Origin: Ekhidna sp.
Lineage (GTDB): Bacteria > Bacteroidota > Bacteroidia > Cytophagales > Cyclobacteriaceae
Direction of reading: 5' to 3'
DNA: 64,000 bases
Assembly (NCBI GenBank): GCA_965267215.1
Contig: OZ253940.1
Span: 2,478,097 to 2,542,096, forward strand
Positions 1-64,000 of the stretch are shown one piece after another. Positions within the stretch are counted from its first letter, which is position 1. The number at the start of each line of letters is the position of its first letter. The notes below the pieces were generated by a model. The model saw only the letters and a program-made list of their open reading frames with translations, was not told where the DNA came from and did not search any database. The position numbers and the translations under genes were made by a program.

Positions 1-1259
1 CATTTCGAATGTTTATATCCCTTCAGTCCGTACCATGCAATATATGCAAAGCAAATGATGGTAATTAAGAAGGAATTATGAAGCCCAAGTGAGCTATCGG
101 CCAGCAGACCTTGAAGTGGGGGTATCAGTGCTCCTCCTACAATGGATGCTACCAGTATTCCTGAACCTTTACTTGTCTGTGCTCCAAGCCCATCGATGGC
201 CAACGTAAAAATGTTGCTCCACATAATTGACAAAAACAATCCCGTTCCTATAAGAAAGACCATTGCTGTATAACCAGAAGAGATATTAAACAAAAGCATC
301 ATAATGATACAAATAGAGGCAGCTAATGTTAGCAAGCGAGCACTGGAAATGTATTTTAGAATAAGCGTTCCCAACAATCTACCAACCATTAGGCCTCCCC
401 AATAGAATGGAAGATACCATGCACCAACCTCTCTGAACCTAGCAGTCTTAGCTTCACTTTCTGTTATGCCAGCAACATAAACCTGAAAATCTTCCAGGTA
501 AGGAAAAATATTCTCGCTTAAATAGATCACTAAAAATGAGGCAATAGTCACCTCTGCTCCCACATATAGAAAGATTGCGATTGCTCCTTTAACCAGATGT
601 CTGTTACTCCAAATGCTTTTATCACTAACCTCCTTTTCTTCTTTTTCTAACTGAACTACCTCGGGAAGCTTAAGAAAGGCAAAAACGAAAGCAAGTAATA
701 AAAGTAATCCACCAAGTACCAGGTATGGCATTTGAACAGCTTCTGCTTGTTCCTTGGGGCTCAGACCGCCCAGGCCTCTGAGGATAAAATAGCTTCCTGC
801 CAAGGGTGCAATCACTTTTGCCACACTATTGAATCCTTGGGCTAGATTCAATCTGTTGGATGCTTTTTCAGGGACTCCTAATCTGGCAACATAAGGATTT
901 GCAGCCACTTGAAGTAGTGTCACACCAGAAGCCAGCACAAAAATAGCAGCCAGAAAAATAGGATATGAAATTGCTATAGATGCAGGGTAAAATAACCAGC
1001 TTCCGATAGCCATAACAATCAATCCGACAATGATTCCTTTGTGATAGCCGATGCGATTCAAGAGCCAAGATGATGGAAGGCTGACAAAGAAGAAGGCAAT
1101 GAAAAAGGCAAATTGAACCAGTGCGGCCTGAAAATTACTTAGACTAAAAAGTCCCTTCAGGTAAGGAATTAGTGCACCATCGAGTTCAGTAAGGAAACCC
1201 CAGGTAAAGAATAACAAAACCATGTAGAACATGGAAAAGCCGTAATTATGCCTATTCAT
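1..1259 (-). CDS. gluP: Glucose/galactose (GluP/FucP-type) MFS sugar transporter, 3' end runs off the window
   Basis: Not in the ORF track because no stop is in the window. Manual translation from ATG 1259 (ATGA overlap with the upstream stop) gives MNRHNYGFSMFYMVLLFFTWGFLTELDGALIPYLK...LLQVAANPYV...RLNLAQGFNS...FLYVGAEV...SIMWSNIFTLAI, typical FucP/GluP motifs. Confidence 0.9.
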   Translation of the reverse strand, partial: MNRHNYGFSMFYMVLLFFTWGFLTELDGALIPYLKGLFSLSNFQAALVQFAFFIAFFFVSLPSSWLLNRIGYHKGIIVGLIVMAIGSWLFYPASIAISYPIFLAAIFVLASGVTLLQVAANPYVARLGVPEKASNRLNLAQGFNSVAKVIAPLAGSYFILRGLGGLSPKEQAEAVQMPYLVLGGLLLLLAFVFAFLKLPEVVQLEKEEKEVSDKSIWSNRHLVKGAIAIFLYVGAEVTIASFLVIYLSENIFPYLEDFQVYVAGITESEAKTARFREVGAWYLPFYWGGLMVGRLLGTLILKYISSARLLTLAASICIIMMLLFNISSGYTAMVFLIGTGLFLSIMWSNIFTLAIDGLGAQTSKGSGILVASIVGGALIPPLQGLLADSSLGLHNSFLITIICFAYIAWYGLKGYKHSK

Positions 1260-2230
1260 GCTGTAAAGGCTTTTGCGTCAATCAGTTCATTTTTTCCATC
1301 TACTGCATGAGCGTAATTAAAACCCGGATGAATGGCGTAAGCACCCACATTACCAGCAATATCCATCGCCAGATAACCTACCTGAAATGCTCTATAATCC
1401 AGTTTATCCACGATTCGTTGAATCGCTTCCTGACATGCTACCTGAGGTGTCATTCCTTGTCTTATCAACTCCACAACTAAAAATGAACCTAACGTCTTCA
1501 TCATTAATTCCCCCATACCAGTAGCTACAGCTGCTCCAAAATCATTATCTACGAAGAGGCCGGCACCTATGATTGGTGAATCTCCCACCCTCCCGTGCAT
1601 TTTATAGGCTAATCCACTGGTTGTACACGAGCCCGAAAGATTACCTTTAGCATCCTGGCAGATCATCCCTATAGTATCATGATTTTCGACATTAATAATT
1701 GGTTTGTATTCCGCTTCCTTCAACCACGCTTTCCAAGCTTTCCTGGAACTTTCCGTCAAGAGATTTTCTTCAGCAAATCCTTGAGCAATGGCAAATCTTT
1801 TCGCACCATCACCTGCCAACATCACATGAGGCGTTTCTTCCATTACTTTTCTAGCTACCGCCACGGGATGCTTGATATTTTGAAGAAAACATACTGAGCC
1901 TGCATTTCCGTGGTGATCCATGATACAAGCATCCAATGTCACATTTCCGTCTCGATCGGGTAATCCACCAATTCCTACAGATGAACCATTTGGATCTGCT
2001 TCTACAACCATGACTCCTTTCTCTGCACCATCTAAGGCACTACCACCTCCTTCCATCACTTCCATAGCTTCTTTATTCGCTGGTAGCCCATGATTCCATG
2101 TGCTCAACGCAGATGGACGTCTTGCTCTTACGGTGACCTGATTTGAGGACTCTGCACATGCAGTGGTAGCTAAACCAGCTCCAGCGGTCAGAGCGATCGA
2201 GTTTTTGATGAATTTTCTTCTTGAGGTCAT
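1256..2230 (-). CDS. aspG: N4-(beta-N-acetylglucosaminyl)-L-asparaginase (glycosylasparaginase), Ntn hydrolase with Tat signal
   Basis: Twin-arginine signal SRRKFI; autoproteolysis site HD|TIG; GRVGDSPIIGAG motif. Confidence 0.9.
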   Translation of the reverse strand: MTSRRKFIKNSIALTAGAGLATTACAESSNQVTVRARRPSALSTWNHGLPANKEAMEVMEGGGSALDGAEKGVMVVEADPNGSSVGIGGLPDRDGNVTLDACIMDHHGNAGSVCFLQNIKHPVAVARKVMEETPHVMLAGDGAKRFAIAQGFAEENLLTESSRKAWKAWLKEAEYKPIINVENHDTIGMICQDAKGNLSGSCTTSGLAYKMHGRVGDSPIIGAGLFVDNDFGAAVATGMGELMMKTLGSFLVVELIRQGMTPQVACQEAIQRIVDKLDYRAFQVGYLAMDIAGNVGAYAIHPGFNYAHAVDGKNELIDAKAFTA

Positions 2231-2234
2231 AGGG

Positions 2235-5111
2235 TTAGTTGATTATGATTTCATCAGCAAAGATCCACGACTTACCACCTGCACCTTTATGATCAGGTGG
2301 GCAAACGCCACGGTTTGTAGCAACTAGCTTGATGTACCTTGCTTTGACTTTCTTGTTGAGTTCAAAATCTTTAAGTATCGTTCCTTTTTGTGTGTACTGA
2401 ATGGAATTCTTTACCTCACCCAATTTCTTAAACTCCTTTCCATCCACGGATCCGAAGAACTGAATTTCCAAAGGCATGAAAATCCAGGAATTTTCATCCT
2501 GCAAAAACCCAATTTTGAACGTACTAAAATTTCCAACTTTCTGCATATCCACAATTGCTTCAAGATCTACACCTTCATAACCCTGCCATGCTCCCGTTCG
2601 ATAATCTGAACCTCCTCTTACAAAATCCACCAATGCCATGTCTCCACCAGCCGAGTAGTGATTCGCATATGCTGTTCCAAGTTCAATGGATCTTCTTTCA
2701 GGAATTCTGTAAAACTTACTCTTTCCTTTGAGACTCCTATTTCCTTCCTTTTCGGCCCAAACATATAAATCTGTTGAACGATAAATATCAAATGGTTTTT
2801 GATAGACGATACCTTCTGAATCATTCTCATCAAAAGCATATTTGATGACTGCCTGAGAAGTTGATAGTGACAATGCGATCTGAGTGGATTCCATAAAAGC
2901 ATGATCACCTGATTCAAGTGCAGGAATTGCGACAGTCTCTACTTCAATCCTTGATTTGGGCCTGTTCTTCTTCGCTTTTCCAAATTCAGTTGAGGTACTA
3001 CTCATTTCAAATCGCAACTTACCTCCCGCTACAATGTCTTCATGCTTTATCCAGGAAAAAGGATGATCACCTCCGTTTAGACTTGCTTTATTTATATAGA
3101 TATTATCTTCCTTATTATCAGTAGCTTCAACAATGAATTTTTTTCCATTCTCAAGATTGATGGTTGCTTTTTCAAACCATGGACTTCCAATAATGTAGTT
3201 GGCACTTCCTGGGGCAACCGGATAGAAGCCTAAAGCACTCATCACTAACCAGGCTGACATCTGCCCACAGTCTTCATTGCCTGAAAGGCCATCAGGTTGA
3301 TCCGAGTACAGGTCATCCATGATCCGTCGTACAATCTTCTGTGTTTTATCTGGCCTTCCGACGAAGTTGTATAAGTAGGGAATATGATGACTTGGTTCAT
3401 TCCCATGGGCATATTGTCCAATCAAGCCTGTAATGTCCGCCTGATCTCGGCCAAAAGTCTTCGAACTGGCATTGAAAATATCATCCAACTTTTGCTCTGC
3501 TGCATGATACCCACCAAGCATCTCTATCCATGATTCAACATCCTGAGGGATGTAATAGCTGTATTGCCAGGAATTAGCTTCTGTATAATTGAAATTGACC
3601 TCTGCTGGCTCAAATGGGTAAAACCAACGGTTATTGTTACGGGCTCGCATAAATCCTGTTGAAGGATCAAAAACATTCTTATAGTTCTGAGCTCTTTTGT
3701 AGTATTCTCGTGCCATCTCTACCTCACCCATACGATTCGCCATTTGAGCAATGGTCCAGTCATCGTAAGCATATTCCAACGTTTTAGACACACTTTCTGC
3801 TTCCAAGTCCGACGGAATGTATCCATAAGTACGATAATCTGCTATTCCAAGTCTGTCTTGCATAGAACTATGGATCATTGATTCAAGGGCTAAATCTGCG
3901 TCGTATCCCTGGATACCTTTCATGTATGCATCAGCTATCACCGGGACAGCATGATAGCCAATCATACATCCTGTGTAGTTAGCGGCTAACTCCCACATAG
4001 GCAACCTACCTCCATACTCATATTGTTTTAAAAAAGTATTGATGAAATGATTGGTTCGTTCCTGTTCAAGGATAGTATAAAGCGGATGTGTACTTCGATA
4101 TGTATCCCAAAGAGAAAAAACTGTATGGTTTACAAAAGAGCTATCCTGATGGATTTCGAGATCCGTACTGCGATACCTGCCGTCCAAATCATGATAAACG
4201 TTAGGGGCAATCATAGTATGGTACAAAGCAGTATAAAAAACACGTTTCTGCTTTTCCGAACCCCCTTCCACATTGATCTTATCCAGTTGTTTTTGCCATT
4301 CCTTCCGGGCACTTTTTTTGGTTTTTTCAAAGTCCCAGTGATCAATTTCTGTTAAATTCTTTTTCGCACCTTCCTCATCAACAGCGGAGATAGACACCTT
4401 AACCTTGAGTTTTTCTCCTTCTCCAAACGAGATTGCAGCTTTTAACTGCGTGTCGTTTTCATATTTCAGAGATTCAATTGGCTGATCAAAAATGATTCTG
4501 AAATAAACAAATTGTTTCTCCGCCCACGCTTTGCTATGCCTATATCCCGTTATTTCATACTCATTCACCTGCTCCAGTTTCGTTTCGATTACCTCATCCC
4601 TGTGATCCAGGTCAATGATTAGTTTTCTGTCTTTTGAATCATTGAAATGATATTGATGAAAACCGACCCGTGTGGAAGTGGTTAACTCTGCATAAATGTC
4701 ATTATCCTCAAGATTGACACTGTAATAGCCAGCACCTGCACTTTCACTCTTTTTTCTAAAAAAAGATCGATAGCCTATGTTCCCATCTGATCCATTATTG
4801 AAATGGGTTTCTCCCGTATAGGGCATTAACAATACATCTCCATAATCAGATACACCTGTGCCACTTAAATGGGTATGACTAAATCCGTAGATCATGGAAT
4901 CCGAATAATGGTAACCGGAGCATCCATCCCATCCTTCCAGTCGGGTATCCGGGCTCAATTGTACCATCCCAAAAGGTACTGTTGCTCCAGGAAACGTGTG
5001 CCCGTGACCACCTGTGCCAATAAATGGATCGACAAACTCGATGGTTGATTTATCCATTGTGCAGGAAATCAGGAAGATTATCGGAAAGATTATCAGGTTT
5101 AGTCTCTTCAT
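2235..5111 (-). CDS. GH92 alpha-mannosidase (lipoprotein) with C-terminal Fn3-like and F5/8C-like domains
   Basis: VDPFIGTGGHGHTFPGA, QYAHGNEPSHH and GNEDCGQMSAW motifs; lipobox LISC. Confidence 0.92.
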   Translation of the reverse strand: MKRLNLIIFPIIFLISCTMDKSTIEFVDPFIGTGGHGHTFPGATVPFGMVQLSPDTRLEGWDGCSGYHYSDSMIYGFSHTHLSGTGVSDYGDVLLMPYTGETHFNNGSDGNIGYRSFFRKKSESAGAGYYSVNLEDNDIYAELTTSTRVGFHQYHFNDSKDRKLIIDLDHRDEVIETKLEQVNEYEITGYRHSKAWAEKQFVYFRIIFDQPIESLKYENDTQLKAAISFGEGEKLKVKVSISAVDEEGAKKNLTEIDHWDFEKTKKSARKEWQKQLDKINVEGGSEKQKRVFYTALYHTMIAPNVYHDLDGRYRSTDLEIHQDSSFVNHTVFSLWDTYRSTHPLYTILEQERTNHFINTFLKQYEYGGRLPMWELAANYTGCMIGYHAVPVIADAYMKGIQGYDADLALESMIHSSMQDRLGIADYRTYGYIPSDLEAESVSKTLEYAYDDWTIAQMANRMGEVEMAREYYKRAQNYKNVFDPSTGFMRARNNNRWFYPFEPAEVNFNYTEANSWQYSYYIPQDVESWIEMLGGYHAAEQKLDDIFNASSKTFGRDQADITGLIGQYAHGNEPSHHIPYLYNFVGRPDKTQKIVRRIMDDLYSDQPDGLSGNEDCGQMSAWLVMSALGFYPVAPGSANYIIGSPWFEKATINLENGKKFIVEATDNKEDNIYINKASLNGGDHPFSWIKHEDIVAGGKLRFEMSSTSTEFGKAKKNRPKSRIEVETVAIPALESGDHAFMESTQIALSLSTSQAVIKYAFDENDSEGIVYQKPFDIYRSTDLYVWAEKEGNRSLKGKSKFYRIPERRSIELGTAYANHYSAGGDMALVDFVRGGSDYRTGAWQGYEGVDLEAIVDMQKVGNFSTFKIGFLQDENSWIFMPLEIQFFGSVDGKEFKKLGEVKNSIQYTQKGTILKDFELNKKVKARYIKLVATNRGVCPPDHKGAGGKSWIFADEIIIN

Positions 5112-5178
5112 AAGGAGCTGGAAATTAATAAAAATGCTCCTTTATTGATGGGACATTACATCAGATCATAGACTAACT

Positions 5179-5571
5179 TCATGAGTGTTTTCGTACCCTC
5201 TTTGCTAATAAATGATGCTTTACGTTGATGTATACTGCTGCAAGTACACTGATAACGAGCCCAATAGCTGTTGCAATATCGACCAGTTTCCGATCAAAAT
5301 CCCTTCCTGTTATTTTCTCTAACATATACTCGGTGAAAGAACTCGGAATATTTTGTTCTCCAAGTGCTCGTTTAATGTCCCAGTGCCAATCTGTGAGAGG
5401 ACAGTAACCAATCACACCTTTATAAAGTCCGATGATCAGCCACGCAATTAAGACAAGTGAAATAGCAATGATATGTGCCTTTCTGGTGGATTTGGGTATC
5501 CATCCAAACAAGACAAACAGTACAAAAACACTGTGAAAAAAGGTAAGAAAATAATCCAGAAATACATTCAT
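5179..5571 (-). CDS. DUF2784-family small membrane protein
   Basis: HSVFVLF...YCPLTDWHW...SFTEY pattern; three hydrophobic segments. Confidence 0.75.
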   Translation of the reverse strand: MNVFLDYFLTFFHSVFVLFVLFGWIPKSTRKAHIIAISLVLIAWLIIGLYKGVIGYCPLTDWHWDIKRALGEQNIPSSFTEYMLEKITGRDFDRKLVDIATAIGLVISVLAAVYINVKHHLLAKRVRKHS

Positions 5572-5634
5572 AAGCTCGTCACTATCTAAGATAATGCCAA
5601 GTAATTTTCTTTATTAAAAAATTATCCTGATTTC

Positions 5635-6519
5635 TTATCGATCATCCAGTCCAAATGTCTCAATGAAATCTTTGTTTCTCCAGATAGTGGTTAATATTTC
5701 TTCACTCTTATCTTTCGTTTCTTTGAATGGATGATCCCTGTACAGCTCAGTATATATTTTCTCATACTCAGTTTCCATGTTTTTAGCCTCGGCCTCAGAA
5801 AGGTCGCTGATACGTTGGCGGAAATTTGTATTCCACTTAAGTTTATCAGGATTGACAAAACCTCTTTCTACAAAACCTTTCGTCTTCTTTGGGCACCTAC
5901 ATGGATTGTTTGTATTCACCAACCCACACTTCTTATTCATCCAGTTATATAAATCTTTTCTAACCCTGGAAAGCCTTTTGCGGAAATTGGCTGGAGTAAT
6001 CCCAAAAATATCGGCTCCCGTTTGATGATCTATTTCAAACAACTCACCCAGTATATAGATCATTCTTTGCTCTCGATCCAAACACATGAGCATACCCGCC
6101 ATACAGGTAACTCTTACTTCATCAATCAATTCTTGATTATCCAACTCTTCTGAAGTTGACATAGGATAATCATCCACACTATCGATGATTCCAAAGAATG
6201 TATCGAATCCATTGACTACAACTTTCTCCGGTCCGCTTTTCTTAGCTTTCAAAAAATGATTTAAAACAATTCGATAAAGCCAAGTAGTAAATTTTGCTTT
6301 CTCAGGCTTAAACGAAGAGATGCTCGTTACCAACTTGATAGTCACTTCTTGTGCAGCATCTTCAGCATCCTGTTCATTATTAAAAAATTTGAGCGAAATA
6401 TTGTAGATGTACGCATAGTGTTTATCGATTAATTCCGACAGAGCTTCTCGCTCTCCTTCTCGGATTTTTTTGATCAACCCCAAATCTTCCTGGTTGGATA
6501 CCTCTTTATCAATTATCAT
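5635..6519 (-). CDS. ECF sigma-70 factor with Cys-rich C-terminal extension (alternative GTG start at 6540)
   Basis: Region 2 DAEDAAQEV...FTTWLYRIVLN; region 4 ITPANFRKRLSRVR; extension KCGLVNTNNPCRCPKK. Confidence 0.88.
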   Translation of the reverse strand: MIIDKEVSNQEDLGLIKKIREGEREALSELIDKHYAYIYNISLKFFNNEQDAEDAAQEVTIKLVTSISSFKPEKAKFTTWLYRIVLNHFLKAKKSGPEKVVVNGFDTFFGIIDSVDDYPMSTSEELDNQELIDEVRVTCMAGMLMCLDREQRMIYILGELFEIDHQTGADIFGITPANFRKRLSRVRKDLYNWMNKKCGLVNTNNPCRCPKKTKGFVERGFVNPDKLKWNTNFRQRISDLSEAEAKNMETEYEKIYTELYRDHPFKETKDKSEEILTTIWRNKDFIETFGLDDR

Positions 6520-6671
6520 AATTTCTATTTTATTGATCACTAATGATCACCAAGTTTATTCATTCCGATTCTTTTAGTGTAACCCATTTTTCTACTACAG
6601 CCATTTCAGAATTATCATCGGGTCTTTCACGCTTGAATACTAAACTTACATTTTGAATCTTTTTTATTTGA

Positions 6672-6700
6672 TATCCTGGTTTTAAAGAAGTGTGACAGAA
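6672..6700 (-). promoter_or_regulatory. Putative ECF promoter TTCTGTCACAC-N13-GGATA upstream of the sigma gene
   Basis: Plus strand tatcc 6672-6676 and gtgtgacagaa 6690-6700; the same motif and spacing recur at 8308-8336. Confidence 0.7.
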
Positions 6701-6777
6701 TCACATAAAAAATTCGAAAAGAGGAAGTATTGTAATGTACTCCCTCTTAAATAAGTCTACATTCTACATTTAGTCTT

Positions 6778-7497
6778 CTACTGAATAAGTGGCTTTAAGT
6801 GAAATACTTCTTTGTAGGGTGTCGCAGCTTCTCTCAGGTGTACATTGTCTTTGAAAGCCTTGGTTTTCTCTAGTTTATCGACTGCCTCAGGGCCACCTTT
6901 CCATTCAGCAAAGGCAATTAAGCTTGGATGCCAGTTTTGATCCTTAGCTCCTGCTGAGTTTAAGGTGATAATTGGAGTATAACCAATTTTTGGTTTGGTA
7001 GCCTCCGGCATTACTGCACCAAAGTATTGCTGAAGCTTGGGAGCATTTGCTGGATCTATCCATAGCGCAGCAAAGTCATACACCTTATTATCCTGTACCT
7101 CAACCATCTTATTTTCCTCTACCTGAAAATAACCTTGCACCAAATAGTCAAGTGCATTATCACGGATGTTCCTGAGTTTTAAGAATTCAGGATTTCGCTC
7201 AAATTTTCTTTTCTGTTCTAAACTCTCCCACTCAAAGAAAACCACAACTTTTGCTGGGTTATCTCCAATCACCTTGCGAGTGGTCGCAAAGCTTGCTATT
7301 GGCTTAGCACCATATGGTACTGCCACGGGCATCACCTTAGAAAAATACTCCTGGTAGAATTGACTCTCTTTTCCTTCTTTTACTGAAAGAAGGGCTACTT
7401 CCACAAGCTTACCTTTAGTGAAGGTAATACTCTGCTTTTTCTGTGCTGAAACTGTTACAGCCAAGAACAGTGCAGCAATGAATAGTACATTTTTCAT
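6778..7497 (-). CDS. Secreted protein with two DUF1330-like domains
   Basis: Signal peptide MKNVLFIAALFLAVTVSAQ (ATG 7497 preferred over 7554); two repeats ending VVVFFEWESLE...FLKLR and IAFAEWKGGPE...NVHLR. Confidence 0.7.
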   Translation of the reverse strand: MKNVLFIAALFLAVTVSAQKKQSITFTKGKLVEVALLSVKEGKESQFYQEYFSKVMPVAVPYGAKPIASFATTRKVIGDNPAKVVVFFEWESLEQKRKFERNPEFLKLRNIRDNALDYLVQGYFQVEENKMVEVQDNKVYDFAALWIDPANAPKLQQYFGAVMPEATKPKIGYTPIITLNSAGAKDQNWHPSLIAFAEWKGGPEAVDKLEKTKAFKDNVHLREAATPYKEVFHLKPLIQ

Positions 7498-7531
7498 CGT
7501 AATTGATTTATTTTTAAAAATTGAATTTGAA

Positions 7532-8278
7532 TTAAACCTGAGCCATTCCGCCATCGACAGGAAGCTCTACACCATTGACATAAGAGGCTTCATCTGAAGC
7601 AAGGAACAGTACTGCTTTTGCGATTTCTTCGCTCGTTCCCATTCTTCCTAATGGAACCATTGTTTTCACCTGCTCTTTAAAGCCATTGGCTTGCTCTTCT
7701 GTAAGATCCATTTTACCCCATACTGGTGTTTCTATGGGTCCGGGCGACATGGCATTAACTCGAATTTTTCTTGGAGCTAGTTCCATCGATAAGGTTCTCA
7801 CCAGCGACCGCATAGCTGCTTTTGTTGCAGCATATACACTCAAACCAGGCATCCCCTTTACATTTGACACGCTCGTATTCAGAATAATGCTCGCTTCATC
7901 ATTTAGATGTGGAAGGGCCGCCTGAATTGTGAAATAGGTACCAGCAAAATTCACATCCATCATAGCATCATAGTATTCACGATCAGCCATTTCAAAAGGC
8001 CTTGGCTTAGCGATACCCGCATTGATGAATAGCACATCAATCTTTCCAAACTTTTCTGCTGCTTGAATCAGTGCATTTTGCACTTTCTCTTCCTGACTGA
8101 CATCAGCTACTAAACCCAGAGAGTTTTCTGAAGCACTGGTATTAAAATCGTCTATTGCTTCTTGTCGTCTGCCTATAATTGTCACTTTCGCTCCTTCTTT
8201 TTCAAAAAGTTTCGCGGTTTCTAAGCCCATACCACTATTTCCACCAGTGATAAAGGTTACTTTGTCCTTAAGTCTCAT
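7532..8278 (-). CDS. Short-chain dehydrogenase/reductase (SDR)
   Basis: TGGNSGMG Rossmann motif, NAG, catalytic YAATK. Confidence 0.93.
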   Translation of the reverse strand: MRLKDKVTFITGGNSGMGLETAKLFEKEGAKVTIIGRRQEAIDDFNTSASENSLGLVADVSQEEKVQNALIQAAEKFGKIDVLFINAGIAKPRPFEMADREYYDAMMDVNFAGTYFTIQAALPHLNDEASIILNTSVSNVKGMPGLSVYAATKAAMRSLVRTLSMELAPRKIRVNAMSPGPIETPVWGKMDLTEEQANGFKEQVKTMVPLGRMGTSEEIAKAVLFLASDEASYVNGVELPVDGGMAQV

Positions 8279-8307
8279 TTCTAGTATTTTAAAATTTATA
8301 CTAGTTG

Positions 8308-8336
8308 TATCCGGCTATTGTGCGGGTGTGACAGAA
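8308..8336 (-). promoter_or_regulatory. Putative ECF promoter TTCTGTCACAC-N13-GGATA upstream of the SDR-DUF1330 operon
   Basis: Plus strand tatcc 8308-8312 and gtgtgacagaa 8326-8336; 30 nt upstream of the SDR ATG. Confidence 0.72.
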
Positions 8337-8431
8337 CCTGGGATATTTAATTAACAATTCCAGCACCAAACTTCATTTTAGATGTTGCATGCTTGATCAT
8401 CCACTCCTTTGATGAATCAAATTTCAAATCT

Positions 8432-8439
8432 TAACTTTG
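8432..8439 (+). promoter_or_regulatory. Bacteroidota housekeeping-sigma -7 element TAACTTTG
   Basis: Exact TAnnTTTG match 4 nt upstream of the PPIase ATG. Confidence 0.55.
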
Positions 8440-8443
8440 ACAT

Positions 8444-9250
8444 ATGCGAACTAACCTAATCATTCTTCTTTTCGGAGTACTGGCGGCTTGTTCCACTCCT
8501 AAAAGCAGTGAAGAAACTACTAAACCTATCCAAGTTGAACTTCAAACGACTAAGGGCACAATTATCTTAGAGTTATCTGACAAGACCCCTCAGCACCGAG
8601 ATAACTTCGTAAAGCTTATAGAAGCAGGAGTTTACGACAGTATCCTATTCCATCGAGTGATCAATGATTTTGTGGTACAAGCTGGAGAGCGAGATAGTAC
8701 ATATGTATTTGAGGATGATGAAATCAAAGACGATTATAAAGTTCCTGCTGAGTTTGACTCAACTCTGTTTCACAAAAGAGGGGCTCTGGGTGCAGCAAGA
8801 GATGGAAATCCGGAAAGAGCATCTTCAGCTATTCAGTTTTACATCGTTCAAAGAGGACCAAACGCTGATAGCCTTATTGATGAGGGAGAAACGCGGATCA
8901 ATAATTGGCTGGCAAGTCACTATACATTAAATGCCCCTGAAAATCAAGCGCTAAAGGATTCTATCACAAAAGCGATTGAAGAGGAGAATTGGGAGGAATA
9001 TTCGATGCTCAATGATTCCATTCAATCATTAGCAGAATCATTTGAATTCCAAAAATATGAAATACCGGAAGCCCATCGTGATACTTATCGAACGCTAGGT
9101 GGAACTCCACACCTGGATCAAAACTATACAGTATTCGGAGAGGTCGTCGATGGAATGAATGTAGTCGATTCCATTGCTGCAGTGCAAGTAAATGATCAGA
9201 ATCGTCCCATCAAGGATATACGGATTATCTCAGCACGAATTCTAAAATAA
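8444..9250 (+). CDS. Cyclophilin-type peptidyl-prolyl isomerase, lipoprotein
   Basis: Lipobox LAAC; FHRVINDFVVQAG, FHKRGALGAAR, HLDQNYTVFGEV. Confidence 0.92.
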   Translation: MRTNLIILLFGVLAACSTPKSSEETTKPIQVELQTTKGTIILELSDKTPQHRDNFVKLIEAGVYDSILFHRVINDFVVQAGERDSTYVFEDDEIKDDYKVPAEFDSTLFHKRGALGAARDGNPERASSAIQFYIVQRGPNADSLIDEGETRINNWLASHYTLNAPENQALKDSITKAIEEENWEEYSMLNDSIQSLAESFEFQKYEIPEAHRDTYRTLGGTPHLDQNYTVFGEVVDGMNVVDSIAAVQVNDQNRPIKDIRIISARILK

Positions 9251-9292
9251 CTTTAGTAGACAAATGCATTCTGATCAATAAAATAAATCATT

Positions 9293-9344
9293 TATGTAGT
9301 TGTCTACATATTTTATCTATATTTATGTAGTCAACTACATAAAT
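9293..9344. promoter_or_regulatory. Two palindromic operators, likely bound by the MarR protein
   Basis: TATGTAG-TTGT-CTACATA (9293-9310) and ATTTATGTAGT-CA-ACTACATAAAT (9321-9344, perfect 11-bp arms) abutting the MarR ATG. Confidence 0.8.
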
Positions 9345-9842
9345 ATGCAATACGATTTTGTCAATGAACTGGGGTATTTAGGTTTATCTGTACGCCTTAA
9401 GCGTTTAAGTGAGGCCATGGTCCATAGCGGAAGACAGATGTATAAGTCATTGGGACTCGATATAGAGCCCAATTGGTTTCTCATCTTCAAGCTCCTTAAG
9501 AAATATGATCAATTATCTGTCACCGAGATGGCAGCTAAGCTCCACTTCTCCCACCCTTCTGTCATCACGCTAGTTGGCAAAATGGAAAAGGCTAATTATC
9601 TGGATTCCTCAGTTGATCAGTCTGATTCTCGAAAAAAACATTTTCGCCTTTCCCAAAAGGCTCACGACCAACTTCCTCGGTTTGAAGAAATATGGGAAGC
9701 CGGAATCAAAGGAGTAAGTAACCTATTTTCGGAAGACAGCAACTTCATGGATCAACTGGAATTACTGGAGATCCAATACAGCCAAAAAGACTTTAAAGAA
9801 CGAACATTAAATGAACTAGTGCCTAATGGCACAAATATTTAA
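9345..9842 (+). CDS. MarR-family transcriptional regulator
   Basis: ATG 9345; wHTH LSVTEMAAKLHFSHPSV and wing DSRKKHFRLS. Confidence 0.88.
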   Translation: MQYDFVNELGYLGLSVRLKRLSEAMVHSGRQMYKSLGLDIEPNWFLIFKLLKKYDQLSVTEMAAKLHFSHPSVITLVGKMEKANYLDSSVDQSDSRKKHFRLSQKAHDQLPRFEEIWEAGIKGVSNLFSEDSNFMDQLELLEIQYSQKDFKERTLNELVPNGTNI

Positions 9843-9913
9843 TGTTAATAAGCATCTGATAGTCAGATATTAAATTCATTAGAAAGAATACCTCTGTAAA
9901 TCAAAATTAGAAT

Positions 9914-11353
9914 ATGAATAACTCACTAGATATAGCTTCAAGCGAATTCAAAAAATTACTTGAAAACACTACTGAACTTGTTTTACAACAGTTTGAGAAT
10001 CTTGAGGGTAAAAAAGCCTATCACTATCATTCACAAAAGGAAGTAGAAAGCTGGTTTGATGAAGACCTACCCGAGACCGGAATGGATTTAGATCTACTTC
10101 TCCAGGAAGTAAAAGTAAAGGTGATGGATACGGCCACTAATAACTTGGGGCCTTACATGTATGCTTACGTGATGGCGGGTGGTACCCAGGTTTCCATTAT
10201 TGCAGATCATTTAGCGTCAACTATCAATCAAAACGTAGGGAAATGGCACCTAGCTCCCGCTATCAATGAGATTGAACGACGAGTTATTCAATGGGGTGGG
10301 GAGATTACTGGATTTGATTCCAATGCGGCAGGAGTATTAGTAAGTGGAGGGTCAGCGGCAAATCTGGCAGGTCTGGAAGTAGGTCGAAACATATTCTTTG
10401 AGAGACATCAAATCAGGAAAAAAGGACTTTTTGGAATGAAGCCCTTCACGGTTTACGCTTCTTCGGAGGTTCATGGATGTGTTGATAAGAGTATTGAAGA
10501 GTTAGGGATTGGAACTGACCAACTTCGAAAAATTCGAGTGAATGATGATTTTACCATTGATCTTAATGCTTTAAATGCTCAAATCGAAAAAGATAAAGCT
10601 GATGGGTTCACACCATTCTGTATTGTAGGTAATGCGGGAACAGTAAACACTGGAGCAATTGATGATTTGGATGCTTTAGCTGATTTCGCTGAAAAACATG
10701 AAATGTGGTATCATATAGACGGGGCTTATGGCGGATTGGTTGGCTCTCTTGAATCTTTAAAAGAAAAATATAGAGGGGTAGAAAGAGCTGACTCCCTCGC
10801 AGTTGATTTTCACAAATGGTTATACCAAACATTTGAAGCCGGTTGCCTTTTGGTTAAAGATTGGGATAAACTGAAGCGATCCTATTTTAAGGTGGCGAGT
10901 TACCTGGATGCAAGCCTTGAAGAAAAAGGGAGAGTCAACTTTAACGAGCATTACTTTCAACTTTCCAGAAATGCAAAAGCCTTAAAGATATGGATGAGCA
11001 TAAAAGCCTATGGAATCACTGCCATTAAGGAGATGATTCAAAAAGACATTGATCTTGCTCAGTACCTGTCTGACACCATTGAATCCAGTGAAGACTTTGA
11101 GTTGGTTAGAAATTCAGATCTGGCTATTTCTTGTTTCCGATTTATTGGTAACTGTGAATCCGAAGAAGAAATAGAACAACTGAATCGAAAACTAATCCCA
11201 GCTTTAGAAAAAGACGGACGCGTATTTATTACCGGAACCACTCTGAACAGCAAGTTTGTCATCCGAGCTTGCTTGATTAACCATCGCATGCATAAAGGAA
11301 CCGTTGATTATTTAGTGAATGTAATAAGAGAGGTAGGAAACAGTCTTGCTTGA
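9914..11353 (+). CDS. Group II PLP-dependent decarboxylase (aromatic-amino-acid/DABA decarboxylase family)
   Basis: GTVNTGAIDDL, WYHIDGAYGG, ADSLAVDFHKW (PLP lysine). Confidence 0.9.
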   Translation: MNNSLDIASSEFKKLLENTTELVLQQFENLEGKKAYHYHSQKEVESWFDEDLPETGMDLDLLLQEVKVKVMDTATNNLGPYMYAYVMAGGTQVSIIADHLASTINQNVGKWHLAPAINEIERRVIQWGGEITGFDSNAAGVLVSGGSAANLAGLEVGRNIFFERHQIRKKGLFGMKPFTVYASSEVHGCVDKSIEELGIGTDQLRKIRVNDDFTIDLNALNAQIEKDKADGFTPFCIVGNAGTVNTGAIDDLDALADFAEKHEMWYHIDGAYGGLVGSLESLKEKYRGVERADSLAVDFHKWLYQTFEAGCLLVKDWDKLKRSYFKVASYLDASLEEKGRVNFNEHYFQLSRNAKALKIWMSIKAYGITAIKEMIQKDIDLAQYLSDTIESSEDFELVRNSDLAISCFRFIGNCESEEEIEQLNRKLIPALEKDGRVFITGTTLNSKFVIRACLINHRMHKGTVDYLVNVIREVGNSLA

Positions 11354-11405
11354 ATGAGTTAAGCAAATTTGATTCCTTGTCAGTTTGAACTGATCTTTAC
11401 CAAGT

Positions 11406-12512
11406 ATGATTGATACATCACTTGATTCATTCAATTTTTACTTTTTCTTAGCAGTAATCCAGGGGTTCATTCTTTCTGGAATTATTCTGTTGAAGAAACC
11501 GATACGAAAGCCCAACGTTTTTCTTGGGCTTTTGATATTCTTCTTCTCTCTCACCTTGCTGCATCTTATTTTAGAATCTTCCATTAGCGGGTTCAATGCC
11601 AAATTTCCGATCCCAATGGACTTTAGCTTCGCCTACGGACCGTTGGCTTATCTTCATGTGTTATCATTAAAAAAACCAAAATCACCCACTACATATAAAA
11701 CGTATCTTCATTTTCTTCCAAGTGTGGTATTAGACGGTATTCTATTCACATCGATCTTTCTTTTTATTCGATCAAATCAAGATTGGGCATACACTAATCT
11801 CATATTTATTCAGACACTTGCTCTTGGAATTATTTCTTTAGGACTGGTTCAACTTGGGATCTACACATACCTCATTCATAAAGAGTCAAGATCTATTCAG
11901 GTAGTTCCTAAAGAATTTCCAGCTATTCGCAAATGGTTTAAAACCATCTCTGTGACATGGGTTACTATGATCGGCTTTCTAGCTATAGCAGTTCCAATTG
12001 CCCTTGTAAATATTGAAATTTTAGACGATAATTCTTACTTACTTTATAGGCCTCTGGGAGTAATCATTGGGCTTTGCATTTATGGATTGGGGTATTTATA
12101 TCTGATCAAATTCGTTAACTCGATTGATAGTTATATAAATCGTACATCCAATATCAAGTTTTCAGATGTTGAAATGGAAAGCAGGAAAACTTCTTTGATT
12201 TCCAGTATTGCAGAAAACGAATGGTATCGTGATCAGAAGCTAAGTGTGGGCAAACTCGCGGAGCACCTGCAATGGCCCATCAATGATGTATCTACAATTA
12301 TCAACGAAGGGATGACAACCAATTTTAACGACCTAATCAACGATTTCAGAATAAAAGCTTTTAAGGATTTAGCTAACAAACCAGAGGTAAAAAATTACTC
12401 CATTTTAGGAATTGCCCAAGAAGTAGGCTTTGGATCAAAAGCTTCTTTTTATCGTGCTTTTAAGAAAGAAACAGGGATTACCCCTAGTGAATACCTCAAA
12501 TTAGAGACTTAA
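11406..12512 (+). CDS. Membrane-anchored AraC-family regulator
   Basis: Several N-terminal TM helices; C-terminal AQEVGFGSKASFYRAFKKETGITPSEY. Confidence 0.88.
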   Translation: MIDTSLDSFNFYFFLAVIQGFILSGIILLKKPIRKPNVFLGLLIFFFSLTLLHLILESSISGFNAKFPIPMDFSFAYGPLAYLHVLSLKKPKSPTTYKTYLHFLPSVVLDGILFTSIFLFIRSNQDWAYTNLIFIQTLALGIISLGLVQLGIYTYLIHKESRSIQVVPKEFPAIRKWFKTISVTWVTMIGFLAIAVPIALVNIEILDDNSYLLYRPLGVIIGLCIYGLGYLYLIKFVNSIDSYINRTSNIKFSDVEMESRKTSLISSIAENEWYRDQKLSVGKLAEHLQWPINDVSTIINEGMTTNFNDLINDFRIKAFKDLANKPEVKNYSILGIAQEVGFGSKASFYRAFKKETGITPSEYLKLET

Positions 12513-12514
12513 AG

Positions 12515-12536
12515 GTTTCAAATGCCCATCTGAGAC
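12515..12536. promoter_or_regulatory. Imperfect palindrome GTTTCA-N10-TGAGAC, candidate site for the adjacent AraC protein
   Basis: Lies between the AraC stop and the hydrolase start; one mismatch from GTCTCA/TGAGAC. Confidence 0.45.
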
Positions 12537-12591
12537 TCCTTCAATTTTCATGATTATTCTACCCTAACCAGCTTTGGTCAAAAAAATAATC

Positions 12592-14064
12592 ATGACTAAA
12601 AAAATACTATTCTTTGGTGTACTCATCTTGAGCATGACTCATGCAATCGCGCAAAATGGAAATCTCAGTTTAAAGGAGAAGAAATATAAAACGCTTGACA
12701 AATCGATCATCCGAGGCGAGGAAGGATATATCACCCTACCAGAGAATCGATCAAATCCTGAATCCAGAGACATCAAGATTAAATTCATCAGACTAAAAAG
12801 CTTATCAGAAAACCCAAAGGAACCCATCATCTATCTTGAGGGAGGCGGGAGCGCCTCGACCTGGCAGGCTGAAAGTCCCAAAGATCTATCGGATTGGCTG
12901 CCTATCCTGAAAGTCTCTGATTTGATTTTTATTGATCGAAGAGGCACAAATGATCGGAAACTTATGCACATTAACAAGGATGATTTCCCTGAAGACTTTT
13001 TTGTTTCTGAAAAGGCCGCTAGTGATTATTACCAACAGTTTGCTTTGGAGGCTTTGGATGTTTTCAAAGAAAAGGGAGTCGATATTTTCGGATACAATAT
13101 TGAAGAGCATGCAAAAGATGTAAATGAAATTGCTGAAGCATTGGAAATAGATTCTTATTCCATTTTTGGGTTCAGTTTTGGGACGAGCATTGGGATGACG
13201 ATCATGGAACTCTACAAAGAAAAGTTAGTCAATGCTGTTTTAGTTAGTGCTGATGGCCCAGGGCAATCATTCAACTACCCCTCCTATCTCGATCAACATT
13301 TCAGGAAAATAGCTGAAATGGCTAGTCAAGATGAGGTAATTAATAAGGATATACCTGATCTAAATGAACTTCTCAATCATGTCATGAGCAAAATAGAACA
13401 AGAACCAGTATTGGTTTCTGTCAAGCATCCTTTAACTAAAAAATCCATGGATGTTGCGGTAGGTCCGTTTGGACTTGGATTAATTCTACGATTAGATATC
13501 GATGACTATTATGACATACCCGTCATACCAAGGCTTTTATATAGCATCGATCAAGGAGACTACTCAATTCTTCAATGGTTTGTACAAAAACGAGTAGTTC
13601 TTGCCCTAGGATTCCCAGGAAATGGCATCAACCAGGGAATAGCCTCTGGAATATCTCCGGATCGTCTGAAGCGCATTCGAGAAGAAGCAAACGCCAGCAT
13701 TTTTGGTAACGCTGTAAACTTTCCTTTCAGTGCTGCATTGGATGTATGGCCTGATACAAGCCTTTCATTCGATACATCAAAGCCAATTACTTCAGATATA
13801 CGAACGCTATTTGTTACCGGCAACCTGGACTGTAGAACTCCTGTTGAGCAGATCAATAAGATTCAAGAAGGATTTAGCAATGCTACTCATGTAGTGGTGA
13901 AAAATGCCGGACACGAGAAAGCTTTGTGGAATGTGGCAGTGTTCGACGAAATTATTCCTCAATTTTTGAGAGGTGAGGAAATATTGGAAACAGAAAAATC
14001 AATAAAAAGAAAAGGCTTCATTCCTGTGACGGGAGACTCAGACAAACATCCATCACTAAAGTGA
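12592..14064 (+). CDS. Secreted alpha/beta hydrolase (peptidase S33/TAP-like)
   Basis: Signal peptide from ATG 12592; LEGGGS oxyanion region, nucleophile GFSFG, GNLDCRTP (Asp), NAGHE (His). Confidence 0.85.
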   Translation: MTKKILFFGVLILSMTHAIAQNGNLSLKEKKYKTLDKSIIRGEEGYITLPENRSNPESRDIKIKFIRLKSLSENPKEPIIYLEGGGSASTWQAESPKDLSDWLPILKVSDLIFIDRRGTNDRKLMHINKDDFPEDFFVSEKAASDYYQQFALEALDVFKEKGVDIFGYNIEEHAKDVNEIAEALEIDSYSIFGFSFGTSIGMTIMELYKEKLVNAVLVSADGPGQSFNYPSYLDQHFRKIAEMASQDEVINKDIPDLNELLNHVMSKIEQEPVLVSVKHPLTKKSMDVAVGPFGLGLILRLDIDDYYDIPVIPRLLYSIDQGDYSILQWFVQKRVVLALGFPGNGINQGIASGISPDRLKRIREEANASIFGNAVNFPFSAALDVWPDTSLSFDTSKPITSDIRTLFVTGNLDCRTPVEQINKIQEGFSNATHVVVKNAGHEKALWNVAVFDEIIPQFLRGEEILETEKSIKRKGFIPVTGDSDKHPSLK

Positions 14065-14073
14065 TAAAATAAG

Positions 14074-14220
14074 AGATGTCTCAAAAGGCGCTATTTAGTT
14101 TGTCATTCTGAGGCACGAAGAATCTCAACCTTACAATAATTAGAGAATAATATTTTAAGAGATTCTTCACTTTGCCTGCCTGCCGCAGGCAAGTTCAGAA
14201 TGACACTTTTTGAGACATCT
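14074..14220. repeat. Nested palindromic REP/MITE-like element
   Basis: Inverted repeats 14074-14086/14208-14220 (13 bp), 14101-14111/14195-14205 (TGTCATTCTGA) and 14117-14126/14159-14168; extra hairpin TTGCCTGC-N5-GCAGGCAA at 14172-14192. Confidence 0.8.
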
Positions 14221-14229
14221 TGGCAGTCT

Positions 14230-14805
14230 TCAATTTCTTCGTTCGTTCAATTGATTCACAGCCGTCTGCAATTCTCGTTTCAGCTTTACTTGTTTTTCTC
14301 TTGCTTTGGTTTTATGCTCCTCAAATTCTCGCTCAAGTTTGTCATGTTCCTTCTTCACCCTTATAGTCACTTTGTTACTTCTCAAAAACATCAAATAAGC
14401 AATTACACCAAGTGTAGCAAGTGCTGCAATAATCAACCATACCATCAGGTGATAGCCAAGCTTAGAAAAAGGTATCCCAAGAAAATGAATCGTATTATTT
14501 AATTCCAAACTCCCATCTAATTTAGCCTGAACTTCAGCCAATTGACTTTTCAGCGTATTAATCTCATTTTGTTGTGTTGCGACCTGAGATCTTAGATCAC
14601 TTATAGTTGCTGATTGTGTGTTTAATGAATCTACTGTTTCGGACCAAAAAGCATTCAATCTGGCTCGAGGAATCACTTTGTATTGCTCATAGGTTTCTGT
14701 CTTCTCCAACATCTCATCATATTTTTCCTGAAGTGTTTGTGCTTGAGAGTCGATTGAAAGAAGGAATACAAAAACTGTAAGTGCGGTGAGTTTTAAATAC
14801 TTCAT
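14230..14805 (-). CDS. Conserved Bacteroidota exported coiled-coil protein with one C-terminal TM helix
   Basis: Signal peptide from ATG 14805; heptad-rich middle; TM then EAREKQVKLKRELQ-like tail. Confidence 0.7.
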   Translation of the reverse strand: MKYLKLTALTVFVFLLSIDSQAQTLQEKYDEMLEKTETYEQYKVIPRARLNAFWSETVDSLNTQSATISDLRSQVATQQNEINTLKSQLAEVQAKLDGSLELNNTIHFLGIPFSKLGYHLMVWLIIAALATLGVIAYLMFLRSNKVTIRVKKEHDKLEREFEEHKTKAREKQVKLKRELQTAVNQLNERRN

Positions 14806-14969
14806 GTTAGGTTTTAGCTGATTAATTAATACACGTGTAAACAGACACGCGAAATAAAATCTTTTAGTAAAAAACGGCAATGATAAGCGCGAATAAAAAT
14901 ATAATTATTCTCCTATTAATTATCACTTAAATAGTAACGAAGATGAGAGTAAGAAATTATAATACGTGA

Positions 14970-15470
14970 TTACTGAACTTCTTCCTCATATTGGCTTGAA
15001 ACAATGGTTCTAGGGAATTCATAGCCCTTCCCACCATAACATAAGTGCGAACACCCGATCATAAGTGTATCTCCAGCACCAATTACGTATTTTCGAGGAA
15101 TATAGCCCACATCTCCTTCAATATCATAATCTCCACGAATGATCGTAGTAATCGTTTGGTTCGAAGTGTTTATAAGAAAAGTACGTTCGCCACAGTCATT
15201 TTCACCGCATGGTTGTCCATCGTTGGCAATAACCAAAAATGCTGTGAGGTCATTAGGCATTTCTTCTCCATGCCACTCAATCCGTTCTCCTTCATCATCA
15301 AACACCATAGCTACTACATCTTGCCATGTAAGTTGATCTACACTTTTTGCGGCAGTAGATTTTGATTCTGAACTGGATTCTTCAGTGTCACTATTTTTTT
15401 GAGACTGACCACAAGAAACGAGTATTATTCCGATAAGAAGTGCAAATAAAAATTGGATAGACTTTTTCAT
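14970..15470 (-). CDS. Hypothetical lipoprotein with two close Cys pairs
   Basis: Lipobox LVSC, Ser/Glu-rich linker, CGENDC and CSHLC. Confidence 0.7.
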   Translation of the reverse strand: MKKSIQFLFALLIGIILVSCGQSQKNSDTEESSSESKSTAAKSVDQLTWQDVVAMVFDDEGERIEWHGEEMPNDLTAFLVIANDGQPCGENDCGERTFLINTSNQTITTIIRGDYDIEGDVGYIPRKYVIGAGDTLMIGCSHLCYGGKGYEFPRTIVSSQYEEEVQ

Positions 15471-15597
15471 TTAGTAATTGTAGGTTGATTGAACAGTCAA
15501 GATTTTGCCATCACTAATTTATCCATTGATCACATAATGATCGCTCTAAAAACTCAAACACGTAATTTTAGTCTAGATAAACTCGTATTAGTATCTA

Positions 15598-16659
15598 ATG
15601 AATATTGGTAGACTTAAGACAAAACACACGTTTTTGTCAGCTTTTTTGGTAAGCTGTCTGCTCATTCTACGCCAATACATCGATTACATCATCAATGATT
15701 ACGGATATGACTTCAGCTGGTTTGCAGTTGCCGCTCGAATCAGCATCAACTACTTTCTATGGGCTATTTTAATCAAACTCTTAATCAAGGTAGCCACTCA
15801 CTTTCAACACCTTAGAAACTCCCTTAGAACTACAGTCTCTCATTTGGGAGCAAGCTTGATAATCGCAGCTGTCCACCGGCTCCTAACTGTACGGCTATAC
15901 GATCTTGCCTATTATGCTTATTCAGGATTTTTGCGAGGCTTTTTTACTCCTGGAAATAAGGTGGCTCTAGGTGCAGGATTTCTTTCCAGCTTCCTTGAAT
16001 ACTGGATCATCATGGCTCTGATCATCGGCATTTCCTACTACATACGTTACGTTAATCAACAGAAAGAACTGAATGCAGCGAAGCTGAATGCATTGCAAAT
16101 GCAATTGCACCCTCATTTTCTCTTCAATACACTTAACTCTATTACCTCACTCATTGACATTGATCCAAAAAAGGCACAGAAGATGCTAACCCAGCTAGGC
16201 TTTCTCATGCGAGAAATCCTGGAACAGGATAAAAAGCATCTTATTCCACTAAAAAGTGAAATGGAATACGTAAAAGCCTATTTAGAAATTGAGCATACTC
16301 GATTTCAGGATCGACTCATGTTGGATTTTAACATTGATAAAGGAGTCTCAAATGTTCAGGTTCCGGCCTTACTTCTACAGCCGATCATTGAAAATGCAAT
16401 TAAGCATGGTATCGCTAAACGCCCCGATGGAGGTCAAATTTCCATAAACGCTATACGCACCAATAGTTCTGAAGTAAATATCCAGATCAGCAACGATTTT
16501 CATCAAAATGGAAATCAAAAGACGGTTGGGTATGGTATAGGTACTTCTAATGTATCCAAAAGATTACAACAAGTGTATGGAGAAAATCACTCCTTTAAGC
16601 AACATCAGGAAGGCGATAAATACATAACCGAAATTACTTTTCCATTCAATGAATTATGA
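15598..16659 (+). CDS. LytS/YehU-type membrane sensor histidine kinase
   Basis: TM N-terminus; QLHPHFLFNTLNSI H-box; LQPIIENAIKHG; GYGIGTSNV. Confidence 0.92.
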   Translation: MNIGRLKTKHTFLSAFLVSCLLILRQYIDYIINDYGYDFSWFAVAARISINYFLWAILIKLLIKVATHFQHLRNSLRTTVSHLGASLIIAAVHRLLTVRLYDLAYYAYSGFLRGFFTPGNKVALGAGFLSSFLEYWIIMALIIGISYYIRYVNQQKELNAAKLNALQMQLHPHFLFNTLNSITSLIDIDPKKAQKMLTQLGFLMREILEQDKKHLIPLKSEMEYVKAYLEIEHTRFQDRLMLDFNIDKGVSNVQVPALLLQPIIENAIKHGIAKRPDGGQISINAIRTNSSEVNIQISNDFHQNGNQKTVGYGIGTSNVSKRLQQVYGENHSFKQHQEGDKYITEITFPFNEL

Positions 16660-17420
16660 TCAGAGCAGTAATAGTCGACGATGAATACCTGGCACGCGAA
16701 CGTGTAAAAAAACTGCTGGAGGTACATTCAGAAATCAAGGTGGTTGCTGAAGCAAAAAATGGGACATCCGCTGTAGAAACTATTGATCTCAAAGAACCTG
16801 ATCTGGTTTTTTTGGATGTTCAGATGCCGGATTTTGATGGTTTTGAGGTAGTTAAGCGGATGAACCCTAAGCACCTCCCATACATTGTCTTTACCACAGC
16901 ATACGACAGCTATGCCATTCAGGCATTCGATATTCACGCTTTGGACTACCTGCTCAAGCCTATAGATGAAGATCGGTTCAATGAGTCGATGAAGAAAGTT
17001 TTAACCCATTTTGAAGTAGAAAAGACCTCTGCATTTAATAAGAAGCTAATGAAAATGGTAAAGGAATTTGAGCAGTCAACAAATCAATTTCTGAATAAAT
17101 TAATCATAGCCGAGCGTGGTTGGGAACATGAAGTGGATCTTGATGAAGTGATGTACATAGAGGCAAACGGCAATTACGTGAACCTTCAAACCTCAGGCAA
17201 AGCACACCTTTATCGCTCTACTATGAACACACTTTCAAAACAACTAAACCCAGAGGACTTCCTTCGCATTCATAGATCAACTATCGTGCAAAGGAGATAC
17301 ATCAAGAAGTGCATTTACATCAGCAACTATGAGTATGAATTTGTAATGAAGGATGGGAAAATTTTGCAATCAGGTCGCTCCTACAGGAAGGAAATCATGC
17401 ACTACCTAAGCAAATTTTAA
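16656..17420 (+). CDS. LytTR-family response regulator
   Basis: REC domain (VDDE, FLDVQMP, YLLKP) plus LytTR domain (FLRIHRSTIV); ATGA overlap with the kinase. Confidence 0.93.
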   Translation: MIRAVIVDDEYLARERVKKLLEVHSEIKVVAEAKNGTSAVETIDLKEPDLVFLDVQMPDFDGFEVVKRMNPKHLPYIVFTTAYDSYAIQAFDIHALDYLLKPIDEDRFNESMKKVLTHFEVEKTSAFNKKLMKMVKEFEQSTNQFLNKLIIAERGWEHEVDLDEVMYIEANGNYVNLQTSGKAHLYRSTMNTLSKQLNPEDFLRIHRSTIVQRRYIKKCIYISNYEYEFVMKDGKILQSGRSYRKEIMHYLSKF

Positions 17421-17507
17421 CTGTTCATCACATCATTCACTTTTGATCATAAAGATTCATTGTTCGAATGCGCCCCGACGTAATCTTATTCATCAAAGAT
17501 CAAAACA

Positions 17508-18572
17508 ATGAAAATCATGAACTACAACTCAAAAAAAATGATATGCATGCTGACATTAATGCTAATGTCCACATTCCTATTAGCACAAAACCTTACCTTA
17601 CCCAGAGCTAGCCAATATGCCGAGGTGACTCAGCGTGTTGGAATTTCAGATGTAACAATCATCTACCACAGTCCGGGAACTAATGGACGTCAAATCTGGG
17701 GTGGTTTGGTTCCCTACGGCGCTATGTGGCGCGCTGGTGCCAACGAAAACACAACTATCACTTTTTCCCATGATGCAGAACTGGAAGGCCAAACAATCGA
17801 AGCAGGAACATACGGGCTTTTTATGTTCGTGAAAGACAAGGAGAATGTCAGAATCATCCTTTCCAAATATTCACAGTCATGGGGTACCGTATATCCTACA
17901 GAGCAAGAAGGTGTTTTAATTGCAGATGTCAAAACCAACGAAGCTGTTACTCAAGATTGGCTAAGCTATGGTTTTAAAGATCGATCAGGAGATGATGTAA
18001 CAGCTTTCCTTCGTTGGGCAGATCTGGAGATCCCATTTCAAATCTCATTTAATGTAGATGCAATAGTCATCGAAAATGCACGAGCTGAACTTAAAGGGCC
18101 CGCAGGTTTTTCCTGGAGAGGCTACATGCAGGCAGCCAACTATTGCTTACAAAATGATACTAATCTGGAAGAGGCTATGACATGGATTGATCAATCTATT
18201 TCCATGAGCAGTGGATTCTCCAACCTTCAAGTGAAAGCCGGCCTGTTGGCTAAGCAAGGAAATACTGAAGAAGCTGAAAAGATTATGGATCAGGCCCTTC
18301 CCACGGCCAATGCTTTCCAGCTTAATCAGTATGGATACCAAGTACTGAACAGTGGAGATACAAAAAAGGCAATCGAGATATTCTCCATGAACATTAAGAA
18401 AAATCCCAATCACCAGTTTATATGGGGATTTACTGATAGTCTTGGAGAAGCATATCTCAAAGACGGAAACAAGAAACTAGCTCTGAAATATTATAAAGAA
18501 GCACGAAAGCTAGCTCCCGAGAATCAGTATGCATATCTGGATGGGGTAATTGAAGGAATTGAAGGAAAGTAA
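17508..18572 (+). CDS. DUF2911 protein with C-terminal TPRs
   Basis: PRASQ...YHSPG...IWGGLVPYG..WRAGANENT; TPR-like C-terminus. Confidence 0.85.
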   Translation: MKIMNYNSKKMICMLTLMLMSTFLLAQNLTLPRASQYAEVTQRVGISDVTIIYHSPGTNGRQIWGGLVPYGAMWRAGANENTTITFSHDAELEGQTIEAGTYGLFMFVKDKENVRIILSKYSQSWGTVYPTEQEGVLIADVKTNEAVTQDWLSYGFKDRSGDDVTAFLRWADLEIPFQISFNVDAIVIENARAELKGPAGFSWRGYMQAANYCLQNDTNLEEAMTWIDQSISMSSGFSNLQVKAGLLAKQGNTEEAEKIMDQALPTANAFQLNQYGYQVLNSGDTKKAIEIFSMNIKKNPNHQFIWGFTDSLGEAYLKDGNKKLALKYYKEARKLAPENQYAYLDGVIEGIEGK

Positions 18573-18573
18573 C

Positions 18574-19230
18574 ATGAGTAGGTTTTTAATAATTATATCT
18601 ATTTGTCTGAGCTGCAGCAGCGTAGCTCAGACTTCAAAAAGAGCATTCAAGACTTTTGATTACCAAGGAGAAAAGATCAATTATGCCATCCAATTACCCA
18701 GGGACTTTGATCCGAACAAAACGTATCCGGTAGCTGTTGGGCCGTCAGAAGCTACTTCTCGTGACGATCAATCTTTTTACTGGAGGGGCGTTAAAGACAC
18801 CTATGGATGGATATTATTAGATTTTCCTATTTATGAAGGAAAGAAATCTGAGGTAACAGCTTTTCTCGATTATGTAAATACAAGCTTCAATGTAGAAGGT
18901 GATAAGTTTCACACCATCTGTTTTAGTGCAAATAGTGCAGGAATATTTCGATTAGTCATGAACATGCCTGAATATTTCCACTCAATCACTGGGGTAGCTG
19001 GAAATCCAAGAACAAAAGATGCTGATCAGCTAGCAAAATTAAGAGATGTCAAAGTACGATTTGTAGTCGGCGATAAAGATACTTACTGGATGAATGCTGC
19101 AAAGGATCGGCATACTAAGCTTCTTGAGTCCGGAGTAGATAGTCAAATCGAAATCATCAAAGATGGCAAGCACGTGTTAACAGAATTGATAGGAAATGGC
19201 ATTCTCGAACGGATGAATAAGTTGAGATGA
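18574..19230 (+). CDS. Secreted alpha/beta-hydrolase-fold (esterase-like) protein
   Basis: ATG 18574; elbow ICFSANS; VGDKD and GKHVL acid/His positions. Confidence 0.6.
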   Translation: MSRFLIIISICLSCSSVAQTSKRAFKTFDYQGEKINYAIQLPRDFDPNKTYPVAVGPSEATSRDDQSFYWRGVKDTYGWILLDFPIYEGKKSEVTAFLDYVNTSFNVEGDKFHTICFSANSAGIFRLVMNMPEYFHSITGVAGNPRTKDADQLAKLRDVKVRFVVGDKDTYWMNAAKDRHTKLLESGVDSQIEIIKDGKHVLTELIGNGILERMNKLR

Positions 19231-19235
19231 ACTAA

Positions 19236-19263
19236 AAAAGGATCGAGTTCCATCAATCCTTTT
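19236..19263. terminator. Possible bidirectional terminator between convergent genes
   Basis: AAAAGGAT-N12-ATCCTTTT with A/T tracts on both sides; AT-rich weak stem. Confidence 0.4.
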
Positions 19264-19271
19264 ATTTGTTC

Positions 19272-19811
19272 TTATTCAACCACTTCAATCACTAAGTTGT
19301 GATTGGTGTAAATGCAGATATCTGCAGCGATCGTAAGTCCTTCACGTACCATCTCTTCTGCTGAAAGATTCGAAGCGTGTTTTTTAAGTGCCAAAGCAGC
19401 AGATCTTGCATACATGCTTCCTGAACCAATAGCTGCTATCTCCTCATCCGGCTCAATTACATCCCCGGTACCAGAAACAACAAGCACTTCATTTTTATCA
19501 GCCACGATCATCATGGCTTCAAGTTTTCTTAAGTACCGATCAGTCCTCCAGTCTTTTGCAAGCTCAACGGCAGCTCGTTTTAGATTGCCAGAATAGTTGC
19601 TCAGCTTTTCATCGAAACGATCCAAAAGTGTAAATGCATCGGCAGTTGATCCGGCAAAGCCAGTTACAATCTTGCCATCGCCAAGTTTGCGAATCTTTTT
19701 CACATTGGATTTTGCAACCGTGTTACCAAGTGTTGCTTGCCCATCTGCTCCAATGGCCACTTTACCATTATGTCTTATAGCAAGGACGGTTGTTGATTTG
19801 ATTTTTTCCAT
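19272..19811 (-). CDS. hslV: ATP-dependent protease peptidase subunit HslV
   Basis: N-terminal TTVLAIR (Thr nucleophile), [37 protein letters not shown]. Confidence 0.96.
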
Positions 19812-19831
19812 TTCGTTTATCAAAAAAGACA

Positions 19832-19900
19832 GTCATGCTGAACTCGTTTCAGCATCTAGTGAATATGAACCTATAGATTCCAAAACAAGTTCGGAATGAC
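19832..19900. repeat. REP-like inverted doublet (GTCAT...ATGAC family)
   Basis: GTCATGCTGAACTCGTTTCAGCATCT (19832-19857) and AGATTCCAAAACAAGTTCGGAATGAC (19875-19900) match at 20/26 positions as an inverted pair. Confidence 0.8.
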
Positions 19901-19918
19901 ATTCTAAATAAATAATTA

Positions 19919-21565
19919 CTAGATCAAAATTCTTACAGGGTCTTCTAATAGCTCTTTGAATGTTTTTAGAAAGGCAGAACCAACTGCACCATCAACCGCT
20001 CTATGATCACAAGAAAGAGTTACCTTCATCACATTTCCAGGCTTCATCTCTCGATTCTTCACAATAACAGTTTCTTTTATTCCTCCTACTGCCATGATAC
20101 ATGCATCAGGTGGATTGATAATTGCCGTAAATTCTTCTATACCGAACATCCCCAGGTTAGAAATGGTGAATGTATTTCCTGAGAATTCTTCAGGTTGTAG
20201 TTTTTTATCTTTTGCTTTTTGTGCCAGCTCCCTTACCTCGGCGGATATATGAGACAGGGATTTATTGTCTGCAAATCGAACAACCGGAACAATCAGGCCG
20301 TCTGGGATCGCTACAGCTACTCCAACATGAATATGTTGATGCTTCATCATATGATCTCCCATCCAGCTTACATTCACATCAGGATGCTGACGAAGTGCCG
20401 CAGCAGCAGCCTTCACCACCATGTCATTGAATGAAATTTTGACCGGAGCTACCTCATTAATGGATTTTCTAGCTTCGATGGCCTTATCCATATTGATCTC
20501 CATCGTCAGATAAAAGTGAGGTGCGGAGAATTTGCTATCGCTCAGGCGTTTAGCAATTACTTTACGCATCTGAGAAAGCTCTACTTTTTCAGAACCTTCT
20601 TCACCAACTACCTTTGGAATATTGATGGCTGGTTTATCGGATGTATCTCCTGATGCCGCTTGTGATTGCTGCGGCTGTGCAGATGGAGTAAAATCTTCAA
20701 CATCTTTCTTTACGATCCTTCCATCCGTTCCGGAACCATTGACCTGAGACAGGTCTATCCCTCTTTCAGAAGCAATTTTTTTAGCTAATGGGGATGCTTT
20801 TATCCTGCCATTGTTTGAAGCGTTAGAAGCACTAGGTTGAGTAGTAGCCGAAGGTTTAGCAGATGAAGTACTTTTTGGTGCTTCAGATTTTTCTTCTTTA
20901 ACCCCTTCTTTGGACTCATCTCCAACTTGCTCTTCGGCTTTTAGCAAGGCCTCATAGTCAGCATCTTCTTCTCCAATTATAGCTATCACTCCGTCTACCG
21001 GAACTCCACTTCCAGCCTCAACAGCCGTGTACAGAAGCGTTCCATCCTCATAAGCCTCTAACTCCATGGTGGCTTTATCTGTCTCCACCTCCGCTAGTAT
21101 ATCCCCAGACTCTACTTTATCTCCCTTTTTCTTTATCCAAGATGCTATAACACCTTCTTCCATCGTATCGCTCATTTTAGGCATACGAATGATAGATGCT
21201 TTGATGTTGCTTGTGTCGATCTTTTTTTCCGAGCTTGCTGGAGCTTTCTCCTCACTTGGTGCCTCATCTTCGCTTCCATTGGCTTGACCATCATTTGCTT
21301 CTTCCAATAGATGCTTATAATCTTCTCCTTTTTCTCCAATCACAGCCAGAATACCATCCACAGGTACGGACTCTTTTTCTTTGACTCCAATATGCAACAA
21401 GACACCATCCTGATAGGATTCTAATTCCATGGTTGCTTTATCGGTTTCCACTTCTGCAAGTACATCACCGGAACTCACTTCATCACCCTCTTTTTTCAAC
21501 CATGATGCAATCACACCTTCTTCCATGGTATCGCTCATTTTGGGCATTCTTATTACTTCAGCCAT
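19919..21565 (-). CDS. pdhC: Pyruvate dehydrogenase E2, dihydrolipoamide acetyltransferase with two lipoyl domains
   Basis: Two IRMPKMSDTMEEG...ETDKATME lipoyl domains; E3-binding ASPLAKK...GRIVKKDV; catalytic DHRAVDG. Confidence 0.96.
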   Translation of the reverse strand: MAEVIRMPKMSDTMEEGVIASWLKKEGDEVSSGDVLAEVETDKATMELESYQDGVLLHIGVKEKESVPVDGILAVIGEKGEDYKHLLEEANDGQANGSEDEAPSEEKAPASSEKKIDTSNIKASIIRMPKMSDTMEEGVIASWIKKKGDKVESGDILAEVETDKATMELEAYEDGTLLYTAVEAGSGVPVDGVIAIIGEEDADYEALLKAEEQVGDESKEGVKEEKSEAPKSTSSAKPSATTQPSASNASNNGRIKASPLAKKIASERGIDLSQVNGSGTDGRIVKKDVEDFTPSAQPQQSQAASGDTSDKPAINIPKVVGEEGSEKVELSQMRKVIAKRLSDSKFSAPHFYLTMEINMDKAIEARKSINEVAPVKISFNDMVVKAAAAALRQHPDVNVSWMGDHMMKHQHIHVGVAVAIPDGLIVPVVRFADNKSLSHISAEVRELAQKAKDKKLQPEEFSGNTFTISNLGMFGIEEFTAIINPPDACIMAVGGIKETVIVKNREMKPGNVMKVTLSCDHRAVDGAVGSAFLKTFKELLEDPVRILI

Positions 21566-21678
21566 TTAGATCGTCTTTAATTCTTTAGTTCAAAATTAAC
21601 CCATCAATCAAAATAAAAATTTGGAATCGAAACAAAATGATCATTGAGTAAGCGCTTTCTCGTATTAAATTGCCAAAA

Positions 21679-22362
21679 ATGTTAGACAGGTACACCATAA
21701 CATTAAATTCAGATGAGTTAGCACTGGTTTTGGGTGCGGAGGTTTCATCCAGGTACGAGCCTCAATACAATGCCGCTCCAACAAAAGTCTTACCCCTCAT
21801 CACCAGCCAAAATCCCGGTCAGGTTTCTTTTTTTAATTGGGGTTTAATGGCTATGTGGTCTAATAACAAAACAATGAGTCCTAAATTCTTCAACCTGCCT
21901 TTGGATTCGGTGATGTCAAAAAATACTTACAAGAAGAAAATTATTACCAATAGATGCATCATCCCAATGGATGGTTTTTATTTATGGAAACAAGTAGCAA
22001 AAAAACAGCAGGTACCTCACTATTTTTTCTACTCGGATAAAAAGGTATTTTCGGTAGCTGGCATATGGGAAGAAGGTGATGACAACACACACTCTTTCAT
22101 TATGATCACCAGGCCTGCAAATCCTCAAATAAGTTCTTTTCAAGGAGATATGCCTGCAATTATGGATGCCTCTTCCTCAAGAAAATGGTTAGAATCAGAA
22201 GATTTGGAAGAACTCAACGCCTTGCTTAGCACTGAAGTCAAAGACGAGTTCCTATCTCACACAGTAGCACCAAGAATTAGGGACATAGAAGGTAATGATG
22301 TTTCATTCATAAAACCGACTCCACCAGCGGATCAACATGGAAATTATACACTCTTTACCTAA
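21679..22362 (+). CDS. SRAP/YedK/HMCES-family protein lacking the catalytic Cys, Glu and His
   Basis: YNAAPT, WGL, RCIIPMDGFYLW, VAGIWE and MP motifs align to SRAP; ATG 21679 gives MLDRY. Confidence 0.85.
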   Translation: MLDRYTITLNSDELALVLGAEVSSRYEPQYNAAPTKVLPLITSQNPGQVSFFNWGLMAMWSNNKTMSPKFFNLPLDSVMSKNTYKKKIITNRCIIPMDGFYLWKQVAKKQQVPHYFFYSDKKVFSVAGIWEEGDDNTHSFIMITRPANPQISSFQGDMPAIMDASSSRKWLESEDLEELNALLSTEVKDEFLSHTVAPRIRDIEGNDVSFIKPTPPADQHGNYTLFT

Positions 22363-23453
22363 TGAAATTTAGATACCTTATTTGTTGGTTAATTGTATCT
22401 GCCTGCTATGTGGGAGAAGAAGTACCCCCTGATCAGATTGTCTGGGAATACGGAAGGCCTAAAGATTTTTCCGTTTCCGAAGACTCGCTTCTCTTCATAA
22501 ATTCAAAACTTCTTACTAATCAGCTGACTCGAGAGGAATTTGGCTTTCTTACCGGGTTAATTATTATCAAGAATAATCACTTGATTTTCGAAAACTATTA
22601 TCTGGGTGAAACTAGGGAAGTACGTCGAAATATAGGACAAGGCAGCCTCATTTTTACGCTTGCCGCCATTGGCGTAGCTGAAGACAAAAATCTTTTATCC
22701 ATCAATGATTTGATTTCTGAACATCTACCAGAATATTCAGAAATTTTTCAGGCCGATTCGGATAAAGAAGTTATTACAATAGAACACTTACTAACTCATA
22801 AAAGCGGATTTTCATGGAATGAAAGTATTTTTCCTATCATCAGCCCACAGAGTGATCTCAATATCATGAGGTCTAATAATGACTGGATACAATACATTCT
22901 GGAGAAGCCTCTGGAAGCCCCTCCAGGCTTGAGATTTAATCTCAATACAGCCACCGGCTTGATTTTGGCAAAAATCATCGAAAACGCCTCAGGCATGGAT
23001 TATTTAACCTTTCTTGATGAAAACATACTCAGTCCGCTAACCATTGAGTCCTTAACTGTTGAAACTGATCCCGAAGGAAATTTTAATGGAGGATTTGGAA
23101 TTAGTACTTCATTAATCGATTGGACGAAACTTGGCTATTTAATCTTAAATGAGGGCATATGGAATGGTAGAAAAATCATTGATCCCAATTTCATCCAAGA
23201 CGCTACATCTTTACAGACACAGGTAACAGGCAATTATAGTTTAGGGTACGTTTGGTGGCTTTTTGGAGAAAATTTTGAAACCAGTTTTGGAATAGAATCC
23301 GATGAAATATTCTATGTCCCTGGTGAATTGGGTCAGCATTTATACATTATTCCATCAGAAAATGTAATTGTTTCTATCTTCGCGGAAAACTATTTCTTTG
23401 GGTTTAATAATCCATCTTTAAAGTTATTTGGAGAAATAACATACGCTTTTTAG
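22362..23453 (+). CDS. Beta-lactamase/class C serine-hydrolase-fold lipoprotein with degenerate active site
   Basis: Lipobox VSAC; ITIEHLLTHKSG, KLGYLILNEGIWNGRKII, YGY-like YVWW; SxxK absent. Confidence 0.82.
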   Translation: MKFRYLICWLIVSACYVGEEVPPDQIVWEYGRPKDFSVSEDSLLFINSKLLTNQLTREEFGFLTGLIIIKNNHLIFENYYLGETREVRRNIGQGSLIFTLAAIGVAEDKNLLSINDLISEHLPEYSEIFQADSDKEVITIEHLLTHKSGFSWNESIFPIISPQSDLNIMRSNNDWIQYILEKPLEAPPGLRFNLNTATGLILAKIIENASGMDYLTFLDENILSPLTIESLTVETDPEGNFNGGFGISTSLIDWTKLGYLILNEGIWNGRKIIDPNFIQDATSLQTQVTGNYSLGYVWWLFGENFETSFGIESDEIFYVPGELGQHLYIIPSENVIVSIFAENYFFGFNNPSLKLFGEITYAF

Positions 23454-23462
23454 ATCAATAGT

Positions 23463-24032
23463 ATGAATTCTGATAATGACCTTTTGCTTTTCCAGCAGGT
23501 AAAAAGTGGTGATTTCTCCGCCTATGAGGTCATATTTAAGCGTTATTACAAAGAACTATATCGCTTTGCATTTACATATGTGAGAGATGCTACCATAGCA
23601 GAAGAAATGGCTCAGGAAGTATTTCTGTACATATGGGAAAAACGGATCAATATTGAAATTCAAACAACCCTAAAGACCTATCTTTATTCGGCTGTCAAAA
23701 ACAAGTGTTTGAACTACATTAAATTGGAACTGCCAAAACAACAATCCATGGCCGATGTGAGTGAGGTACTTCTTAGTGTCAGTGCACCAAACAAAGATGA
23801 AGGAGAGAATGACAGACTAAAGAAATACATACAATCAGCGGTGGATGCCCTTCCAAAAAAATGCCGGAGAATTTTCATCCTGAGTAGGAATTCAGGTATG
23901 ACCTACGAAGAGATAGCTGAAGAGCTAGATTTATCTAAAAAAACCGTAGAAAATCAAATGGGTATTGCGCTGAAAAAACTTAGAGAATCGCTTGAGAATG
24001 TTTATAAACACTATAAGGAACACATGATGTAA
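23463..24032 (+). CDS. ECF sigma-70 factor (Bacteroides expansion type)
   Basis: AEEMAQEVFLYIWEK; LPKKCRRIFILSR; TYEEIAEELDLSKKTVENQM. Confidence 0.93.
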   Translation: MNSDNDLLLFQQVKSGDFSAYEVIFKRYYKELYRFAFTYVRDATIAEEMAQEVFLYIWEKRINIEIQTTLKTYLYSAVKNKCLNYIKLELPKQQSMADVSEVLLSVSAPNKDEGENDRLKKYIQSAVDALPKKCRRIFILSRNSGMTYEEIAEELDLSKKTVENQMGIALKKLRESLENVYKHYKEHMM

Positions 24033-24086
24033 AAAAGTTGAAAAAAACTTAGGGGTCTGTCCCCAAAGTTTTGACTGACAAATGAG

Positions 24087-24971
24087 ATGGCAAACGACCT
24101 GAGAATATACAACCACCTGAACTACAAAGATGATTCTCACGAAGAGAGTGATGGATTTGTAGACTTCCTATTTCAAAACAGCGAAATAGATATACCTGAG
24201 ATAGACGAGGAGAGAGCGTGGGAAGCGTTAAATCAAAAGATTTATCAACCGAAAAAATCTATTTCATGGATGAAAGTAGCAGCAACAGTTGCTATTCTAG
24301 CCGTTCTTTCTGTAACGGTTTATCTGTACAACCCATCTCCATCAACTGTTAGTATCGCATCAACTGACCAAATAGTGAATGTCACGTTCCCTGATGGATC
24401 TACTGGGATTCTAAATAAAAATTCTTCTTTTTCTTATCCTGAAAAATTTGGTAAAGAAAGAAATGTTTCTTTCACAGGAGAAGCGTATTTCGACATCCAA
24501 AAAAGTGCTAAGCCTTTCATCATAGACGTCAATGGTGTTGATGTGAAAGTTTTAGGAACCGCATTTAATCTTGTGACCACAAAAAATCAAGTAAAATTGT
24601 ATGTTGACAGAGGGCTAGTTGCTTTTGAAAAAGATGGAGAGCAAACACAGGTCCCTGCTGGTAAAGAAGCGATTTTTAATCGTGCAAATGCTTCTGTAAA
24701 CATAAAAAATACTCCTGATGAAAATATCATGAGTTGGAGAAGTGGAATTTTCAATTTTGATGACACCCCACTAAAAAAGGCACTTCCTGAGTTAGCTGAT
24801 TACTATGAAGTAGAGTTTGAACTCTCAAATGGTCAGCTTAATGAGTGTAAAATAACAGCTACTTTCAATAAGAAGACTTTGAAAGAAGTATTGGAAACCA
24901 TAAGTACTGCACTTAATGTAAAAGCTGTTATCAAAAACGATAAGGTAAAAATTTCAGGGCAAGGTTGCTAA
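24087..24971 (+). CDS. FecR-family anti-sigma factor
   Basis: One TM helix; PDGS..LNKNSS, GEAYFDI, KVLGTAFN, W..G.F.F.DTPL. Confidence 0.92.
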   Translation: MANDLRIYNHLNYKDDSHEESDGFVDFLFQNSEIDIPEIDEERAWEALNQKIYQPKKSISWMKVAATVAILAVLSVTVYLYNPSPSTVSIASTDQIVNVTFPDGSTGILNKNSSFSYPEKFGKERNVSFTGEAYFDIQKSAKPFIIDVNGVDVKVLGTAFNLVTTKNQVKLYVDRGLVAFEKDGEQTQVPAGKEAIFNRANASVNIKNTPDENIMSWRSGIFNFDDTPLKKALPELADYYEVEFELSNGQLNECKITATFNKKTLKEVLETISTALNVKAVIKNDKVKISGQGC

Positions 24972-24998
24972 GTCCGGCCTGGGCTATTCATTACTTTT

Positions 24999-27626
24999 GT
25001 GGGCGTGTATTTCGTCCGCATCATCTACTTACGTAAGTTTTTGACACTCGTCCTTTTAGGTGGGGTCATTGTGTGCGCGAGTGCCCAGGAAAATCCTCTG
25101 GACAAAAAACTTGAAAACACGGATGAATCAACACTGTTTCAGCTATTAGACTCTATAAGAGCAAAGGGCGTAAAGCTGGCTTATAGTTCCAATAAACTAA
25201 CCAATCAACAAATTGAAATTTATGGAACACCTACCATAAGAGCGTTTTTTGATTATTTAGAACAACATCGCATTGCTGATGTAGTCTATGAGGGTGATCA
25301 AATTATTGTCCTCCAGCATACCCCAAAAAACTACACAGTACATGGGGTGCTAAGAGATGTGGAAACTGGTGAACACATCATTGGTGCAGCCATTGAAGTT
25401 CAAGGATTACAATTGGGAACTACCACAAACGGATATGGTTATTACTCACTCACTATTCGAGAAGGAGACTATAATCTACGATTTTCACACATTGGTTACC
25501 AGACGCATGAAACTGAAATATCTCTATTTAAGGATTATTATTTAGAAGTTTCCTTATCACCACAAATAACAGAGCTCGAGGTAGTAGAAGTTGTTTCCAT
25601 TTCAGATGATGTGAATCTAACTGAAACGATTCCTTCTATTAATCGAATCTCGATTTCGGGTGCGGATGGACAAATACCCTACTTTCTAGGTGAAGTAGAT
25701 GTCATTCAAAATGCGCTACTCAAGCCTGGAATAAGAGCAATTGGTGAGGACGCCAGCGGCATTCATGTACGTGGAGGTGGAGTCGATCAAAATCTCACCC
25801 TGTTGGATGAAGCTATTATTTACAATCCAAACCACTTTTACGGACTAATATCAGTATTCAACCCAGAGGCTGTCAATGATGTTCGAATAATGAAAGGCTA
25901 CATTCCACCATCATATGGTGGCAGATCTTCATCTGTTATCGAAGTACGACAAAAGGAAGGGAATATAAATAGAACAAGCGTTTCTGGTGGAATTGGGGCA
26001 CTTTCAGCCCGAGTACTTGTTGAAGGTCCCATTCATGAGGGTAAAAGCTCTTTTTTAGTCTCCGGTAGACAAAGTTTGCTAAACTTATCCATTGATGATT
26101 TTGCAAGTACATCTGTGCAGAGAAATAGAATAAGGTTCCAGGATCTAAATCTAAAACTGAACTTTAAATACAGCCAGGCAAGTACGTACTACTTATCAGG
26201 ATATTTAGGAAATGATCGGAATATCGCAGGCCTTACCTCTACCAGGAATTGGGGAAATAGAATGCTTAACTTCAGGTGGAATTATCTTTTCACACCCCGC
26301 TTATTTTCAAATATTTCTGCTTTTTATTCCGAATACAATTATCGAATTGAAAATACTGAAGAACCAGGGTCCTTTGTAGGTCGATCCAAGATCTCAGATG
26401 CCGGTGTGAAAGTGAACTTAACATCTGATTTATCTCCATACAATGAGCTTTCTTACGGATTTAGTTTCATTTATCACCGTCTCATTCCGGGAGTTCGTGA
26501 ACCCCTTGATCAAAGTACAACTACCAATAGAGTCAAACTGGAAGATGAACGTGGAGTTGAATCAGCACTTTTTATCGGGCAAAAAACGTCAATAGGTAAT
26601 CTGTCATTTGACTATGGATTGAGGGTTAGTAGTCTGCAAACATTTGGTCCTGGTTCAGTATTTGAATATAAGGATGATATTCCTTTAGCTGATTCTACGA
26701 TTACTGATACGTTGAGATTTGATAATCTTGATCTGATCTATAGAGACGTGAATTTTGAGCCAAGGGCTTCTATTAATTGGCGGATGAATAAAACCACGTC
26801 TCTCAAAGCGGCATTCAGTAGAACTGCTCAATACCTACATCTGATTTCTAACACCATTTCACCAGCACCAACAGATATCTGGAAATTGAGTGGACGATAC
26901 ATCCCTCCTACTACCACGAATCAATACACTATCGGTCTTTACAAAAACCTAAAATCTAACACGTGGGAGCTATCTTCAGAGTTATACTTTAAAGACATAC
27001 AAAACAACATTCAATATAAGAATGGTGCTGATCTCATTTTTAACGAGAATGTTGAAACAGAGCTCCTATTGAGTCAGGCTAGAGCCTATGGTTTAGAATT
27101 GTACGCAAGAAAAAGGACAGGAAGATTGCAAGGATGGATCAGCTATACACTTTCCAGGGCAGAAAGCCGAATACCAGAAAATGGAGATCAGCGATTTGTT
27201 TTAGAAAATCATGATAAGACTCATGATTTTTCCACATCGTGGAGTATGAAAATCTCTCCAAGGCTAAATGCATCAGCAAATTTTGTTTACAACACAGGAA
27301 TCCCGGTCACACTGCCTACGGATAAATATATTTTTGAGGACAATCTGGTTCCACACTTTCAGTTTAGGAACAACTCTCGATTGCCAGATTATCATAGATT
27401 AGATTTATCCGTACGATGGGAAGGTAGAAACTACAAGAAAAAAGGGAGTAAAAAGAGAAAAAACAGAGACTACTGGATTTTGACAATCTATAATGTCTAT
27501 GCGAGACAGAATGCTTATTCCTATTTTTATAGAGAGTCACCAATAGATCCAGGCACTGCCCAAGTTGTTAAGTATTCCATTTTTGGCACGATAATCCCGG
27601 CAATCACTTACAATTTCAAGTTCTGA
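24999..27626 (+). CDS. TonB-dependent receptor with N-terminal STN-like and carboxypeptidase-regulatory-like domains
   Basis: GTTTNGYGYYSL, VRGGGVDQNLTLLD, YGGRSSSV, LPDYHRLDLS, C-terminal YNFKF; start codon uncertain (GTG). Confidence 0.92.
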   Translation: MGVYFVRIIYLRKFLTLVLLGGVIVCASAQENPLDKKLENTDESTLFQLLDSIRAKGVKLAYSSNKLTNQQIEIYGTPTIRAFFDYLEQHRIADVVYEGDQIIVLQHTPKNYTVHGVLRDVETGEHIIGAAIEVQGLQLGTTTNGYGYYSLTIREGDYNLRFSHIGYQTHETEISLFKDYYLEVSLSPQITELEVVEVVSISDDVNLTETIPSINRISISGADGQIPYFLGEVDVIQNALLKPGIRAIGEDASGIHVRGGGVDQNLTLLDEAIIYNPNHFYGLISVFNPEAVNDVRIMKGYIPPSYGGRSSSVIEVRQKEGNINRTSVSGGIGALSARVLVEGPIHEGKSSFLVSGRQSLLNLSIDDFASTSVQRNRIRFQDLNLKLNFKYSQASTYYLSGYLGNDRNIAGLTSTRNWGNRMLNFRWNYLFTPRLFSNISAFYSEYNYRIENTEEPGSFVGRSKISDAGVKVNLTSDLSPYNELSYGFSFIYHRLIPGVREPLDQSTTTNRVKLEDERGVESALFIGQKTSIGNLSFDYGLRVSSLQTFGPGSVFEYKDDIPLADSTITDTLRFDNLDLIYRDVNFEPRASINWRMNKTTSLKAAFSRTAQYLHLISNTISPAPTDIWKLSGRYIPPTTTNQYTIGLYKNLKSNTWELSSELYFKDIQNNIQYKNGADLIFNENVETELLLSQARAYGLELYARKRTGRLQGWISYTLSRAESRIPENGDQRFVLENHDKTHDFSTSWSMKISPRLNASANFVYNTGIPVTLPTDKYIFEDNLVPHFQFRNNSRLPDYHRLDLSVRWEGRNYKKKGSKKRKNRDYWILTIYNVYARQNAYSYFYRESPIDPGTAQVVKYSIFGTIIPAITYNFKF

Positions 27627-28459
27627 TGAAGAGACTTTTATACATACTGCTTCCTGTTTTACTAGCTTGTGAAAAAGTTGTAGAAGTAGATTTACCTCCA
27701 GCACAAAATCTTGTTATTGTAGAAGGATGGCTCTCTGACGAAAATGGAAATCAACCGATTCGGATTACCAAGTCCAATGCTTTTTCTGACAAGAATCCTG
27801 TCCAACCAATTACCAATGCACAAGTCATTGTTCAGGCACGAACCGGGGAGATTTTCTCATATAGCTACAACTCAGATGGGTATTATCATGCAGACAACCC
27901 TTTCAGCGGGCAAATAGATGTGGAATATCGATTGAGGATAGTCATTGATGATAGCGTCGAAATCAGATCCGACTGGGATAGAATGCAAGAGAAAGTCTCA
28001 ATAAACACCTTGGAAGTGGACTCATTTCAAGAAAATGACCCAAATGATTCTGATAGGCAGATCACTGTGTACTTTCCGAAAATAACAACTCAAGATCCTG
28101 GGGATGCTGAAAATTATTATCGATGGCAGTTTATTAAGAATAATATCATATTCAGTGAACCAGAATCAATTACCATTCAAAATGATCGATTATTTAATGG
28201 CAATCTTATCCCTAACAATTTCAGAAATTTCGACTATGCTTCTGGTGACGAAATGACTGTTAGACTCATTTCAATCTCCCAAAGTTCACATAATTATTTA
28301 TCACTTCTTAAATCACAAATCACAACTTTGGGAACATCATCGGGGACTACCCCGGCCATCGTAAACGGCAATCTCTTTTACGTTGACAATGTAAACCAAT
28401 TGGTGTTGGGATATTTTGGAACTACCGCTATCAGTGAAAGTATGGCAAATGTTCCATGA
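27626..28459 (+). CDS. DUF4249-family lipoprotein
   Basis: Lipobox LLACEKVVEVDL; NYYRW; PAIVNGN...LGYFG; one-base overlap with the TonB receptor stop. Confidence 0.88.
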   Translation: MKRLLYILLPVLLACEKVVEVDLPPAQNLVIVEGWLSDENGNQPIRITKSNAFSDKNPVQPITNAQVIVQARTGEIFSYSYNSDGYYHADNPFSGQIDVEYRLRIVIDDSVEIRSDWDRMQEKVSINTLEVDSFQENDPNDSDRQITVYFPKITTQDPGDAENYYRWQFIKNNIIFSEPESITIQNDRLFNGNLIPNNFRNFDYASGDEMTVRLISISQSSHNYLSLLKSQITTLGTSSGTTPAIVNGNLFYVDNVNQLVLGYFGTTAISESMANVP

Positions 28460-28497
28460 TATTTGGGGGTATTCCAGTTGAAAATCAACTATAAGAT

Positions 28498-28587
28498 ATG
28501 AAAACGAAAATAACCCTAATAATCGCTTCATTGCTTTTGGCTATCCTTGGAATAAAAGCAACGAGGAAGATGAGAAAAGCTTCTTAA
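28498..28587 (+). CDS. Candidate 29-aa single-TM small protein MKTKITLIIASLLLAILGIKATRKMRKAS
   Basis: Below the ORF-track cutoff; ATG after an A-rich leader, hydrophobic core, basic tail, followed by an intrinsic terminator. Confidence 0.5.
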   Translation: MKTKITLIIASLLLAILGIKATRKMRKAS

Positions 28588-28613
28588 AAAGAATACACCT
28601 AAAGGACTATACT

Positions 28614-28643
28614 AATGTCACTCAAAATCGAGTGGCATTTTTT
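28614..28643 (+). terminator. Intrinsic terminator closing the ECF-FecR-TonB unit
   Basis: AATGTCACTC-AAAATC-GAGTGGCATT then a T tract. Confidence 0.7.
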
Positions 28644-28664
28644 ATTTGTAGGAAACTTAATTGG

Positions 28665-28707
28665 AAATAAAAAGCAAACGGAGCGCCCTCACCAAAGCAA
28701 CTCCGTT
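28665..28707 (-). terminator. Probable minus-strand intrinsic terminator
   Basis: AACGGAG (28677-28683) / CTCCGTT (28701-28707) stem; the minus-strand tail reads TGCTTTTTATTT. Confidence 0.5.
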
Positions 28708-28890
28708 CTAATTCAACCAGCTATGGATTGTTTTTTATGTCTTTGTTGGTTCAAGATTAACGAAGATTTTTTTAACGGACACACCTCATTCGTCCATTCA
28801 AATGAAATATTAGATAAACACCTGTATATCCCCGATTAAGAAAATTCGCATTGCAATATTCTGTGGTAAACCCACTTTTTTACATATTTT

Positions 28891-29337
28891 TCAACCTTCA
28901 GATAGTATTCTTCGATGATAGTTTATTTGGCCTGTATGATAGTTCATATGGCCCTGAAGATGAATTAAAAAGTAGCTTGTAGTCATTGGGTAGCCAAAAA
29001 CTTCCAGTGGGTATAATTCATCAAGCGCTGAAGTTTTGACTTTTCCGAAGTATTGAGTAATTACTTCTTTGGTGATCTCAATCTCCTTTTTGATTTGCTC
29101 GAAAGGCAGTCTTCCTTGAAATTCAAAATCTCGGTTGCGTACATATCCGTTTTGAGCAAGGGTGGCACCAATAAAATGCTGTAGATTTCCACATAGATGG
29201 ATAAAAAGATTTCCTGCAGTGTTATTTATTCCTTCAACCTTCAACCACAAAGATTCCTCACTTGGATATGATTCCAATTCTTTTTGCAACCTATCCAAGT
29301 CCCTTTCGAAGAGTTTTGCTAAATCTTCCACAATCAT
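28891..29337 (-). CDS. DinB/DUF1572-family protein
   Basis: NTAGNLFIHLCGNL, RNRDFEF, HLQGHMNYHTGQINYHRR His motifs. Confidence 0.88.
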   Translation of the reverse strand: MIVEDLAKLFERDLDRLQKELESYPSEESLWLKVEGINNTAGNLFIHLCGNLQHFIGATLAQNGYVRNRDFEFQGRLPFEQIKKEIEITKEVITQYFGKVKTSALDELYPLEVFGYPMTTSYFLIHLQGHMNYHTGQINYHRRILSEG

Positions 29338-29338
29338 T

Positions 29339-29938
29339 TTATGAGTTCATTTTAAATTTCATTGTATAAAGATCGCTTGTTTTCTCTTTAAACTGATCCA
29401 TCAGGTCTTTTTTGATTTCACCTGAAATCTTACATGATAGCTGAAAATCTCTTTCTAATACATCAATTTCAAAATCACTAATGAGCTTCTCGGCTGTGCT
29501 TAACATATCGTATGGAAAATTCATTTCAACAAGAATGGTTTCAAAGATTTCCTTCTTTCTGATCTTAGAAAGAGCATTTTCTGAAGCAGACTTATATGCA
29601 CTTATTAAACCTCCAACACCAAGCTTTGTACCACCAAAATATCGGACTACTACAATCAGTGTATTAGTTAATTCAAATGATCTGATTTGGCCTAAAATGG
29701 GATCTCCTGCGGAATGGGCAGGTTCACCATCATCATTTGATCGATGGCGTTGATTATCCATTCCTAAAATCCAGGCGTAACAATGATGCCGTGCATCATA
29801 ATACTTTTTTCTAAGTCCATCTTGAATGTTTTTAATCTCCTCCTCTGATTGAACTGGATATGCGAAAGCTAAAAACTTGCTCCCTTTCTCTTTATAAATC
29901 CCCTCTGATGGACATTCAATGGTGTAGTAAGTACTCAA
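29339..29938 (-). CDS. yigZ: IMPACT/YigZ-family protein
   Basis: EKGSKFLAFA, ARHHCYAW, NDDGEP..SAG, VVRYFGGTKLG.GGL. Confidence 0.93.
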   Translation of the reverse strand: MSTYYTIECPSEGIYKEKGSKFLAFAYPVQSEEEIKNIQDGLRKKYYDARHHCYAWILGMDNQRHRSNDDGEPAHSAGDPILGQIRSFELTNTLIVVVRYFGGTKLGVGGLISAYKSASENALSKIRKKEIFETILVEMNFPYDMLSTAEKLISDFEIDVLERDFQLSCKISGEIKKDLMDQFKEKTSDLYTMKFKMNS

Positions 29939-31047
29939 AGCCTTGAAAGTAGTTCTTTGGCTTCAGATTTTACTTGATCAGTTTCAGCGTAGGATAATGC
30001 CTTATCCAATGACTTTTCTGCCTCTTCCATCTTATTTTTCCTGATAAGTACTCGGCCCAGTCCTAAATAACCGAAACTTTTAAAAAATTCCCCATGATTG
30101 GGAATCGACTCACCGTATTCCAGCCCCAGACGATAAGCATATTCGGCCTTTTTTTGATTTCCAATGATCTTTTCTTCCAGATAACCTAAAAATACGTAAC
30201 CAGCTAATTTGTAATAAGGGCTTTCATGTGTAATAAGAGAATAGAGCACTTCTTTCGGAGCGTTCTCAAAATCACTTGGATTGGCCAATGACTCCATATA
30301 CTTAGCCTTAGCATAATAGTTATTGGGATACATGTCACAAAGAGCCGCAAGGTATTGTTGGGCTAACTTTGGCTCGTATTCATATCTTAGGTAGATGTAG
30401 CTTAAATAAACATGCGCCTCAACAGTGGTCAAAAAAGACTCGTTGCATGCTCTTTCAAGTTGTTTCAACCCTAATTCTTTATCACCGCTCCTGAAAAACC
30501 ACAAAAGAGGTTTATATATGGGATGTTTTTCAGGATATTTTTCCCTGAAGTAATTATATAAACCAGTAGTAAGTAAGAACTCAGGATGTGAGTCCACGAT
30601 TTCAAATCCTTTTTTCATTAATCCATAAGCGCGATTTGCTTCACCTACAGCTTTCATTGTTGAGCCCTGATCAGCGTAGTATTCTGCTAATAGACCATAG
30701 GAAGCCATCGCAAAAAAAATCATTTCTGGCTCTTCAAGATCCTCGTCCCTAATTTTAGCGAGTTCGATAGCACGATCAAGATTTGCTTCCATTTTTACAA
30801 ATTCTTCTTCTGAAATCAATGGAATATTAGCCCAAAGTATGCTCATTGCTCTCATTAATGGGATAACAGGATGATCTGGGATGAATTTTTCCGCTTTGGC
30901 TATATAATATTCAGCAGAATCTTCATTCGCATTATAGATATGATCTGTTCCTTGTTTAACCAATTGCTGAATGGGACCTGGCTCAAACACCTGGCCTTTC
31001 AGTAAAATAGAAAGCATTAAAAGTGATGTGGTAATGAGGCTCTTCAA
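29935..31047 (-). CDS. Secreted TPR-like helical-repeat protein
   Basis: Signal peptide; GLYNY and repeated Ala/Leu/Tyr helical pairs. Confidence 0.65.
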   Translation of the reverse strand: MKSLITTSLLMLSILLKGQVFEPGPIQQLVKQGTDHIYNANEDSAEYYIAKAEKFIPDHPVIPLMRAMSILWANIPLISEEEFVKMEANLDRAIELAKIRDEDLEEPEMIFFAMASYGLLAEYYADQGSTMKAVGEANRAYGLMKKGFEIVDSHPEFLLTTGLYNYFREKYPEKHPIYKPLLWFFRSGDKELGLKQLERACNESFLTTVEAHVYLSYIYLRYEYEPKLAQQYLAALCDMYPNNYYAKAKYMESLANPSDFENAPKEVLYSLITHESPYYKLAGYVFLGYLEEKIIGNQKKAEYAYRLGLEYGESIPNHGEFFKSFGYLGLGRVLIRKNKMEEAEKSLDKALSYAETDQVKSEAKELLSRL

Positions 31048-31146
31048 CGTGAAATAATTAAGATTTTATTGTAAAAATCTAAGATGCAAGATAACGTCCC
31101 TTTTGAGCTTTCAAAAGCCAGTGGTGTTTTTAATTTTGTGATTATA

Positions 31147-32031
31147 ATGTCATTTCTCATACATGCTTCTCTCGATTCAATACCAACGAGTATTCCCGTA
31201 ACCTATTTTAAACAAGAATATCTGGAAACACAGAATCATCCAGTTTTTCGTGGATACTCTTCTTCAGATTTATTCATCCCCTTTTATATAGAATACGAAA
31301 ATGCAATTAGCATACCAAGAAGTCCTTTTGGGTCTTTTTATCAAAAAAAAGAAGACAAGGCTAATCTTATAACATTTTGGAAAGCAGTCCTTGATGATAT
31401 GAGGGATCAAGGAATCAAGAGGGTAGAGATTCGAAACCCTACGCCAATCTACAGCTCCTTTCCTCAATATTCAGTCTTGGAAGATATGGGTTTTGCAGTT
31501 TTATATAAGGACTTGAATCAGCATATAAATCTCACAGGAGAAGTCTATCTTCATCAGATGCAGAAGCGCAAGCTAAAAGCTCTAAAAGAGCAAGGATTCC
31601 GTTTTAGTAAGATGGATAGTGATCAACTAGAGACCGCCCACAAGTTTTTGACAGTATGCAGAGAAGCCCAAGGCTTACAAATTAACACCTCATGGGAGCA
31701 TCTTAAAAAGTTAGCCACTGCTATGCCCGGAACTTATGAATGTTTTGGAGTCTTTAGAGAAAAAAAAATCTCCGCTCTATGCATCACGGTAAAAGTAACC
31801 GACAAAGTGGCTTACTACTACTTGCCCGGAACAAGCCCAATGTTTCGAAATCAAAGCCCAATGGTAATGCTGATTGATGGAATGGTTGACCACTACAGAG
31901 ACGATGGATTTGAATACTTTGATTTGGGTGTTTCTTCCTTCGAAGGAAGGATTCAGGAGACACTTAAGGTCTTCAAAGAACGCATAGGTGCAATAGAAAC
32001 TGAGAAGGTCACTTTCGCATTAGATCTCTAA
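31147..32031 (+). CDS. GNAT-fold (FemAB/Acetyltransf_6-like) protein
   Basis: SPFGSF, LHQMQKRKLK, YFDLGVSS...LKVFKERIGA; ATG 31147 preferred over 31084. Confidence 0.72.
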   Translation: MSFLIHASLDSIPTSIPVTYFKQEYLETQNHPVFRGYSSSDLFIPFYIEYENAISIPRSPFGSFYQKKEDKANLITFWKAVLDDMRDQGIKRVEIRNPTPIYSSFPQYSVLEDMGFAVLYKDLNQHINLTGEVYLHQMQKRKLKALKEQGFRFSKMDSDQLETAHKFLTVCREAQGLQINTSWEHLKKLATAMPGTYECFGVFREKKISALCITVKVTDKVAYYYLPGTSPMFRNQSPMVMLIDGMVDHYRDDGFEYFDLGVSSFEGRIQETLKVFKERIGAIETEKVTFALDL

Positions 32032-33184
32032 GAAGTTTTTCATACCTACCAATCCAAATTTCTGAGGAAAATTTCTTTGTTACATACTTCCTGATTTGAC
32101 CTGAGTCAAAAGAACCATAATTTGATTTCATTTCTAGTATTTTGTTAGAAAGTCCTTCCGTTGAAATTTCACATAGCAAACCTGAATCTTTAGTCACAAT
32201 TTCTTCCGGGCCCCCACTCCTGGTTGCCACTACAGGCTTACCACAAGCCATTGATTCCAAAATAACATTACCAAATGTTTCGAACTTACTAGGCAGAATC
32301 AAAAATTGTGTTTTTTGAATGAGTTCACTTAGCTCTTTTCGGTTCTTCTCACCCAGAAATTGAATTCGCTTATTCAACCTTTTTTGCTCTACAAGCCTTC
32401 TTAACTTATTTTTTTCTGTACCATCACCCACAATTTTGAGCTGTATATCTGAAACATTTGAAAGAGATTCAATAAGTAAATCAATACCTTTTTCGGATTC
32501 TAACCGAGATATGGTTAACACAAAGTCTTCACTTTTACTTTTGCCCAACTGAAAGAAGTCTGTATCTACAGGATTATAAAGCACATTGCTATCAGTTATC
32601 CATTTTTTTAAGCTCTCACCTTGAAAGTTGCTCGTTACGGTCACCAAGTCAGCTGATTCTAGTGCGTTTAACAAATCAACTCCCAAAGAACCCAGATCAC
32701 TAAGCAATTGCTCAAACATGAAACCACCTAAACGTACATGAACATGATATGGAATATGGTACTTGTCAGACAGGTATTTTACAATTAAAGCGCCTGGATA
32801 ACTTGCTTGAGCTACAATAAAATCCGGCTTCCCACTTTTCATCAAATGAGATTGGAAATTCAACTCATTGCATCGAATGATTTCTCTCAAATTCCCCTTT
32901 CGAAACTTCTTTGTCCAGCTCAGTGTGGGCTGATAAAATTCGGAAAAATGCCCCATTTCCTTAGCATAGCCATGAGCTTGATTATGCTTTAGTACCTTAC
33001 TGAGATTTTTAAAGTGATCTCTAGCCCATAATAATTTTTCAGAATCACCTTGTCCCCATAAACTTACCCCTATCTTCCATTCAGGTCTAGACTTAGACAT
33101 CAACATCACCTGTTCTCTGATGAAAATCCCGTAAGAAGGGTTGGATTTACTTGGATACCATGATGGAACGATAAAAAGATTCAT
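32009..33184 (-). CDS. Family 4 glycosyltransferase
   Basis: PSWYP N-terminus; EKGIDLL; PSKFETFGNVILESMACGKPVVATRSGG. Confidence 0.92.
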   Translation of the reverse strand: MNLFIVPSWYPSKSNPSYGIFIREQVMLMSKSRPEWKIGVSLWGQGDSEKLLWARDHFKNLSKVLKHNQAHGYAKEMGHFSEFYQPTLSWTKKFRKGNLREIIRCNELNFQSHLMKSGKPDFIVAQASYPGALIVKYLSDKYHIPYHVHVRLGGFMFEQLLSDLGSLGVDLLNALESADLVTVTSNFQGESLKKWITDSNVLYNPVDTDFFQLGKSKSEDFVLTISRLESEKGIDLLIESLSNVSDIQLKIVGDGTEKNKLRRLVEQKRLNKRIQFLGEKNRKELSELIQKTQFLILPSKFETFGNVILESMACGKPVVATRSGGPEEIVTKDSGLLCEISTEGLSNKILEMKSNYGSFDSGQIRKYVTKKFSSEIWIGRYEKLLRDLMRK

Positions 33185-33233
33185 TACCCCGAATTTAATT
33201 GCTAAAAAGCTCTCAAGGTATGATCTTTCAGAA

Positions 33234-34060
33234 ATGAATCCGTCCCACTAGTCACGGTTATCTGTCTTTGTCACAATCAAGCTGATTATGTTTTAAAGGC
33301 CATCCAATCAGTATTTGATCAAACCTATGGGCATATCGAGTTGATCGTAGTGGATGATGGAAGTACAGATGGGAGTAAAGAACTCATCAAAAAAAGCCTG
33401 CGAGGGAGGTCTGAAACCTTTATTGACATTCCGAGCTCTATCGGAAATTGCAAGGCCTTTAATAAAGGTTTTTTCATATCTAAAGGCAATTACGTTATCG
33501 ATCTAGCCGCTGATGACCTACTATTGCCTGAAAGGATTGAACAGGGAATAAAAACATTCTCTCTAAAAAAAATTGGCGTTGAATTTTGCAATGTTCTAAA
33601 CATTGATGTCGAAGGAAACGATCTGGATGTTCATTTTAGCAAAAAAACTCAACCTCTCGAGGGAGATCTGTACATACAACTCATCAAGCAATACTTTATC
33701 TCGCCACCTGGAATGATGATTAAACGTGAAGTATTGGATGACTTGAATGGCTATGATGAATCGATGAGTTATGAAGATTTTGATTTTTGGATTCGGTCAA
33801 GTAGAAAATATCGTTATGGATACACGAACGAAGTATTGGTTAAGAAGAGAATCCTTAAAAACTCATTATCTAGCAAGCAATTTGAACTTAGGTCAAAACA
33901 TCAAAAGAGCACATTAAAAGTTTGTCAAAAAATAAAAGAGCTGAATCAAACTAAAGCGGAAGATTCAGCTCTTAGAAAAAGATGTCTTTATGAAATAAAG
34001 CAATGTTTGAAGCAAAGAAATTGGACGTTGATTCCTGCTTTTCTGAAGCTGATAAGCTAG
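33234..34060 (+). pseudogene. Family 2 glycosyltransferase with a frameshift just after the start codon (pseudogene or assembly error)
   Basis: PLVTVICLCHNQADYV..SVFDQTY..IVVDDGSTDGS is open from 33224 but has no start codon. ATG 33234 is out of frame (MNPSH*); one extra C at 33244-33246 restores MNPSPLVTV (275 aa). Confidence 0.8.
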
Positions 34061-35130
34061 TAAATTTCGATAGCATCTAATGCACCAAGCAAAACACTAT
34101 CGTTCTCATTTTCAACGTCTTCAATTGTATTTTTAATCTCCAGATCAACCGGTGTTCCTGTGCCTTCATAGTTTTTCATGTCTGTCGAATAATATCGTTG
34201 ATTGCTCAATGTGACTTTCCATCCATTTGGAAGCCTTTTAGCATACAAATCAGAGTATGAACCATTAGATCGTTCGCCTATGATAGTTACCTGAGGTAAT
34301 TGGTCCATCATAAGCGCAAGAACGTCCGCAGCACTGACCGTCTTATCATTGGTTAGTAGCACGACAGGGCTTAAGAATGGTTCACCATCACATGGCTCGA
34401 CAGTTATATCCTTCAATTTACCAAAAGAACCATTTTTCCGAGTTTGCTTCTTAAAGCCAACCATTTCATCTTCAATTAGTCGCGATACAATCCTTTTTGA
34501 GAATGCATCATCACCACCTATATTGAATCGAACATCGATAATTAAAGCATTTATCTCTGAGAAGTATTCAAAAATCTGATCTAATTGACTATCAAGTGAT
34601 ACTCCTACCATTTTTGTCGGGGTACTGAACGATCGAAAAAATCTCAGGTATCCTATATTTTCAGATCGTGAGTAAGAAAAAAGCTTCTCTCCTCTGAAAG
34701 TCGGACCAAGTTCTCTGATACTATCAAACCCGCTTCTAATAAGTGTTTGCTCTGTCATCTTACTAAAAAGGGGTCTTCGATCCTTCCCGGGGAGAGATGA
34801 AAGCTCTTGCATGATCCTTGACGGACGAGATGCTGACATGCGTTTATTTATCTCATCTGCTTTCAAAGTTGTATGAGCATCATTCAACGGCTTAATCATC
34901 TCCGCAAGAATATCAAACAATTCTTCATCCGATGTATTAGCTGTTATTCGATTACGAAAAACTTGTTTTGCATCCCAGTCTATTCCTTTCTCCTCAAATG
35001 AGGCATACTGTTCATTGAAAAGCTCCCAAAATGCATCAAATGTTTTAAGTGCCTCCGATTGTGCTTTTAGACTTCCAGAAGCCAATAAAACCACACCTAT
35101 CAAAACGACATGTATCAACCATTTACTCAT
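34057..35130 (-). CDS. S41-family peptidase (tricorn-like)
   Basis: Signal peptide; LNDAH; LIIDVRFNIGG; TVSAAD catalytic Ser; IIGERSNG. Confidence 0.9.
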   Translation of the reverse strand: MSKWLIHVVLIGVVLLASGSLKAQSEALKTFDAFWELFNEQYASFEEKGIDWDAKQVFRNRITANTSDEELFDILAEMIKPLNDAHTTLKADEINKRMSASRPSRIMQELSSLPGKDRRPLFSKMTEQTLIRSGFDSIRELGPTFRGEKLFSYSRSENIGYLRFFRSFSTPTKMVGVSLDSQLDQIFEYFSEINALIIDVRFNIGGDDAFSKRIVSRLIEDEMVGFKKQTRKNGSFGKLKDITVEPCDGEPFLSPVVLLTNDKTVSAADVLALMMDQLPQVTIIGERSNGSYSDLYAKRLPNGWKVTLSNQRYYSTDMKNYEGTGTPVDLEIKNTIEDVENENDSVLLGALDAIEIY

Positions 35131-37750
35131 ACTTCAAGGTATTTGCTGGATTCATAGCTGCCACTTTAAGTACACGAGCACTTACTGTGATAAATGAGCA
35201 GGTTACAACAACGAACAATGAAATAAGAATCACTAACCAGGGGAATCCAATTCGGTATGCATAGTTATCCAGCCAGCTATTCATACTGAAAAACACGATC
35301 GGCACACCAATAAATGTCGCAATCCCTATCAGAAATAAGAATTCTTTATAGAAAAGACTGACAATGTGCGTTTCAGAAGCTCCCAATACTTTTCTTACAC
35401 CTACTTCTTTCGTCCGTTGAGATGCAATGAATGAAATCAAGCCAAACAAGCCAAGTATCGCTACCAATAGTGCAAAGCCGGAAAAAACACTGAAAACTGT
35501 TCCAAACTTTCGATCTTCTTTGTAAAGTCGATCAAAGCGCTCATTAATAAAAGAATACTCTAACGTAGAAGTGGGGAACATCTCAGCCCATGTATTCTCT
35601 ATTAGTTCCAAAGACTGATCAATATTTTGTGGTGAAAGCTTCACCAGTGACCTATGCAATACCGGTTGATAAAAATAGCATGTTGGTTCGGCATATTTTT
35701 TTAAAGTCGTTCGATTCACGTTTTGAATCACTCCAACGATGTGATATTTATCATTCTCAGGATCTCGACCAAATTGGATCTTTTCATTCAATACATTAGC
35801 GTCGGAAAGATTAAACCGATCAAGAAAAGCTTGGTTAACAATCACGGCAGCTGAATCTGAAGCCATATCTTTATTAAAACCTCTTCCTTCTATTAGTTGA
35901 ATATTCAACAATGTGAAGTAATTCTCATCCACGGCATGAATGTAAGTGGTTGCATCCAGCCTTTCAGTCAAGCCCACAATTTTGACTCCTCCACTTGTAG
36001 ATGCAATTTCATCGCTCTCCCCGCCCGGTACTGATGTAGTGGTTGCAGCATCAACAACGCTTGCATCTCGTTTAAGGGATTCTAAGAAGGTCTTTACCCG
36101 TTCATTCATTTGATCTTGCTCTCCATTTTGGGGAGTTGGGTTACTGAATGATACGACTTGAGCGATATCCATACCCATATCCATTCTCCGCATAAAATTT
36201 ACCTGTCGGATCACGATCAGCGTGCTCGCAATCAAAGCGATGGAGGTAGCAAACTGCACTACAACAAGTCCTTTCCTTAGACTTACACCACCTTTCGAGT
36301 TTCGGAATTTTCCTTTGAGAACAGCTATGATCTTAAAGTTTGACAAAAAAATGGCTGGATAGAATCCTGAAATAAATGCGCCTAAAAGTGCGAATCCTCC
36401 CAACATACCCAGGAAATAAGCGTTTTTCCATACTTCGTTTAAAATTTGCATTTCTACCAGGTTATTGAAGCTCGGTGCAACAAGGAGTGTAATACCAAAC
36501 GCTATTACCGCACCCAGTATATTGATGATAAGTGCTTCAACCAAAAACTGAATTCTAAGCTGAGACTTACCTGCTCCTATCACTTTCCGCAGACCAACTT
36601 CTTTCGCCCTATCGACTGCTTTAGCAGTTGATAAGTTAATGTAATTCACCCAGGCAATAATGAGTATGAATATCGAAATGATCTCAAGAAAGTTAACTGA
36701 CTTTTTACTACCTGTAACTTCAGGCTCAAAAGTCATATCCGAGTTAAGATGGATCTCTTCTATAGGCTGTAGGTTGAAAAATAACGTACTCCCCTCCGAC
36801 ATATATTTTTCCTTGATTGGAACCAATTTCTTCTCGAGTTCTTCAATATCTGTTCCCTCATCAATTCGAACATAGGTATAATAGTTGAATGCCCTCCAGC
36901 CTTCATTATCAAGACGCTCTTGTACTGTAGCAATGGATATGAGAATATTGAATTTAAAATGTGTGTTCAACGGAACATCTTCAATAACCCCTGTCACTTT
37001 AAACTCTCTGTCAAAACCGGAATACAGATGCAGAGATTTCCCAATGGCGTCTTCACTGCCGAAATAAAATTGAGCTTTTGACTTTGTCAAAACGATGGAA
37101 TTAGGTCCTTTGAGCATGGATTTTTTATCACCAGAAATCACCTTATGTCCAAAAAAATCAATGAAATGCTCGTCAGCCATCTTCACAGATTCTTCGTTGA
37201 TCAATGACTCACCTTTTTTGATAGTAGCTCTTCCAATATTGTAAGCCAGAGCATACGCACTTATCTCAGGCACTTCCTCAGTCAAAACCTTACCTGAAGG
37301 ATTGAACGACATGGCATCTCGAGTACCTAATTGACCGTCTACAATCTGGTCGGATGTGACACGAAAGATAGTTTCAGAATCCTTATGAAAGGAATCGTAG
37401 CTTCTTTCAAACTTGATGTACTGATTGATCAGCAAAAAAGCAGCTAAACCAACAGCTACCCCAGCGATATTAATCGCGGTATACACCTTGTGTTTGGCAA
37501 GGTTTCTAAAACTGATTTTGAAGTAATTCTTAAACATATCTATGTCCTTTATTATTGAGTTTTCGAAAATTGGTCGCAGAAGTGACGGTCTAAAAAGCAT
37601 CATCACATCCATGAGGTATTTGAATTGAGCAAATCGATGGCTAAGTTCAAGGTGGTCTGAATAAAGCTCCTCCAGGTCACCTTTTATATCCGGGTAATAG
37701 TTAGGATGACAGTACCATTTGAACAATCGATCTGCTACTCTTTTGATCAT
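35123..37750 (-). CDS. MacB/FtsX-like ABC permease with N-terminal permease prefix domain (copy 2)
   Basis: IKGDLEELY prefix; NYINLSTAKA..RAKEVGLRKVIGA; RTKEVGVRKVLGA; ANTLKYE. Confidence 0.92.
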   Translation of the reverse strand: MIKRVADRLFKWYCHPNYYPDIKGDLEELYSDHLELSHRFAQFKYLMDVMMLFRPSLLRPIFENSIIKDIDMFKNYFKISFRNLAKHKVYTAINIAGVAVGLAAFLLINQYIKFERSYDSFHKDSETIFRVTSDQIVDGQLGTRDAMSFNPSGKVLTEEVPEISAYALAYNIGRATIKKGESLINEESVKMADEHFIDFFGHKVISGDKKSMLKGPNSIVLTKSKAQFYFGSEDAIGKSLHLYSGFDREFKVTGVIEDVPLNTHFKFNILISIATVQERLDNEGWRAFNYYTYVRIDEGTDIEELEKKLVPIKEKYMSEGSTLFFNLQPIEEIHLNSDMTFEPEVTGSKKSVNFLEIISIFILIIAWVNYINLSTAKAVDRAKEVGLRKVIGAGKSQLRIQFLVEALIINILGAVIAFGITLLVAPSFNNLVEMQILNEVWKNAYFLGMLGGFALLGAFISGFYPAIFLSNFKIIAVLKGKFRNSKGGVSLRKGLVVVQFATSIALIASTLIVIRQVNFMRRMDMGMDIAQVVSFSNPTPQNGEQDQMNERVKTFLESLKRDASVVDAATTTSVPGGESDEIASTSGGVKIVGLTERLDATTYIHAVDENYFTLLNIQLIEGRGFNKDMASDSAAVIVNQAFLDRFNLSDANVLNEKIQFGRDPENDKYHIVGVIQNVNRTTLKKYAEPTCYFYQPVLHRSLVKLSPQNIDQSLELIENTWAEMFPTSTLEYSFINERFDRLYKEDRKFGTVFSVFSGFALLVAILGLFGLISFIASQRTKEVGVRKVLGASETHIVSLFYKEFLFLIGIATFIGVPIVFFSMNSWLDNYAYRIGFPWLVILISLFVVVTCSFITVSARVLKVAAMNPANTLKYE

Positions 37751-40411
37751 CTATTCGTACTTGAGTGTTTTTGCTGGGTCTAGCTTGGCTACTTTCAGTG
37801 TTTGATATCCAACGGTAACAAGGGAAAAGATCAAAACGATTAACAGAGATATTCCAAGCAAAACCCATGGAAAGCTGATACGATAAGCGTAATTATCAAG
37901 CCATCCATTCATAAGCAAATAGATCACTGGAAATCCGAACAATGAAGAGAGGCCGACCAAAGAGAAAAAGTCTTTGTAGAATAAAAATATAATTTGACTC
38001 TCAGATGCACCAAGTACTTTTCTCACACCAATCTCTTTAGATTTTTGGAATGACATGAATGAGGCAAGTCCGTATAATCCCAGGATTGCAATAAAAACGG
38101 CAAGGATTGCAAAAATCATGAAGGTGTCACCAAAACTTCTATCCTGTTCATAAAGTGCTGCGAATCGCTCATCAAGGAAAGAATAATTTAACGGAGCGTC
38201 GGCATAAAACTCCTCCCATGTAGATTTGATATGATCTAAACCAGCCTTGTAATTGCTGGAACTGAGTTCTATGACCAAATCATCAGCACTAAACCATGGA
38301 AAATAAAGACTAGGTTCTACTTTTTCCTTCAACGTAGTACGATTAAAATCCTTCACGACTCCAATCAGTGTATACTTGGTATTCGTTTCCTTCGTACCAA
38401 ATTGAATCTTTTTACCTATCACTGACTCAAAATCAGGCACATTAAGTCTTCTTAGAAAAGCCTCGTTTGCCATGACAGCAATCGTATCTGATTTCATTTC
38501 CTCGTTGAAATTTCTTCCGGCAACAAGCTCCATATCTACTGCATCGAGAAAACCCTCATCATTGTATTGAATATAGGTCGTGCCCTCAGTAGGCTCAGTA
38601 TCACCTACAAACCTTACTACTGTCGTTGTAGAATTAATATCGGCAACATCACCTCCTGGTAAGTTTGACGCTCCTCCCACCGATTCAATAGATGAATGAT
38701 TGGCAAGCGCTTTTTTAAATGCCTTAAGCTTATTAATGGCGGCTTGATTTTCTTCCTCTGTCTCCGCATCTGATTCAGGTACTGTGATATTGACCACCTG
38801 ATCGACGGAAATCCCAATATCCTTGCCTTGCATATAGCTTACTTGTCGATATATTGTGAACGTTGAAGCAATGAGTATAAGTGATGCAGCAAATTGAGTA
38901 ATGACCAATCCCTTTCTGAGAACGATTCCCTTTTTTGAATTTTGAAATTTTCCCTTTAAAACGCTGATTGGTTTGAAGTTTGAAAGTACAAGTGCGGGAT
39001 AAAAGCCAGAGGCAAAGGTTCCAATGAATACAAACAAGACAATAGATAACAAAAATGGCTGCTGATCCCAAACACGTTCCAGCACTTCTTTTCCAACCAG
39101 TTGATTGAAAAATGGTAATGTTAGTTCTGCTATACCAATTGCTATCAGTGCACTGATAAGATTAACAATAAAAGCCTCACATAAGAATTGAACGATCAAT
39201 TGCTTTCTCACAGCACCGATAACCTTTCTCAATCCAACTTCCTTTGCTCGCTCTACTGCTCGTGCAGTAGACAGATTGATGTAGTTGACCCATGCAATTA
39301 CCAAAATGAATATCGAAATGATAATTAGAAAGTTTACTGCTTTTTCACTGCCATGAATTTGCGGCTCATAGGTAAAATCAGATTTGAGATGAATATCCTG
39401 TATCGGGTGCACATCGACTCTTGTACCATTAATATCCCAGCTTTTACCATTATCAAGATTATTTATATGCTCATTTAATACTTCGTTTGCCTTGGTTTCC
39501 AATGAAGGCAAGTCTACGTTTCGATCTGATTTGATGTACACATAATAGTTATTCCAATCCCAATTATTATAGTCATGCCCTTCTGCCAGCGTCTTATCCG
39601 AAACAAGCATATCAAATGAATAATGTGTATTATCGGGTATATCTTGTAGAATACCTGTGACTTTGAGCGAAGCTTTGTATGGAGAAACCACCTCCAGGGT
39701 TTCCCCCATTGGCTCATTATCTCCAAAGTATGCTCGAGCTCTACTTTCGGTTAAAACAACTGATAGCGGTTCTGAGAGCATACTCTCAACATCTCCTTCC
39801 AGGACTGAATAGTTAAACATTTTTAAGAAGTGAGGATCCGCTGAAATCACCAACCGCTCCTTAAAAGATTTTTCTCCATTTTTAATTAATAGAAAATCAA
39901 ACTTTTTCGAGACTGTATGCTGTGCAATCTCAGGTAAAGATTCTTCAAGCAATTTTCCAACTGGGTAAGCTGCCATGGCATCTTTATCTGTATCCATCCC
40001 ATTATTCACCCTGACATACGAGACCCGATATATCTTATCAGAATCCGAGTGAAATGCATCATAGCTCTTTTCAAACTTGATGTATTCATACATCAACAAA
40101 AAACTAGCTAGTCCGATGGCTAACCCTACCACGTTGATAGCAGTGAACATCTTGTGCCTTGCAAGATTTCTAATGCTGACTTTAAAATAGTTCCTAAACA
40201 TACCTGTATCCTTTATTATTGAGTTTTTGAAAATTGGTCGCAAAAGTGCTGGCCTGAAAAGCATAATCACATCTGCTAAATATTTCAATTGGGCATTTTT
40301 TCCTTCTTCAATGTGATCCGAATAGAGCTCTTCAAGATCACCCTTTATGTCAGGATAGAAATCCGGATGGCAATACCATTTGAAAATTCGATCCGCTATT
40401 CCTTTGATCAT
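37751..40411 (-). CDS. MacB/FtsX-like ABC permease with N-terminal permease prefix domain (copy 1)
   Basis: Same architecture; NYINLSTARAVERAKEVGLRKVIGA; PAKTLKYE. Confidence 0.92.
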   Translation of the reverse strand: MIKGIADRIFKWYCHPDFYPDIKGDLEELYSDHIEEGKNAQLKYLADVIMLFRPALLRPIFKNSIIKDTGMFRNYFKVSIRNLARHKMFTAINVVGLAIGLASFLLMYEYIKFEKSYDAFHSDSDKIYRVSYVRVNNGMDTDKDAMAAYPVGKLLEESLPEIAQHTVSKKFDFLLIKNGEKSFKERLVISADPHFLKMFNYSVLEGDVESMLSEPLSVVLTESRARAYFGDNEPMGETLEVVSPYKASLKVTGILQDIPDNTHYSFDMLVSDKTLAEGHDYNNWDWNNYYVYIKSDRNVDLPSLETKANEVLNEHINNLDNGKSWDINGTRVDVHPIQDIHLKSDFTYEPQIHGSEKAVNFLIIISIFILVIAWVNYINLSTARAVERAKEVGLRKVIGAVRKQLIVQFLCEAFIVNLISALIAIGIAELTLPFFNQLVGKEVLERVWDQQPFLLSIVLFVFIGTFASGFYPALVLSNFKPISVLKGKFQNSKKGIVLRKGLVITQFAASLILIASTFTIYRQVSYMQGKDIGISVDQVVNITVPESDAETEEENQAAINKLKAFKKALANHSSIESVGGASNLPGGDVADINSTTTVVRFVGDTEPTEGTTYIQYNDEGFLDAVDMELVAGRNFNEEMKSDTIAVMANEAFLRRLNVPDFESVIGKKIQFGTKETNTKYTLIGVVKDFNRTTLKEKVEPSLYFPWFSADDLVIELSSSNYKAGLDHIKSTWEEFYADAPLNYSFLDERFAALYEQDRSFGDTFMIFAILAVFIAILGLYGLASFMSFQKSKEIGVRKVLGASESQIIFLFYKDFFSLVGLSSLFGFPVIYLLMNGWLDNYAYRISFPWVLLGISLLIVLIFSLVTVGYQTLKVAKLDPAKTLKYE

Positions 40412-40746
40412 GATATTTTCAAATCGAAAGCAACTTCAGGAATAGAATTCCAAAGCTGTGTTCTCACATCTTTGGAATACTCCAATGCTTCTTTTCCATA
40501 TGCAGTAATGGTGAAAAATCGTTTCGGCTTACCCCCTCGCTTGGCATTAGCTTCTCCTTCCCTACTTTTCAAATAACCTTTCTTTTCCATTCGTCTGAGC
40601 GCAGACTGGAGTGCGCCCACGCTAACTTTTCTTTTCAGTCGGTTTTGAATTTCTTCTTTAACTGCTACTCCATAAGCTTCATCGTACAATACTCCTACAG
40701 TAAGCAGTACGATTTCTTCAAATTCACCCAGTTGATATTTTTTCAT
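40408..40746 (-). CDS. PadR-family transcriptional regulator
   Basis: LGEFEEIVLL, AYGVAV, GALQSALRRMEKKGY, RGGKPKRFFTIT. Confidence 0.93.
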   Translation of the reverse strand: MKKYQLGEFEEIVLLTVGVLYDEAYGVAVKEEIQNRLKRKVSVGALQSALRRMEKKGYLKSREGEANAKRGGKPKRFFTITAYGKEALEYSKDVRTQLWNSIPEVAFDLKIS

Positions 40747-40773
40747 GCAAATGACTCGTTTTATAAGACAATG

Positions 40774-40839
40774 TCCTAATTGTAGTATTGACGTATCAAA
40801 ACTAATAAGGTTTCACCAATATCCTAATTGTAGTATTGA
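40774..40839. promoter_or_regulatory. Two identical 18-bp sites (TCCTAATTGTAGTATTGA) flanking a -7 box; candidate PadR operators
   Basis: Exact repeats at 40774-40791 and 40822-40839; minus-strand TAGTTTTG at 40797-40804 lies between them. Confidence 0.75.
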
Positions 40840-40860
40840 TTATTAAAACACAGGAGTGTT

Positions 40861-41775
40861 TTATCGCCGATTGTCTTCACCCCGGAGGATAGATAAATAG
40901 CTCTCATAACGCAATTCGGAGATTTCTTTTCCTACGGCAGCCTTCACTTTGCACCCAGGTTCATTTTCATGAAGGCAATTATGGAACCTACATTGACCAA
41001 GAAAATTTCTCATTTCAGGGAAATAGTGAAAAAGCTCTTCATCCTGAATTTCAGAGAGTCCCAACTCCTTTATTCCTGGGGTATCTATGATTGCAGATTT
41101 GTTATCAATAAAGAAAAGCTCTGCAAAAGTTGTAGTATGAACTCCCTTGTTGGCAAAACTTGAAACTTCTCCTACTTCTTGTTGTGCTTCAGGGATAAGT
41201 TTGTTTATAAGTGTTGATTTGCCTGATCCGCTATGACCACAAAGCAAGCTTATCTTATTTTCTAGTAATGATTTAACGCCTGTTTCAAGTTCTTTTTCAA
41301 ATTGGCACAATCGTACTTCATGGCCTATAGTCGTATAAATAGATTTCAGTTCTTCATACTTTTCGAGATCTTTTTCTTGATATAAATCTTGTTTATTGAA
41401 TAATATGATCCCAGGTATTCTGAAACTTTCCAATGTGATAAGAAACCGGTCAATGAAACCTGCTGAAGTTCTAGGTGATTTTAGTGTCACTATCAATACA
41501 CCTTGATCTATGTTACTCGCTATTAAATGGTCATGATTTTTTTTCCGGGGACTTGCACGAATTACATAGTTCCTTCTCTCGTAGATATTAGATATCACCC
41601 ATTCTCCATTAACTTGTTTATTGGGCACTATCTCAACCCAATCTCCAACTGCGATAGGATTAGTCAGCTTTTTATTATCAAGCTTAAATTTTCCTCTTAG
41701 CCGTGCGATGACTCTCTTCCCTTCCACTTGGAGTTCATACCACAAGCCGGTTGATTTAGTGACTAGTGCTTTCAT
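40861..41775 (-). CDS. rsgA: Ribosome small subunit-dependent GTPase A
   Basis: NKQD, GHSGSGKST, GVHTTT, DTPGIKE, CRFHNCLHENEPGC zinc finger. Confidence 0.96.
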   Translation of the reverse strand: MKALVTKSTGLWYELQVEGKRVIARLRGKFKLDNKKLTNPIAVGDWVEIVPNKQVNGEWVISNIYERRNYVIRASPRKKNHDHLIASNIDQGVLIVTLKSPRTSAGFIDRFLITLESFRIPGIILFNKQDLYQEKDLEKYEELKSIYTTIGHEVRLCQFEKELETGVKSLLENKISLLCGHSGSGKSTLINKLIPEAQQEVGEVSSFANKGVHTTTFAELFFIDNKSAIIDTPGIKELGLSEIQDEELFHYFPEMRNFLGQCRFHNCLHENEPGCKVKAAVGKEISELRYESYLSILRGEDNRR

Positions 41776-41810
41776 TTTGCTACAATAGTAACCAAAGAGC
41801 CTCTTGAAAT

Positions 41811-41846
41811 AAAAAAGGCCATCTACCTGTTGGTAGATGGCCTTTT
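41811..41846 (-). terminator. Intrinsic terminator after ahpC
   Basis: Perfect 15-bp stem 41813-41827/41832-41846 with a 4-nt loop; six-T tract on the minus strand. Confidence 0.88.
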
Positions 41847-41863
41847 CAGATTTGCGCGTATTC

Positions 41864-42493
41864 TTAATTATTTGAAAGGTATTCCGCTACTCCTTCTCTT
41901 GTTGCATTCATAGCTTCTTTACCTTCTTCCCAGTTTGCAGGGCAAACTTCACCGTGTTTTTCGACGTGATGCCACGCATCTACAATTCTAAGCATCTCGT
42001 CAATATTTCGCCCTAGCGGAAGGTCATTGATGGTTTCGTGTCTAACAACTCCTTCTTTATCGATAAAGAAAGTACCTCTGAATGCAACGGGAGCTCCTTC
42101 AAACTCAAGGTTTCCTTCTTCATCATAAGACCAATCCCCGGCTAAAACCCCGAAATTTGAAGCGACAGTTTTAGATGGATCGGCAACCAAAGGATACATT
42201 ACACCTGCAATTCCACCTTTATCTTTATCTGTCATTAACCATGCTAAATGAGTTTCTTCAGTATCGCAAGATGCTCCAACAATAGCAACACCTCTCTTTT
42301 CGAATTCATCAAGCTTTTCCTGGAATGCATGGATTTCCGTTGGGCATACAAAAGTGAAATCTTTTGGATAAAAGAAGAAGATCACTTCCTTCTTACCAAT
42401 GTACTGATCAAGTGAAAAGTTTTCTACGATTTCTTCTCCATTGATTACTGCTGGTGCATTTACAATAGGTGCTTTTTTTCCTACTAATGACAT
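41864..42493 (-). CDS. ahpC: 2-Cys peroxiredoxin (AhpC/TSA)
   Basis: YPKDFTFVCPTE, GRNIDEMLR, GEVCPANW. Confidence 0.95.
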   Translation of the reverse strand: MSLVGKKAPIVNAPAVINGEEIVENFSLDQYIGKKEVIFFFYPKDFTFVCPTEIHAFQEKLDEFEKRGVAIVGASCDTEETHLAWLMTDKDKGGIAGVMYPLVADPSKTVASNFGVLAGDWSYDEEGNLEFEGAPVAFRGTFFIDKEGVVRHETINDLPLGRNIDEMLRIVDAWHHVEKHGEVCPANWEEGKEAMNATREGVAEYLSNN

Positions 42494-42517
42494 TTTTTAC
42501 GTTTTTTGTTTTAAGTG

Positions 42518-42961
42518 TTATATAATAGTTACATCGTCTTCAAGATCAATTCGTTTGCCAATGACCTGAAGCTTTATTTCATTTACTTGGAAATTTTTTA
42601 TCTTTTTCTTCCGAAAGAAGTCATTGATCAAACCATAGAGTTCTTCGTCATAAAAATCCTGAATCTTGTCCGATTCCAGGCAGTAAATATGTCCATGAGG
42701 ACTCATATTCGCGTCATACCTTTTTGAACCTGATCTCACGGAGACTCTTCGTATCAGTCCTGCGTCCACTAAGACATCCAAGACTCTGTACACACTTCCC
42801 AGCGAGATAGATGGGTTTTCCATTCTAATATTCTCGTGGATAAGCTCTGCTGTTGGATGGTTATCGGAAATCATGAGTTCTTTGAGAATAACTATTCTGG
42901 GATGTGTAGCCTTTAGACCGACTTCATCTAATCTATTTTTGACCTGATTTATTATTTCCAT
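42518..42961 (-). CDS. Fur-family regulator, probably PerR
   Basis: HPTAELIH, ISLGSVYRVL, RYDANMSPHGHIYC; sits directly upstream of ahpC. Confidence 0.88.
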   Translation of the reverse strand: MEIINQVKNRLDEVGLKATHPRIVILKELMISDNHPTAELIHENIRMENPSISLGSVYRVLDVLVDAGLIRRVSVRSGSKRYDANMSPHGHIYCLESDKIQDFYDEELYGLINDFFRKKKIKNFQVNEIKLQVIGKRIDLEDDVTII

Positions 42962-42989
42962 TTAGGAATTATTCTCAAATGCAAAAATA
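42962..42989 (-). promoter_or_regulatory. -7 promoter box plus Fur/PerR-like palindrome at the regulator start
   Basis: Minus-strand TATTTTTG (42982-42989) followed by TTGAGAAT-A-ATTCCTAA (42962-42978, arms match 6/8). Confidence 0.6.
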
Positions 42990-43126
42990 TTTCATCAAAT
43001 GAAATTAGCCAAGAATTTCGACCAATACTTCAAAATACCGGGATATACTGATCGCGAAAGTGGGAAAATCTTGGTTAATTGCAGTGTAAATTAGTATTAC
43101 CTTATCACGAATCAGTTTCTAAAACA

Positions 43127-44197
43127 ATGATTATGAAAAACTTTACTACCAAGATTTTAATGCTTTCAGTGATTGCTCTGTTTGCAATCACCCATTCAGC
43201 CAAGTCACAAGATTTTGGCGCCATATTCCAAGGAGGTACAGAAGATGCCAACTTATACTTACAGAAGTATACAGAGCCCATCATGTTCTCTTTTAATAAC
43301 GGACTTGGCGGTGGATGGTATAACACAGCTAAACCCCATAAATTGCTGGGTTTCGATCTTACAATGTCCTTAAATGTTGCAAACATTCCCAATGATGACA
43401 AAAGGTTTAATTTTAATAATGTTTCCTGGAATGACTTGGAGCTATTAAGTGGAGACCCCAGCCTACCTACTGCTGTTGGAGGGCCAACTTCTTCGAGATT
43501 GAGAATTCCAGCTGGCACTCAAGTGATTGATCCAGCGACTGGTAATTCAATTACCTATCAGGAAAATCAAGATTTTGATGCTCCAGAAGGATTCGATACA
43601 GAGGATTTCCCCATTACAGGGTTCCCTGTTCCCACTGTACAGCTTGGAATTGGATTACCAAAGAATACAGATTTAAAACTTAGGTATGCCAGCGATTTTG
43701 GTGCTATCGATGATGGAAGTTTCAACTTGATTGGAATTGGTGTGATGCACGATTTAAAGCAATGGATCCCTGGTTTAAAACAAGTACCGTTTGATTTCTC
43801 TGGATTCATTGGCTGGACCAGACTTAGCGCAGAATTCGACATCAATGAAGGAACTCCAGGTGGTGATTTCGAAGCAGATGGTGTGGCTAAACTTACTGCT
43901 TCTTCTACAACCATTCAAGGGGTCGTTTCCAAGCAAATTGCGATTTTAACTCCCTATGTTGGAGTTGGATATAATATAGCAGGAAGTTCTTTTGATATCG
44001 AGGGGGATTTCACCTATCGGGACGATACTGGAGAAATCACAGTAACTAATCCGGTTGCTCTTAACTTCAAGGGTGGAAGTTCACCACGAATTAATGCAGG
44101 ACTAAGAATTAAACTTCTCATTTTGACAATACATGCTGAATATACCATTCAGAAGTATAACACATTTACTTTAGGAGTTGGATTAAGCATTAGATAA
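43127..44197 (+). CDS. DUF6588-family outer-membrane beta-barrel-like protein
   Basis: Signal peptide; GGWYNTAKPHKLLGFD; QLGIGLPKNTDLKLRY; C-terminal GVGLSIR. Confidence 0.75.
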   Translation: MIMKNFTTKILMLSVIALFAITHSAKSQDFGAIFQGGTEDANLYLQKYTEPIMFSFNNGLGGGWYNTAKPHKLLGFDLTMSLNVANIPNDDKRFNFNNVSWNDLELLSGDPSLPTAVGGPTSSRLRIPAGTQVIDPATGNSITYQENQDFDAPEGFDTEDFPITGFPVPTVQLGIGLPKNTDLKLRYASDFGAIDDGSFNLIGIGVMHDLKQWIPGLKQVPFDFSGFIGWTRLSAEFDINEGTPGGDFEADGVAKLTASSTTIQGVVSKQIAILTPYVGVGYNIAGSSFDIEGDFTYRDDTGEITVTNPVALNFKGGSSPRINAGLRIKLLILTIHAEYTIQKYNTFTLGVGLSIR

Positions 44198-44220
44198 GAA
44201 AAAAAAAGTGTATAAACAAA

Positions 44221-44254
44221 GAAAAGTCCCGTCAAAAACGGGACTTTCTTTTTT
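44221..44254 (+). terminator. Intrinsic terminator (may act in both directions)
   Basis: AAAGTCCCGT-CAAAA-ACGGGACTTT followed by CTTTTTT. Confidence 0.85.
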
Positions 44255-44335
44255 ACTTGTCAAACAGGTGTATGAATAAATTTGTGTTATGCATTAGATA
44301 TATACTATCCAACATAAAAAGGTAACCACCCAATT

Positions 44336-44806
44336 ATGATAAAAGTTTTATTTGTTTGTTTAGGTAACATTTGCAGGTCTCCTCTTGCTGAAGCTATTTT
44401 TAATCAAAAGCTTAATAATCAAGAACTTACAGTCAAAATAACTACCAACTCAGCCGGTACAGCAAATTATCACGTTGGAGAAAAACCTGATCCCAGAACA
44501 TTAGAAATAGCTGAGAAACACAATATTCCAGTAAATCATAGGGGCCAACAATTCAAAAAGCATCATGCAAATGAATTTGACTATCTGCTAGCTATGGATC
44601 ATTCCAACTTGAGGAATATGGCAATAGAAATTGGTGCAGAGTCTGAGAAGCTTTTATTGATGCGAGATTTTGATCCGCAAGGAAAAGGAAAGGATGTTCC
44701 TGACCCTTATTACGGAGGAATTGATGGTTTTGAAAATATGTATCAAATCCTGGATAGATCTTTAGATGAATTTCTAGAATTTCTCAAGGAGAAACACGAT
44801 TTATGA
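44336..44806 (+). CDS. Low-molecular-weight protein tyrosine phosphatase
   Basis: CLGNICRSP P-loop and DVPDPYY; -7 box TAAATTTG at 44277-44284. Confidence 0.95.
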   Translation: MIKVLFVCLGNICRSPLAEAIFNQKLNNQELTVKITTNSAGTANYHVGEKPDPRTLEIAEKHNIPVNHRGQQFKKHHANEFDYLLAMDHSNLRNMAIEIGAESEKLLLMRDFDPQGKGKDVPDPYYGGIDGFENMYQILDRSLDEFLEFLKEKHDL

Positions 44807-45666
44807 ATGAGTTCTTTCAAAAAGTCATCTCAAAACAATTTGGAGAATCTACGCAACTTATTTCTTCCAGTCCTGTATCGGGAGGATGTATAAACAACAC
44901 GTACAGACTGCAAACATCAAAGGCTGATGTTTTCCTAAAATGGAATACTGACCAATATCAACATATGTTTGAATGTGAGGCTAAAGGACTAGAGACGCTC
45001 GCCTCCAATTCTATATTAGATACTCCAGAAGTATTCAATCACGGTATAGAAGGTAAAAAGTCATTTCTTTTGCTTGCTTGGCTAGAAAAAGGACCTCCCT
45101 GCTCAGCATTTTGGGAAAGCTTTGGTTCTGGCTTGGCCAGACTTCACAAAGTATCATCTGATACCTTTGGCTTTGATGAGGATAACTATATAGGCAAACT
45201 GCCTCAACGAAATAAAAATCATGACTCATGGCATGACTTTTTTCGGGAAGAGAGGCTAAAACCTCAAATCAGCTTTGCTAAATCTCGAAATCTCCTTGAT
45301 TCTTCGGTTGAAAGAAAGTTTGAAATACTTTATGATCAACTCGAAAACCTTATCCCGAAAGAAGCTCCCTCGCTGATACACGGTGATTTGTGGAGCGGGA
45401 ATTTCATTATCAATTCATCTGGATCAGTCGCAATCTTTGACCCGGCTGTTTATTACGGTCATAGAGAAACAGAAATTGCCTTCACGCATCTTTTTGGAGG
45501 TTTTTCGAGCAATTTCTATTCTTTCTACAATGAAGAATTCCCATTAGAGTCAGGATTTGAAGACAGAGTTGATATCCATAATCTCTACCCCCTTTTAGTC
45601 CATGTTAATCTTTTTGGAACTTCTTATCTATCTGGAATTCTCCAAACTTTGCGTCGATTTACATGA
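44803..45666 (+). CDS. Fructosamine/ribulosamine 3-kinase family protein
   Basis: GGCIN, FLKWN, LIHGDLWSGN, DPAVYYGHRETEIA, LYPLLVHVNLFG. Confidence 0.93.
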   Translation: MNEFFQKVISKQFGESTQLISSSPVSGGCINNTYRLQTSKADVFLKWNTDQYQHMFECEAKGLETLASNSILDTPEVFNHGIEGKKSFLLLAWLEKGPPCSAFWESFGSGLARLHKVSSDTFGFDEDNYIGKLPQRNKNHDSWHDFFREERLKPQISFAKSRNLLDSSVERKFEILYDQLENLIPKEAPSLIHGDLWSGNFIINSSGSVAIFDPAVYYGHRETEIAFTHLFGGFSSNFYSFYNEEFPLESGFEDRVDIHNLYPLLVHVNLFGTSYLSGILQTLRRFT

Positions 45667-45667
45667 G

Positions 45668-46115
45668 CTAAATCCTTTTTTCCAATAATGGAAGAAATCT
45701 TCCGGGAGGATAGCTTTCAATTTTATCAACCGTCTTGAACCCGCATTTATTATAGAAACTCTCCGCATTTGGGTCGACCTCTACTCTTATTAATCTATTT
45801 TCCGGAACATACATTTCTATTGCTTTATTAAGCAACAACTTGCCATACCCTTTACCAATATAATCGGGCAATAGCCATAGATGCAGAATTTCAAAAACGG
45901 CATTATCTCGTGATACTGAGCAAAATCCAAAACTTGTTCACATATCTCAACGATTAAGATCTTCTGATTTTTGAAATCATCTCCCTTTATGTGAAGATCA
46001 GCCAGCCAGTTTTTAAATCCATTCATCAGGATATCCCCAATGCTTTTTAGATCGCACACTTATATCATTTAGTCTGGCTAAATCTTCAATCTCCCCTTCT
46101 CTGAAAGAGCATCAT
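45668..46115 (-). pseudogene. GNAT acetyltransferase interrupted by three single-base indels
   Basis: Reconstruction MMLFREGEIEDLARLNDISVRSKKHWGYPDEWIKNWL...VLGFCSV...HLWLLPDYIGKGYGK..NAESFYNKCGF needs indels at 46104-6, 46015-7 and 45927-8; repaired length is 447 nt. Confidence 0.8.
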
Positions 46116-47354
46116 TCATCTATAAAGCACTTGATAATTATTCACCGTCTTCTGCTCCATGATGACTGAACGGTTCCATGGGAGTTTGTTAAAAGAATCT
46201 GGTGTGTAATTTTTGATAGTAGCTAGATTCAATGGGCTATCAAAAGAAAGAATAAAATCACGGTTAAGAAGTTCTTTAATACGCTTTGACTTAAAGTCCT
46301 TGTTATCAATGCAAAAGGAAAAAGTAAGTGCCGAATTTTGCATCAAATTGATCTTGATGTTAAGCAAATCAAGCACGCTAAGTATCAGCCCAAGCTTTTT
46401 TTCATCCATGAAACTATGATCTTTCACCTGAGCGGTGACCAACAATTGGTTCCCTTTGAAAACAAAACAAGGGATTGTCTTAGTTGTATTCTCCCCGGAA
46501 ATAGTTGTTCCACCTGTTTTACGATCCACAAAAGATCTTACGATCAATGGAATACTTTTTTGAGCGATTGGCTTCAACGTTTTGGGGTGTATAACCTGAG
46601 CTCCATAGTAGGTCATCTCTGTAACCTCTCGATAGCTCAATTTCTCATATTGCTCCGTCCCATCAAGAATTCTCGGGTCTGCATTTAAAATACCCGGAAC
46701 ATCTTTCCAAACGGTCAACCCATCTGCATTGAGGCAATATGCCAATATCGCACCTGTGTAATCAGAACCTTCACGCCCTAAAGTGGTGGAGTTTCCTTCT
46801 ACATCACTACCAATAAATCCTTGGGTAACCGCTACTTTTTTATCAACTACAGGCTTGAGATCCCTAAGTATCTGCTTCTCAGTCACTACCCAGTCTACGT
46901 TTGCCTCTGTGAAATATTGATCCGTTCTTACCACTGATCTGGCATCAAACCACTCACTGTCAATTGATTGGCTTAGAAAGGCCTCTATTATTGATGTGGA
47001 CATTAGTTCTCCATGAGGTACGATTTTATCATAAGCCAACATTGGTTCACATTGACTCAAATGCTTTAGTTCTTCTTCTAATGATTTTTCGAAGACCAAA
47101 TATCTTTCTGGAAAATCACCTAAAAGTTCTTTTATGATCTCATGATGATACTTCTTTAATTCCTTCAAAGTCTCGCTATAGTCTTCTCCACCATGTGCCT
47201 GTTTGACAAGTTCCTCAAGTTTATTGGTGGTTTTACCCATAGCTGAAACCACAACCACGATTTCCTTCGTATCAAACGACGAAACTATCTCTCCTAAATT
47301 CCTTACTCCTGAGGCATCTTTGACAGAAGCACCTCCAAACTTGAAAATCTGCAT
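46116..47354 (-). CDS. lysC: Aspartate kinase
   Basis: FKFGGASVKDA, VSAMGKTTN, TLGREGSDYTG, WKDVPG, YYGAQVIHPKT. Confidence 0.94.
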   Translation of the reverse strand: MQIFKFGGASVKDASGVRNLGEIVSSFDTKEIVVVVSAMGKTTNKLEELVKQAHGGEDYSETLKELKKYHHEIIKELLGDFPERYLVFEKSLEEELKHLSQCEPMLAYDKIVPHGELMSTSIIEAFLSQSIDSEWFDARSVVRTDQYFTEANVDWVVTEKQILRDLKPVVDKKVAVTQGFIGSDVEGNSTTLGREGSDYTGAILAYCLNADGLTVWKDVPGILNADPRILDGTEQYEKLSYREVTEMTYYGAQVIHPKTLKPIAQKSIPLIVRSFVDRKTGGTTISGENTTKTIPCFVFKGNQLLVTAQVKDHSFMDEKKLGLILSVLDLLNIKINLMQNSALTFSFCIDNKDFKSKRIKELLNRDFILSFDSPLNLATIKNYTPDSFNKLPWNRSVIMEQKTVNNYQVLYR

Positions 47355-47434
47355 TTACGCAAACGTTATAAATAGTGAATGAATTAATTTTGTGTTTCGA
47401 AATTCAAAAAATAATTCTGAATTAACACTTCTTT

Positions 47435-48442
47435 ATGAACAAAAGTAAGCTTGGCCTACCGATAGGAACAACTCTGGATCGCTTTATTAAGCAAAAAGAA
47501 GATGAATTTTCTTCCGCAACGGGAGAATTATCTCAACTTCTGAGGGATATCGCCCTGGCTGGAAAAATCATAAACAAAGAGGTTAATAAATCAGGATTAC
47601 TTGACATCACTGGCGGTTTTGGTGAAAAAAATGTACAGGGGGAAGATCAGCAAAAACTTGATGTAGTTGCTGATATTCGCTTTACCAGAGCTTTGAAAAA
47701 TGGTGGGATGACCTGTGCAGTTGTTTCAGAGGAAGAACAGGAAATCATTCACTTAAATCCAAATTGCAGGTATGTAGTGGCAATAGATCCTTTGGATGGA
47801 AGCTCTAACATTGATGTGAATGTTTCAATAGGTACTATTTTTTCAATCTACAAAAGAATTTCGCCTGTAGGAGGACCTGTTCAGGAAGAAGATGTTCTTC
47901 AAAAAGGAACTGAGCAAGTGGCCGCAGGCTATATTTTGTACGGTTCATCCACTATGCTTGTATATACTACAGGAAGAGGCGTTCATGGGTTTACTCTTGA
48001 GCCTAGCCTTGGGGAATTTGTCCTTTCTCACAATTTGATGAAATGTCCGGAAGATGGAAAGATCTACTCTATCAATGAAGGTAACTATTACGCTTTTGAT
48101 GAATGGGTACGTGAATATGTTGAGGATTGTAAGAAAAAAGGAATGACTGCACGATACATTGGTTCCTTGGTGGCGGATTTCCATCGAAATATGATGAAGG
48201 GTGGGATCTATCTCTATCCTAATACGGATAAAGCACCCGATGGAAAATTAAGATTACTATATGAATGTAATGCACTTGCTTTCATCGCTGAGCAATCTGG
48301 TGGAGTGGCAACAAATGGTAAAGAGCGTATTTTAGATATTCAACCAACTGCTTTTCATCAGCGGTCACCTTTATATCTGGGATCGGCAAAAATGGTTGAA
48401 CATGCTATGTCGTTCATCACTGCCGATACATTCGCCGGGTAA
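47435..48442 (+). CDS. fbp: Fructose-1,6-bisphosphatase class I
   Basis: [43 protein letters not shown]; -7 box TAATTTTG at 47385-47392. Confidence 0.96.
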
Positions 48443-48734
48443 TAATTTTCTGCTTTTCACGCTCAATTACGGCTTCAGCAATATTTCGAGCAATTTGTCC
48501 TTGCTGCGAATTTTGCAGTAGTTCCTTTATTTTATCTTCAGGAATATCAATTCGATACAGCGCATTTAGCAACGTATTCAGGTTATGATCTATCAGGTAA
48601 TTGATCCGTTGAGTAAGGTATTCAAGCAACCGATCAAAGTCACTTTCTCCATTTTTAAATTCAAATTGATCCTCTAATCCTAAATCCTTTCGAATAAGCT
48701 GATAACTCTCTTTAACTAGTGTAATTTCATCCAT
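48417..48734 (-). CDS. Conserved hypothetical helical protein
   Basis: ATG 48734 preferred; [12 protein letters not shown]...[12 protein letters not shown] pattern. Confidence 0.65.
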
Positions 48735-48797
48735 ATAAAAGTTGAAGATTGCTTGCAATAATGCATCTTTTCTAGGTCTTCCAAAAAAAGCACTAAG

Positions 48798-49271
48798 ATG
48801 AAAAAACTATTGATAATTGCGCTGACCATTTTCTCTATCCAAACGATTGCTCAAGAGAATGAGAAGAAAGAAATCATGTTCGTAATCAATAATGTATTTG
48901 AAGCCATGCGTAAAAGCGACAGTTTATTACTTAAGTCCTCTTTCGTGGAAAGTCCCAACACTTTCACCGCTTTCATCAATCAGGAAGGTAAATCACAGCT
49001 AGTGATGGGTGATTTTCAACGCTTCATCAAGGCTATTGGTCAACCAAAGGAACAAGTTTGGAACGAACCCATATGGAATGAAAAGGTAGAAGTTGATGGA
49101 AACCTGGCTTCTGTTTGGGTTGATTATGCTTTCTATGTAGATGATCAATTCTCTCATTGTGGGGTTGATGCTTTTCACTTAATAAAACGAGAAGATGGAT
49201 GGAAAATCTTTCATCTAGTAGATACCAGAAGAAAAACCAACTGTGAAATCCCTGATAACATCAAGCCTTAG
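48798..49271 (+). CDS. Secreted NTF2/SnoaL-like protein
   Basis: Signal peptide; LASVWVDYAFY..FSHCGVDAFHL..WKIFHLVDTRR. Confidence 0.85.
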   Translation: MKKLLIIALTIFSIQTIAQENEKKEIMFVINNVFEAMRKSDSLLLKSSFVESPNTFTAFINQEGKSQLVMGDFQRFIKAIGQPKEQVWNEPIWNEKVEVDGNLASVWVDYAFYVDDQFSHCGVDAFHLIKREDGWKIFHLVDTRRKTNCEIPDNIKP

Positions 49272-50326
49272 AGCTCGCTGGCTAATTGAAAATAAAGAAC
49301 ACTTAAGTAAAAGACATCTTCCCATACTCCTGAGGTATTGGATGCAACGAAAGTAACTGCGTTTATATCTGGTAATAACATGAATTGAACTGAGGCTCCT
49401 GTCTGAGTACCGCTGTGTCCCATCACATTACCGTATTTGGGGTTTTCACCATAGAGGTATAGACCTAGCCCATACGGATTTCCATTTTTCTTCAGTCCTG
49501 AATCAGTAATCATAGACTGAAAAGATGATTTTGAAATCAATTTTTTATTCATCAAGGCATTACCAAAAAGCAAGACATCCTCCACGGTAGAATAAAGACC
49601 TCCCCCAGGAATACGGTCACTAAGATTTGTTCGCTCCATTTTTTTCACTTTCCCTTTTGAGTTTCGATGATATACTCCACTTTGAAAACCTAATTCATCT
49701 TCCACTCTTTCCACACCAGTATTATTCATTCCTGAAGGAAGAAATACATTGACCCGCAAATAGTCTTCATATCCCATCCCTGATACATTTTCAATAATCA
49801 TCCCAAGCAAGATATAGCCATATGTAGTATATTGAAAGGAGCTTCCTGGCTTCAGCTCTAGTGGATCATTTTTAAAAATGGAAAAAGCGTCAGGAAGTGT
49901 AGAATACTCTTTTTTGTTTTCCCTTTCCTTTGAGGACTTGTATGCTCTGATTCCTGAAGAGTGATTGAGCAACTGTCGAACAGTGACTTCTGATAAGTGA
50001 GCTGGTATATTATTTACATATTCTGCAGTTCTATCATCTAGTTGTATTTTTTTATTCTCGACTAATTGCATGATAGCTACTGCCGTAAACACTTTAGTAA
50101 CTGATGCAATACGTACACGAGTATCCGTACTCATCGACTCATTCTTCTCCAAATCAGAATAGCCGGATGAAATCACCAGTTGCTTCTTTCCTTTACAAAA
50201 ACCAGCCACCATTCCAACGGACTTACTTTTCTTTAAGTAGGCCTCCAATAAAGAATCAGGCCTTGAGTTTTGGCCGAAAACGAAGTTCACGATTACTAAT
50301 ACAGTGAAGAATAGAGTTTTTCTCAT
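49268..50326 (-). CDS. Serine hydrolase, beta-lactamase family, intact active site
   Basis: RIASVTK (SxxK), FQYTTYGY, GHSG; ATG 50326 gives a signal peptide. Confidence 0.9.
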   Translation of the reverse strand: MRKTLFFTVLVIVNFVFGQNSRPDSLLEAYLKKSKSVGMVAGFCKGKKQLVISSGYSDLEKNESMSTDTRVRIASVTKVFTAVAIMQLVENKKIQLDDRTAEYVNNIPAHLSEVTVRQLLNHSSGIRAYKSSKERENKKEYSTLPDAFSIFKNDPLELKPGSSFQYTTYGYILLGMIIENVSGMGYEDYLRVNVFLPSGMNNTGVERVEDELGFQSGVYHRNSKGKVKKMERTNLSDRIPGGGLYSTVEDVLLFGNALMNKKLISKSSFQSMITDSGLKKNGNPYGLGLYLYGENPKYGNVMGHSGTQTGASVQFMLLPDINAVTFVASNTSGVWEDVFYLSVLYFQLASEL

Positions 50327-50385
50327 GATTGAAAGTAGTTTCACGAATAAACGAAATAGAATTTCCAAATACGATATAATGAGCC

Positions 50386-50419
50386 ATTAGGGATGAAAGC
50401 AATGATTTTAGTGGTGAAA
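50386..50419 (-). promoter_or_regulatory. Tandem direct repeat with 21-bp period, candidate LytTR site
   Basis: Minus strand TTTCACCACTAAA (50407-50419) and TTTCATCCCTAAT (50386-50398). Confidence 0.6.
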
Positions 50420-50421
50420 AA

Positions 50422-51162
50422 TCACCCTGGGATGTTCTTGTGATACTGTTTGGTAACCGGGACAATAATTCCCGCCAGCACAATTGCATCCCTATTTTTC
50501 CATTCCACAAAGTGACTAGGGTTAATCAAGTGAGATCTATGAACCCTTTTTAGAAATGAAAAATCAGACTCCACCTTTTTTAAAGTTGTTCGAAGTAGTT
50601 TTTTGTGGATTTTACCATTCTCCAAAAATGATACTTCAACATAGTTATCAGAGCTACTGATACATACCAATTCACCAACCTGCAATCTCAGTACATCACG
50701 TTTATTCTCTCCTTTTAAAATGACTAATTCATCCTTATTAGAATTTGAAGCAAGTTTTCTGAGAAAAAATAGTACCGGAGTGATGATGATCAAAATAGGA
50801 ATATACTGCTCTAAAAAGAAATTTAGTTCGGAATAATCTCCATTCACAATGTCTGATTTGTAATACAAAACAGTTGGTGGGAAAACCAAAATATAAAGTA
50901 GCGTATACGATCCAAATTCATTACTTACAGACCAGTTTTGAAACTTCAAGAAAAACAGGCTTTCTATTATGGAAACGATTGCATAGCAGACAAAAAGGAT
51001 AAGTCCGTAAACAATCATTATTTCCATACGGATACTAAAAGAGAGGTCAGATGCATCAAAAGGAGCAATAAAAACAAGAAACGCTACCAGCCAAAGACTT
51101 GTAATTGCTCCTACACGGAGTTTCCTTTTGAAAGAATGGATGTATGGCATACGAAATGCCAA
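50422..51162 (-). CDS. One-component membrane LytTR regulator (TM helices plus LytTR DNA-binding domain)
   Basis: Four TM segments; ISSSDNYV, LLRTTLKKVE, RVHRSHLINP. Confidence 0.88.
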   Translation of the reverse strand: MAFRMPYIHSFKRKLRVGAITSLWLVAFLVFIAPFDASDLSFSIRMEIMIVYGLILFVCYAIVSIIESLFFLKFQNWSVSNEFGSYTLLYILVFPPTVLYYKSDIVNGDYSELNFFLEQYIPILIIITPVLFFLRKLASNSNKDELVILKGENKRDVLRLQVGELVCISSSDNYVEVSFLENGKIHKKLLRTTLKKVESDFSFLKRVHRSHLINPSHFVEWKNRDAIVLAGIIVPVTKQYHKNIPG

Positions 51163-51174
51163 TTTAATAATGAT

Positions 51175-51627
51175 CTAGGATTGGGTCTTATCCGGTATCC
51201 ACTGAAAATCCTCAGACATCACCGCATTCAACAATAAATCACTGAGCTCTTTTGGTGGTACAGCGGTCTTTCTTTTTGCAAGATCAAGCCAGGCTCCATC
51301 CACATCAATTTTTGCTGAAAGACTGCCATCATGTGTGTAGATATTATGTCTGAAAGACCACTTCGAACCATCTTTTCGAAGCTTGGAAATAGTGAATCCC
51401 ACTTCAAACTCTTCATTCATACGAATCTCCTTGAAGAACCTTGTATCCTCTCTGAACAGGATAGGTCCCACTCCCATCTGAATCAACTTATGAAAAGGCA
51501 TAGAAATGTCTTCGAAATACATCAGACGGGCTTGAGCACAGTAATCATTATAGGCAGTATGCCTCATATGACCATTCGGGTCCAGATCTGCCCACCTTAC
51601 CCTGAATTTATATTTTACCTCACTCAT
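51175..51627 (-). CDS. Acyl-CoA thioesterase (4HBT/hotdog fold)
   Basis: VRWADLDPNGHMRHTAY motif. Confidence 0.88.
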   Translation of the reverse strand: MSEVKYKFRVRWADLDPNGHMRHTAYNDYCAQARLMYFEDISMPFHKLIQMGVGPILFREDTRFFKEIRMNEEFEVGFTISKLRKDGSKWSFRHNIYTHDGSLSAKIDVDGAWLDLAKRKTAVPPKELSDLLLNAVMSEDFQWIPDKTQS

Positions 51628-52087
51628 CAGTCTTCTCCTCTTTCTTTTTAGGTGTGGATTTCTTTTTTGTTTCTTTTTTTTCCTCTTTCTTCTCTTCTAA
51701 TACCTCAGGAGCCTGATTGACAATCTGATCATACCAGCTTACCACCTTTTTAATGTCAGATACATATACTCGGGCCTCATCGTAATCTGGTAACACGAAC
51801 TTTAAAAATGACTTTAATTCTTCCGGACTGCTGTTTTTATCCAAATCTGTATCTCCATCAAATTCTTTATGGATCTTTTTCATTACACCCTCTAACGGCA
51901 CAGCACCTTCAGCATCTGTTGTATAGATAGAAATCTCGGAGAGAATGCTCACTTTATTGTGCATGGTAGCTACCATTTTCTTTTTATGCTCGTCCATGCT
52001 TTCAAGAATTACACCTGTTCTCGTAGGTTGAATAATTTTGAAAAGTGTCCCTTTTCCAGAGACTGCTGCGATATCACTAAAATCCAT
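51620..52087 (-). CDS. DUF5606-family protein
   Basis: IAAVSGKGTLFK, LSEISIYT, PDYDEARVYVSDIKKVVSWY. Confidence 0.8.
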   Translation of the reverse strand: MDFSDIAAVSGKGTLFKIIQPTRTGVILESMDEHKKKMVATMHNKVSILSEISIYTTDAEGAVPLEGVMKKIHKEFDGDTDLDKNSSPEELKSFLKFVLPDYDEARVYVSDIKKVVSWYDQIVNQAPEVLEEKKEEKKETKKKSTPKKKEEKTDE

Positions 52088-52119
52088 AAATTAATTTTTG
52101 AAGTGGCAAAAATATCCTA

Positions 52120-52719
52120 TCAGACAATCTCTGCATTAATTCGTCGAATAAAATCTAGAATTTCTTCTCCCCCTACCCGATCTACAGACGATGTTGTGAA
52201 AGTAGGAGGTAATTCCTCCCAGGTTCTTTTCATCTCCTTTTTGTATGAAGCTACTTGGGATTGAATCTGATTCTTGCCTAGCTTATCCGCCTTAGTGAAT
52301 ACAATGGAAAAAGGTATTCCATTCTCCCCTAACCATTGCATAAACTCAAGGTCTATTACCTGGGGTTCATGCCTAGTATCCACTAAAACAAAGACACACG
52401 CCAGGCTTAATCTTTCTTCCAGGTAAGTATTGATCATCTTTTTCCATGCAGCCTTATTTGTTTTGCTTGTTTGAGCCCAGCCATACCCGGGTAAATCCAC
52501 TAAATACCAGTTTTCATTAATCAGAAAATGGTTGATCAGTTGTGTTTTTCCAGGAGTTGATGAGGTTTTGGCCAGCTTCTTCCTGTTCGTCAAGTGGTTG
52601 ATAAGGCTAGACTTTCCCACATTAGATCTTCCAATAAACGCATACTCAGGAAGCTTCGGATCCGGACATTCCTTAATTGAAGGACTACTTTTTACAAATT
52701 CTGCTGATTTTATCTGCAT
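52120..52719 (-). CDS. yihA: Ribosome biogenesis GTP-binding protein YihA/YsxC
   Basis: [36 protein letters not shown]. Confidence 0.96.
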
Positions 52720-52781
52720 ATAGAAGAAACTGCTAACATTTAGACCTTACAAGGGTTTAATCCACTAATATTGCGGCAATT

Positions 52782-53504
52782 ATGACGGTAGTACCTCACA
52801 AAGATAACTCGGATACGAAGAAGAAGCAGGTAGCTGAAATGTTTGATAGCATCTCCGGCAAATATGACTTCCTGAATCACTTCTTGAGTCTGGGTATAGA
52901 TATCCGATGGAGGAAGAAAGCAGTGAAGATGCTAAAAGACCTTCGACCAAAACAGATACTTGACATTGCGACAGGAACCGGGGATTTTGCAATTGAAGCT
53001 CTCAAACTCAATCCAGATAAAATTATTGGAGTGGATATCTCTGAGGGTATGCTCAACGTAGGACGCAAAAAAATGAAGAAAAAAGGATATGCGGATATCA
53101 TAGATATGCAGTCAGGAGATTCAGAAAACCTTCATTTTGAAGATAATAAGTTCGATGCGGTGATCGTTGCATTCGGTGTTAGGAACTTTGAAAACCTGGA
53201 AAAAGGATTGAGTGAAATGAATCGGGTTTTAAGACCTGGAGGACGTGCAGTAATTCTGGAGTTTTCAAAACCTACAGTATTTCCGTTCAAACAATTATAT
53301 AATTTTTATTTTCGTTGGATATTACCGAAGATTGGAAAGGTGGTATCCAAAGACAATGCTGCCTACACCTACCTACCAGAGTCTGTGAATGAGTTTCCAT
53401 ACGGCAATGAATTTTTAAGTATTCTGGAGAAAACGGGCTATAAAAACACTAAATGCAGACCATTAACCTTAGGCATCAGTTCAATATACGTTGGAGAAAA
53501 GTAA
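52782..53504 (+). CDS. menG: Demethylmenaquinone methyltransferase (UbiE/MenG)
   Basis: YDFLNHFLSLGID..WR, LDIATGTGD, AFGVRNF, YTYLPESV. Confidence 0.95.
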   Translation: MTVVPHKDNSDTKKKQVAEMFDSISGKYDFLNHFLSLGIDIRWRKKAVKMLKDLRPKQILDIATGTGDFAIEALKLNPDKIIGVDISEGMLNVGRKKMKKKGYADIIDMQSGDSENLHFEDNKFDAVIVAFGVRNFENLEKGLSEMNRVLRPGGRAVILEFSKPTVFPFKQLYNFYFRWILPKIGKVVSKDNAAYTYLPESVNEFPYGNEFLSILEKTGYKNTKCRPLTLGISSIYVGEK

Positions 53505-54289
53505 TTCTCTCGCTCTTGCTATGCGTGGCAGTAGGTCATGCAGCATTATCCCAGAATAACCCTAAGGACAATCTCATCAATTATGAAGATCAATGGATTC
53601 ACTATGGTTTTCTAATTGGTGTTCATTCTTCCAAATATGTAATTAAGCATTCTGAATTTTTCACCTCACCAGCAATGGATACAGTACATTCCATTGTACC
53701 CGGGAATTTAGGTGGTTTTAAGTTGGGTTTTGTGATTAACATGAAAATCAGCAATTATGTGGATTTTAGAATGCTTCCTACAGTCGCATTCTACGAAAAT
53801 GACCTTACCTATCGATTCACTAATGGAGTTAGTCAACGGGAATTAAAAGATGCTACGATGGTCGAATTACCTCTTCTATTAAAATATAAGTCAGCAAGGC
53901 GTGGAAACATCGCAATGTACACGGTCGCTGGCGTTAATCCATCATTTGAGGCCGCAGGTAAAGGTGATGAAGAAGATATTGGCCAGAAGTTAGAACTGAG
54001 AAATTGGAATGTGGCAATAGATGTAGGTGTTGGCCTAGATATGTATTTTGCCTTCTTCAAATTCTCCCCTGAAATCAGATATTCTTACGGCTTAAGAAAT
54101 ATGTTACCGGGTGATAGAAACGATTTTAGTGTAGGACTTGATAAACTAACCACACAAAACCTCGGAATCTTTATGACTTTTGAGGGAGGACCTAGCAACA
54201 AGCGAAAATTAGGAAAAAAGACGAAAGGTGCCGGCAAGATTCAATCAAGACAAAAGAAACGATTGAATAAGAGTAAAGGAAAAGGCTAA
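53453..54289 (+). CDS. porT: Type IX secretion/gliding outer-membrane protein PorT/SprT family
   Basis: WIHYGFLIG, FRMLPTVAF, VELPLLLKYKS, FKFSPEIRYSYGL. Confidence 0.82.
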   Translation: MQTINLRHQFNIRWRKVILSLLLCVAVGHAALSQNNPKDNLINYEDQWIHYGFLIGVHSSKYVIKHSEFFTSPAMDTVHSIVPGNLGGFKLGFVINMKISNYVDFRMLPTVAFYENDLTYRFTNGVSQRELKDATMVELPLLLKYKSARRGNIAMYTVAGVNPSFEAAGKGDEEDIGQKLELRNWNVAIDVGVGLDMYFAFFKFSPEIRYSYGLRNMLPGDRNDFSVGLDKLTTQNLGIFMTFEGGPSNKRKLGKKTKGAGKIQSRQKKRLNKSKGKG

Positions 54290-54290
54290 C

Positions 54291-55043
54291 ATGAACCAAC
54301 CTATTGCATTTATCACGGGGGCAACAAGTGGCATTGGTGAAGCAACCGCCAGATTGCTCTCAGAAAAGTATCGATTAATCATCTGCGGTCGTAGAATCGA
54401 ACGCCTGGAGAAACTTAAGAAAGAATTAAAAGGAGATACTCAAATACTTTCTTTTGACCTACGTGACAAAGAAGCAGTGAACAAGGCTATCGAATCCCTT
54501 CCTACTGATTGGAACGAAATTGATGTTTTAATTAATAATGCGGGAAACGCACATGGATTAGATCTTATCCATGAAGGAAACACAGAGGATTGGGATGCTA
54601 TGATGGACATCAATGTTAAAGGACTACTGTATGTCAGTAAAGCCATCATTCCAGGAATGGTGGAAAGAAAAAAAGGTCACATTGTAAACATTAGCTCGAT
54701 AGCCGGACTGGAAGTTTATCCCAAAGGAAATGTGTACTGTGCGTCCAAACATGCAGTTGACGCGTTAACAAAAGGTATGCGCATGGATTTAAATGGTACA
54801 GGAATTCGGGTAACCTCTATTGATCCTGGATTGGTTGAGACAGAATTTAGTGAAGTAAGATTTAAAGGTGACTCGGAACGAGCTGAACAAGTATATCAGA
54901 AATATACTCCACTAACAGCCATAGATGTGGCTGAAACCATTGAGTTTGCCATTAGCCGGCCTACTCATGTTATGATAGGTGACATCCTTATTCTTCCAAC
55001 AGATCAGGCCAGCAGCACAATTGTGAATAAAAAAAACGAATAG
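54291..55043 (+). CDS. YdfG-like NADP-dependent SDR
   Basis: TGATSGIG, NNAGNAHG, YCASK, PGLVETEFSEVRFKGD. Confidence 0.9.
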   Translation: MNQPIAFITGATSGIGEATARLLSEKYRLIICGRRIERLEKLKKELKGDTQILSFDLRDKEAVNKAIESLPTDWNEIDVLINNAGNAHGLDLIHEGNTEDWDAMMDINVKGLLYVSKAIIPGMVERKKGHIVNISSIAGLEVYPKGNVYCASKHAVDALTKGMRMDLNGTGIRVTSIDPGLVETEFSEVRFKGDSERAEQVYQKYTPLTAIDVAETIEFAISRPTHVMIGDILILPTDQASSTIVNKKNE

Positions 55044-55081
55044 TCTTTTCGAAAGATTTCTGATAAATACATATTTGCCGC

Positions 55082-56428
55082 ATGCAACATATCCTGATCA
55101 TAGGCGCAGGCAGATCATCCACCTCACTTATCAAATATCTGCTTGAACATGCTTCCGGTGAAGACTGGAATATTACCATAGCTGAAAAAGATACTGCATT
55201 AGCAGAATCAAAAATTAATGGTAATGACCGAGCCAAGATAGTTCCTTTTGATGTGTTTGATGCAGAGTTACTGAACAGACTTGTTACTGAGCATGACGTG
55301 ATCATTTCCATGTTGCCTGCTTCCCTTCACATACATGTCGCCAGAAAATGTGCAGAGCTCAAGAAGTACTTTCTAACCGCTTCCTATCTCAAAGAAGATA
55401 TCAAAGCATTGCATGGTCAGTTTAAAAATGCAGGTAAACTAGCTATTATGGAAATGGGGCTTGACCCGGGGATTGATCATATGTCAGCTATGAAAGTACT
55501 GGATGAATTGAAATCTAATGGTTATGAGCTGACTGGCTTTGAAACGTTTACCGGAGGCTTGATAGCCGAAGAATCAGTTGGGGATAACCCATGGAAATAT
55601 AAATTCACCTGGAACCCAAGAAATGTGGTTTTAGCAGGTCAGGGCACATGTAAATTTATTCAGGAAGGACGCTACAAATACATTCCCTATCAAAAGCTAT
55701 TCAGACGAACGGAGGCCATTTACATTCCGGACTATGGCTATTTTGAGGGATATGCAAACAGGGATTCTTTGACCTATTTGGATGTATATAATCTTAGGGG
55801 GATAAAAACACTATATCGAGGAACCTTAAGGAGACCTGGATATTGTGCTGCTTGGGATGTTTTTGTGCAACTCGGCGCAACAGACGACTCCTATGAAATG
55901 GAGGGTGTTTCAGAAATGACACACAGGCAATTTACCAACTCCTTTCTTTCATATAATCCCAATGATTCAGTTGAATTAAAACTAGCTCATTATCTGAATC
56001 TGGATCTTGATAATGGCATCATGTTTAAGCTGAAATGGTTAGGAATGTTTGATGACGAGCTAGTCGGCTTGAAACAAGGAACTCCCGCTCAAATCCTGGA
56101 ACATATCCTTAAAAAGAAATGGACACTAGAGGAAGATGATAAAGACATGATTGTTATGTGGCATAAATTCAACTTCCTAGCAGACGGTGAGCCACGTCAA
56201 ATTGAATCCAGCATGGTAGCTTTGGGAGATGATGATGTGAATACAGCTATGTCTAAAACCGTTGGATTGCCGCTAGCCATCGCTGCTAAACTCATTTTAA
56301 AAAAGAAAATTCAATTGAGTGGAGTACACGTTCCTATAAAAAAGGAGATTTACGACCCAGTACTCGGTGAGTTAACTAATACCGGCCTGAAATTCATTGA
56401 ACGAGAAGTAGAACCGACTTTTTATTGA
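55082..56428 (+). CDS. Saccharopine dehydrogenase family protein
   Basis: GAGRSS, EMGLDPGIDHMSAM, NPWKYKFTWNPRNVV, RGTLRRPG, TAMSKTVGLP. Confidence 0.9.
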   Translation: MQHILIIGAGRSSTSLIKYLLEHASGEDWNITIAEKDTALAESKINGNDRAKIVPFDVFDAELLNRLVTEHDVIISMLPASLHIHVARKCAELKKYFLTASYLKEDIKALHGQFKNAGKLAIMEMGLDPGIDHMSAMKVLDELKSNGYELTGFETFTGGLIAEESVGDNPWKYKFTWNPRNVVLAGQGTCKFIQEGRYKYIPYQKLFRRTEAIYIPDYGYFEGYANRDSLTYLDVYNLRGIKTLYRGTLRRPGYCAAWDVFVQLGATDDSYEMEGVSEMTHRQFTNSFLSYNPNDSVELKLAHYLNLDLDNGIMFKLKWLGMFDDELVGLKQGTPAQILEHILKKKWTLEEDDKDMIVMWHKFNFLADGEPRQIESSMVALGDDDVNTAMSKTVGLPLAIAAKLILKKKIQLSGVHVPIKKEIYDPVLGELTNTGLKFIEREVEPTFY

Positions 56429-57051
56429 ATAACGTGAGCTTTTATAACCGAATCAATCTCTACCATTACCACATCAATTTCAGAAATATCGTTTTCGAGG
56501 TGATCTTGAATGATTCTTTGTAAATGACCTGCAATTCGGATTTCATCTTCTTTTTGTTTCCCTCTTGCAAATCTGATTGAATTTTGAAGATGATCCATGG
56601 CGTGATTGATTGTAACCTTGGCTTCTTCCATTTTACCTTCTTTGATGAATTGCTCTGAAACTCTTAAGGAAGCAAATGCAAGTGAATTCATAGCATCTGC
56701 GAAAGCTTCATACATCAGGTCTTCGTTGATATCCTCGGCCTTAATATGGTCCTCCACAACTTCTAAATCACGAATAGCAATCTCGATAGCGCCTGTACTC
56801 ACACTATCACCATCTTTTTCTAAAAGTTTCATTGTCTTGATGGCATCTTCAAGGAAATCGATTGCCTTTGAAGACTTATTATCCTGAAAGTTTCGATCAG
56901 CAGTACTCATGAACAAATCAGGCTCGACTGCTAAATCACTCAATTGAGGATTTTCCAATTTTTGATCACGCTGAATCTTAAAATAGAGTATAATAGATCC
57001 AAGTACGACTACACAGAATAAGAAATAATAGATTCCTTTGTTATTATTCAT
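56422..57051 (-). CDS. Hypothetical membrane-anchored helical-repeat protein
   Basis: N-terminal TM helix; two similar helical units (KAIDFLEDAI / EAKVTINHAM). Confidence 0.6.
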   Translation of the reverse strand: MNNNKGIYYFLFCVVVLGSIILYFKIQRDQKLENPQLSDLAVEPDLFMSTADRNFQDNKSSKAIDFLEDAIKTMKLLEKDGDSVSTGAIEIAIRDLEVVEDHIKAEDINEDLMYEAFADAMNSLAFASLRVSEQFIKEGKMEEAKVTINHAMDHLQNSIRFARGKQKEDEIRIAGHLQRIIQDHLENDISEIDVVMVEIDSVIKAHVIQ

Positions 57052-57087
57052 AGAGAGAAGGTTGAAATGCTATACTAAATTAGTTGA

Positions 57088-57543
57088 TTACGTGTTACCT
57101 GCCTCAAAAGCTTCATCTACTTTAAGATTTTTTTGTTCAGCAGCCTCTACAGCTAGTTGATCGCATCGCTCGTTCTCCGGATGACCAGCATGGCCTTTCA
57201 CCCATTGAAATTTCACATCATGAGGTGCTGAAGCTTTCAAATACCTCTCCCACAAATCTCTGTTCTTTTTTCCTTTAAAATTCTTTATCACCCAATTTTT
57301 TAACCATCCTTTCTCAACCGCATCCACAACATACTTACTATCTGAGACAACCAGTACCTTCCAACCTGGTTTTTTTATGGCCTCCAGCCCAATAATGACC
57401 GCAAGTAACTCCATGCGGTTATTTGTGGTGTTTCTAAATCCTTCAGAGAGCTCTTTTTCTTTGTCTCCGTACTTGAGGATCGTACCGTATCCTCCAGGAC
57501 CAGGATTACCCTTAGCAGCTCCATCAGTAAACATTTTTATCAT
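57088..57543 (-). CDS. rnhA: Ribonuclease HI
   Basis: FTDGAAKGNPGPGG, TTNNRMEL, SDSKYV, WVKGHAGHPENERCD. Confidence 0.96.
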   Translation of the reverse strand: MIKMFTDGAAKGNPGPGGYGTILKYGDKEKELSEGFRNTTNNRMELLAVIIGLEAIKKPGWKVLVVSDSKYVVDAVEKGWLKNWVIKNFKGKKNRDLWERYLKASAPHDVKFQWVKGHAGHPENERCDQLAVEAAEQKNLKVDEAFEAGNT

Positions 57544-58109
57544 GTTAGTAGGTGATTTTTGAAGATCTTAATTGAAATAGCTAATAAAACGATACCGAAA
57601 ACTTTCCTTAGGATATTGAATCCTGCTTTTCCAATTTTCCTTTCAAGCCAACCACATGTCTTTAATACAACATATACAAACAATAGATTGACTGCTACTC
57701 CCACCAAAATATTTGCAGTAGAATATTCTGCTTTCAATGATACCAAGGTTGTCATTGTTCCTGCACCTGCAATTAAAGGAAATGCCAATGGAACTATAGA
57801 GGCACTTTGGGATTCTTCAGGATCCGATCTGAAAAACTGAAGTCCAAGAATCATTTCCATTCCTAACAAAAACATAATTATTGCACCTGCAATTGCAAAG
57901 GAGCTGATATCAATTCCAAAAAGTTTCAGAATACTTTCTCCCAGAAAAAGGAAAATGACCATGATAATCCCTGAAACTAAGGTGGCTTTTTCCGACTGAA
58001 CATGACCAAATTTTTTTCTGAGATCTATGATAATAGGTACACTACCCAGGATATCTATTACAGAGAATAGAATGAGTGAAACACTAATTATTTCTTTAAA
58101 ATTGAACAT
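57540..58109 (-). CDS. marC: MarC-family membrane protein
   Basis: PLAFPLIAGAGTMT; six TM segments. Confidence 0.88.
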   Translation of the reverse strand: MFNFKEIISVSLILFSVIDILGSVPIIIDLRKKFGHVQSEKATLVSGIIMVIFLFLGESILKLFGIDISSFAIAGAIIMFLLGMEMILGLQFFRSDPEESQSASIVPLAFPLIAGAGTMTTLVSLKAEYSTANILVGVAVNLLFVYVVLKTCGWLERKIGKAGFNILRKVFGIVLLAISIKIFKNHLLT

Positions 58110-58286
58110 TCAACTGCGTATTTTCTAAAAATTAACACAAAACTAATATGCCATATGGCCGTATTAGCATAAAAAATGATTCATTTTGCAAACATTTTTT
58201 CAGATCACCGGCAAAAACCGAATGGCATTATTTTCGCCTGCTATATTTGAAATGAAAAGGCATACCTGGATAACTCAATAAAGGAC

Positions 58287-59594
58287 ATGATGAAATACAC
58301 ATTATCCGCACTTTTAGTGCTCATATCTATTTTTTCCTTTGCTCAAGAAGGTTGGAACTGGCCCGAAGATCCGAATTTGAAGAGCGAAGCAATGGAAAAA
58401 CAAGCGTATTATAAAATTCTGATTGCGCAAAGTAAGTTTGAAGAAGCCATGGGGCCTCTTAACTGGCTTTATGAAAACAATCCAAACTTAAATCCTTCCA
58501 TCTACATTCAGGGCGTTGATTGTCTCGAGGATATCATCAAGAAAACTACTGATAAGGCGCGAAAAGAACGATTGCAAGATTCTGTACTTTGGATGTACGA
58601 TCAGCGTATTAAGCACTTTGATAATGATGCCTCCACCATAGACAGAAAAGCCTACGAAGCATTCAAGCTTTATTATAAAAGCCCTACTAAGTATGCTATG
58701 CTGGCAGACCTATATGCTCAGGCTTATGAAATGAATGGACCCGAAATTTCAACATTCAATCTCAACACATATATGCTGTTGGCCAAGAATTATCATCAAG
58801 TTGCCCCGGATAAAATGCCTGCCGAAAAGGTATTAGACATTCACACGCAGATTTCGGACATCATTGAAGCCAAAAGAAAAAATGGTGAAAGTGCTGCGAA
58901 GCTTGACAAGGAGCAATCAAAAACTGATGCATGGCTAAGTTCAATTGAGGGTGTTCTAACGTGTGATTTTATTGAAGAAAAGCTTGTTCCAAAATTCAGA
59001 GCGAACCCTCAAGACATAAATAATGCTAAAAAAATCTTCAAATATTCTCTTGATGCCAAATGCACTGATCAACCCTATTGGTTAGAGGCAAGTGAAACCG
59101 TTTACAAAGAGCAACCATCTTACAAACTTGCCGTCACACTTGGTAATAAATACAATGCGAGTAATGAACCTACGAAAGCACTCCAATATCATGAAGAAGC
59201 AGAAAAACTTGCTAGTGGAAATGATGAAAAATATGACGCTTTAATAGGTCAGGCTTCCGCCAACAGTAAGCTTGGTAACAAATCTCGTGCACGAACCCTT
59301 GCCTATGAAGCACTAAGTGCAAAGCCAGGTAGCTCTGAAGCATATAATCTAATTGGTAATCTTTATTTCACAAGCTACGATGACTGCCGGGCAGACCAAA
59401 GCAGGGTAAAAGACAGGGCCGTATTCCTGGCTGCATATAAAATGTATGAAAAAGCCGATAACAGGTCCCAAATGGCAGCTTCCAAAGAACAATTCCCTTC
59501 CATCGAGGAAATATTTAATGAAGGTATGGAGGAAGGTCAAACCATAACGGTAGGTTGTTGGATCAATGAATCAGTTGAACTCAAGAGAAGGTAA
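58287..59594 (+). CDS. Secreted TPR-containing protein
   Basis: Signal peptide; TPR-like repeats; C-terminal VGCWINESV; -7 box TATATTTG at 58242-58249. Confidence 0.75.
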   Translation: MMKYTLSALLVLISIFSFAQEGWNWPEDPNLKSEAMEKQAYYKILIAQSKFEEAMGPLNWLYENNPNLNPSIYIQGVDCLEDIIKKTTDKARKERLQDSVLWMYDQRIKHFDNDASTIDRKAYEAFKLYYKSPTKYAMLADLYAQAYEMNGPEISTFNLNTYMLLAKNYHQVAPDKMPAEKVLDIHTQISDIIEAKRKNGESAAKLDKEQSKTDAWLSSIEGVLTCDFIEEKLVPKFRANPQDINNAKKIFKYSLDAKCTDQPYWLEASETVYKEQPSYKLAVTLGNKYNASNEPTKALQYHEEAEKLASGNDEKYDALIGQASANSKLGNKSRARTLAYEALSAKPGSSEAYNLIGNLYFTSYDDCRADQSRVKDRAVFLAAYKMYEKADNRSQMAASKEQFPSIEEIFNEGMEEGQTITVGCWINESVELKRR

Positions 59595-59614
59595 CTTTAG
59601 GAGCAATGAAACTT

Positions 59615-59644
59615 AAAGCTCTGCTGTAATGGCAGAGCTTTTTT
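59615..59644 (+). terminator. Intrinsic terminator
   Basis: AAAGCTCTGC-N7-GCAGAGCTTT followed by a T tract. Confidence 0.85.
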
Positions 59645-59655
59645 AGTTTTAAGGA

Positions 59656-60570
59656 ATGGTTAGGTTTATAGGAATTGTTTGCATCATTGGTTTTTCTGTA
59701 ATTGCAAAAGCTCAATCGGTAGTCGTTTTAGGTATTGCCCAGGATGGTGGCTTCCCTCACATAGGATGCCAAAATGAATGCCTTAAAGCTCACAAGAACC
59801 CAGATCTAGCGAGACACATTACTTCACTTGCTGTAATCGACCCGGAGAATAAAAAATGGTGGTTGTTTGAAGCCACTCCTCATCTGGATAAGCAGCTCCA
59901 ATATTTTAGAGACCTGACAGATGAAACGTATCCTTACCTTCCAGAAGGAATCTTTCTTTCGCATGCCCATATTGGACACTATGCAGGTCTCATATTTTTA
60001 GGACGTGAAGCTTTTGGAGCCAAGGGGATCAAAGTTTATGCCCTTCCTAAGTTGACAGACTTTCTTAAAAGAAACGGACCGTGGAGTCAACTCGTAGAAT
60101 TGAATAACATTGAATTACAAACACTGCCTGAAGATCTTGCTGTAGTCCTGAATGACAATGTTTCCGTTGAAGCTTTTACCGTTCCTCACCGTGATGAGTT
60201 TTCGGAAACAGCCGGTTTCAAAATTAACACAAGAAGAAAAAACCTGCTTTTCATTCCGGACATAGACAAGTGGCAAAAATGGGATCAGGACATTGTCGAG
60301 CTCGTAAAATCTGATGAAATTGACTATGCTTTCATAGACGCTACCTTCTTCAAAAATGGAGAGCTTCCCAATCGGGCAATGGAAGAAGTCCCACATCCAT
60401 TTGTAGTAGAAACAATGGAATTATTTAAAAATGAGTACCGATCAATCAAAAGAAAAATTCAGTTCATCCACATGAACCATACCAATCCCCTACTTTTTGA
60501 TAAGCGAACTCAAATTGATGTCATGAAGGAGGGTTATGGAATCGCTATCCAAGGTAGAATTTACAGGTGA
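59656..60570 (+). CDS. PqqB-like metallo-beta-lactamase-fold hydrolase
   Basis: LGIAQDGGFPHIGC, SHAHIGHY, VPHRDE, DATFF, FIHMNHTNP. Confidence 0.85.
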   Translation: MVRFIGIVCIIGFSVIAKAQSVVVLGIAQDGGFPHIGCQNECLKAHKNPDLARHITSLAVIDPENKKWWLFEATPHLDKQLQYFRDLTDETYPYLPEGIFLSHAHIGHYAGLIFLGREAFGAKGIKVYALPKLTDFLKRNGPWSQLVELNNIELQTLPEDLAVVLNDNVSVEAFTVPHRDEFSETAGFKINTRRKNLLFIPDIDKWQKWDQDIVELVKSDEIDYAFIDATFFKNGELPNRAMEEVPHPFVVETMELFKNEYRSIKRKIQFIHMNHTNPLLFDKRTQIDVMKEGYGIAIQGRIYR

Positions 60571-61754
60571 AATCCATGTCTTTAAATATCAACCAGATTC
60601 GAAATGATATATCCAACTATGGAGAAAAGATTTTCCTGAACAGTGCGGGTTCTTCTTTATCACCAGCGGTTGTCAATAAAAGAGTTAAAAAACATTTGGA
60701 CCTGGAAGAAAAAGTAGGGGGATATTCAGCGGCAGAAATGATGGAAGAAGAGATTTTACTCTTTTATCAAGAGGCATCACAATTGATTGGATGTCGATCA
60801 GAAAATATTGCTTTTACCAATAATGCTACTGATTCATATCTCAGGGCACTATTTTCATTTGACTATAAAGTGGATGATGTCATAATCACTACAGATGACG
60901 ATTATGCATCCAATCATATTCATTTCATCTCTCTAAGAAATTCCTACGGGATCAAGGTATTGAGAATTGCCAACCTGGAGAATGGAGATTTGGATATTGA
61001 TCATTTCAAGGAATTAATATCCAAGCATCACCCCAAACTTATAGCAATCACCCATGTACCAACCAATTCGGGTCTTGTACAAAATGTTAAGGAAATTGGG
61101 GAGACCGCTTACAATAGTAACATCCCTTTTCTGCTAGACGCGTGTCAGTCGATAGGACAACTTACACTGGATGTACAAGAATTAAAATGTGATTTTCTCT
61201 CAGCGACTGGACGTAAATTTTTAAGAGGCCCGAGGGGAACTGGATTCCTGTATGTATCTGACCGAATGTTGGAATCAAACACGATTCCCTTAATGATAGA
61301 TGGAAAAGGAGCTATTTGGAATAAAGTAGATAACTATCGCGTGATCGAAGGAGCGAAAAGGTATGAAATGTGGGAAAAATCATATGCTTTACAGCTTGGA
61401 TTGATGGAGGCCATCAAATACGCTAACGAGATTGGATTGGATCAAATTGAAGCTTACAGTGCAAAGCTCATGAAACAATTCAGAGAAAATCTAACTGGAC
61501 TTAAAGGGATTAATCTATATGATGGAGGTAGGCAAAAATGCAACATATTGACCCTTCAAAAAGAAGGGAAATCAATGGATGAGATTCAAAACGTGCTAAC
61601 CCAAAATCAAATTTTTCACAGCGTCAGTGAAAAAGAATGGGGATTTATTGATTTCTCCAAGAAAGGAGTGGAATGGGTTATTCGATTATCCCCTCACTAC
61701 TTCAACACCTTCGATGAAATAGATAAAGCATCCGAAATAATCGATTCCATTTGA
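60567..61754 (+). CDS. Class V PLP-dependent enzyme, EgtE-like C-S lyase subfamily
   Basis: FLNSAGSS, EEKVGGYSAA, LLDACQSIGQ, SATGRKFLRGPRG; no C-terminal persulfide Cys motif. Start is GTG 60567 or ATG 60576. Confidence 0.85.
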   Translation: MKSMSLNINQIRNDISNYGEKIFLNSAGSSLSPAVVNKRVKKHLDLEEKVGGYSAAEMMEEEILLFYQEASQLIGCRSENIAFTNNATDSYLRALFSFDYKVDDVIITTDDDYASNHIHFISLRNSYGIKVLRIANLENGDLDIDHFKELISKHHPKLIAITHVPTNSGLVQNVKEIGETAYNSNIPFLLDACQSIGQLTLDVQELKCDFLSATGRKFLRGPRGTGFLYVSDRMLESNTIPLMIDGKGAIWNKVDNYRVIEGAKRYEMWEKSYALQLGLMEAIKYANEIGLDQIEAYSAKLMKQFRENLTGLKGINLYDGGRQKCNILTLQKEGKSMDEIQNVLTQNQIFHSVSEKEWGFIDFSKKGVEWVIRLSPHYFNTFDEIDKASEIIDSI

Positions 61755-61783
61755 TTGCGTTATTGATAGGTAACCTAACAATC

Positions 61784-62479
61784 ATGAAATTAATCTTTTC
61801 CATTCTTTTTTCAATGCTTATCTCGTCCTACTCACTAGGCCAGTCATATAAAATATTAGTAGCGAAAAAAGTCCATCATATTGATGGCAACAAAGTGAAA
61901 AAGGGGGGTTACCTGTTAGGGTCTGACTCCATTCAAATCAAAGAAAAAGGCGAATTGACTTTGGATGTAGAATCCGCCATGCATTTGAGATTAGGCTCTG
62001 GATTCTACATCGTAGGCAAAGAGAGTAAGCGTCTCAACGATTGGTACAATCAGCACTTAACTTTAACCAATGAACTTAAAAGAAAGAATCTGATTTCATG
62101 CAAGTTCAAATACAAAACATTGGTCGTGCCAGGCAGTAGCCGCCATTACGAGATTGACAGGATTGAGGTTGACCAGAAAGGCATTGCTGTCATAAAGGAT
62201 GATACAGCTTCTCTCAAAATAACATGGGCAAATCCAGAGTATAAGTTCAATGGAACGTACCACATTATTGTAAGGGATTTCCACAACCACGGATTCATAG
62301 ACATCCTGGAGACAGAAGATAGCTTCATCACTCTCTACCCAGCGAAGTATGGCCATAAGCACATGTATTATACTGTCTTAGCTGGTAATTGCAGAGCTAG
62401 CTTAAGGTATAAAATAGATGTGAGAACTCTTGATACTTACACCTATGGAGAAACCAACTTCCTTCAGCCAGACAATTAG
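61784..62479 (+). CDS. Hypothetical secreted beta-rich protein
   Basis: Signal peptide from ATG 61784; long ORF filling the gap before murA. Confidence 0.6.
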   Translation: MKLIFSILFSMLISSYSLGQSYKILVAKKVHHIDGNKVKKGGYLLGSDSIQIKEKGELTLDVESAMHLRLGSGFYIVGKESKRLNDWYNQHLTLTNELKRKNLISCKFKYKTLVVPGSSRHYEIDRIEVDQKGIAVIKDDTASLKITWANPEYKFNGTYHIIVRDFHNHGFIDILETEDSFITLYPAKYGHKHMYYTVLAGNCRASLRYKIDVRTLDTYTYGETNFLQPDN

Positions 62480-63783
62480 TTTATACGCTCTATTTTAGCC
62501 CCTAAAGCATTCAATCGCTTATCTATGAATTGATAGCCTCGATCAATCTGATCAATATTGTGAATGGTACTCACACCCTCTGCCGACATAGCAGCAATGA
62601 GCAGAGACACTCCAGCCCTGATATCTGGTGAAGTCATAGTGATTCCCCGAAGGGGGTACGCTCTATCCAGACCGATAACAGTAGCTCGGTGGGGATCACA
62701 AAGAATGATTTGCGCCCCCATATCTATCAATTTATCCACAAAAAACAAACGGCTCTCAAACATTTTTTGATGAATCAATGCAGTACCCTTTGCTTGTGTA
62801 GCAGTCACGAGAATTACGCTTAATAAATCTGGTGTCAAACCAGGCCAAATAGCATCTGCGATGGTCAATATTGAGCCATCAATGTACGAATCAATCTCGT
62901 AATGATCCTGCTTAGGAATGTGAATGTCATCGCCTTTAAAATGCATTTTGATACCCAGCCGCTTGAACGTTTCAGGGATGATTCCGAGCTCCTCAATTCT
63001 GGCGTCCTTGATCGTTAGGTCAGATTTAGTCATGGCTGCCATACCAATGAAGCTTCCTACCTCAATCATATCAGGTAGCATGGTATGTTCCGTTCCATTC
63101 AATGATCTAACCCCTTCTATTCTCAGCAGATTAGATCCGACTCCCTCGAGCTGGGCTCCCATTCTAATCAACATCCGACAAAGCTGTTGGATATAGGGTT
63201 CACAGGCGGCATTATAAATGGTTGTAAGCCCTTCAGCCATTACTGCTGCCATGATGATATTAGCAGTACCTGTTACAGAAGCTTCATCCAACAGCATATA
63301 AGATCCCTTCAGATCCCTCCCATCAACTGTATAAAATGAAGTGGCTGAATCATAATTGAATTTTGCACCCAGATTCTGAAAGCCTACAAAGTGTGTATCA
63401 AGCCTTCGCCTTCCTATCTTATCTCCCCCGGGTTTAGGCATCTTACCTGTACCAAATCTTGCCAAGAGCGGCCCGAGGATCATAATTGAACCTCTTAATG
63501 ATGAAGCTTTATCTTTAAAATCTTCTGTGTCCAGAAAGTCCAGATTCACATTCGAAGCTTTGAATGCATAGGATTCATCTCCTGTTTTTGAAACATCTAC
63601 TCCTAAGTCTTTGAGCAGATCAATGAGTTTCAGTACATCACGTATTTGAGGAATTTTGTGAATTGTCACTTCCTGATCCGTCAACAAAACTGCTGATATG
63701 ATCTGCAGAGCTTCGTTCTTAGCTCCCTGAGGGATGATTTCACCATTGAGCGAGTGACCGCCTTCTACTCGGAAAGATGACAT
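62476..63783 (-). CDS. murA: UDP-N-acetylglucosamine 1-carboxyvinyltransferase
   Basis: GAKNEAL, LRGSIMILGPLLARFG, PGGDKIGRRRLDTH (Asp at the fosfomycin Cys position), SPDIRAG, IDRGY. Confidence 0.96.
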   Translation of the reverse strand: MSSFRVEGGHSLNGEIIPQGAKNEALQIISAVLLTDQEVTIHKIPQIRDVLKLIDLLKDLGVDVSKTGDESYAFKASNVNLDFLDTEDFKDKASSLRGSIMILGPLLARFGTGKMPKPGGDKIGRRRLDTHFVGFQNLGAKFNYDSATSFYTVDGRDLKGSYMLLDEASVTGTANIIMAAVMAEGLTTIYNAACEPYIQQLCRMLIRMGAQLEGVGSNLLRIEGVRSLNGTEHTMLPDMIEVGSFIGMAAMTKSDLTIKDARIEELGIIPETFKRLGIKMHFKGDDIHIPKQDHYEIDSYIDGSILTIADAIWPGLTPDLLSVILVTATQAKGTALIHQKMFESRLFFVDKLIDMGAQIILCDPHRATVIGLDRAYPLRGITMTSPDIRAGVSLLIAAMSAEGVSTIHNIDQIDRGYQFIDKRLNALGAKIERIN

Positions 63784-63879
63784 TATTTAGTGATTAGTTA
63801 ATTCGTGGATTCCTAGATGACAAATAAAGAATGACCTAACTAAATCACCAATCAACTATTCAACTATTTCACTAAAAAG

Positions 63880-64000
63880 TTAATTTCTTCTTCGCTTGCC
63901 TCCTTGATTGTTGCGACGATTTTTTCCACCCTGATTGTTGCGACGACCTTTATTACTGCTGCTTCGTCTACTCGTATGCTTCTTATCAGAATCGAAAAGA
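63880..64000 (-). CDS. C-terminal fragment of the gene upstream of murA (probably DUF4290 family)
   Basis: Open frame LFDSDKKHTSRRSSSNKGRRNNQGGKNRRNNQGGKRRRN*, stop at 63880-63882. The DUF4290 call rests only on its usual position next to murA in Bacteroidota. Confidence 0.55.
   Translation of the reverse strand, partial: LFDSDKKHTSRRSSSNKGRRNNQGGKNRRNNQGGKRRRN

Follow-up and report, generated by a model that had tools for sequence, protein, structure and literature searches.

The locus lies on the minus strand of a 64-kb stretch of Ekhidna sp. DNA (hereafter the window) and opens with a classical SDR oxidoreductase of 248 amino acids (7532..8278), the first gene of a putative target unit. 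The SDR matches Pfam adh_short_C2 (2.6e-64) and NCBIfam PRK06500 (2.6e-87) and has the TGxxxGxG, NAG and YxxxK motifs, while GRR after strand beta-2 suggests the use of NADP(H). The second gene of the unit encodes a DUF1330-like secreted protein (6778..7497; Pfam DUF1330, 1.4e-8) with the signal peptide MKNVLFIAALFLAVTVSAQ. Next comes a terminator-like hairpin (6707..6748, minus strand), found by eye, with an 11-bp stem (6748-6738 and 6729-6719) and an 8-nt loop followed by TTCGAATTTTTT. Its RNA fold reaches -14 kcal/mol (z -2.75), 2 of 200 shuffles fold as well, and a consensus terminator scan narrowly missed it; we infer that it separates SDR-DUF1330 from the sigma unit. The latter consists of an ECF sigma factor gene (5635..6519; 294 amino acids; Pfam Sigma70_r2 and Sigma70_r4_2, TIGR02937) and, 63 nt downstream, a gene for a DUF2784 membrane protein (5179..5571; Pfam DUF2784, 2.4e-18). 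The same terminator scan predicted none between these two genes, and DUF2784 is possibly co-transcribed with the sigma gene. A MarR gene lies 1 kb from the locus.

Sequence reading and a pattern search of the 64 kb identified two exact copies of TTCTGTCACAC-N13-GGATA, at 6672-6700 and 8308-8336 (both on the minus strand), and no third match even with two mismatches permitted. The first-pass annotation had claimed this motif at identical spacing upstream of the sigma gene and of SDR-DUF1330, and the claim proved correct. The promoter of the SDR unit, P_SDR (8305..8336, minus strand), comprises a -35 element TTCTGTCACAC (8336-8326), a 13-nt spacer and a -10 element GGATACAA (8312-8305), with a predicted TSS at about 8300 and 55 nt from the -35 element to the SDR ATG. 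That of the sigma unit, P_sig (6669..6700, minus strand), has the same -35 element (6700-6690), a 13-nt spacer and a -10 element GGATATCA (6676-6669); its predicted TSS at about 6665 would give the sigma gene a 5' untranslated leader of about 146 nt, the -35 element being 178 nt from the ATG. No ORF, leader peptide or gene remnant was found in this 146-nt leader, and Rfam families searched against 4500-9500 (E<=1) gave chance matches only, with none in the leader. Locus DNA is present in four sequencing runs, all genomic or metagenomic, with flat, DNA-like contig coverage; three small RNA runs under the same species label contain 0% of the locus words.

The likeness of the two promoters is confined to the two boxes, that of the -10 region running three bases beyond GGATA, and the 13-nt spacers and the flanks are dissimilar, which rules out a duplicated DNA segment or recent duplication. 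Chance is a poor explanation as well, since dinucleotide shuffles contain a mean of 0.05 matches and reach two in only 1 of 100 cases. TGTCACA by itself occurs eight times in the window against 7.7 expected, and the six remaining copies all lack a -10-like element at the correct spacing. The earlier statement that the other copies lack this element therefore stands, although it had overlooked those at 918 and 1937. The copy at 1937 is antisense, within a gene.

The promoter motif and operon layout in related loci

Both strands of the related loci, 1.5 Mb in total, were searched for TGT[AC]ACA[CT]-N12-14-TGT; of the 67 matches, about 57 head an operon ending in the sigma gene. With the GGAT and AGCT variants included, the operon-leading sites number 61 and are spread over 56 of 80 loci. 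The family consensus is TGT(C/A)ACAC-N13-TTGTnnnA, in which the -10 element is TTGT(A/C/T) and TGT falls 15 nt after TGTCACA; GGATA departs from this consensus and is limited to the window's clade. Promoter type co-varies with sigma clade, TGTCACAC occurring with TTGTAT(C/A)A or TTGTTTCA, and TGTAACAC with TTGTC(C/T)AA. Clade-specific sigma residues include F172L in sigma-4, and the residues proposed for the divergent -10 of the window's clade are based on three closely related sequences. On this comparative basis (80 loci and the window), the family has a bipartite, group-specific promoter before its own operon, as is typical of ECF sigma factors. Co-localisation and co-variation support the reading of the motif as an ECF-type promoter tied to the sigma factor, as had been proposed from the window, the motif heading sigma operons and tracking sigma clades in the scanned relatives.

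We considered it very improbable that the repeat, rather than being a sigma-specific promoter, is the operator of a conventional transcription factor or arose by chance or duplication. TGT-N-ACA is near-palindromic and TGTCACA resembles CRP/FNR-type half-sites, and besides the MarR gene noted above there are Crp-like genes in eight related loci. The element is, however, asymmetric and made of two boxes held apart by a spacer of constant length and free sequence; in every case it is oriented toward the operon and lies upstream of the first ATG by 16-128 nt (median 56). It also stays with the sigma gene across widely differing neighbourhoods, and its form varies with the sigma clade. We regard it as highly probable that both motif copies in the window are promoters used by the ECF sigma factor of the locus, with autoregulation.

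In the usual family layout, the sigma gene is the last gene of an operon with a promoter before the first. The SDR is the commonest partner, the same BLAST cluster occurring in 42 of 81 loci and directly before the sigma gene in about 30. Relatives with an 88-91% identical sigma factor have a single promoter and a five-gene operon, SDR-DUF1330-YgaP_TM-DUF2461-sigma. DUF1330 orthologues (74-90% identity) follow the SDR in L001-L005, and in L081-L083, L085 and L086 the SDR is likewise followed by a gene of that Pfam family; the DUF1330-like gene is missing from more distant loci. Orthologues of P_SDR lie 54-56 nt from the SDR ATG in L001, L002, L004 and L081-L086 with diverged spacers; in L001, L002, L004 and L081 both boxes are kept and the spacer is changed, and in BLASTN comparisons of the window with L001 and L002 the homology starts at the TTC just before the -35 element. 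This retention of P_SDR and gene order in close relatives bears out the earlier identification of SDR-DUF1330 as a target unit, and on these comparisons the two genes are quite probable direct targets of the sigma factor.

P_sig presents a different picture. No orthologue of it was found in relatives with an 88-91% identical sigma factor, its distance to the ATG exceeds every one in the family (maximum 128 nt), and the 260-nt DUF1330-sigma spacer has no BLASTN homology to L001, L002 or L004. A promoter next to the sigma gene, which the first-pass annotation had taken as part of the module, is thus peculiar to this genome and not the family plan. Nor did its inclusion of DUF2784 hold up, as homologues were found in none of 86 related loci (tblastn in 80; gene maps of L081-L086). 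Remnants of YgaP_TM, DUF2461, SRPBCC or DinB were likewise absent from the 64 kb (tblastn, E<=10). The two-promoter layout appears from these comparisons to be a derived state of this genome, in which two operon genes were lost. In L065, promoters before both SDR and sigma have arisen independently.

Taken as a whole, our best explanation, to which we assign a probability of about 0.7, weighted mostly on the promoter and regulon, would run as follows. An ancestral SDR-DUF1330-YgaP_TM-DUF2461-sigma operon would have been split here by the loss of two genes and the gain of the hairpin, and the second exact promoter copy would keep the sigma factor under its own control after the split. P_SDR would drive the SDR and the secreted DUF1330-like protein, and P_sig the sigma gene (positive autoregulation) and perhaps DUF2784. 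The split operon may accordingly serve as a small natural experiment, autoregulation apparently having been retained through a change in gene order.

The sigma factor, its cysteines and its control

The core matches Pfam Sigma70_r2 (1.9e-15) and Sigma70_r4_2 (2.6e-6) and TIGR02937 (2.3e-19), which places the protein among the ECF (group 4) sigma factors, and its matches to PDB sequences and folds (SigW, AlgU, sigma-E and SigH) cover the ECF core alone. It is a member of a large, unnamed and mainly Bacteroidota family. Sigma-2 (about 6241-6432) and sigma-4 (about 5950-6096) are followed by a C-terminal extension of about 100 residues (about 5638-5949, all on the minus strand), for which no Pfam match at E<=10 (residues 186-294 searched) and no relative among PDB sequences or folds was found. 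The extension, which occurs in 305 clusters when grouped at 50% identity, is always fused at one position after the core. Entries of about 98 amino acids that resemble a stand-alone extension are numerous and begin at the invariant Met of WMxxKCGL; we judged these to be truncated gene calls. Rare family variants of 436-444 amino acids have an extra SnoaL_3/DUF4440 domain following a TM segment.

The sigma factor contains exactly five cysteines, all conserved in the family: C139 (codon 6103-6105), C146 (6082-6084), C207 (5899-5901) and C209 (5893-5895) are invariant and C198 (5926-5928) is at least 90% conserved in 69 family sequences (codons on the minus strand). They are spaced C139-x6-C146 and C198-x8-C207-x-C209, with about 85 more residues after the last, and their conservation persists in members with extensions just 30-40% identical or so. 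An AlphaFold model shows the extension as a Cys loop and helices, with low confidence only around the loop, which is what an empty metal site would give. The HxxxCxxC motif is absent from the protein, which has no zf-HC2 or RskA match in Pfam. As reported from the window alone, no anti-sigma gene is adjacent: Pfam found no canonical anti-sigma domain adjoining the sigma gene, and no canonical anti-sigma gene is linked to it across the family, the partners tested having no such Pfam domain.

Apart from the SDR, partner genes encode DinB, a CMD-like protein with CxxC, SRPBCC, a YgaP-like TM protein and DUF2461, and include no metal transporter. The CMD-like partner occurs in five loci and is a weak match (Pfam E 0.0018, under the curated cut-off). 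DUF2461 is at -1 in L001, L004 and L081-L086 only, the more distant L027 having a copy on the opposite strand. These partners fit the redox or electrophile theme that had been suggested for the module. Strict five-Cys conservation, the fixed fused extension, the lack of a conserved anti-sigma gene and the thiol/redox partners lead us to favour cysteine-based sensing in cis, which we hold to be plausible at somewhat less than even odds. With no anti-sigma factor, as we infer, the extension would set activity in cis, and a thiol or metal site, most likely zinc, would be built from the Cx8CxC triad and the two cysteines at the beginning of sigma-4. By altering the packing of the extension against sigma-4 and sigma-2, oxidation, alkylation or metal exchange would activate the sigma factor, the output being a small detoxification set centred on an NADPH reductase.

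The cysteines could also be a purely structural zinc site, and it is conceivable, if decidedly unlikely, that the promoter is real and the sigma factor is controlled by a non-canonical partner, such as the YgaP-like TM protein or, here, DUF2784 or the product of an unlinked gene. In keeping with this, the YgaP-like TM gene (PF11127), with a conserved Cys, is present in all relatives with an 88-91% identical sigma factor and in 25 of the 80 loci, and the membrane protein DUF2784 adjoining the sigma gene in the window also bears a Cys (GYCPLT). However, a YgaP-like partner is lacking from all 24 SDR-sigma operons in the TGTAACAC clade and from several units consisting of a single gene, DUF2784 is absent from the related loci, and no partner tested has an anti-sigma domain; the extension and its cysteines are in all members examined, and the membrane protein is not.

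It is likewise unlikely that the sigma factor is constitutively active, with a purely transcriptional trigger, the motif providing positive feedback and the extension having a role in folding or in binding RNA polymerase. In favour of this, several ECF groups are under purely transcriptional control, a portion of the ECF41 extension is required for activity and not for sensing (PMC8999054), and Crp/Fnr-like and other regulators occur in some family neighbourhoods (clusters c5 and c6). Inspection of the listed promoter regions nevertheless revealed no second conserved motif, and five-Cys conservation over such wide divergence exceeds usual folding needs.

Extending cis-sensing to a phylum-wide, uncharacterised one-component ECF class, with an RsrA-like redox/electrophile sensor in cis and three diverged sigma/promoter pairs, is a doubtful step, which we put forward tentatively. 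The thiol/zinc switch of such a class would extend from the Cx6C of sigma-4 to a new C-terminal domain made of Cx8CxC and a helical module without known fold, and the pairs TGTCACAC/TTGTA, TGTAACAC/TTGTC and TGTCACAC/GGATA would drive NADPH-reductase detoxification operons.

Comparison with known ECF systems

To our knowledge, a signal or promoter has been identified for few Bacteroidota ECF sigma factors, and nearly all of those studied use anti-sigma partners. The phylum has the most ECF sigma factors of any, about 22 per genome (PMC7826278). Full-text literature searches (ECF extensions, promoter and sequence motifs, TSS studies) found no description of the present family. The accessible portions of the ECF classification 2.0 main text and of a review contain no Bacteroidetes-dominated group with a Cys-rich extension, and those of the classification preprint contain no neighbourhood terms matching the family. 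The same promoter and reductase layout in dozens of related genomes points to a real, so far unstudied relative of the known stress switches of self-contained type. The family gives a promoter consensus readable straight from genomes and a minimal conserved target, the SDR reductase, and the extension is a compact candidate sensor whose five cysteines are individually mutable. Natural promoter/sigma variants could reveal which residues read the -10 element and position 4 of the -35 element. Such a sensor would bring the idea of a sigma factor as a one-component system (ECF41, CorE, OrbS) to a new domain, and is a possible source of orthogonal, partner-free switches for Bacteroidota engineering.

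ECF41 (Ecf41Bli, RSP_0607, M. tuberculosis SigJ) likewise operates without an anti-sigma factor, and a regulatory extension of about 100 amino acids is fused to its C-terminus. Its promoter, shown experimentally, is TGTCACA-n16-CGTC and precedes the COE gene in >COE>>ECF> operons, with a spacing of 16+/-1 and, in Bacillus licheniformis, TGTT elements (PMC3426412). The -35 element of the window family is identical to that of ECF41, and the family TGT at n15 is within 16+/-1 and resembles the B. licheniformis TGTT, whereas the window's clade has GAT(A) at the position of CGTC. The contrast drawn by the first-pass annotation between an ECF-like -35 and a -10 unlike that of ECF41 is therefore accurate for the former and, for the latter, applies only to this clade. 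[quoted passage not shown] Unlike in ECF41, the extension is not SnoaL-like and there are five conserved cysteines; the core is far closer to AlgU (3e-15) and SigW (2e-14) than to SigJ (5xe7; E 6.6e-4), and the ECF41-like NCBIfam model PRK08241 ranks 25th for the window sigma factor.

CorE and CorE2 (ECF238, formerly ECF44) and OrbS also lack an anti-sigma factor; their Cys-rich extensions are proven metal sensors, and in CorE the extension cysteines act with upstream cysteines of the linker region (PMC8999054; PMC9023288). The window sigma factor is CorE-like in combining a Cys pair at the linker/sigma-4 border with a Cx8CxC triad right after sigma-4. It differs in motif (Cx6C versus CxC, and Cx8CxC versus Cx4Cx2CxC or Cx2Cx3Cx5C) and in the length of the extension (about 100 versus 20-40 amino acids), and so lacks the linker CxC and the short Cys-rich C-terminus of about 20 amino acids that define ECF238. 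The genes linked to CorE and OrbS are for metal efflux or siderophores, whereas those of the window family are for reductases, DinB, SRPBCC and CMD-like proteins, with no sign of metal homeostasis.

ECF288, from Firmicutes, has a Cys-rich extension with CGxxGxGxCxC and DUF2461 at +1 (PMC7826278). Compared by description only, the two families share the CG...CxC motif style (CGLVNxxNPCRC in the window) and, in the closest relatives of the window, a DUF2461 gene adjoining that for the sigma factor; they differ in phylum, the window motif is one residue longer and without the glycines, and DUF2461 is at -1. ECF248 (Indibacter), for which glycosyltransferase neighbours are the defining feature, was rejected on that ground. 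By analogy, SigR-RsrA would offer a parallel in its thiol/zinc site (ZAS anti-sigma) on an ECF controlling thiol/redox detoxification and its own gene; here, however, the putative sensor is fused in cis, with neither HxxxCxxC (zf-HC2) nor a separate anti-sigma gene, and it is not a fused ZAS anti-sigma domain of the ECF48-like kind. Judged by these comparisons, the sigma factor appears to work like ECF41 or CorE while falling within the definition of neither.

A bipartite element heads the sigma operons

Two predicted promoters of the same architecture lie on the minus strand of the window, one before the sigma gene (P_sig, 6700-6669; TTCTGTCACAC-TTCTTTAAAACCA-GGATATCA) and one before the SDR gene (P_SDR, 8336-8305; TTCTGTCACAC-CCGCACAATAGCC-GGATACAA), as read from the sequence. 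A search for TTCTGTCACAC-N13-GGATA allowing up to two mismatches returned two matches in the 64-kb window, both exact, against a mean of 0.05 in shuffled sequence, where two matches were reached in 1 of 100 shuffles. This bears out the first-pass annotation, which had noticed the motif at both positions with identical spacing and had described the other TGTCACA copies as lacking the GGATA element. The heptamer alone is not enriched in the window (8 observed vs 7.7 expected) and none of the remaining copies, among them an antisense one within a gene at 1937, has a -10-like box at the proper distance. The spacers and flanks of P_SDR and P_sig are unrelated and only the two boxes are common to both, indicative of a bipartite promoter pattern rather than a duplicated segment.

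We fetched 80 genomic loci carrying sigma homologues, predicted the genes in each, grouped the encoded proteins into clusters and recorded where the motif lies. The recurrence at orthologous loci on which the first-pass annotation had staked its reading was found in 56 of the 80, where TGT(C/A)ACAC-N12-14-TGT or a clade variant precedes the first gene of a co-directional chain ending in sigma (61 operon-heading sites in total, 16-128 nt before the first gene, median 56). Approximately 57 of the 67 matches to the composite pattern on both strands of 1.5 Mb fall at the operon-head position, which represents <1% of that sequence. Two cleanly separate promoter types follow two sigma clades: type 1 (TGTCACAC with TTGTAT(C/A)A or TTGTTTCA) heads operons such as YgaP-like TM/SRPBCC/lipoprotein/sigma or those with DinB-family genes, and type 2 (TGTAACAC with TTGTC(C/T)AA) is found at 24 loci heading two-gene SDR-sigma operons. 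The window and its relatives L001, L004 and L081-L086 have a third -10 form in common, GGATA(T/C)(C/A)A; locus L002 has AGCTATCA. The earlier statement that the -10 differs from that of ECF41 holds for the GGATA form of the window's clade and fails for the family, whose TTGT-type -10 is similar to ECF41.

F172L, in the helix-turn-helix of sigma-4, is among the residue differences that set the TGTCACAC and TGTAACAC clades apart. F172 is replaced by L in the TGTAACAC clade, T60, L86 and K91 are specific to the GGATA clade, and all co-vary with promoter type; residues 60, 86, 91 and 172 are candidate promoter specificity residues, the GGATA set coming from only three close sequences. Comparison of the loci shows a clade-specific bipartite element, the putative promoter, heading sigma's own operon throughout the family. 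Cultured relatives in which the operon is present include Portibacter marinus, Pseudochryseolinea flava, Zobellia, Maribacter and Pedobacter. The motif is a real feature and its reading as a promoter is well supported; that it is instead the operator of a transcription factor is the least likely of the rival explanations.

Gene content and history of the locus

The minus strand of the window encodes a classical SDR (8278-7532; adh_short_C2, 2.6e-64), a DUF1330-like protein with a signal peptide (7497-6778; Pfam DUF1330, 1.4e-8), the 294-aa ECF sigma (6519-5635; Sigma70_r2, Sigma70_r4_2 and TIGR02937) and a DUF2784 membrane protein (5571-5179; Pfam DUF2784, 2.4e-18). After the DUF1330 stop codon and before P_sig lies a terminator-like hairpin (6748-6707, minus strand; 11-bp stem, 8-nt loop, then the T-rich tract TTCGAATTTTTT) with a folding energy of -14 kcal/mol (z = -2.75), at which the SDR-DUF1330 transcript probably ends; it was not picked up by a consensus terminator scan. 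A domain search of the neighbouring GH92-like, cyclophilin and MarR regulator genes found no anti-sigma domain, in agreement with the first reading that no anti-sigma gene adjoins sigma. Divergent from P_SDR, the plus strand at 8444-11353 carries in order a lipoprotein-type cyclophilin PPIase, a MarR-family regulator and a 479-aa ORF; the relatives showed no association of these genes with the sigma module.

SDRs of one BLAST cluster are present in 42 of 81 loci, and comparison shows the SDR to be the commonest predicted cargo of the sigma operons. Other partners are SRPBCC (PF10604; 29 loci), YgaP-like TM (PF11127; 25 loci), DinB (11 loci), a CMD-like protein with CxxC (5 loci; a weak Pfam match, E 0.0018, under the curated cut-off) and DUF2461 (3 loci). 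DUF1330 is confined to the window's own clade. DUF2784, which the first-pass annotation had counted as part of the module, occurs in none of the related loci and is no conserved part of it.

In relatives with a sigma 88-91% identical (L001, L081-L086), the genes form a compact operon, P-SDR-DUF1330-YgaP_TM-DUF2461-sigma, whose only promoter lies 54-55 nt upstream of the SDR gene; L004 has two additional genes and a second promoter within the operon. The YgaP-like TM and DUF2461 genes lie between DUF1330 and sigma in all of these loci and are absent at window 6520-6778, and no remnants of either were found in the 64 kb. Nucleotide homology between the window and L001/L002 runs from the TTC before the -35 box to the DUF1330 end and again from the sigma gene, and the 260 nt between DUF1330 and sigma have no counterpart in L001/L002. 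Together with the five-gene operon of the relatives, this indicates that the window genome lost YgaP_TM and DUF2461; we infer that it also acquired the hairpin and, as a perfect copy, the second promoter. The two-promoter layout initially taken as the plan of the module is a derived state, L001 and L081-L086 having a single promoter and one operon. In one rival explanation, YgaP_TM would control sigma as a non-canonical membrane partner. The DUF2784 protein (5179-5571, minus strand; GYCPLTDWHW motif, one conserved-looking Cys) is a membrane protein at a place where relatives carry unrelated genes, and could be a non-homologous substitute for the lost YgaP-like protein.

P_sig is 178 nt before the sigma ATG, longer than any distance in the family, and the leader contains no ORF and no known RNA. 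Locus L065 also has promoters before both SDR and sigma, a state independent of the window's. ECFs generally autoregulate. The retention of sigma's predicted self-control when the operon was divided speaks for selection on autoregulation. Purely transcriptional control of sigma is a further rival, to be weighed against the conserved cysteines of the protein.

The sigma family and its C-terminal extension

Sigma has 2946 relatives at E<=1e-5. Among the best 120 of these nearly all are 286-308 aa with at least 95% of the query aligned, a few truncated entries excepted, and the named ones, from Cyclobacteriaceae, Saprospiraceae, Flavobacteriaceae, Cytophagales and others, are labelled only "RNA polymerase sigma factor". 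Some members come from contigs assigned to Chloroflexota, Ignavibacteria, Fibrobacterales and Kapaibacterium bins (L014, L015, L032, L039, L062), so the family extends past Bacteroidota unless some bins are contaminated. The 69 members aligned show no variation at C139, C146, C207 or C209 and at least 90% conservation of C198, and their core motif is WMxxKCGLVNxxNPCRCPKKTKGF; these five are the only cysteines of the window's sigma.

The extension (residues 186-294) matched only 305 clusters among 1.84 billion representative proteins, occupying approximately residues 185-295 of sigma-sized proteins (~290-300 aa) in full-length matches. No Pfam entry matches it at E<=10, and no solved structure is related to it by sequence or by fold; two AlphaFold models (mean pLDDT 71 and 73) depict a low-confidence Cys loop followed by a helical module. 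Two matching proteins, P0210 (436 aa) and P0223 (444 aa), continue beyond the Cys-bearing extension with a hydrophobic/membrane segment and a SnoaL_3/DUF4440 domain; such rare members are three-part sigma factors, the last part probably extracytoplasmic. Database proteins of ~95-100 aa (P0131, P0142, P0155 and others, many ~98 aa) have the invariant Met of WMxxKCGLVN as their first residue, which probably reflects truncated calls on short contigs; a C-terminal domain produced as a protein of its own is a possible alternative. Directly 3' of the full sigma gene, L011 has a second, partial copy of the C-terminal region (6244-6606; ...FMDNKCGLINKNNPCRCARKT...), a paralogue or pseudogene fragment.

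Co-conservation of the Cys pair at the linker/sigma-4 border and the Cx8CxC triad directly after sigma-4 suggests that they form one thiol or metal site, which would couple the extension to sigma-4 and make the extension a regulator of sigma. Precedents are CorE, CorE2 and OrbS, in which Cys clusters of this kind are able to activate or inhibit the ECF (PMC8999054; PMC9023288). The thiol/redox flavour of the partner genes favours oxidant/electrophile sensing over metal homeostasis. Regulation of sigma by the extension and a five-Cys thiol or metal site is our tentative reading, with a probability of roughly 0.35-0.4, and the sigma/promoter system is easy to test experimentally.

Relation to known ECF groups

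No description of the family was found in the literature searched; it is possibly catalogued in the ECF classification supplement. ECF41 has no anti-sigma factors and reads TGTCACA-n16-CGTC, which in >COE>>ECF> operons precedes the gene for the oxidoreductase (PMC3426412). The present system has the same -35 box, a similar -10 box and spacing, the same operon logic and a fused extension, but the window's sigma lacks the SnoaL-like domain that defines ECF41, and its core matches the ECF41 member SigJ (E 6.6e-4) no better than it does other ECFs, AlgU scoring 3e-15 and SigW 2e-14. CorE-type ECF238 likewise has cysteines both before and after sigma-4, but differs in Cys motif, extension length and target genes. 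The DUF2461 gene adjoining the Cys-rich ECF in the window's close relatives recalls the published description of ECF288 (Firmicutes, CGxxGxGxCxC, DUF2461 neighbour; PMC7826278), whose members include WP_018594055.1 and which is an intriguing possible relative. The system, so far uncharacterised, is of a known kind, an ECF with a putative regulatory extension.

Follow-up and report, generated by a model that had tools for sequence, protein, structure and literature searches.

SRAP proteins such as YedK and HMCES are understood almost wholly through one reaction, the cross-linking of Cys2 to abasic (AP) sites. The N-terminal amine and the thiol of Cys2 form a thiazolidine with the AP-site aldehyde, and a Glu and a His help ring opening and reversal; these are Glu105 and His160 in YedK, with Glu127 and His210 as their counterparts in HMCES (PMC10505908). 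The C2A mutation brings YedK cross-linking down to background. Each of W67A, W68A, R77A, T149A and R162A abolishes ssDNA binding by YedK; E105A tightens it about 18-fold and H160A slightly (PMC6821365). The founding paper on the family called Cys2 'absolutely conserved' and 'always the second amino acid', and described a neighbourhood of LexA and translesion polymerases as the classical SOS context (PMC3765255). HMCES carries C-terminal PIP motifs that bring it to PCNA, and has a Cys2-independent function in alt-EJ and CSR for which the cleft arginines R98 and R212 are still needed (PMC9067407). Bacterial clamp-binding peptides follow the consensus QL(S/D)LF, or the looser QxxLF (PMC9690074; PMC12926913).

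We describe here an SRAP-like gene in a 64-kb stretch of Ekhidna sp. DNA (the window, meaning the whole stretch analysed). It belongs to one orthologous subfamily that is encoded in at least 535 species genomes, spans fully intact to fully stripped members, and is under strong purifying selection.

The SRAP-like gene and its product

The gene is located as follows.

21679–22362, plus strand: coding sequence of the SRAP-fold pseudo-enzyme, 227 aa, with its stop codon at 22360–22362.

The ATG at 21679 is conserved as the start codon among homologues (M-x-D-R-Y), and conserved upstream DNA extends to it. The product matches the Pfam SRAP profile PF02586 over residues 1–201 with 143.9 bits (cut-off 27.1), and gives sequence matches to the solved SRAP proteins BT_1218 (2f20), HMCES and YedK. 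An AlphaFold2 model built from an input of 87 homologues has a pLDDT of 89.8 and a pTM of 0.87. When this model was compared with the PDB by Foldseek, only SRAP structures were matched, with TM scores of 0.76–0.79 to YedK, BT_1218 and HMCES and a best E value of 9e-17; matches ranking after the SRAPs were noise. By homology and predicted fold the window protein is a member of the SRAP superfamily, and the full-length SRAP reading frame that a preliminary description had placed at 21679–22362 is thereby borne out.

Two DNA runs of the source sample yield contigs in which the locus is identical, with zero differences, which rules out sequencing error. The locus sequence was absent from RNA runs with the same species label; the runs containing it are DNA assemblies.

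Residues lost and kept relative to YedK

Residues were mapped by aligning the window protein with E. coli YedK from the MG1655 record. Four segments carry the main replacements.

21682–21687, plus strand: codons for Leu2 and Asp3, which replace the Cys2-Gly3 nucleophile of SRAP enzymes (from the alignment).
21889–21906, plus strand: F-N-L-P-L-D, residues 71–76, in place of I-N-A-R-x-E (from the alignment).
21973–21987, plus strand: G-F-Y-L-W, residues 99–103 (from the alignment).
22138–22155, plus strand: F-Q-G-D-M-P, residues 154–159, in place of I-H-D-R-M-P (from the alignment).

At the nucleophile site C2 of YedK has become L2 and G3 has become D3. The catalytic Glu105 corresponds to Leu102, and His160 to Gln155. 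The ssDNA anchor R77 is replaced by P74 and E79 by D76, and the second anchor, Arg162, by Asp157, a reversal of charge. W68 is replaced by S61. W68, R77 and R162 are three of the five residues that are individually essential for ssDNA binding in YedK. The motifs MLDRY, FNLPLD, GFYLW and FQGDMP and the C-terminal PADQHGNYTLF, noted earlier by eye, are all present at the places given for them. Losses of G3, W68 and R162, and the role of R77 as an ssDNA phosphate anchor, are further observations that were not on that earlier list.

The same alignment shows what is kept: Arg4, Asn75 (as N72), Thr149 (T144), Pro40 (P34), Trp67 (W60) and Trp106 (W103). The preliminary description had spoken of the loss of the entire catalytic apparatus; this holds for Cys2, Glu105 and His160, but it goes too far for the equivalents of Asn75, Thr149, Arg4 and Trp106. 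Compared with enzymes of the YedK/HMCES type, then, the protein has Asn75 and Thr149 and is without Cys2, Glu105 with His160, and Arg77/Arg162/Trp68. Over nine key residues (C2/G3/R4/N75/R77/E105/T149/H160/R162) it scores 3/9, the most degraded state.

To judge from the alignment, an AP-site cross-link through an N-terminal-Cys thiazolidine is impossible for the window protein, and the canonical phosphate anchors are missing from it. Residues 2 and 102, both hydrophobic, probably occupy the space of the old pocket. A bulky residue at position 2 should also block removal of Met1, given the specificity of methionine aminopeptidase.

Homologues and selection

A database search gave 177 homologues. 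The 120 that were listed (42–79% identity) are nearly all full length, start M-[LYVI]-D-R-Y, and are all without Cys2, far more than chance or a private mutation would give. Among the 117 that could be aligned at the N-terminus (the other three are truncated there) position 2 is L, Y, V or I in 117/117 and Asp3 is present in 117/117. Retained residues are conserved among the 120, N72 in 120/120 and T144 in 110/120, and so are the replacements typical of the window's branch (Q155 in 105/120, D157 in 106/120 and P74 in 97/120). The scan that gave the figure of at least 535 species used one genome per species; genera and groups with relatives are Ekhidna, Cyclobacteriaceae, Marinoscillum, Fulvivirga, Chryseolinea, Ohtaekwangia, Imperialibacter, Algoriphagus and others.

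Substitution rates were estimated by the Nei-Gojobori method. The least saturated pairs have a pN of 0.045 (about 0.05) against a pS of 0.62, and an omega of ~0.03–0.05 that is approximate since dS is near saturation; in pairs that include the window sequence dS is saturated and pN is 0.13–0.22. Strong purifying selection acts on the gene. The protein is thus a pseudo-enzyme in the usual sense: it is homologous to active enzymes and its catalytic residues are gone, yet it is under purifying selection. The earlier proposal of a selected, full-length pseudo-enzyme as opposed to a decaying gene is upheld by the omega of ~0.03–0.05. Whether close relatives are intact, which had been offered as a check on that proposal, has a divided answer: none of the listed relatives is intact at 42% identity or above, and distant orthologues at 37–40%, such as those of Algoriphagus, are.

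The public labels 'SOS response-associated peptidase' and 'abasic site processing protein' are wrong for the degraded members; databases assign to these dead proteins an activity they cannot have. No paper on Cys-less or pseudo-enzyme SRAPs was found in a search of the literature.

Intact and degraded members of one subfamily

The proteins of 80 genomic loci were aligned and scored for the nine key residues. All nine, together with the C-terminal tail described below, are present at seven loci (L047, L051, L057, L058 from Algoriphagus kandeliae, L064, L079 and L080). Three more have 8/9 and the tail: L070 and L073 with R77K, and L076, in which only Cys2 is changed, to Pro. L043, L069 and L071 have 6–7/9 and the tail. 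The Chryseolinea-Ohtaekwangia group has 4–5/9, mostly keeping R77 and R162, and the Ekhidna-Marinoscillum group 3–4/9.

When the catalytic and tail columns were left out of the alignment, the resulting neighbour-joining (NJ) tree mixed intact with degraded members, which implies that loss occurred more than once. A topology with a single loss appeared in 2/100 bootstraps, two or more losses in 98 and three or more in 93; these values are to be read with the crudeness of NJ with a distant outgroup in mind, all trees being distance-based and the exact number of losses uncertain. A constellation of nine residues cannot plausibly re-evolve in concert, and the intact state is therefore ancestral. 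The alignment and trees show the ancestral subfamily member to have been, as judged by its residues, a normal AP-site cross-linking SRAP, a state that persists today in Algoriphagus and others; recurrent loss of catalytic residues within the subfamily is well supported by the same comparisons. Whether Cytophagales have a Cys-less clade had been put forward as a check; such a clade does exist, but it does not descend from one clade-founding loss, since loss was recurrent in 98/100 bootstraps.

The tail-bearing set holds together in a tree with canonical SRAPs. Its clustering has a Jaccard value of 0.925, with values of at least 0.9 in 33/40 replicates, and in 31/40 replicates the cluster is free of C/E/H-intact cluster representatives from the exhaustive-search set described below. 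The exact-clade bootstrap is 0/40, a criterion that is too strict here, as against 33/40 by the relaxed measure. Its sister group in the NJ tree consists of canonical SRAPs ending in Q-x-S-L-F, one of which, P0241, comes from a Cytophagales MAG. Alignment, trees and gene order together show the window protein to belong to a Cytophagales-specific SRAP subfamily, defined by an invariant tail that is predicted to be disordered and, in most genera, by a putative operon with yheT.

The C-terminal tail and the beta-thumb

Two elements stand out in the subfamily.

22330–22359, plus strand: tail D-Q-H-G-N-Y-T-L-F-T, residues 218–227, a candidate docking peptide for a hub (beta-clamp type).
21988–22005, plus strand: beta-thumb K-Q-V-A-K-K, residues 104–109, with Lys108 and Lys109 newly fixed in the tail-bearing subfamily.

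The tail peptide of the window protein is PPADQHGNYTLFT. The most conserved stretch of the whole protein is the C-terminal D-Q-x-G-N-[YL]-[TS]-L-F, in which the tail-bearing set shows no variation at Q, G, L and F (100% each). Residues 222–227 fall below pLDDT 50 in the AlphaFold2 model and are predicted to be disordered, as one would expect of a short linear motif that takes on its fold only when bound to a partner. The suggestion that the tail is an interaction motif fits well, as it behaves in the model like a disordered motif of that type and is the most conserved element. The suggestion that it is distinctive of the dead protein fails: the same tail, in the same genomic slot, is found in fully intact orthologues. 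The tail thus predates inactivation and is not itself a mark of repurposing. What seems to be new is that the tail marks a recurrently pseudo-enzymised Cytophagales SRAP subfamily, and not the dead proteins alone.

Site-wise conservation was compared between the tail-bearing set and a canonical set, both sampled at no more than 50% identity. The fold-core motifs NxxP, WG, RC, GFxxWK, MP and WL are common to both. In the tail-bearing set the positions of C2, G3, W67, R77, E79, E105, H160 and R162 are unconstrained, and the only newly fixed features are K108, K109 and the tail. K108 is conserved in 92% and K109 in 89% of the subfamily; in canonical SRAPs the K108 column has 48% Lys and the K109 column 86% gaps.

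An exhaustive search covered 1.84 billion cluster representatives, and the best 150 matches were scored. Among these the tail is present in 66/76 matches that are without Glu and His. An xLF-type end is found in 28/66 of the C/E/H-intact matches, and QxxLF fits 20 of those 28. Four canonical SRAPs (P0295, P0241, P0298 and P0316) have Q-G-S-L-F or Q-T-S-L-F at the extreme C-terminus, and the Y-family polymerase adjoining P0295 carries Q-I-S-L-F-D. These ends suggest that bacterial SRAPs are commonly recruited via C-terminal clamp-type peptides, a bacterial counterpart of the link between HMCES and PCNA; no description of such recruitment was found in the searchable literature. Other tail-carrying proteins were not found in the 64-kb window or in ~1 Mb of related loci.

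The subfamily tail lies where canonical SRAPs have their QxSLF ends and finishes in [YL]-[TS]-L-F, and the earliest-branching degraded members in the NJ tree of tail-bearing and canonical SRAPs keep plain xSLF ends. From this we infer a docking role of the clamp type for D-Q-x-G-N-x-T-L-F, which would be an elaborated form of those ends and a candidate DnaN ligand. The match to the clamp consensus is inexact: Asn stands at the Gln position, and an invariant Q-x-G lies three residues upstream of it, so the tail may have another partner. We also considered the RecA-NT and N-terminal-arm motifs that PolY-associated SRAP-like proteins carry (PMC12926913); they are N-terminal, a different feature, and inapplicable here.

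Gene neighbourhood

The gene is flanked by the following features in the window.

21566–21678, no strand assigned: intergenic region between this gene and the divergent PDH E2 gene, with conserved blocks up to the start codon.
22362–23453, plus strand: gene for a serine hydrolase of the beta-lactamase family (PF00144), which shares 1 nt with the SRAP-like stop codon (TAATG).

The conserved intergenic blocks (TCAAAATTAACCCATC, AAAATAAAAATTTGG, ATTGAG and TAAATTGCC) probably hold the promoter or promoters. A sigma-70 promoter scan of the region stayed at background level, the sigma-70 model being unsuited to Bacteroidota. The PF00144 gene is probably co-transcribed with the SRAP-like gene; the 1-nt overlap with the SRAP-like stop codon is found in the window and in 14/19 related loci of the Ekhidna group, and the gene occupies this position only in part of that group.

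Outside the Ekhidna group, yheT (~318 aa), encoding a YheT-family alpha/beta hydrolase, lies directly upstream on the same strand in 55/62 loci. The spacing to the SRAP gene is mostly an overlap of 4–8 nt or a gap of ~30 nt, within at least four different flanking arrangements, and on this gene order the pair looks like an operon. The yheT slot is common to intact (Algoriphagus) and degraded members. yheT was not found at the locus in the window or its close relatives, nor elsewhere within the 64-kb window. A search for the YheT family gave more than 7,800 matches, the best 120 all above 52% identity.

Neighbours in the 80 loci and the window are PDH E2, HslV, YheT, FabH and an ECF sigma factor. 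No replication or repair genes were found near the SRAP-like gene in the window, and the LexA, translesion polymerase and ImuB-C neighbours of SOS-associated SRAPs are absent from the window and the 80 loci. A cassette of that kind does occur on a metagenome contig (L082), where the canonical SRAP P0295, which has 62% identity to the Cytophagales P0241, adjoins a DnaE2-type polymerase, a Y-family polymerase and a LexA-like repressor. A second, canonical SRAP was not found within the 64-kb window. A search seeded with P0241 gave none attributed to Ekhidna, Algoriphagus or Cyclobacteriaceae among the best 120 matches, which are mostly without an organism name.

Function of the degraded proteins

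Our best reading, to which we give a probability of about 0.5, is that the window protein is a non-covalent factor docked through its tail to a hub, likely the beta clamp. Catalytic and ssDNA-anchor residues were shed repeatedly from an ancestral cross-linking SRAP, and selection keeps the SRAP fold, the basic beta-thumb and the tail. The tail would be a beta-clamp-type docking peptide, analogous to the PIP motifs of HMCES, tethering the protein to the clamp or to whichever hub recruits its active orthologues. Docked in this way, the protein would bind or occupy replication or repair intermediates non-covalently and would not cross-link to them. It may bind nucleic acid, weakly or in an alternative manner, by means of the basic beta-thumb and the contacts it has kept, or may serve purely as an adaptor or occupancy factor. 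Against this reading stand the housekeeping neighbourhood (PDH E2, HslV, YheT, FabH), with its want of repair genes, and the extra constraint on the tail (Q-x-G and Asn), which could reflect another partner. Further points against it are the absence of the cleft arginines, which HMCES needs even in its Cys2-independent role and whose YedK counterparts R77 and R162 are each essential for ssDNA binding, the conservation of D3, Q155 and D157 in the Ekhidna-Marinoscillum branch, and the want of any other tail-carrying protein in the window and the ~1 Mb of related loci.

An overlapping but less likely reading makes DNA binding the core activity, the protein binding and protecting ssDNA or lesions without a cross-link. 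Contacts that YedK makes with DNA are retained (R4, P34, W60, N72, S77, W103 and T144), K81, K108 and K109 are gained or fixed, the YedK mutant E105A binds ssDNA ~18-fold tighter and H160A slightly tighter (PMC6821365), and the role of HMCES in CSR requires DNA binding but not C2 (PMC9067407). However, W68, R77 and R162 are replaced, for each of which the alanine mutation alone kills ssDNA binding by YedK (PMC6821365), and Asp3 and Asp157 bring negative charge to the phosphate site. A shield of this kind would be a better fit for the Chryseolinea-type members, in which R77 and R162 are still present, than for the window protein. The same is true of the HMCES analogy in general, because the Cys2-independent role of HMCES needs the cleft arginines. 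We think it distinctly improbable that the protein is instead a partner or regulator of a YheT-type hydrolase, or has another non-DNA role, its tail docking either to the enzyme itself or to a complex that they share. The position of yheT directly upstream in 55/62 loci outside the Ekhidna group, across at least four flanking arrangements, speaks for such a link, as does the lack of repair genes nearby; but the tail is unchanged in the Ekhidna group, which has no yheT at the locus or in the 64-kb window, the full AP-site chemistry of intact members argues for an ancestral DNA role, and no link between YheT and SRAP is known.

A re-tooled pocket is a long shot, although the specific conservation of D3, Q155 and D157 in the window's branch leaves some room for it. 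Asp3, Asn72, Gln155 and Asp157 would then form a new site, for example for a cationic ligand. The replacements in this branch are specific and conserved, unlike the random drift of an unused pocket, and in the Ekhidna-Marinoscillum branch the conservation of D3, Q155 and D157 could mark a new ligand site rather than mere loss. The same positions are nevertheless highly variable across the wider dead clade, an obvious nucleophile is lacking, and the old pocket is probably filled by the hydrophobic side chains at positions 2 and 102. That every residue needed for the sole known SRAP activity is lost might lead one to expect a non-functional relic, a pseudogene or an annotation artefact. The selection analysis (omega ~0.03–0.05, dS saturated) effectively refutes this, and the full-length reading frame in hundreds of species, the confident fold prediction, the invariant tail and the confirmation of the sequence in source-sample DNA assemblies leave it almost no probability.

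Beyond the reading as a clamp- or hub-docked factor, a broader proposal is tentative, and on balance we doubt it: that the SRAP fold has a second, cross-link-independent function exerted through a C-terminal hub-docking peptide, most likely a ligand of the beta clamp, and that in this subfamily it is the primary selected one. A second function dependent on the tail would explain why Cys2, Glu and His were discarded repeatedly with the tail left invariant. If so, nature would have provided separation-of-function alleles in the dead proteins, which might, for example, regulate clamp occupancy or bind fork structures non-covalently, and which would parallel the Cys2-independent role of HMCES. The subfamily offers a natural separation-of-function series, from intact in Algoriphagus to dead in Ekhidna, that makes other roles of the SRAP fold testable.

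Comparison with known systems

YedK (PDB 6kbz, 6nua, 2icu) has the same single-domain SRAP fold as the window protein (TM 0.76–0.78) and a similar length. The two share the core motifs NxxP, WG, RC, GFxxWK, MP and WL at an identity of ~18%. YedK cross-links AP sites and has Cys2, Glu105, His160, R77 and R162; the window protein is without all five, and carries a C-terminal tail that YedK does not have.

HMCES resembles the window protein in layout, with an SRAP domain followed by disordered C-terminal motifs for clamp recruitment, in its case PIP boxes binding PCNA. It keeps the whole catalytic set, whereas the equivalents of its R98 and R212 (mapped via YedK R77 and R162) are Pro and Asp in the window protein, and the tail of the latter would be a bacterial-type motif and not a PIP box.

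The canonical Q-x-S-L-F SRAPs (P0241, P0295, and BT_1218, PDB 2f20) have the SRAP fold and a C-terminal xSLF at the same position. Unlike the window protein they are catalytically intact and end in a short canonical clamp-type motif, and the DnaE2/Y-family polymerase/LexA cassette of P0295 is a context never seen for the window's subfamily.

A further comparison is with the intact subfamily members (L058 from Algoriphagus kandeliae, L047, L051 and L057). These are orthologous to the window protein at 37–40% identity, have the same tail and the same length, and in Algoriphagus lie in the slot downstream of yheT; they carry 9/9 key residues, where the window protein has 3/9.

Order of residue loss

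Two orthologues of the window SRAP protein, L076 (an Algoriphagus MAG) and L069 (a Cyclobacteriaceae contig), start with M-P-G-R-Y. Replacement of Cys2 by Pro is the sole change among the key residues of L076, which has the Glu, the His and the Arg anchors all present, while L069 additionally carries Pro for R77. In both, inactivation looks to be at a first and very recent step, and the pair could serve to date the sequence of residue losses. Seven other orthologues (L020, L022, L023, L025, L031, L035 and L060) keep Cys2, within an M-C-D-R-Y start, and have lost all of G3, R77, E105, H160 and R162; the first loss was therefore not always that of Cys2.

Gene neighbourhood

The window also contains the following features.

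19272-19823, - strand: HslV-type proteasome-subunit gene
19919-21565, - strand: PDH E2 (dihydrolipoamide acetyltransferase) gene
21566-21678: intergenic region with blocks conserved across the Ekhidna group
22362-23453: PF00144 beta-lactamase-family serine hydrolase gene
23463-28459: genes for an ECF sigma factor, a FecR-type anti-sigma factor, a CarboxypepD_reg-domain outer-membrane protein and a DUF4249 protein
35123-40411, - strand: two MacB-like FtsX permease genes, side by side

Comparison within the Ekhidna group marks conserved blocks in the intergenic region, among them TCAAAATTAACCCATC, AAAATAAAAATTTGG and TAAATTGCC, the last stopping about 5 nt upstream of the ATG. The blocks may be promoter elements of the Bacteroidota type, which would leave a very short leader.

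The PDH E2 gene encodes two near-identical lipoyl domains. In public assemblies of the source sample, contigs break at 21510-21550, close to where this gene begins, and the gap is bridged by a separate 41-nt contig; the internal lipoyl-domain repeat is a candidate cause and may account for the breaks. The HslV-type gene is found beside PDH E2 in 37 related loci as well, and no adjacent hslU was seen within the examined part of the window.

Downstream, the SRAP stop codon is overlapped by the ATG of the PF00144 gene (TAATG), and a PF00144 gene occupies this slot both in the window and in 14 of the 19 related loci from the Ekhidna group. From its N-terminal hydrophobic segment and Cys, the hydrolase is likely to be a lipoprotein or secreted. 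The genes at 23463-28459, whose outer-membrane protein has 875 aa, form a trans-envelope signalling and TonB-type uptake cluster, with a downstream position conserved across the Ekhidna group. The two permeases are paralogues of ~880 aa that share a duplicated architecture of MacB_PCD plus FtsX.

A canonical SRAP in an SOS cassette

L082:5001-10696 (ENA metagenome contig): SOS mutagenesis cassette with the canonical SRAP P0295

P0295 has MCGR at its start and QGSLF at its end. Its neighbours are a 975-aa Pol III alpha of the DnaE2 type, a 387-aa Y-family polymerase that carries QISLFD internally, and a LexA-like HTH plus S24 gene; together they make up a compact SOS mutagenesis cassette. The host is presumed to be a Cytophagales relative, because P0295 is 62% identical to P0241, a canonical SRAP from a Cytophagales MAG.

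Follow-up and report, generated by a model that had tools for sequence, protein, structure and literature searches.

A FecIRA-type signalling and uptake cluster with a non-catalytic β-lactamase-fold lipoprotein in an Ekhidna-like Cytophagales bacterium

The region analysed encodes a cell-surface signalling and uptake system of the FecIRA type, from a marine Ekhidna-like Cytophagales bacterium. Its core comprises an ECF sigma factor, a FecR anti-sigma factor, an STN-bearing TonB-dependent transducer and a DUF4249 lid lipoprotein, to which two conserved elements are added, i.e. a non-catalytic β-lactamase/PBP-fold lipoprotein and a small membrane peptide. The cluster is a known system in altered form, the dead lipoprotein and the barrel partner that it has in other species being the new elements. 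The explanation that we favour overall, and consider reasonably probable, is that of a signalling and uptake unit in which the lipoprotein is a partner, the SRAP-like gene at its 5' end is a neighbour, and two promoter-like motifs, A and B, are driven by the sigma factor. The features, in order, are as follows.

19919-21565, minus strand: dihydrolipoamide acyltransferase (E2) gene, divergent from the SRAP-like gene (Pfam 2-oxoacid_dh, 293 bits, with lipoyl and E3-binding domains)
21679-22362 (alternative start 21670), plus strand: catalytically dead SRAP-fold protein, 227 aa (Pfam SRAP, PF02586, 143.8 bits, residues 4-204)
22362-23453, plus strand: dead β-lactamase/PBP-fold lipoprotein, 363 aa (Pfam Beta-lactamase, PF00144, 82.2 bits)
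23463-24032, plus strand: ECF sigma factor of the Bacteroides expansion family, FecI-like (TIGR02985, 168.9 bits, cut-off 126.4; Pfam Sigma70_r2 and r4_2)
24049-24075, plus strand: promoter-like motif A, TTAGGGGT-N14-TTGAC, ending 11 nt 5' of the FecR ATG
24087-24971, plus strand: FecR-type anti-sigma factor (Pfam FecR, 47.6 bits, and FecR_C, 57.2 bits)
24992-24999, plus strand: putative housekeeping −7 box, TACTTTTG, an exact match to the Bacteroidota TAnnTTTG, just 5' of the receptor gene
24999-27626, plus strand: TonB-dependent transducer (Pfam CarbopepD_reg_2 and Plug)
27626-28459, plus strand: DUF4249 lipoprotein, putative transducer lid, lipobox LLAC15 (Pfam DUF4249, 110.8 bits)
28463-28489, plus strand: promoter-like motif B, TTGGGGGT-N14-TCAAC, ending 8 nt 5' of the small ORF
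28498-28587, plus strand: conserved 29-aa single-helix membrane peptide, MKTKITLIIASLLLAILGIKATRKMRKAS
28614-28643, plus strand: intrinsic-terminator-like hairpin and T tail at the cluster end (10-pair stem, then TTTTTATTTGT)

The signalling and uptake core

The seven genes listed in the earlier note (SRAP-like, lipoprotein, ECF, FecR, TonB receptor, DUF4249 and a 29-codon ORF) are all present in the order claimed and, according to the ORF list and Pfam matches, all lie on the plus strand of the window (the whole 64-kb stretch of DNA that was analysed). The junctions that it described are also as read from the sequence: the SRAP-like and lipoprotein genes overlap by 1 nt at 22362 (TAATG) and a gap of 9 nt precedes the sigma gene. 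The sequence further shows a 1-nt overlap of the receptor and DUF4249 genes. The proposed terminator was recovered by a hairpin scan at 28614-28639 with its T tail. The tight SRAP/lipoprotein/sigma junctions are compatible with one transcription unit for these three genes. The claim of a single operon fared less well, in that conserved promoter-like motifs separate sigma from FecR and also precede the receptor gene; including the copy before the small ORF, such motifs occur at 24049-24075, 24992-24999 and 28463-28489 within the span from the SRAP-like gene to the small ORF, and a simple operon that covers the whole cluster is improbable. The earlier note had named an internal promoter and a lack of conserved linkage as the two findings that would undo its proposal; promoter-like motifs were indeed found, whereas a lack of linkage does not apply to the lipoprotein. 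The cluster sequence was sought in the only RNA-labelled runs bearing the same species label, and none of it was found.

The unit has the FecI-like sigma factor, the FecR protein with one membrane helix and the STN transducer that characterize FecIRA-type systems. FecR has an N-terminal cytoplasmic part, a single helix (hydrophobic residues 62-81, read from the translation) and the FecR and FecR_C domains. The receptor comprises a signal peptide, STN (approximately residues 36-106), CarboxypepD_reg, plug and barrel. Although Pfam STN did not match the window's own copy when it was searched alone, it did so for 4 of 20 orthologues; a profile built from residues 30-112 matches the PupA signalling domain (2a02, E 1.7e-5) and also PilQ N0 and FpvA. 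In the AF2 model residues 1-190 are predicted with confidence, and residues 36-106 alternate between helix and strand at pLDDT values of 83-94. With its STN signalling domain the receptor is a true transducer; it scores 45.5 bits with the SusC model TIGR04056 against a cut-off of 368. Its true start is probably the GTG at 25005, since the resulting spacing to the −7 box is shared with loci L013-L019 and L030.

The DUF4249 lipoprotein gene adjoins this non-SusC transporter gene, the arrangement in which DUF4249 lipoproteins, which are cofit with such transporters, have been proposed to act as lids (bioRxiv 10.1101/2023.03.17.533168). In most loci motif B is followed by a gene for a peptide of 28-38 aa that resembles the 29-aa peptide in pattern; the 29-aa peptide itself has no match in Pfam or NCBIfam. 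The 29-codon ORF, which had been counted as a member of the cluster, does belong to the unit; it is a conserved peptide gene with its own promoter-like motif and not a chance ORF.

Compared with FecI-FecR-FecA and PupI-PupR-PupB of Proteobacteria, the cluster shares the ECF sigma factor, the FecR-type anti-sigma factor with a C-terminal STN-like domain and the N-terminal STN of the transducer, but differs in the CarboxypepD_reg domain between STN and plug, in the addition of a DUF4249 lid, a sigma-coupled dead-enzyme lipoprotein and a trailing membrane peptide, in a putative sigma-dependent promoter before fecR and not only before the transporter gene, and in showing no sign of iron regulation. 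With the SusC-type signalling systems of Bacteroidota ECF240 (formerly ECF10; TIGR02985), it has in common a sigma family match above the cut-off and the order sigma-FecR-transporter; however, its transporter is a non-SusC barrel with a DUF4249 lid rather than a SusC/SusD pair, and the dead lipoprotein and its barrel partner are new. According to Casas-Pastor et al. 2021 (PMC7826278), experimental work on members of ECF240 was lacking altogether. The adjacent or overlapping transporter and DUF4249 lipoprotein genes are also found in BT2172-BT2173 of Bacteroides thetaiotaomicron, for which a transporter and lid were proposed from AlphaFold-Multimer and cofitness (10.1101/2023.03.17.533168), but the Ekhidna pair stands under a cell-surface signalling trio and is accompanied by the dead lipoprotein as well as by two further small genes that are conserved.

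The lipoprotein and its linkage to the module

The lipoprotein has the lipobox VSAC15 and a conserved mature N terminus, CYVGEEVPPDQ. It has the PF00144 fold but not the SxxK and YxN catalytic motifs: the GQGSLIF segment is without Ser-x-x-Lys in any register, and FNLNT occupies the position of Tyr-x-Asn. The nearest solved relative is Leptospira Lsa45 (8dc1, E 4.5e-21), with 8rlj also matched (E 1.7e-17). The comparison with Lsa45 and class C β-lactamase-related serine hydrolases (PF00144) extends over approximately 290 residues of the same fold and to a lipoprotein or surface location; in contrast, the solved relatives retain Ser-x-x-Lys and Tyr-x-Asn, both of which the Ekhidna lipoprotein clade has lost throughout. 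SxxK is missing in this clade down to approximately 35% identity, whereas relatives below 30% identity retain it. The proposal that the lipoprotein and the SRAP-like protein are dead enzymes is borne out, the catalytic residues being gone from both, and neither set of losses is a sequencing error since each is common to a whole conserved family.

Synteny across Cytophagales, a check proposed in the earlier note, was analysed in 80 species-level loci, of which 65 have enough flank (13 SRAP-type and 52 barrel-type). The lipoprotein gene lies directly 5' of an ECF sigma-FecR-TonB transducer-DUF4249 module in 42 of these 65, i.e. in all 13 SRAP-type and 29 of the 52 barrel-type loci, with gaps of −17 to +53 nt and frequent stop/start overlaps. 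On a tree of the lipoproteins, the ancestor of a clade of 64 rows already had the module, which was then lost several times, and all rows linked to SRAP fall into a single nested clade (support 100/99). As judged from these sequence comparisons, the linkage is old and has been lost several times. The SRAP-like gene stands upstream of the lipoprotein gene in this one clade alone; in all other lineages (61 other species loci) its place is held by a gene for a small outer-membrane barrel, predicted to be 8-stranded and OmpA/OmpX-like (pLDDT 87), which is absent from the Ekhidna window.

Lipoprotein and signalling unit can each occur without the other. In approximately 20 of the 52 barrel-type loci the barrel-lipoprotein pair stands among unrelated genes (e.g. 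those for a transaldolase, an ABC ATPase and an oxidoreductase) and the module is missing, and two loci (L002 and L091) keep SRAP-ECF-FecR-transducer-lid without the lipoprotein. The pair may thus be an independent outer-membrane module that stands beside ECF units through shared ancestry or shared envelope regulation, with no role in ligand capture or transducer signalling. A second, divergent ECF-anti-sigma-DUF4097 unit that flanks the pair in about half of the barrel-type loci favours this reading, as it implies that the pair is not bound to one kind of sigma unit. However, when lipoprotein and module are both present they are never apart, many of their junctions being 4-nt overlaps, and this adjacency holds across lineages down to approximately 35% lipoprotein identity; neutral synteny seldom preserves stop/start overlaps to such depth while the outer flanks all change. 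We therefore regard an independent module as unlikely, albeit the best of the alternatives. The conserved, often translationally coupled linkage makes an accessory role of the lipoprotein in the ECF-FecR-TonB-DUF4249 system plausible, which is as far as the suggestion of an accessory sensor is upheld over these deeply diverged Cytophagales.

By analogy, the pairing of a lipoprotein with a small 8-stranded OmpA-like barrel, encoded beside envelope-signalling genes, may be likened to the RcsF-OmpA sensors, but the lipoproteins are unrelated in sequence and fold and the Ekhidna window has no barrel partner.

Promoter-like motifs and proposed working

The motif has the consensus TTRGGGGT-N14-TTG(A/C)C. 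GGGG(T) is present between the ECF and FecR genes in 49 of 49 module loci, and most have the full motif at a fixed distance from the FecR start, with approximately 35 nt from the first G to the ATG. In 40 of 46 loci GGGGT recurs no more than 130 nt beyond the stop codon of the DUF4249 gene. TTRGGGGT occurs in the 64-kb window only at sites A and B; in 1.7 Mb, both strands considered, there are approximately seven other motif matches, four of which are FecR-upstream sites and three of which are at other places. The second half-sites of A and B vary together, TTGCC at one being matched by TTGCC at the other in 11 of 11 cases, although this co-variation clusters in two or three lineages of the phylogeny and the second half-site of B in the window is weaker and degenerate (TCAAC). 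The co-variation of the two copies suggests that the motif is probably the sigma factor's own, ECF-dependent promoter. No description of a two-copy promoter-like motif of this type was found in the full-text literature searched.

The box before the receptor gene matches the −7 element of the −7/−33 architecture described for Bacteroidetes promoters (PMC13472631). An exact box is found in the FecR-receptor junction of 28 of 48 loci, compared with approximately 0.035 expected per 80 nt, and over the window as a whole TAnnTTTG is rarer than expected (40 occurrences against 67.5).

The motif might instead be an RNA-level or repressor-binding element, e.g. a translational operator before the fecR and peptide starts. 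The fixed distance to the ATG would also suit an action on translation, and the GGGG pairs with a downstream CCCC in several loci (in the window, GGGGTCTGTCCCC). However, the hairpin is not conserved, with none in L001, L008 or L015; the half-sites are conserved in sequence and not in structure, their bipartite form with a 14-nt spacer is ECF promoter geometry, an Rfam search gave no match, and the housekeeping −7 box is equally near the start codon of the transducer. An element of this type is rather improbable, and we retain the reading of a sigma-dependent promoter.

From the conservation of the promoter-like sites, from which the transcription units and leaderless starts are also deduced, we infer the following working. 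An upstream, sigma-independent promoter would supply the sigma factor and the dead lipoprotein, and the housekeeping −7 box would give basal expression of the transducer and lid. The lipoprotein would serve as a binding protein without chemistry, capturing or presenting a ligand at the outer membrane; the ligand-loaded transducer would then signal via STN to FecR, freeing the sigma factor to fire the two copies of its own promoter, i.e. before fecR-transducer-lid and before the peptide gene. The fecR and peptide mRNAs would be nearly leaderless because both motif copies are so close to the start codon.

The SRAP-like gene and the implications of the cluster

The SRAP-like protein begins MLDRY and ends with an invariant DQHGNYTLFT. 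It has the SRAP fold but not the Cys2 nucleophile (MLDRY in place of MCGR), the Glu (GFYLW in place of GFYEW) or the His (FQGDMP in place of xHDRMP), a triple loss common to the Cys-less members of its clade, whereas MCGRY members retain all three. The dead family (42-79% identity, 34 invariant columns) sits in a Bacteroidota SRAP clade of live and dead members. The fold is that of the abasic-site cross-linking proteins YedK and HMCES, the nearest solved relative being BT_1218-like 2f20 (E 1.8e-18), and the Asn75-equivalent and the C-terminal motif of live clade members are retained; in contrast to YedK/HMCES, Leu2 means that the initiator Met would stay on, and with Cys2, Glu and His all replaced, thiazolidine cross-linking is impossible.

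The E2 gene is context, outside the system, but the ancestral neighbour of the SRAP clade. The divergent E2-SRAP layout recurs in L001-L003, L006 and L007, 10 of the clade's 25 metagenome loci have a divergent E2 gene within 1.6 kb, and live MCGRY members share the E2-side position. Outside Ekhidna, none of 33 loci of SRAP-clade genes has the cluster downstream. All 16 members of the Ekhidna clade keep SRAP joined to the block, and in each of 14 species loci the two overlap at TAATG or ATGA; SRAP may thus have been co-opted there. The barrel gene upstream of the lipoprotein-sigma block has been replaced by the SRAP gene in this lineage, which suggests that the latter now probably only lends its promoter. 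On these comparisons the SRAP-like gene is a neighbour and no part of the signalling machine; the earlier note's caution that the pseudo-enzymes could just be neighbours holds for it, but not for the lipoprotein, the linkage of which is conserved.

Its main proposal, that both pseudo-enzymes are accessory sensors of one operon, with the lipoprotein taking a periplasmic ligand and the SRAP-like protein relaying a cytoplasmic cue (e.g. DNA damage) to the sigma factor, is very unlikely: the constant fusion in the Ekhidna clade, the persistence of SRAP beside the sigma gene where the lipoprotein is lost, their very probable co-transcription (there is no room for a junction promoter) and an unrelated locus (L069) in which a live SRAP gene precedes the barrel gene by 350 nt are in its favour, but SRAP-cluster adjacency arose once, SRAP-clade genes elsewhere are without the cluster, an unrelated barrel gene holds the same position in 61 species, and ECF-linked and unlinked SRAP-like proteins have the same invariant residues and the same DQHGNYTLF end, also seen in live MCGRY members, and so give no sign of a new function.

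It is a tentative and, taken jointly, doubtful proposal that the PBP-fold lipoprotein, with its barrel, represents a new kind of outer-membrane sensor in Cytophagales and that the motif is the first defined promoter for the very abundant Bacteroidota FecI-like sigma factors. If this is true, the lipoprotein, joined in most lineages by its 8-stranded barrel, would feed into ECF signalling units and could have a peptidoglycan-derived or β-lactam-like small molecule as its ligand, and the motif would yield near-leaderless fecR and small-peptide mRNAs.

Gene content of the locus and class of the receptor

Our analyses agree with the earlier note in placing seven open reading frames on the forward strand, and the Pfam domains found are in accord with the labels that it gave them:

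21679-22362, + strand: SRAP-like gene (Pfam SRAP, 143.8 bits)
22362-23453, + strand: dead lipoprotein gene (Pfam Beta-lactamase, 82.2 bits)
23463-24032, + strand: ECF sigma factor gene (Pfam)
24087-24971, + strand: FecR gene (Pfam FecR and FecR_C)
24999-27626, + strand: receptor gene (Pfam CarboxypepD_reg and Plug)
27626-28459, + strand: DUF4249 gene (Pfam DUF4249, 110.8 bits)
28498-28587, + strand: 29-codon ORF (without any family)

Reading of the sequence likewise reproduced the junctions, i.e. the TAATG overlap, the 9-nt gap 5' of the sigma factor gene and the 1-nt overlap of the receptor and DUF4249 genes, and a terminator-like hairpin was recovered by scanning at 28614-28639. Upstream of the SRAP-like gene, on the opposite strand, Pfam identifies a dihydrolipoamide acyltransferase (E2) gene.

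The N-terminal 190 residues of the receptor have a confident predicted fold, for which Foldseek returned the CarboxypepD_reg/NTE domain of SusC transporters rather than an STN domain, because the best local match wins; the window's receptor alone gave no match to Pfam STN. A profile of receptor residues 30-112 from 20 orthologues matches the signalling domain of PupA (2a02, E 1.7e-5), as well as PilQ N0, the C-terminal domain of a FecR-type anti-sigma factor and FpvA, and among these orthologues Pfam detects STN in four and FecR_C in seven. The receptor is a transducer, and the sigma factor scores above the TIGR02985 cut-off. The locus belongs to a known class of systems, cell-surface signalling through a TonB transducer with a lid. 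A role as lids of non-SusC transporters has been put forward for DUF4249 lipoproteins, with cofitness reported for BT2172/BT2173 (10.1101/2023.03.17.533168). An average Bacteroidota genome encodes ~22 ECF sigma factors, the commonest group being ECF240 (FecI-like), of which no member had been studied experimentally as of 2021 (PMC7826278).

Two pseudo-enzymes with different histories

The two proteins that had been read as dead enzymes have indeed had their catalytic residues replaced. The SRAP-like protein has MLDRY for MCGR at its start, GFYLW for GFYEW and FQGDMP for xHDRMP. Abasic-site cross-linking by YedK/HMCES requires the N-terminal Cys plus a Glu and a His; since all three are replaced, the SRAP-like protein is catalytically dead. 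M[LVIY]DRY forms the start of 120 homologues (identity 42-79%), and an alignment of 22 of them has 34 invariant columns. The lipoprotein, with lipobox VSAC15, has two solved relatives to which ~290 of its residues can be aligned, Lsa45 (8dc1, E 4.5e-21) and a serine hydrolase related to class C (8rlj, E 1.7e-17); relative to these it has GQGSLIF in place of S-x-x-K and FNLNT in place of Y-x-N; the SxxK is missing throughout its clade to ~35% identity and is retained in relatives below 30%. As the catalytic losses are family-wide in both cases, the two proteins are conserved pseudo-enzymes rather than products of decaying genes. The proposal that both serve as accessory sensors stands in part: the lipoprotein has an old, maintained linkage with the sigma factor gene, whereas the contact made by the SRAP-like gene is a single late one.

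When six SRAP-like proteins were looked up, the full cluster lay beside the gene in two contigs (L001 and L007), and in a third (L002) it was present with the lipoprotein missing. It was not found at the SRAP-like genes of L003, L004/L005 and L006; there the gene has E2 plus a hydrolase on one side and OmpA/PD40 genes on the other, or lies close to SpoU and MutS. Scanning metagenomes with the SRAP-like family profile gave 80 loci, which place the window's protein in a Bacteroidota SRAP clade defined by a C-terminal DQ[HFY]GN[YL]TLF, which mixes live (MCGRY, GFYEW, HDRMP) and dead SRAPs. Within this clade Cys, Glu and His have mostly been lost together; in a few proteins (MCDRY, MCRRY) Cys2 is kept and the Glu and His are gone. 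At loci of the clade outside the Ekhidna lineage, neither a lipoprotein nor an ECF gene was found downstream of the SRAP gene in any of the 33 with enough flank, and a divergent E2 gene lies within 1.6 kb of it in 10 of 25, including those of live members; thus the position of the SRAP gene beside E2 predates its contact with the signalling cluster. These comparisons indicate that the SRAP-like gene is a bystander that contributes position only, despite the 1-base overlap and probable co-transcription with its neighbour, and we consider it very improbable that its product takes part in signalling. The case is a clean example of an operon appearance, drawn from one sequence, that is undone by comparative data.

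Two other SRAP-ECF neighbourhoods were seen. In L069, from an unrelated member of the Cyclobacteriaceae, a live SRAP gene (8251-8970; MCYD..., C-terminal end QQGTLF) lies 350 nt 5' of a barrel-lipoprotein-ECF cluster, which may be accidental or may hint that SRAP genes recur in this setting. Two contigs of marine metagenomes (L096 and L106, 7944-11803, minus strand) have a dead SRAP gene followed by a convergent, different and weakly related ECF-FecR-receptor unit; as genomes contain many ECF units, this adjacency is probably fortuitous.

The C-terminal DQ[HFY]GN[YL]TLF (window 22333-22359; L093-L153 among the scanned loci) is invariant across live and dead members of the clade, and SRAPs of other phyla in the scan terminate in QQSLW, GQMTLL or ELRLF. 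The motif appears to resemble a beta-clamp-binding motif; no paper was found on it, on Cys-less SRAPs or on clamp-binding motifs in bacterial SRAPs. Its presence in dead and live SRAPs alike poses a minor question of its own in the field of DNA repair.

Linkage of the lipoprotein to the signalling module

Scanning with the lipoprotein, one genome per species, gave 80 loci from Ekhidna, Marinoscillum, Cyclobacteriaceae, Roseivirgaceae and relatives, which were annotated by profiles made from the cluster and neighbour proteins.

Gene neighbourhoods of the lipoprotein
SRAP-like gene directly upstream: 14 loci, Ekhidna clade only, gap -4 to 0
Small exported protein (barrel) upstream: 61 loci
Full ECF-FecR-receptor-DUF4249 module immediately 3', SRAP-type loci: 13/13 with enough flank
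Full module immediately 3', barrel-type loci: 29/52 with enough flank; ECF gene alone in 3 more
Gap between lipoprotein and sigma factor genes: -17 to +53 nt, 4-nt overlaps frequent

The small exported protein is predicted to be an 8-stranded barrel (pLDDT 87), the model of which matches the OmpA transmembrane domain, OmpX, Ail and NspA. At three loci of distant lipoprotein homologues (35-41% identity) that were looked up, a 205-213-aa exported protein lacking a Pfam match overlaps the lipoprotein start, with a divergent ECF-anti-sigma-DUF4097 unit upstream; at one of the three (L008) the ECF-FecR-receptor-DUF4249 module lies directly 3' of the lipoprotein gene. A search with the barrel profile gave 19 matches, none named Ekhidna, although this word-index search is insensitive and its outcome is no proof of absence. 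The spacers between the divergent ECF and barrel genes carry GTTGCA (TGCAAC on the other strand) in 29/29 cases (L008-L010, L024-L079; background 0.0003 per nt), which probably serves as that divergent unit's -35 element, and in eleven GTTGCA-carrying loci TAAGTTTA lies a few bases 5' of the barrel ATG.

In a maximum-likelihood tree the SRAP-linked lipoproteins form one 16-row clade (support 100/99) nested among barrel-linked rows, a topology from which we conclude that the SRAP contact arose once, late, and by replacement of the barrel gene. The module is found in deep branches of a 64-row lipoprotein clade; the label 'no module' changes five times on the whole tree, at least four of the changes being losses within that clade, and the neighbours at module-less loci are unrelated. 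The linkage of lipoprotein and sigma factor genes is thus old and maintained, yet dispensable. The simplest reading, which we hold tentatively, is that the lipoprotein is a non-catalytic binding protein aiding the transducer and its lid in sensing their ligand; that it is instead an independent envelope module merely travelling with ECF units seems rather unlikely. The literature searches gave no paper that describes dead lipoproteins of the beta-lactamase fold together with TonB systems. A second beta-lactamase-fold ORF in the window (49268-50368, minus strand) matches the dead-lipoprotein profile weakly (41 bits).

Promoter-like motifs and probable transcription units

The earlier note proposed a single operon from the SRAP-like gene to the small ORF. 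This view was not supported, as promoter-like signals precede the fecR, transducer and peptide genes, and three transcription units are probable rather than one. The spacer between the sigma factor and FecR genes contains tTT[AG]GGGGT-N14-TTG[AC]C (motif A, 24049-24075); GGGG(T) is present at this position in 49/49 module loci, with the FecR ATG ~35 nt past the first G in most. The motif recurs 6-70 nt 3' of the DUF4249 stop in 40/46 loci (motif B, 28463-28489 in the window) and is followed, at the motif-A distance, by a gene for a 28-38-aa single-helix peptide. TTRGGGGT occurs twice in the window, exactly at motifs A and B, and there are ~7 other matches to the motif in 1.7 Mb (both strands), four at FecR-upstream sites and three at other places; none was found upstream of barrel genes or of the SRAP gene. 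The second half-site co-varies between the copies: TTGCC accompanies TTGCC in 11/11 loci, and TTGAC pairs with GAC in 17 loci, GTC in 6 and GCC in 3, the second half of the window's motif B being weaker (TCAAC). We infer that the cognate sigma factor uses motifs A and B as its promoter. A hairpin at 24048-24067, flagged as a minus-strand terminator, was rejected as such, since it shares its position with motif A and the hairpin structure is not conserved.

In 28/48 loci the FecR-receptor junction has an exact match to the housekeeping -7 box TAnnTTTG, compared with ~0.035 expected; in the window it is TACTTTTG (24992-24999). Because its spacing to the GTG at 25005 is the same as in L013-L019 and L030, this GTG is likely the receptor start, which would make the mRNA nearly leaderless. 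In the whole window TAnnTTTG is under-represented (40 matches vs 67.5 ± 8.5 in shuffles), which fits selection against stray promoters. The E2-SRAP spacer, which the clade conserves, contains a -7 box with one mismatch. An E. coli-type sigma-70 scan was uninformative (35 sites vs 33.4 expected). The three runs that are marked as RNA and carry the same species name contained none of this sequence; four runs of unstated kind contain it, and in the one examined the assembler word depth was flat over the stretch.

On these signals, the first unit would comprise the SRAP-like, lipoprotein and sigma factor genes and start at a sigma-independent promoter located between E2 and the SRAP-like gene; the second would be fecR-transducer-lid, from motif A, with an additional basal -7 box 5' of the transducer gene; and the third would be the small peptide, from motif B and ending at the terminator.

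Outside the core Ekhidna group, the small peptide gene is followed by that of a ~60-aa protein (KISRGLxKLL..NHF..NP..R..Y..F..AQLxEIA), conserved in most non-Ekhidna loci (e.g. L001 16943-17152, L007 14900-15124, L008 14322-14501, L037 16225-16413), absent from the window and without a match in Pfam or NCBIfam. Always immediately past the cluster end in Ekhidna is a 62-nt non-coding stretch, ATAAAAAGCAAACGGAGCGCCCTCACCAAAGCAACTCCGTTCTAATTCAACCAGCTATGGAT (window 28664-28730, with islands to ~28880), which is letter-identical in the window and at loci of 10 other species of the clade, the neighbouring proteins being just 50-75% identical. It holds a hairpin, AACGGAG-N17-CTCCGTT, then TGCTTTTTAT on the minus strand. 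Rfam gave no match at E ≤ 1 over 21000-29500, which includes this stretch, and ARAGORN found no tRNA or tmRNA near it; it could be a new small RNA or a 3'-end element, on either strand.

The dead PBP-fold lipoprotein (with its barrel partner elsewhere), the trailing peptide and the two-copy candidate ECF promoter are three conserved additions that were not found in the searched literature. The lipoprotein family is a conserved candidate for a non-catalytic binding protein, with a class of ligand hinted at by its fold, and the motif is a concrete, testable candidate promoter in two co-varying copies. The locus family would supply a defined small regulon, comprising an anti-sigma factor, a transducer, a lid and a membrane peptide.
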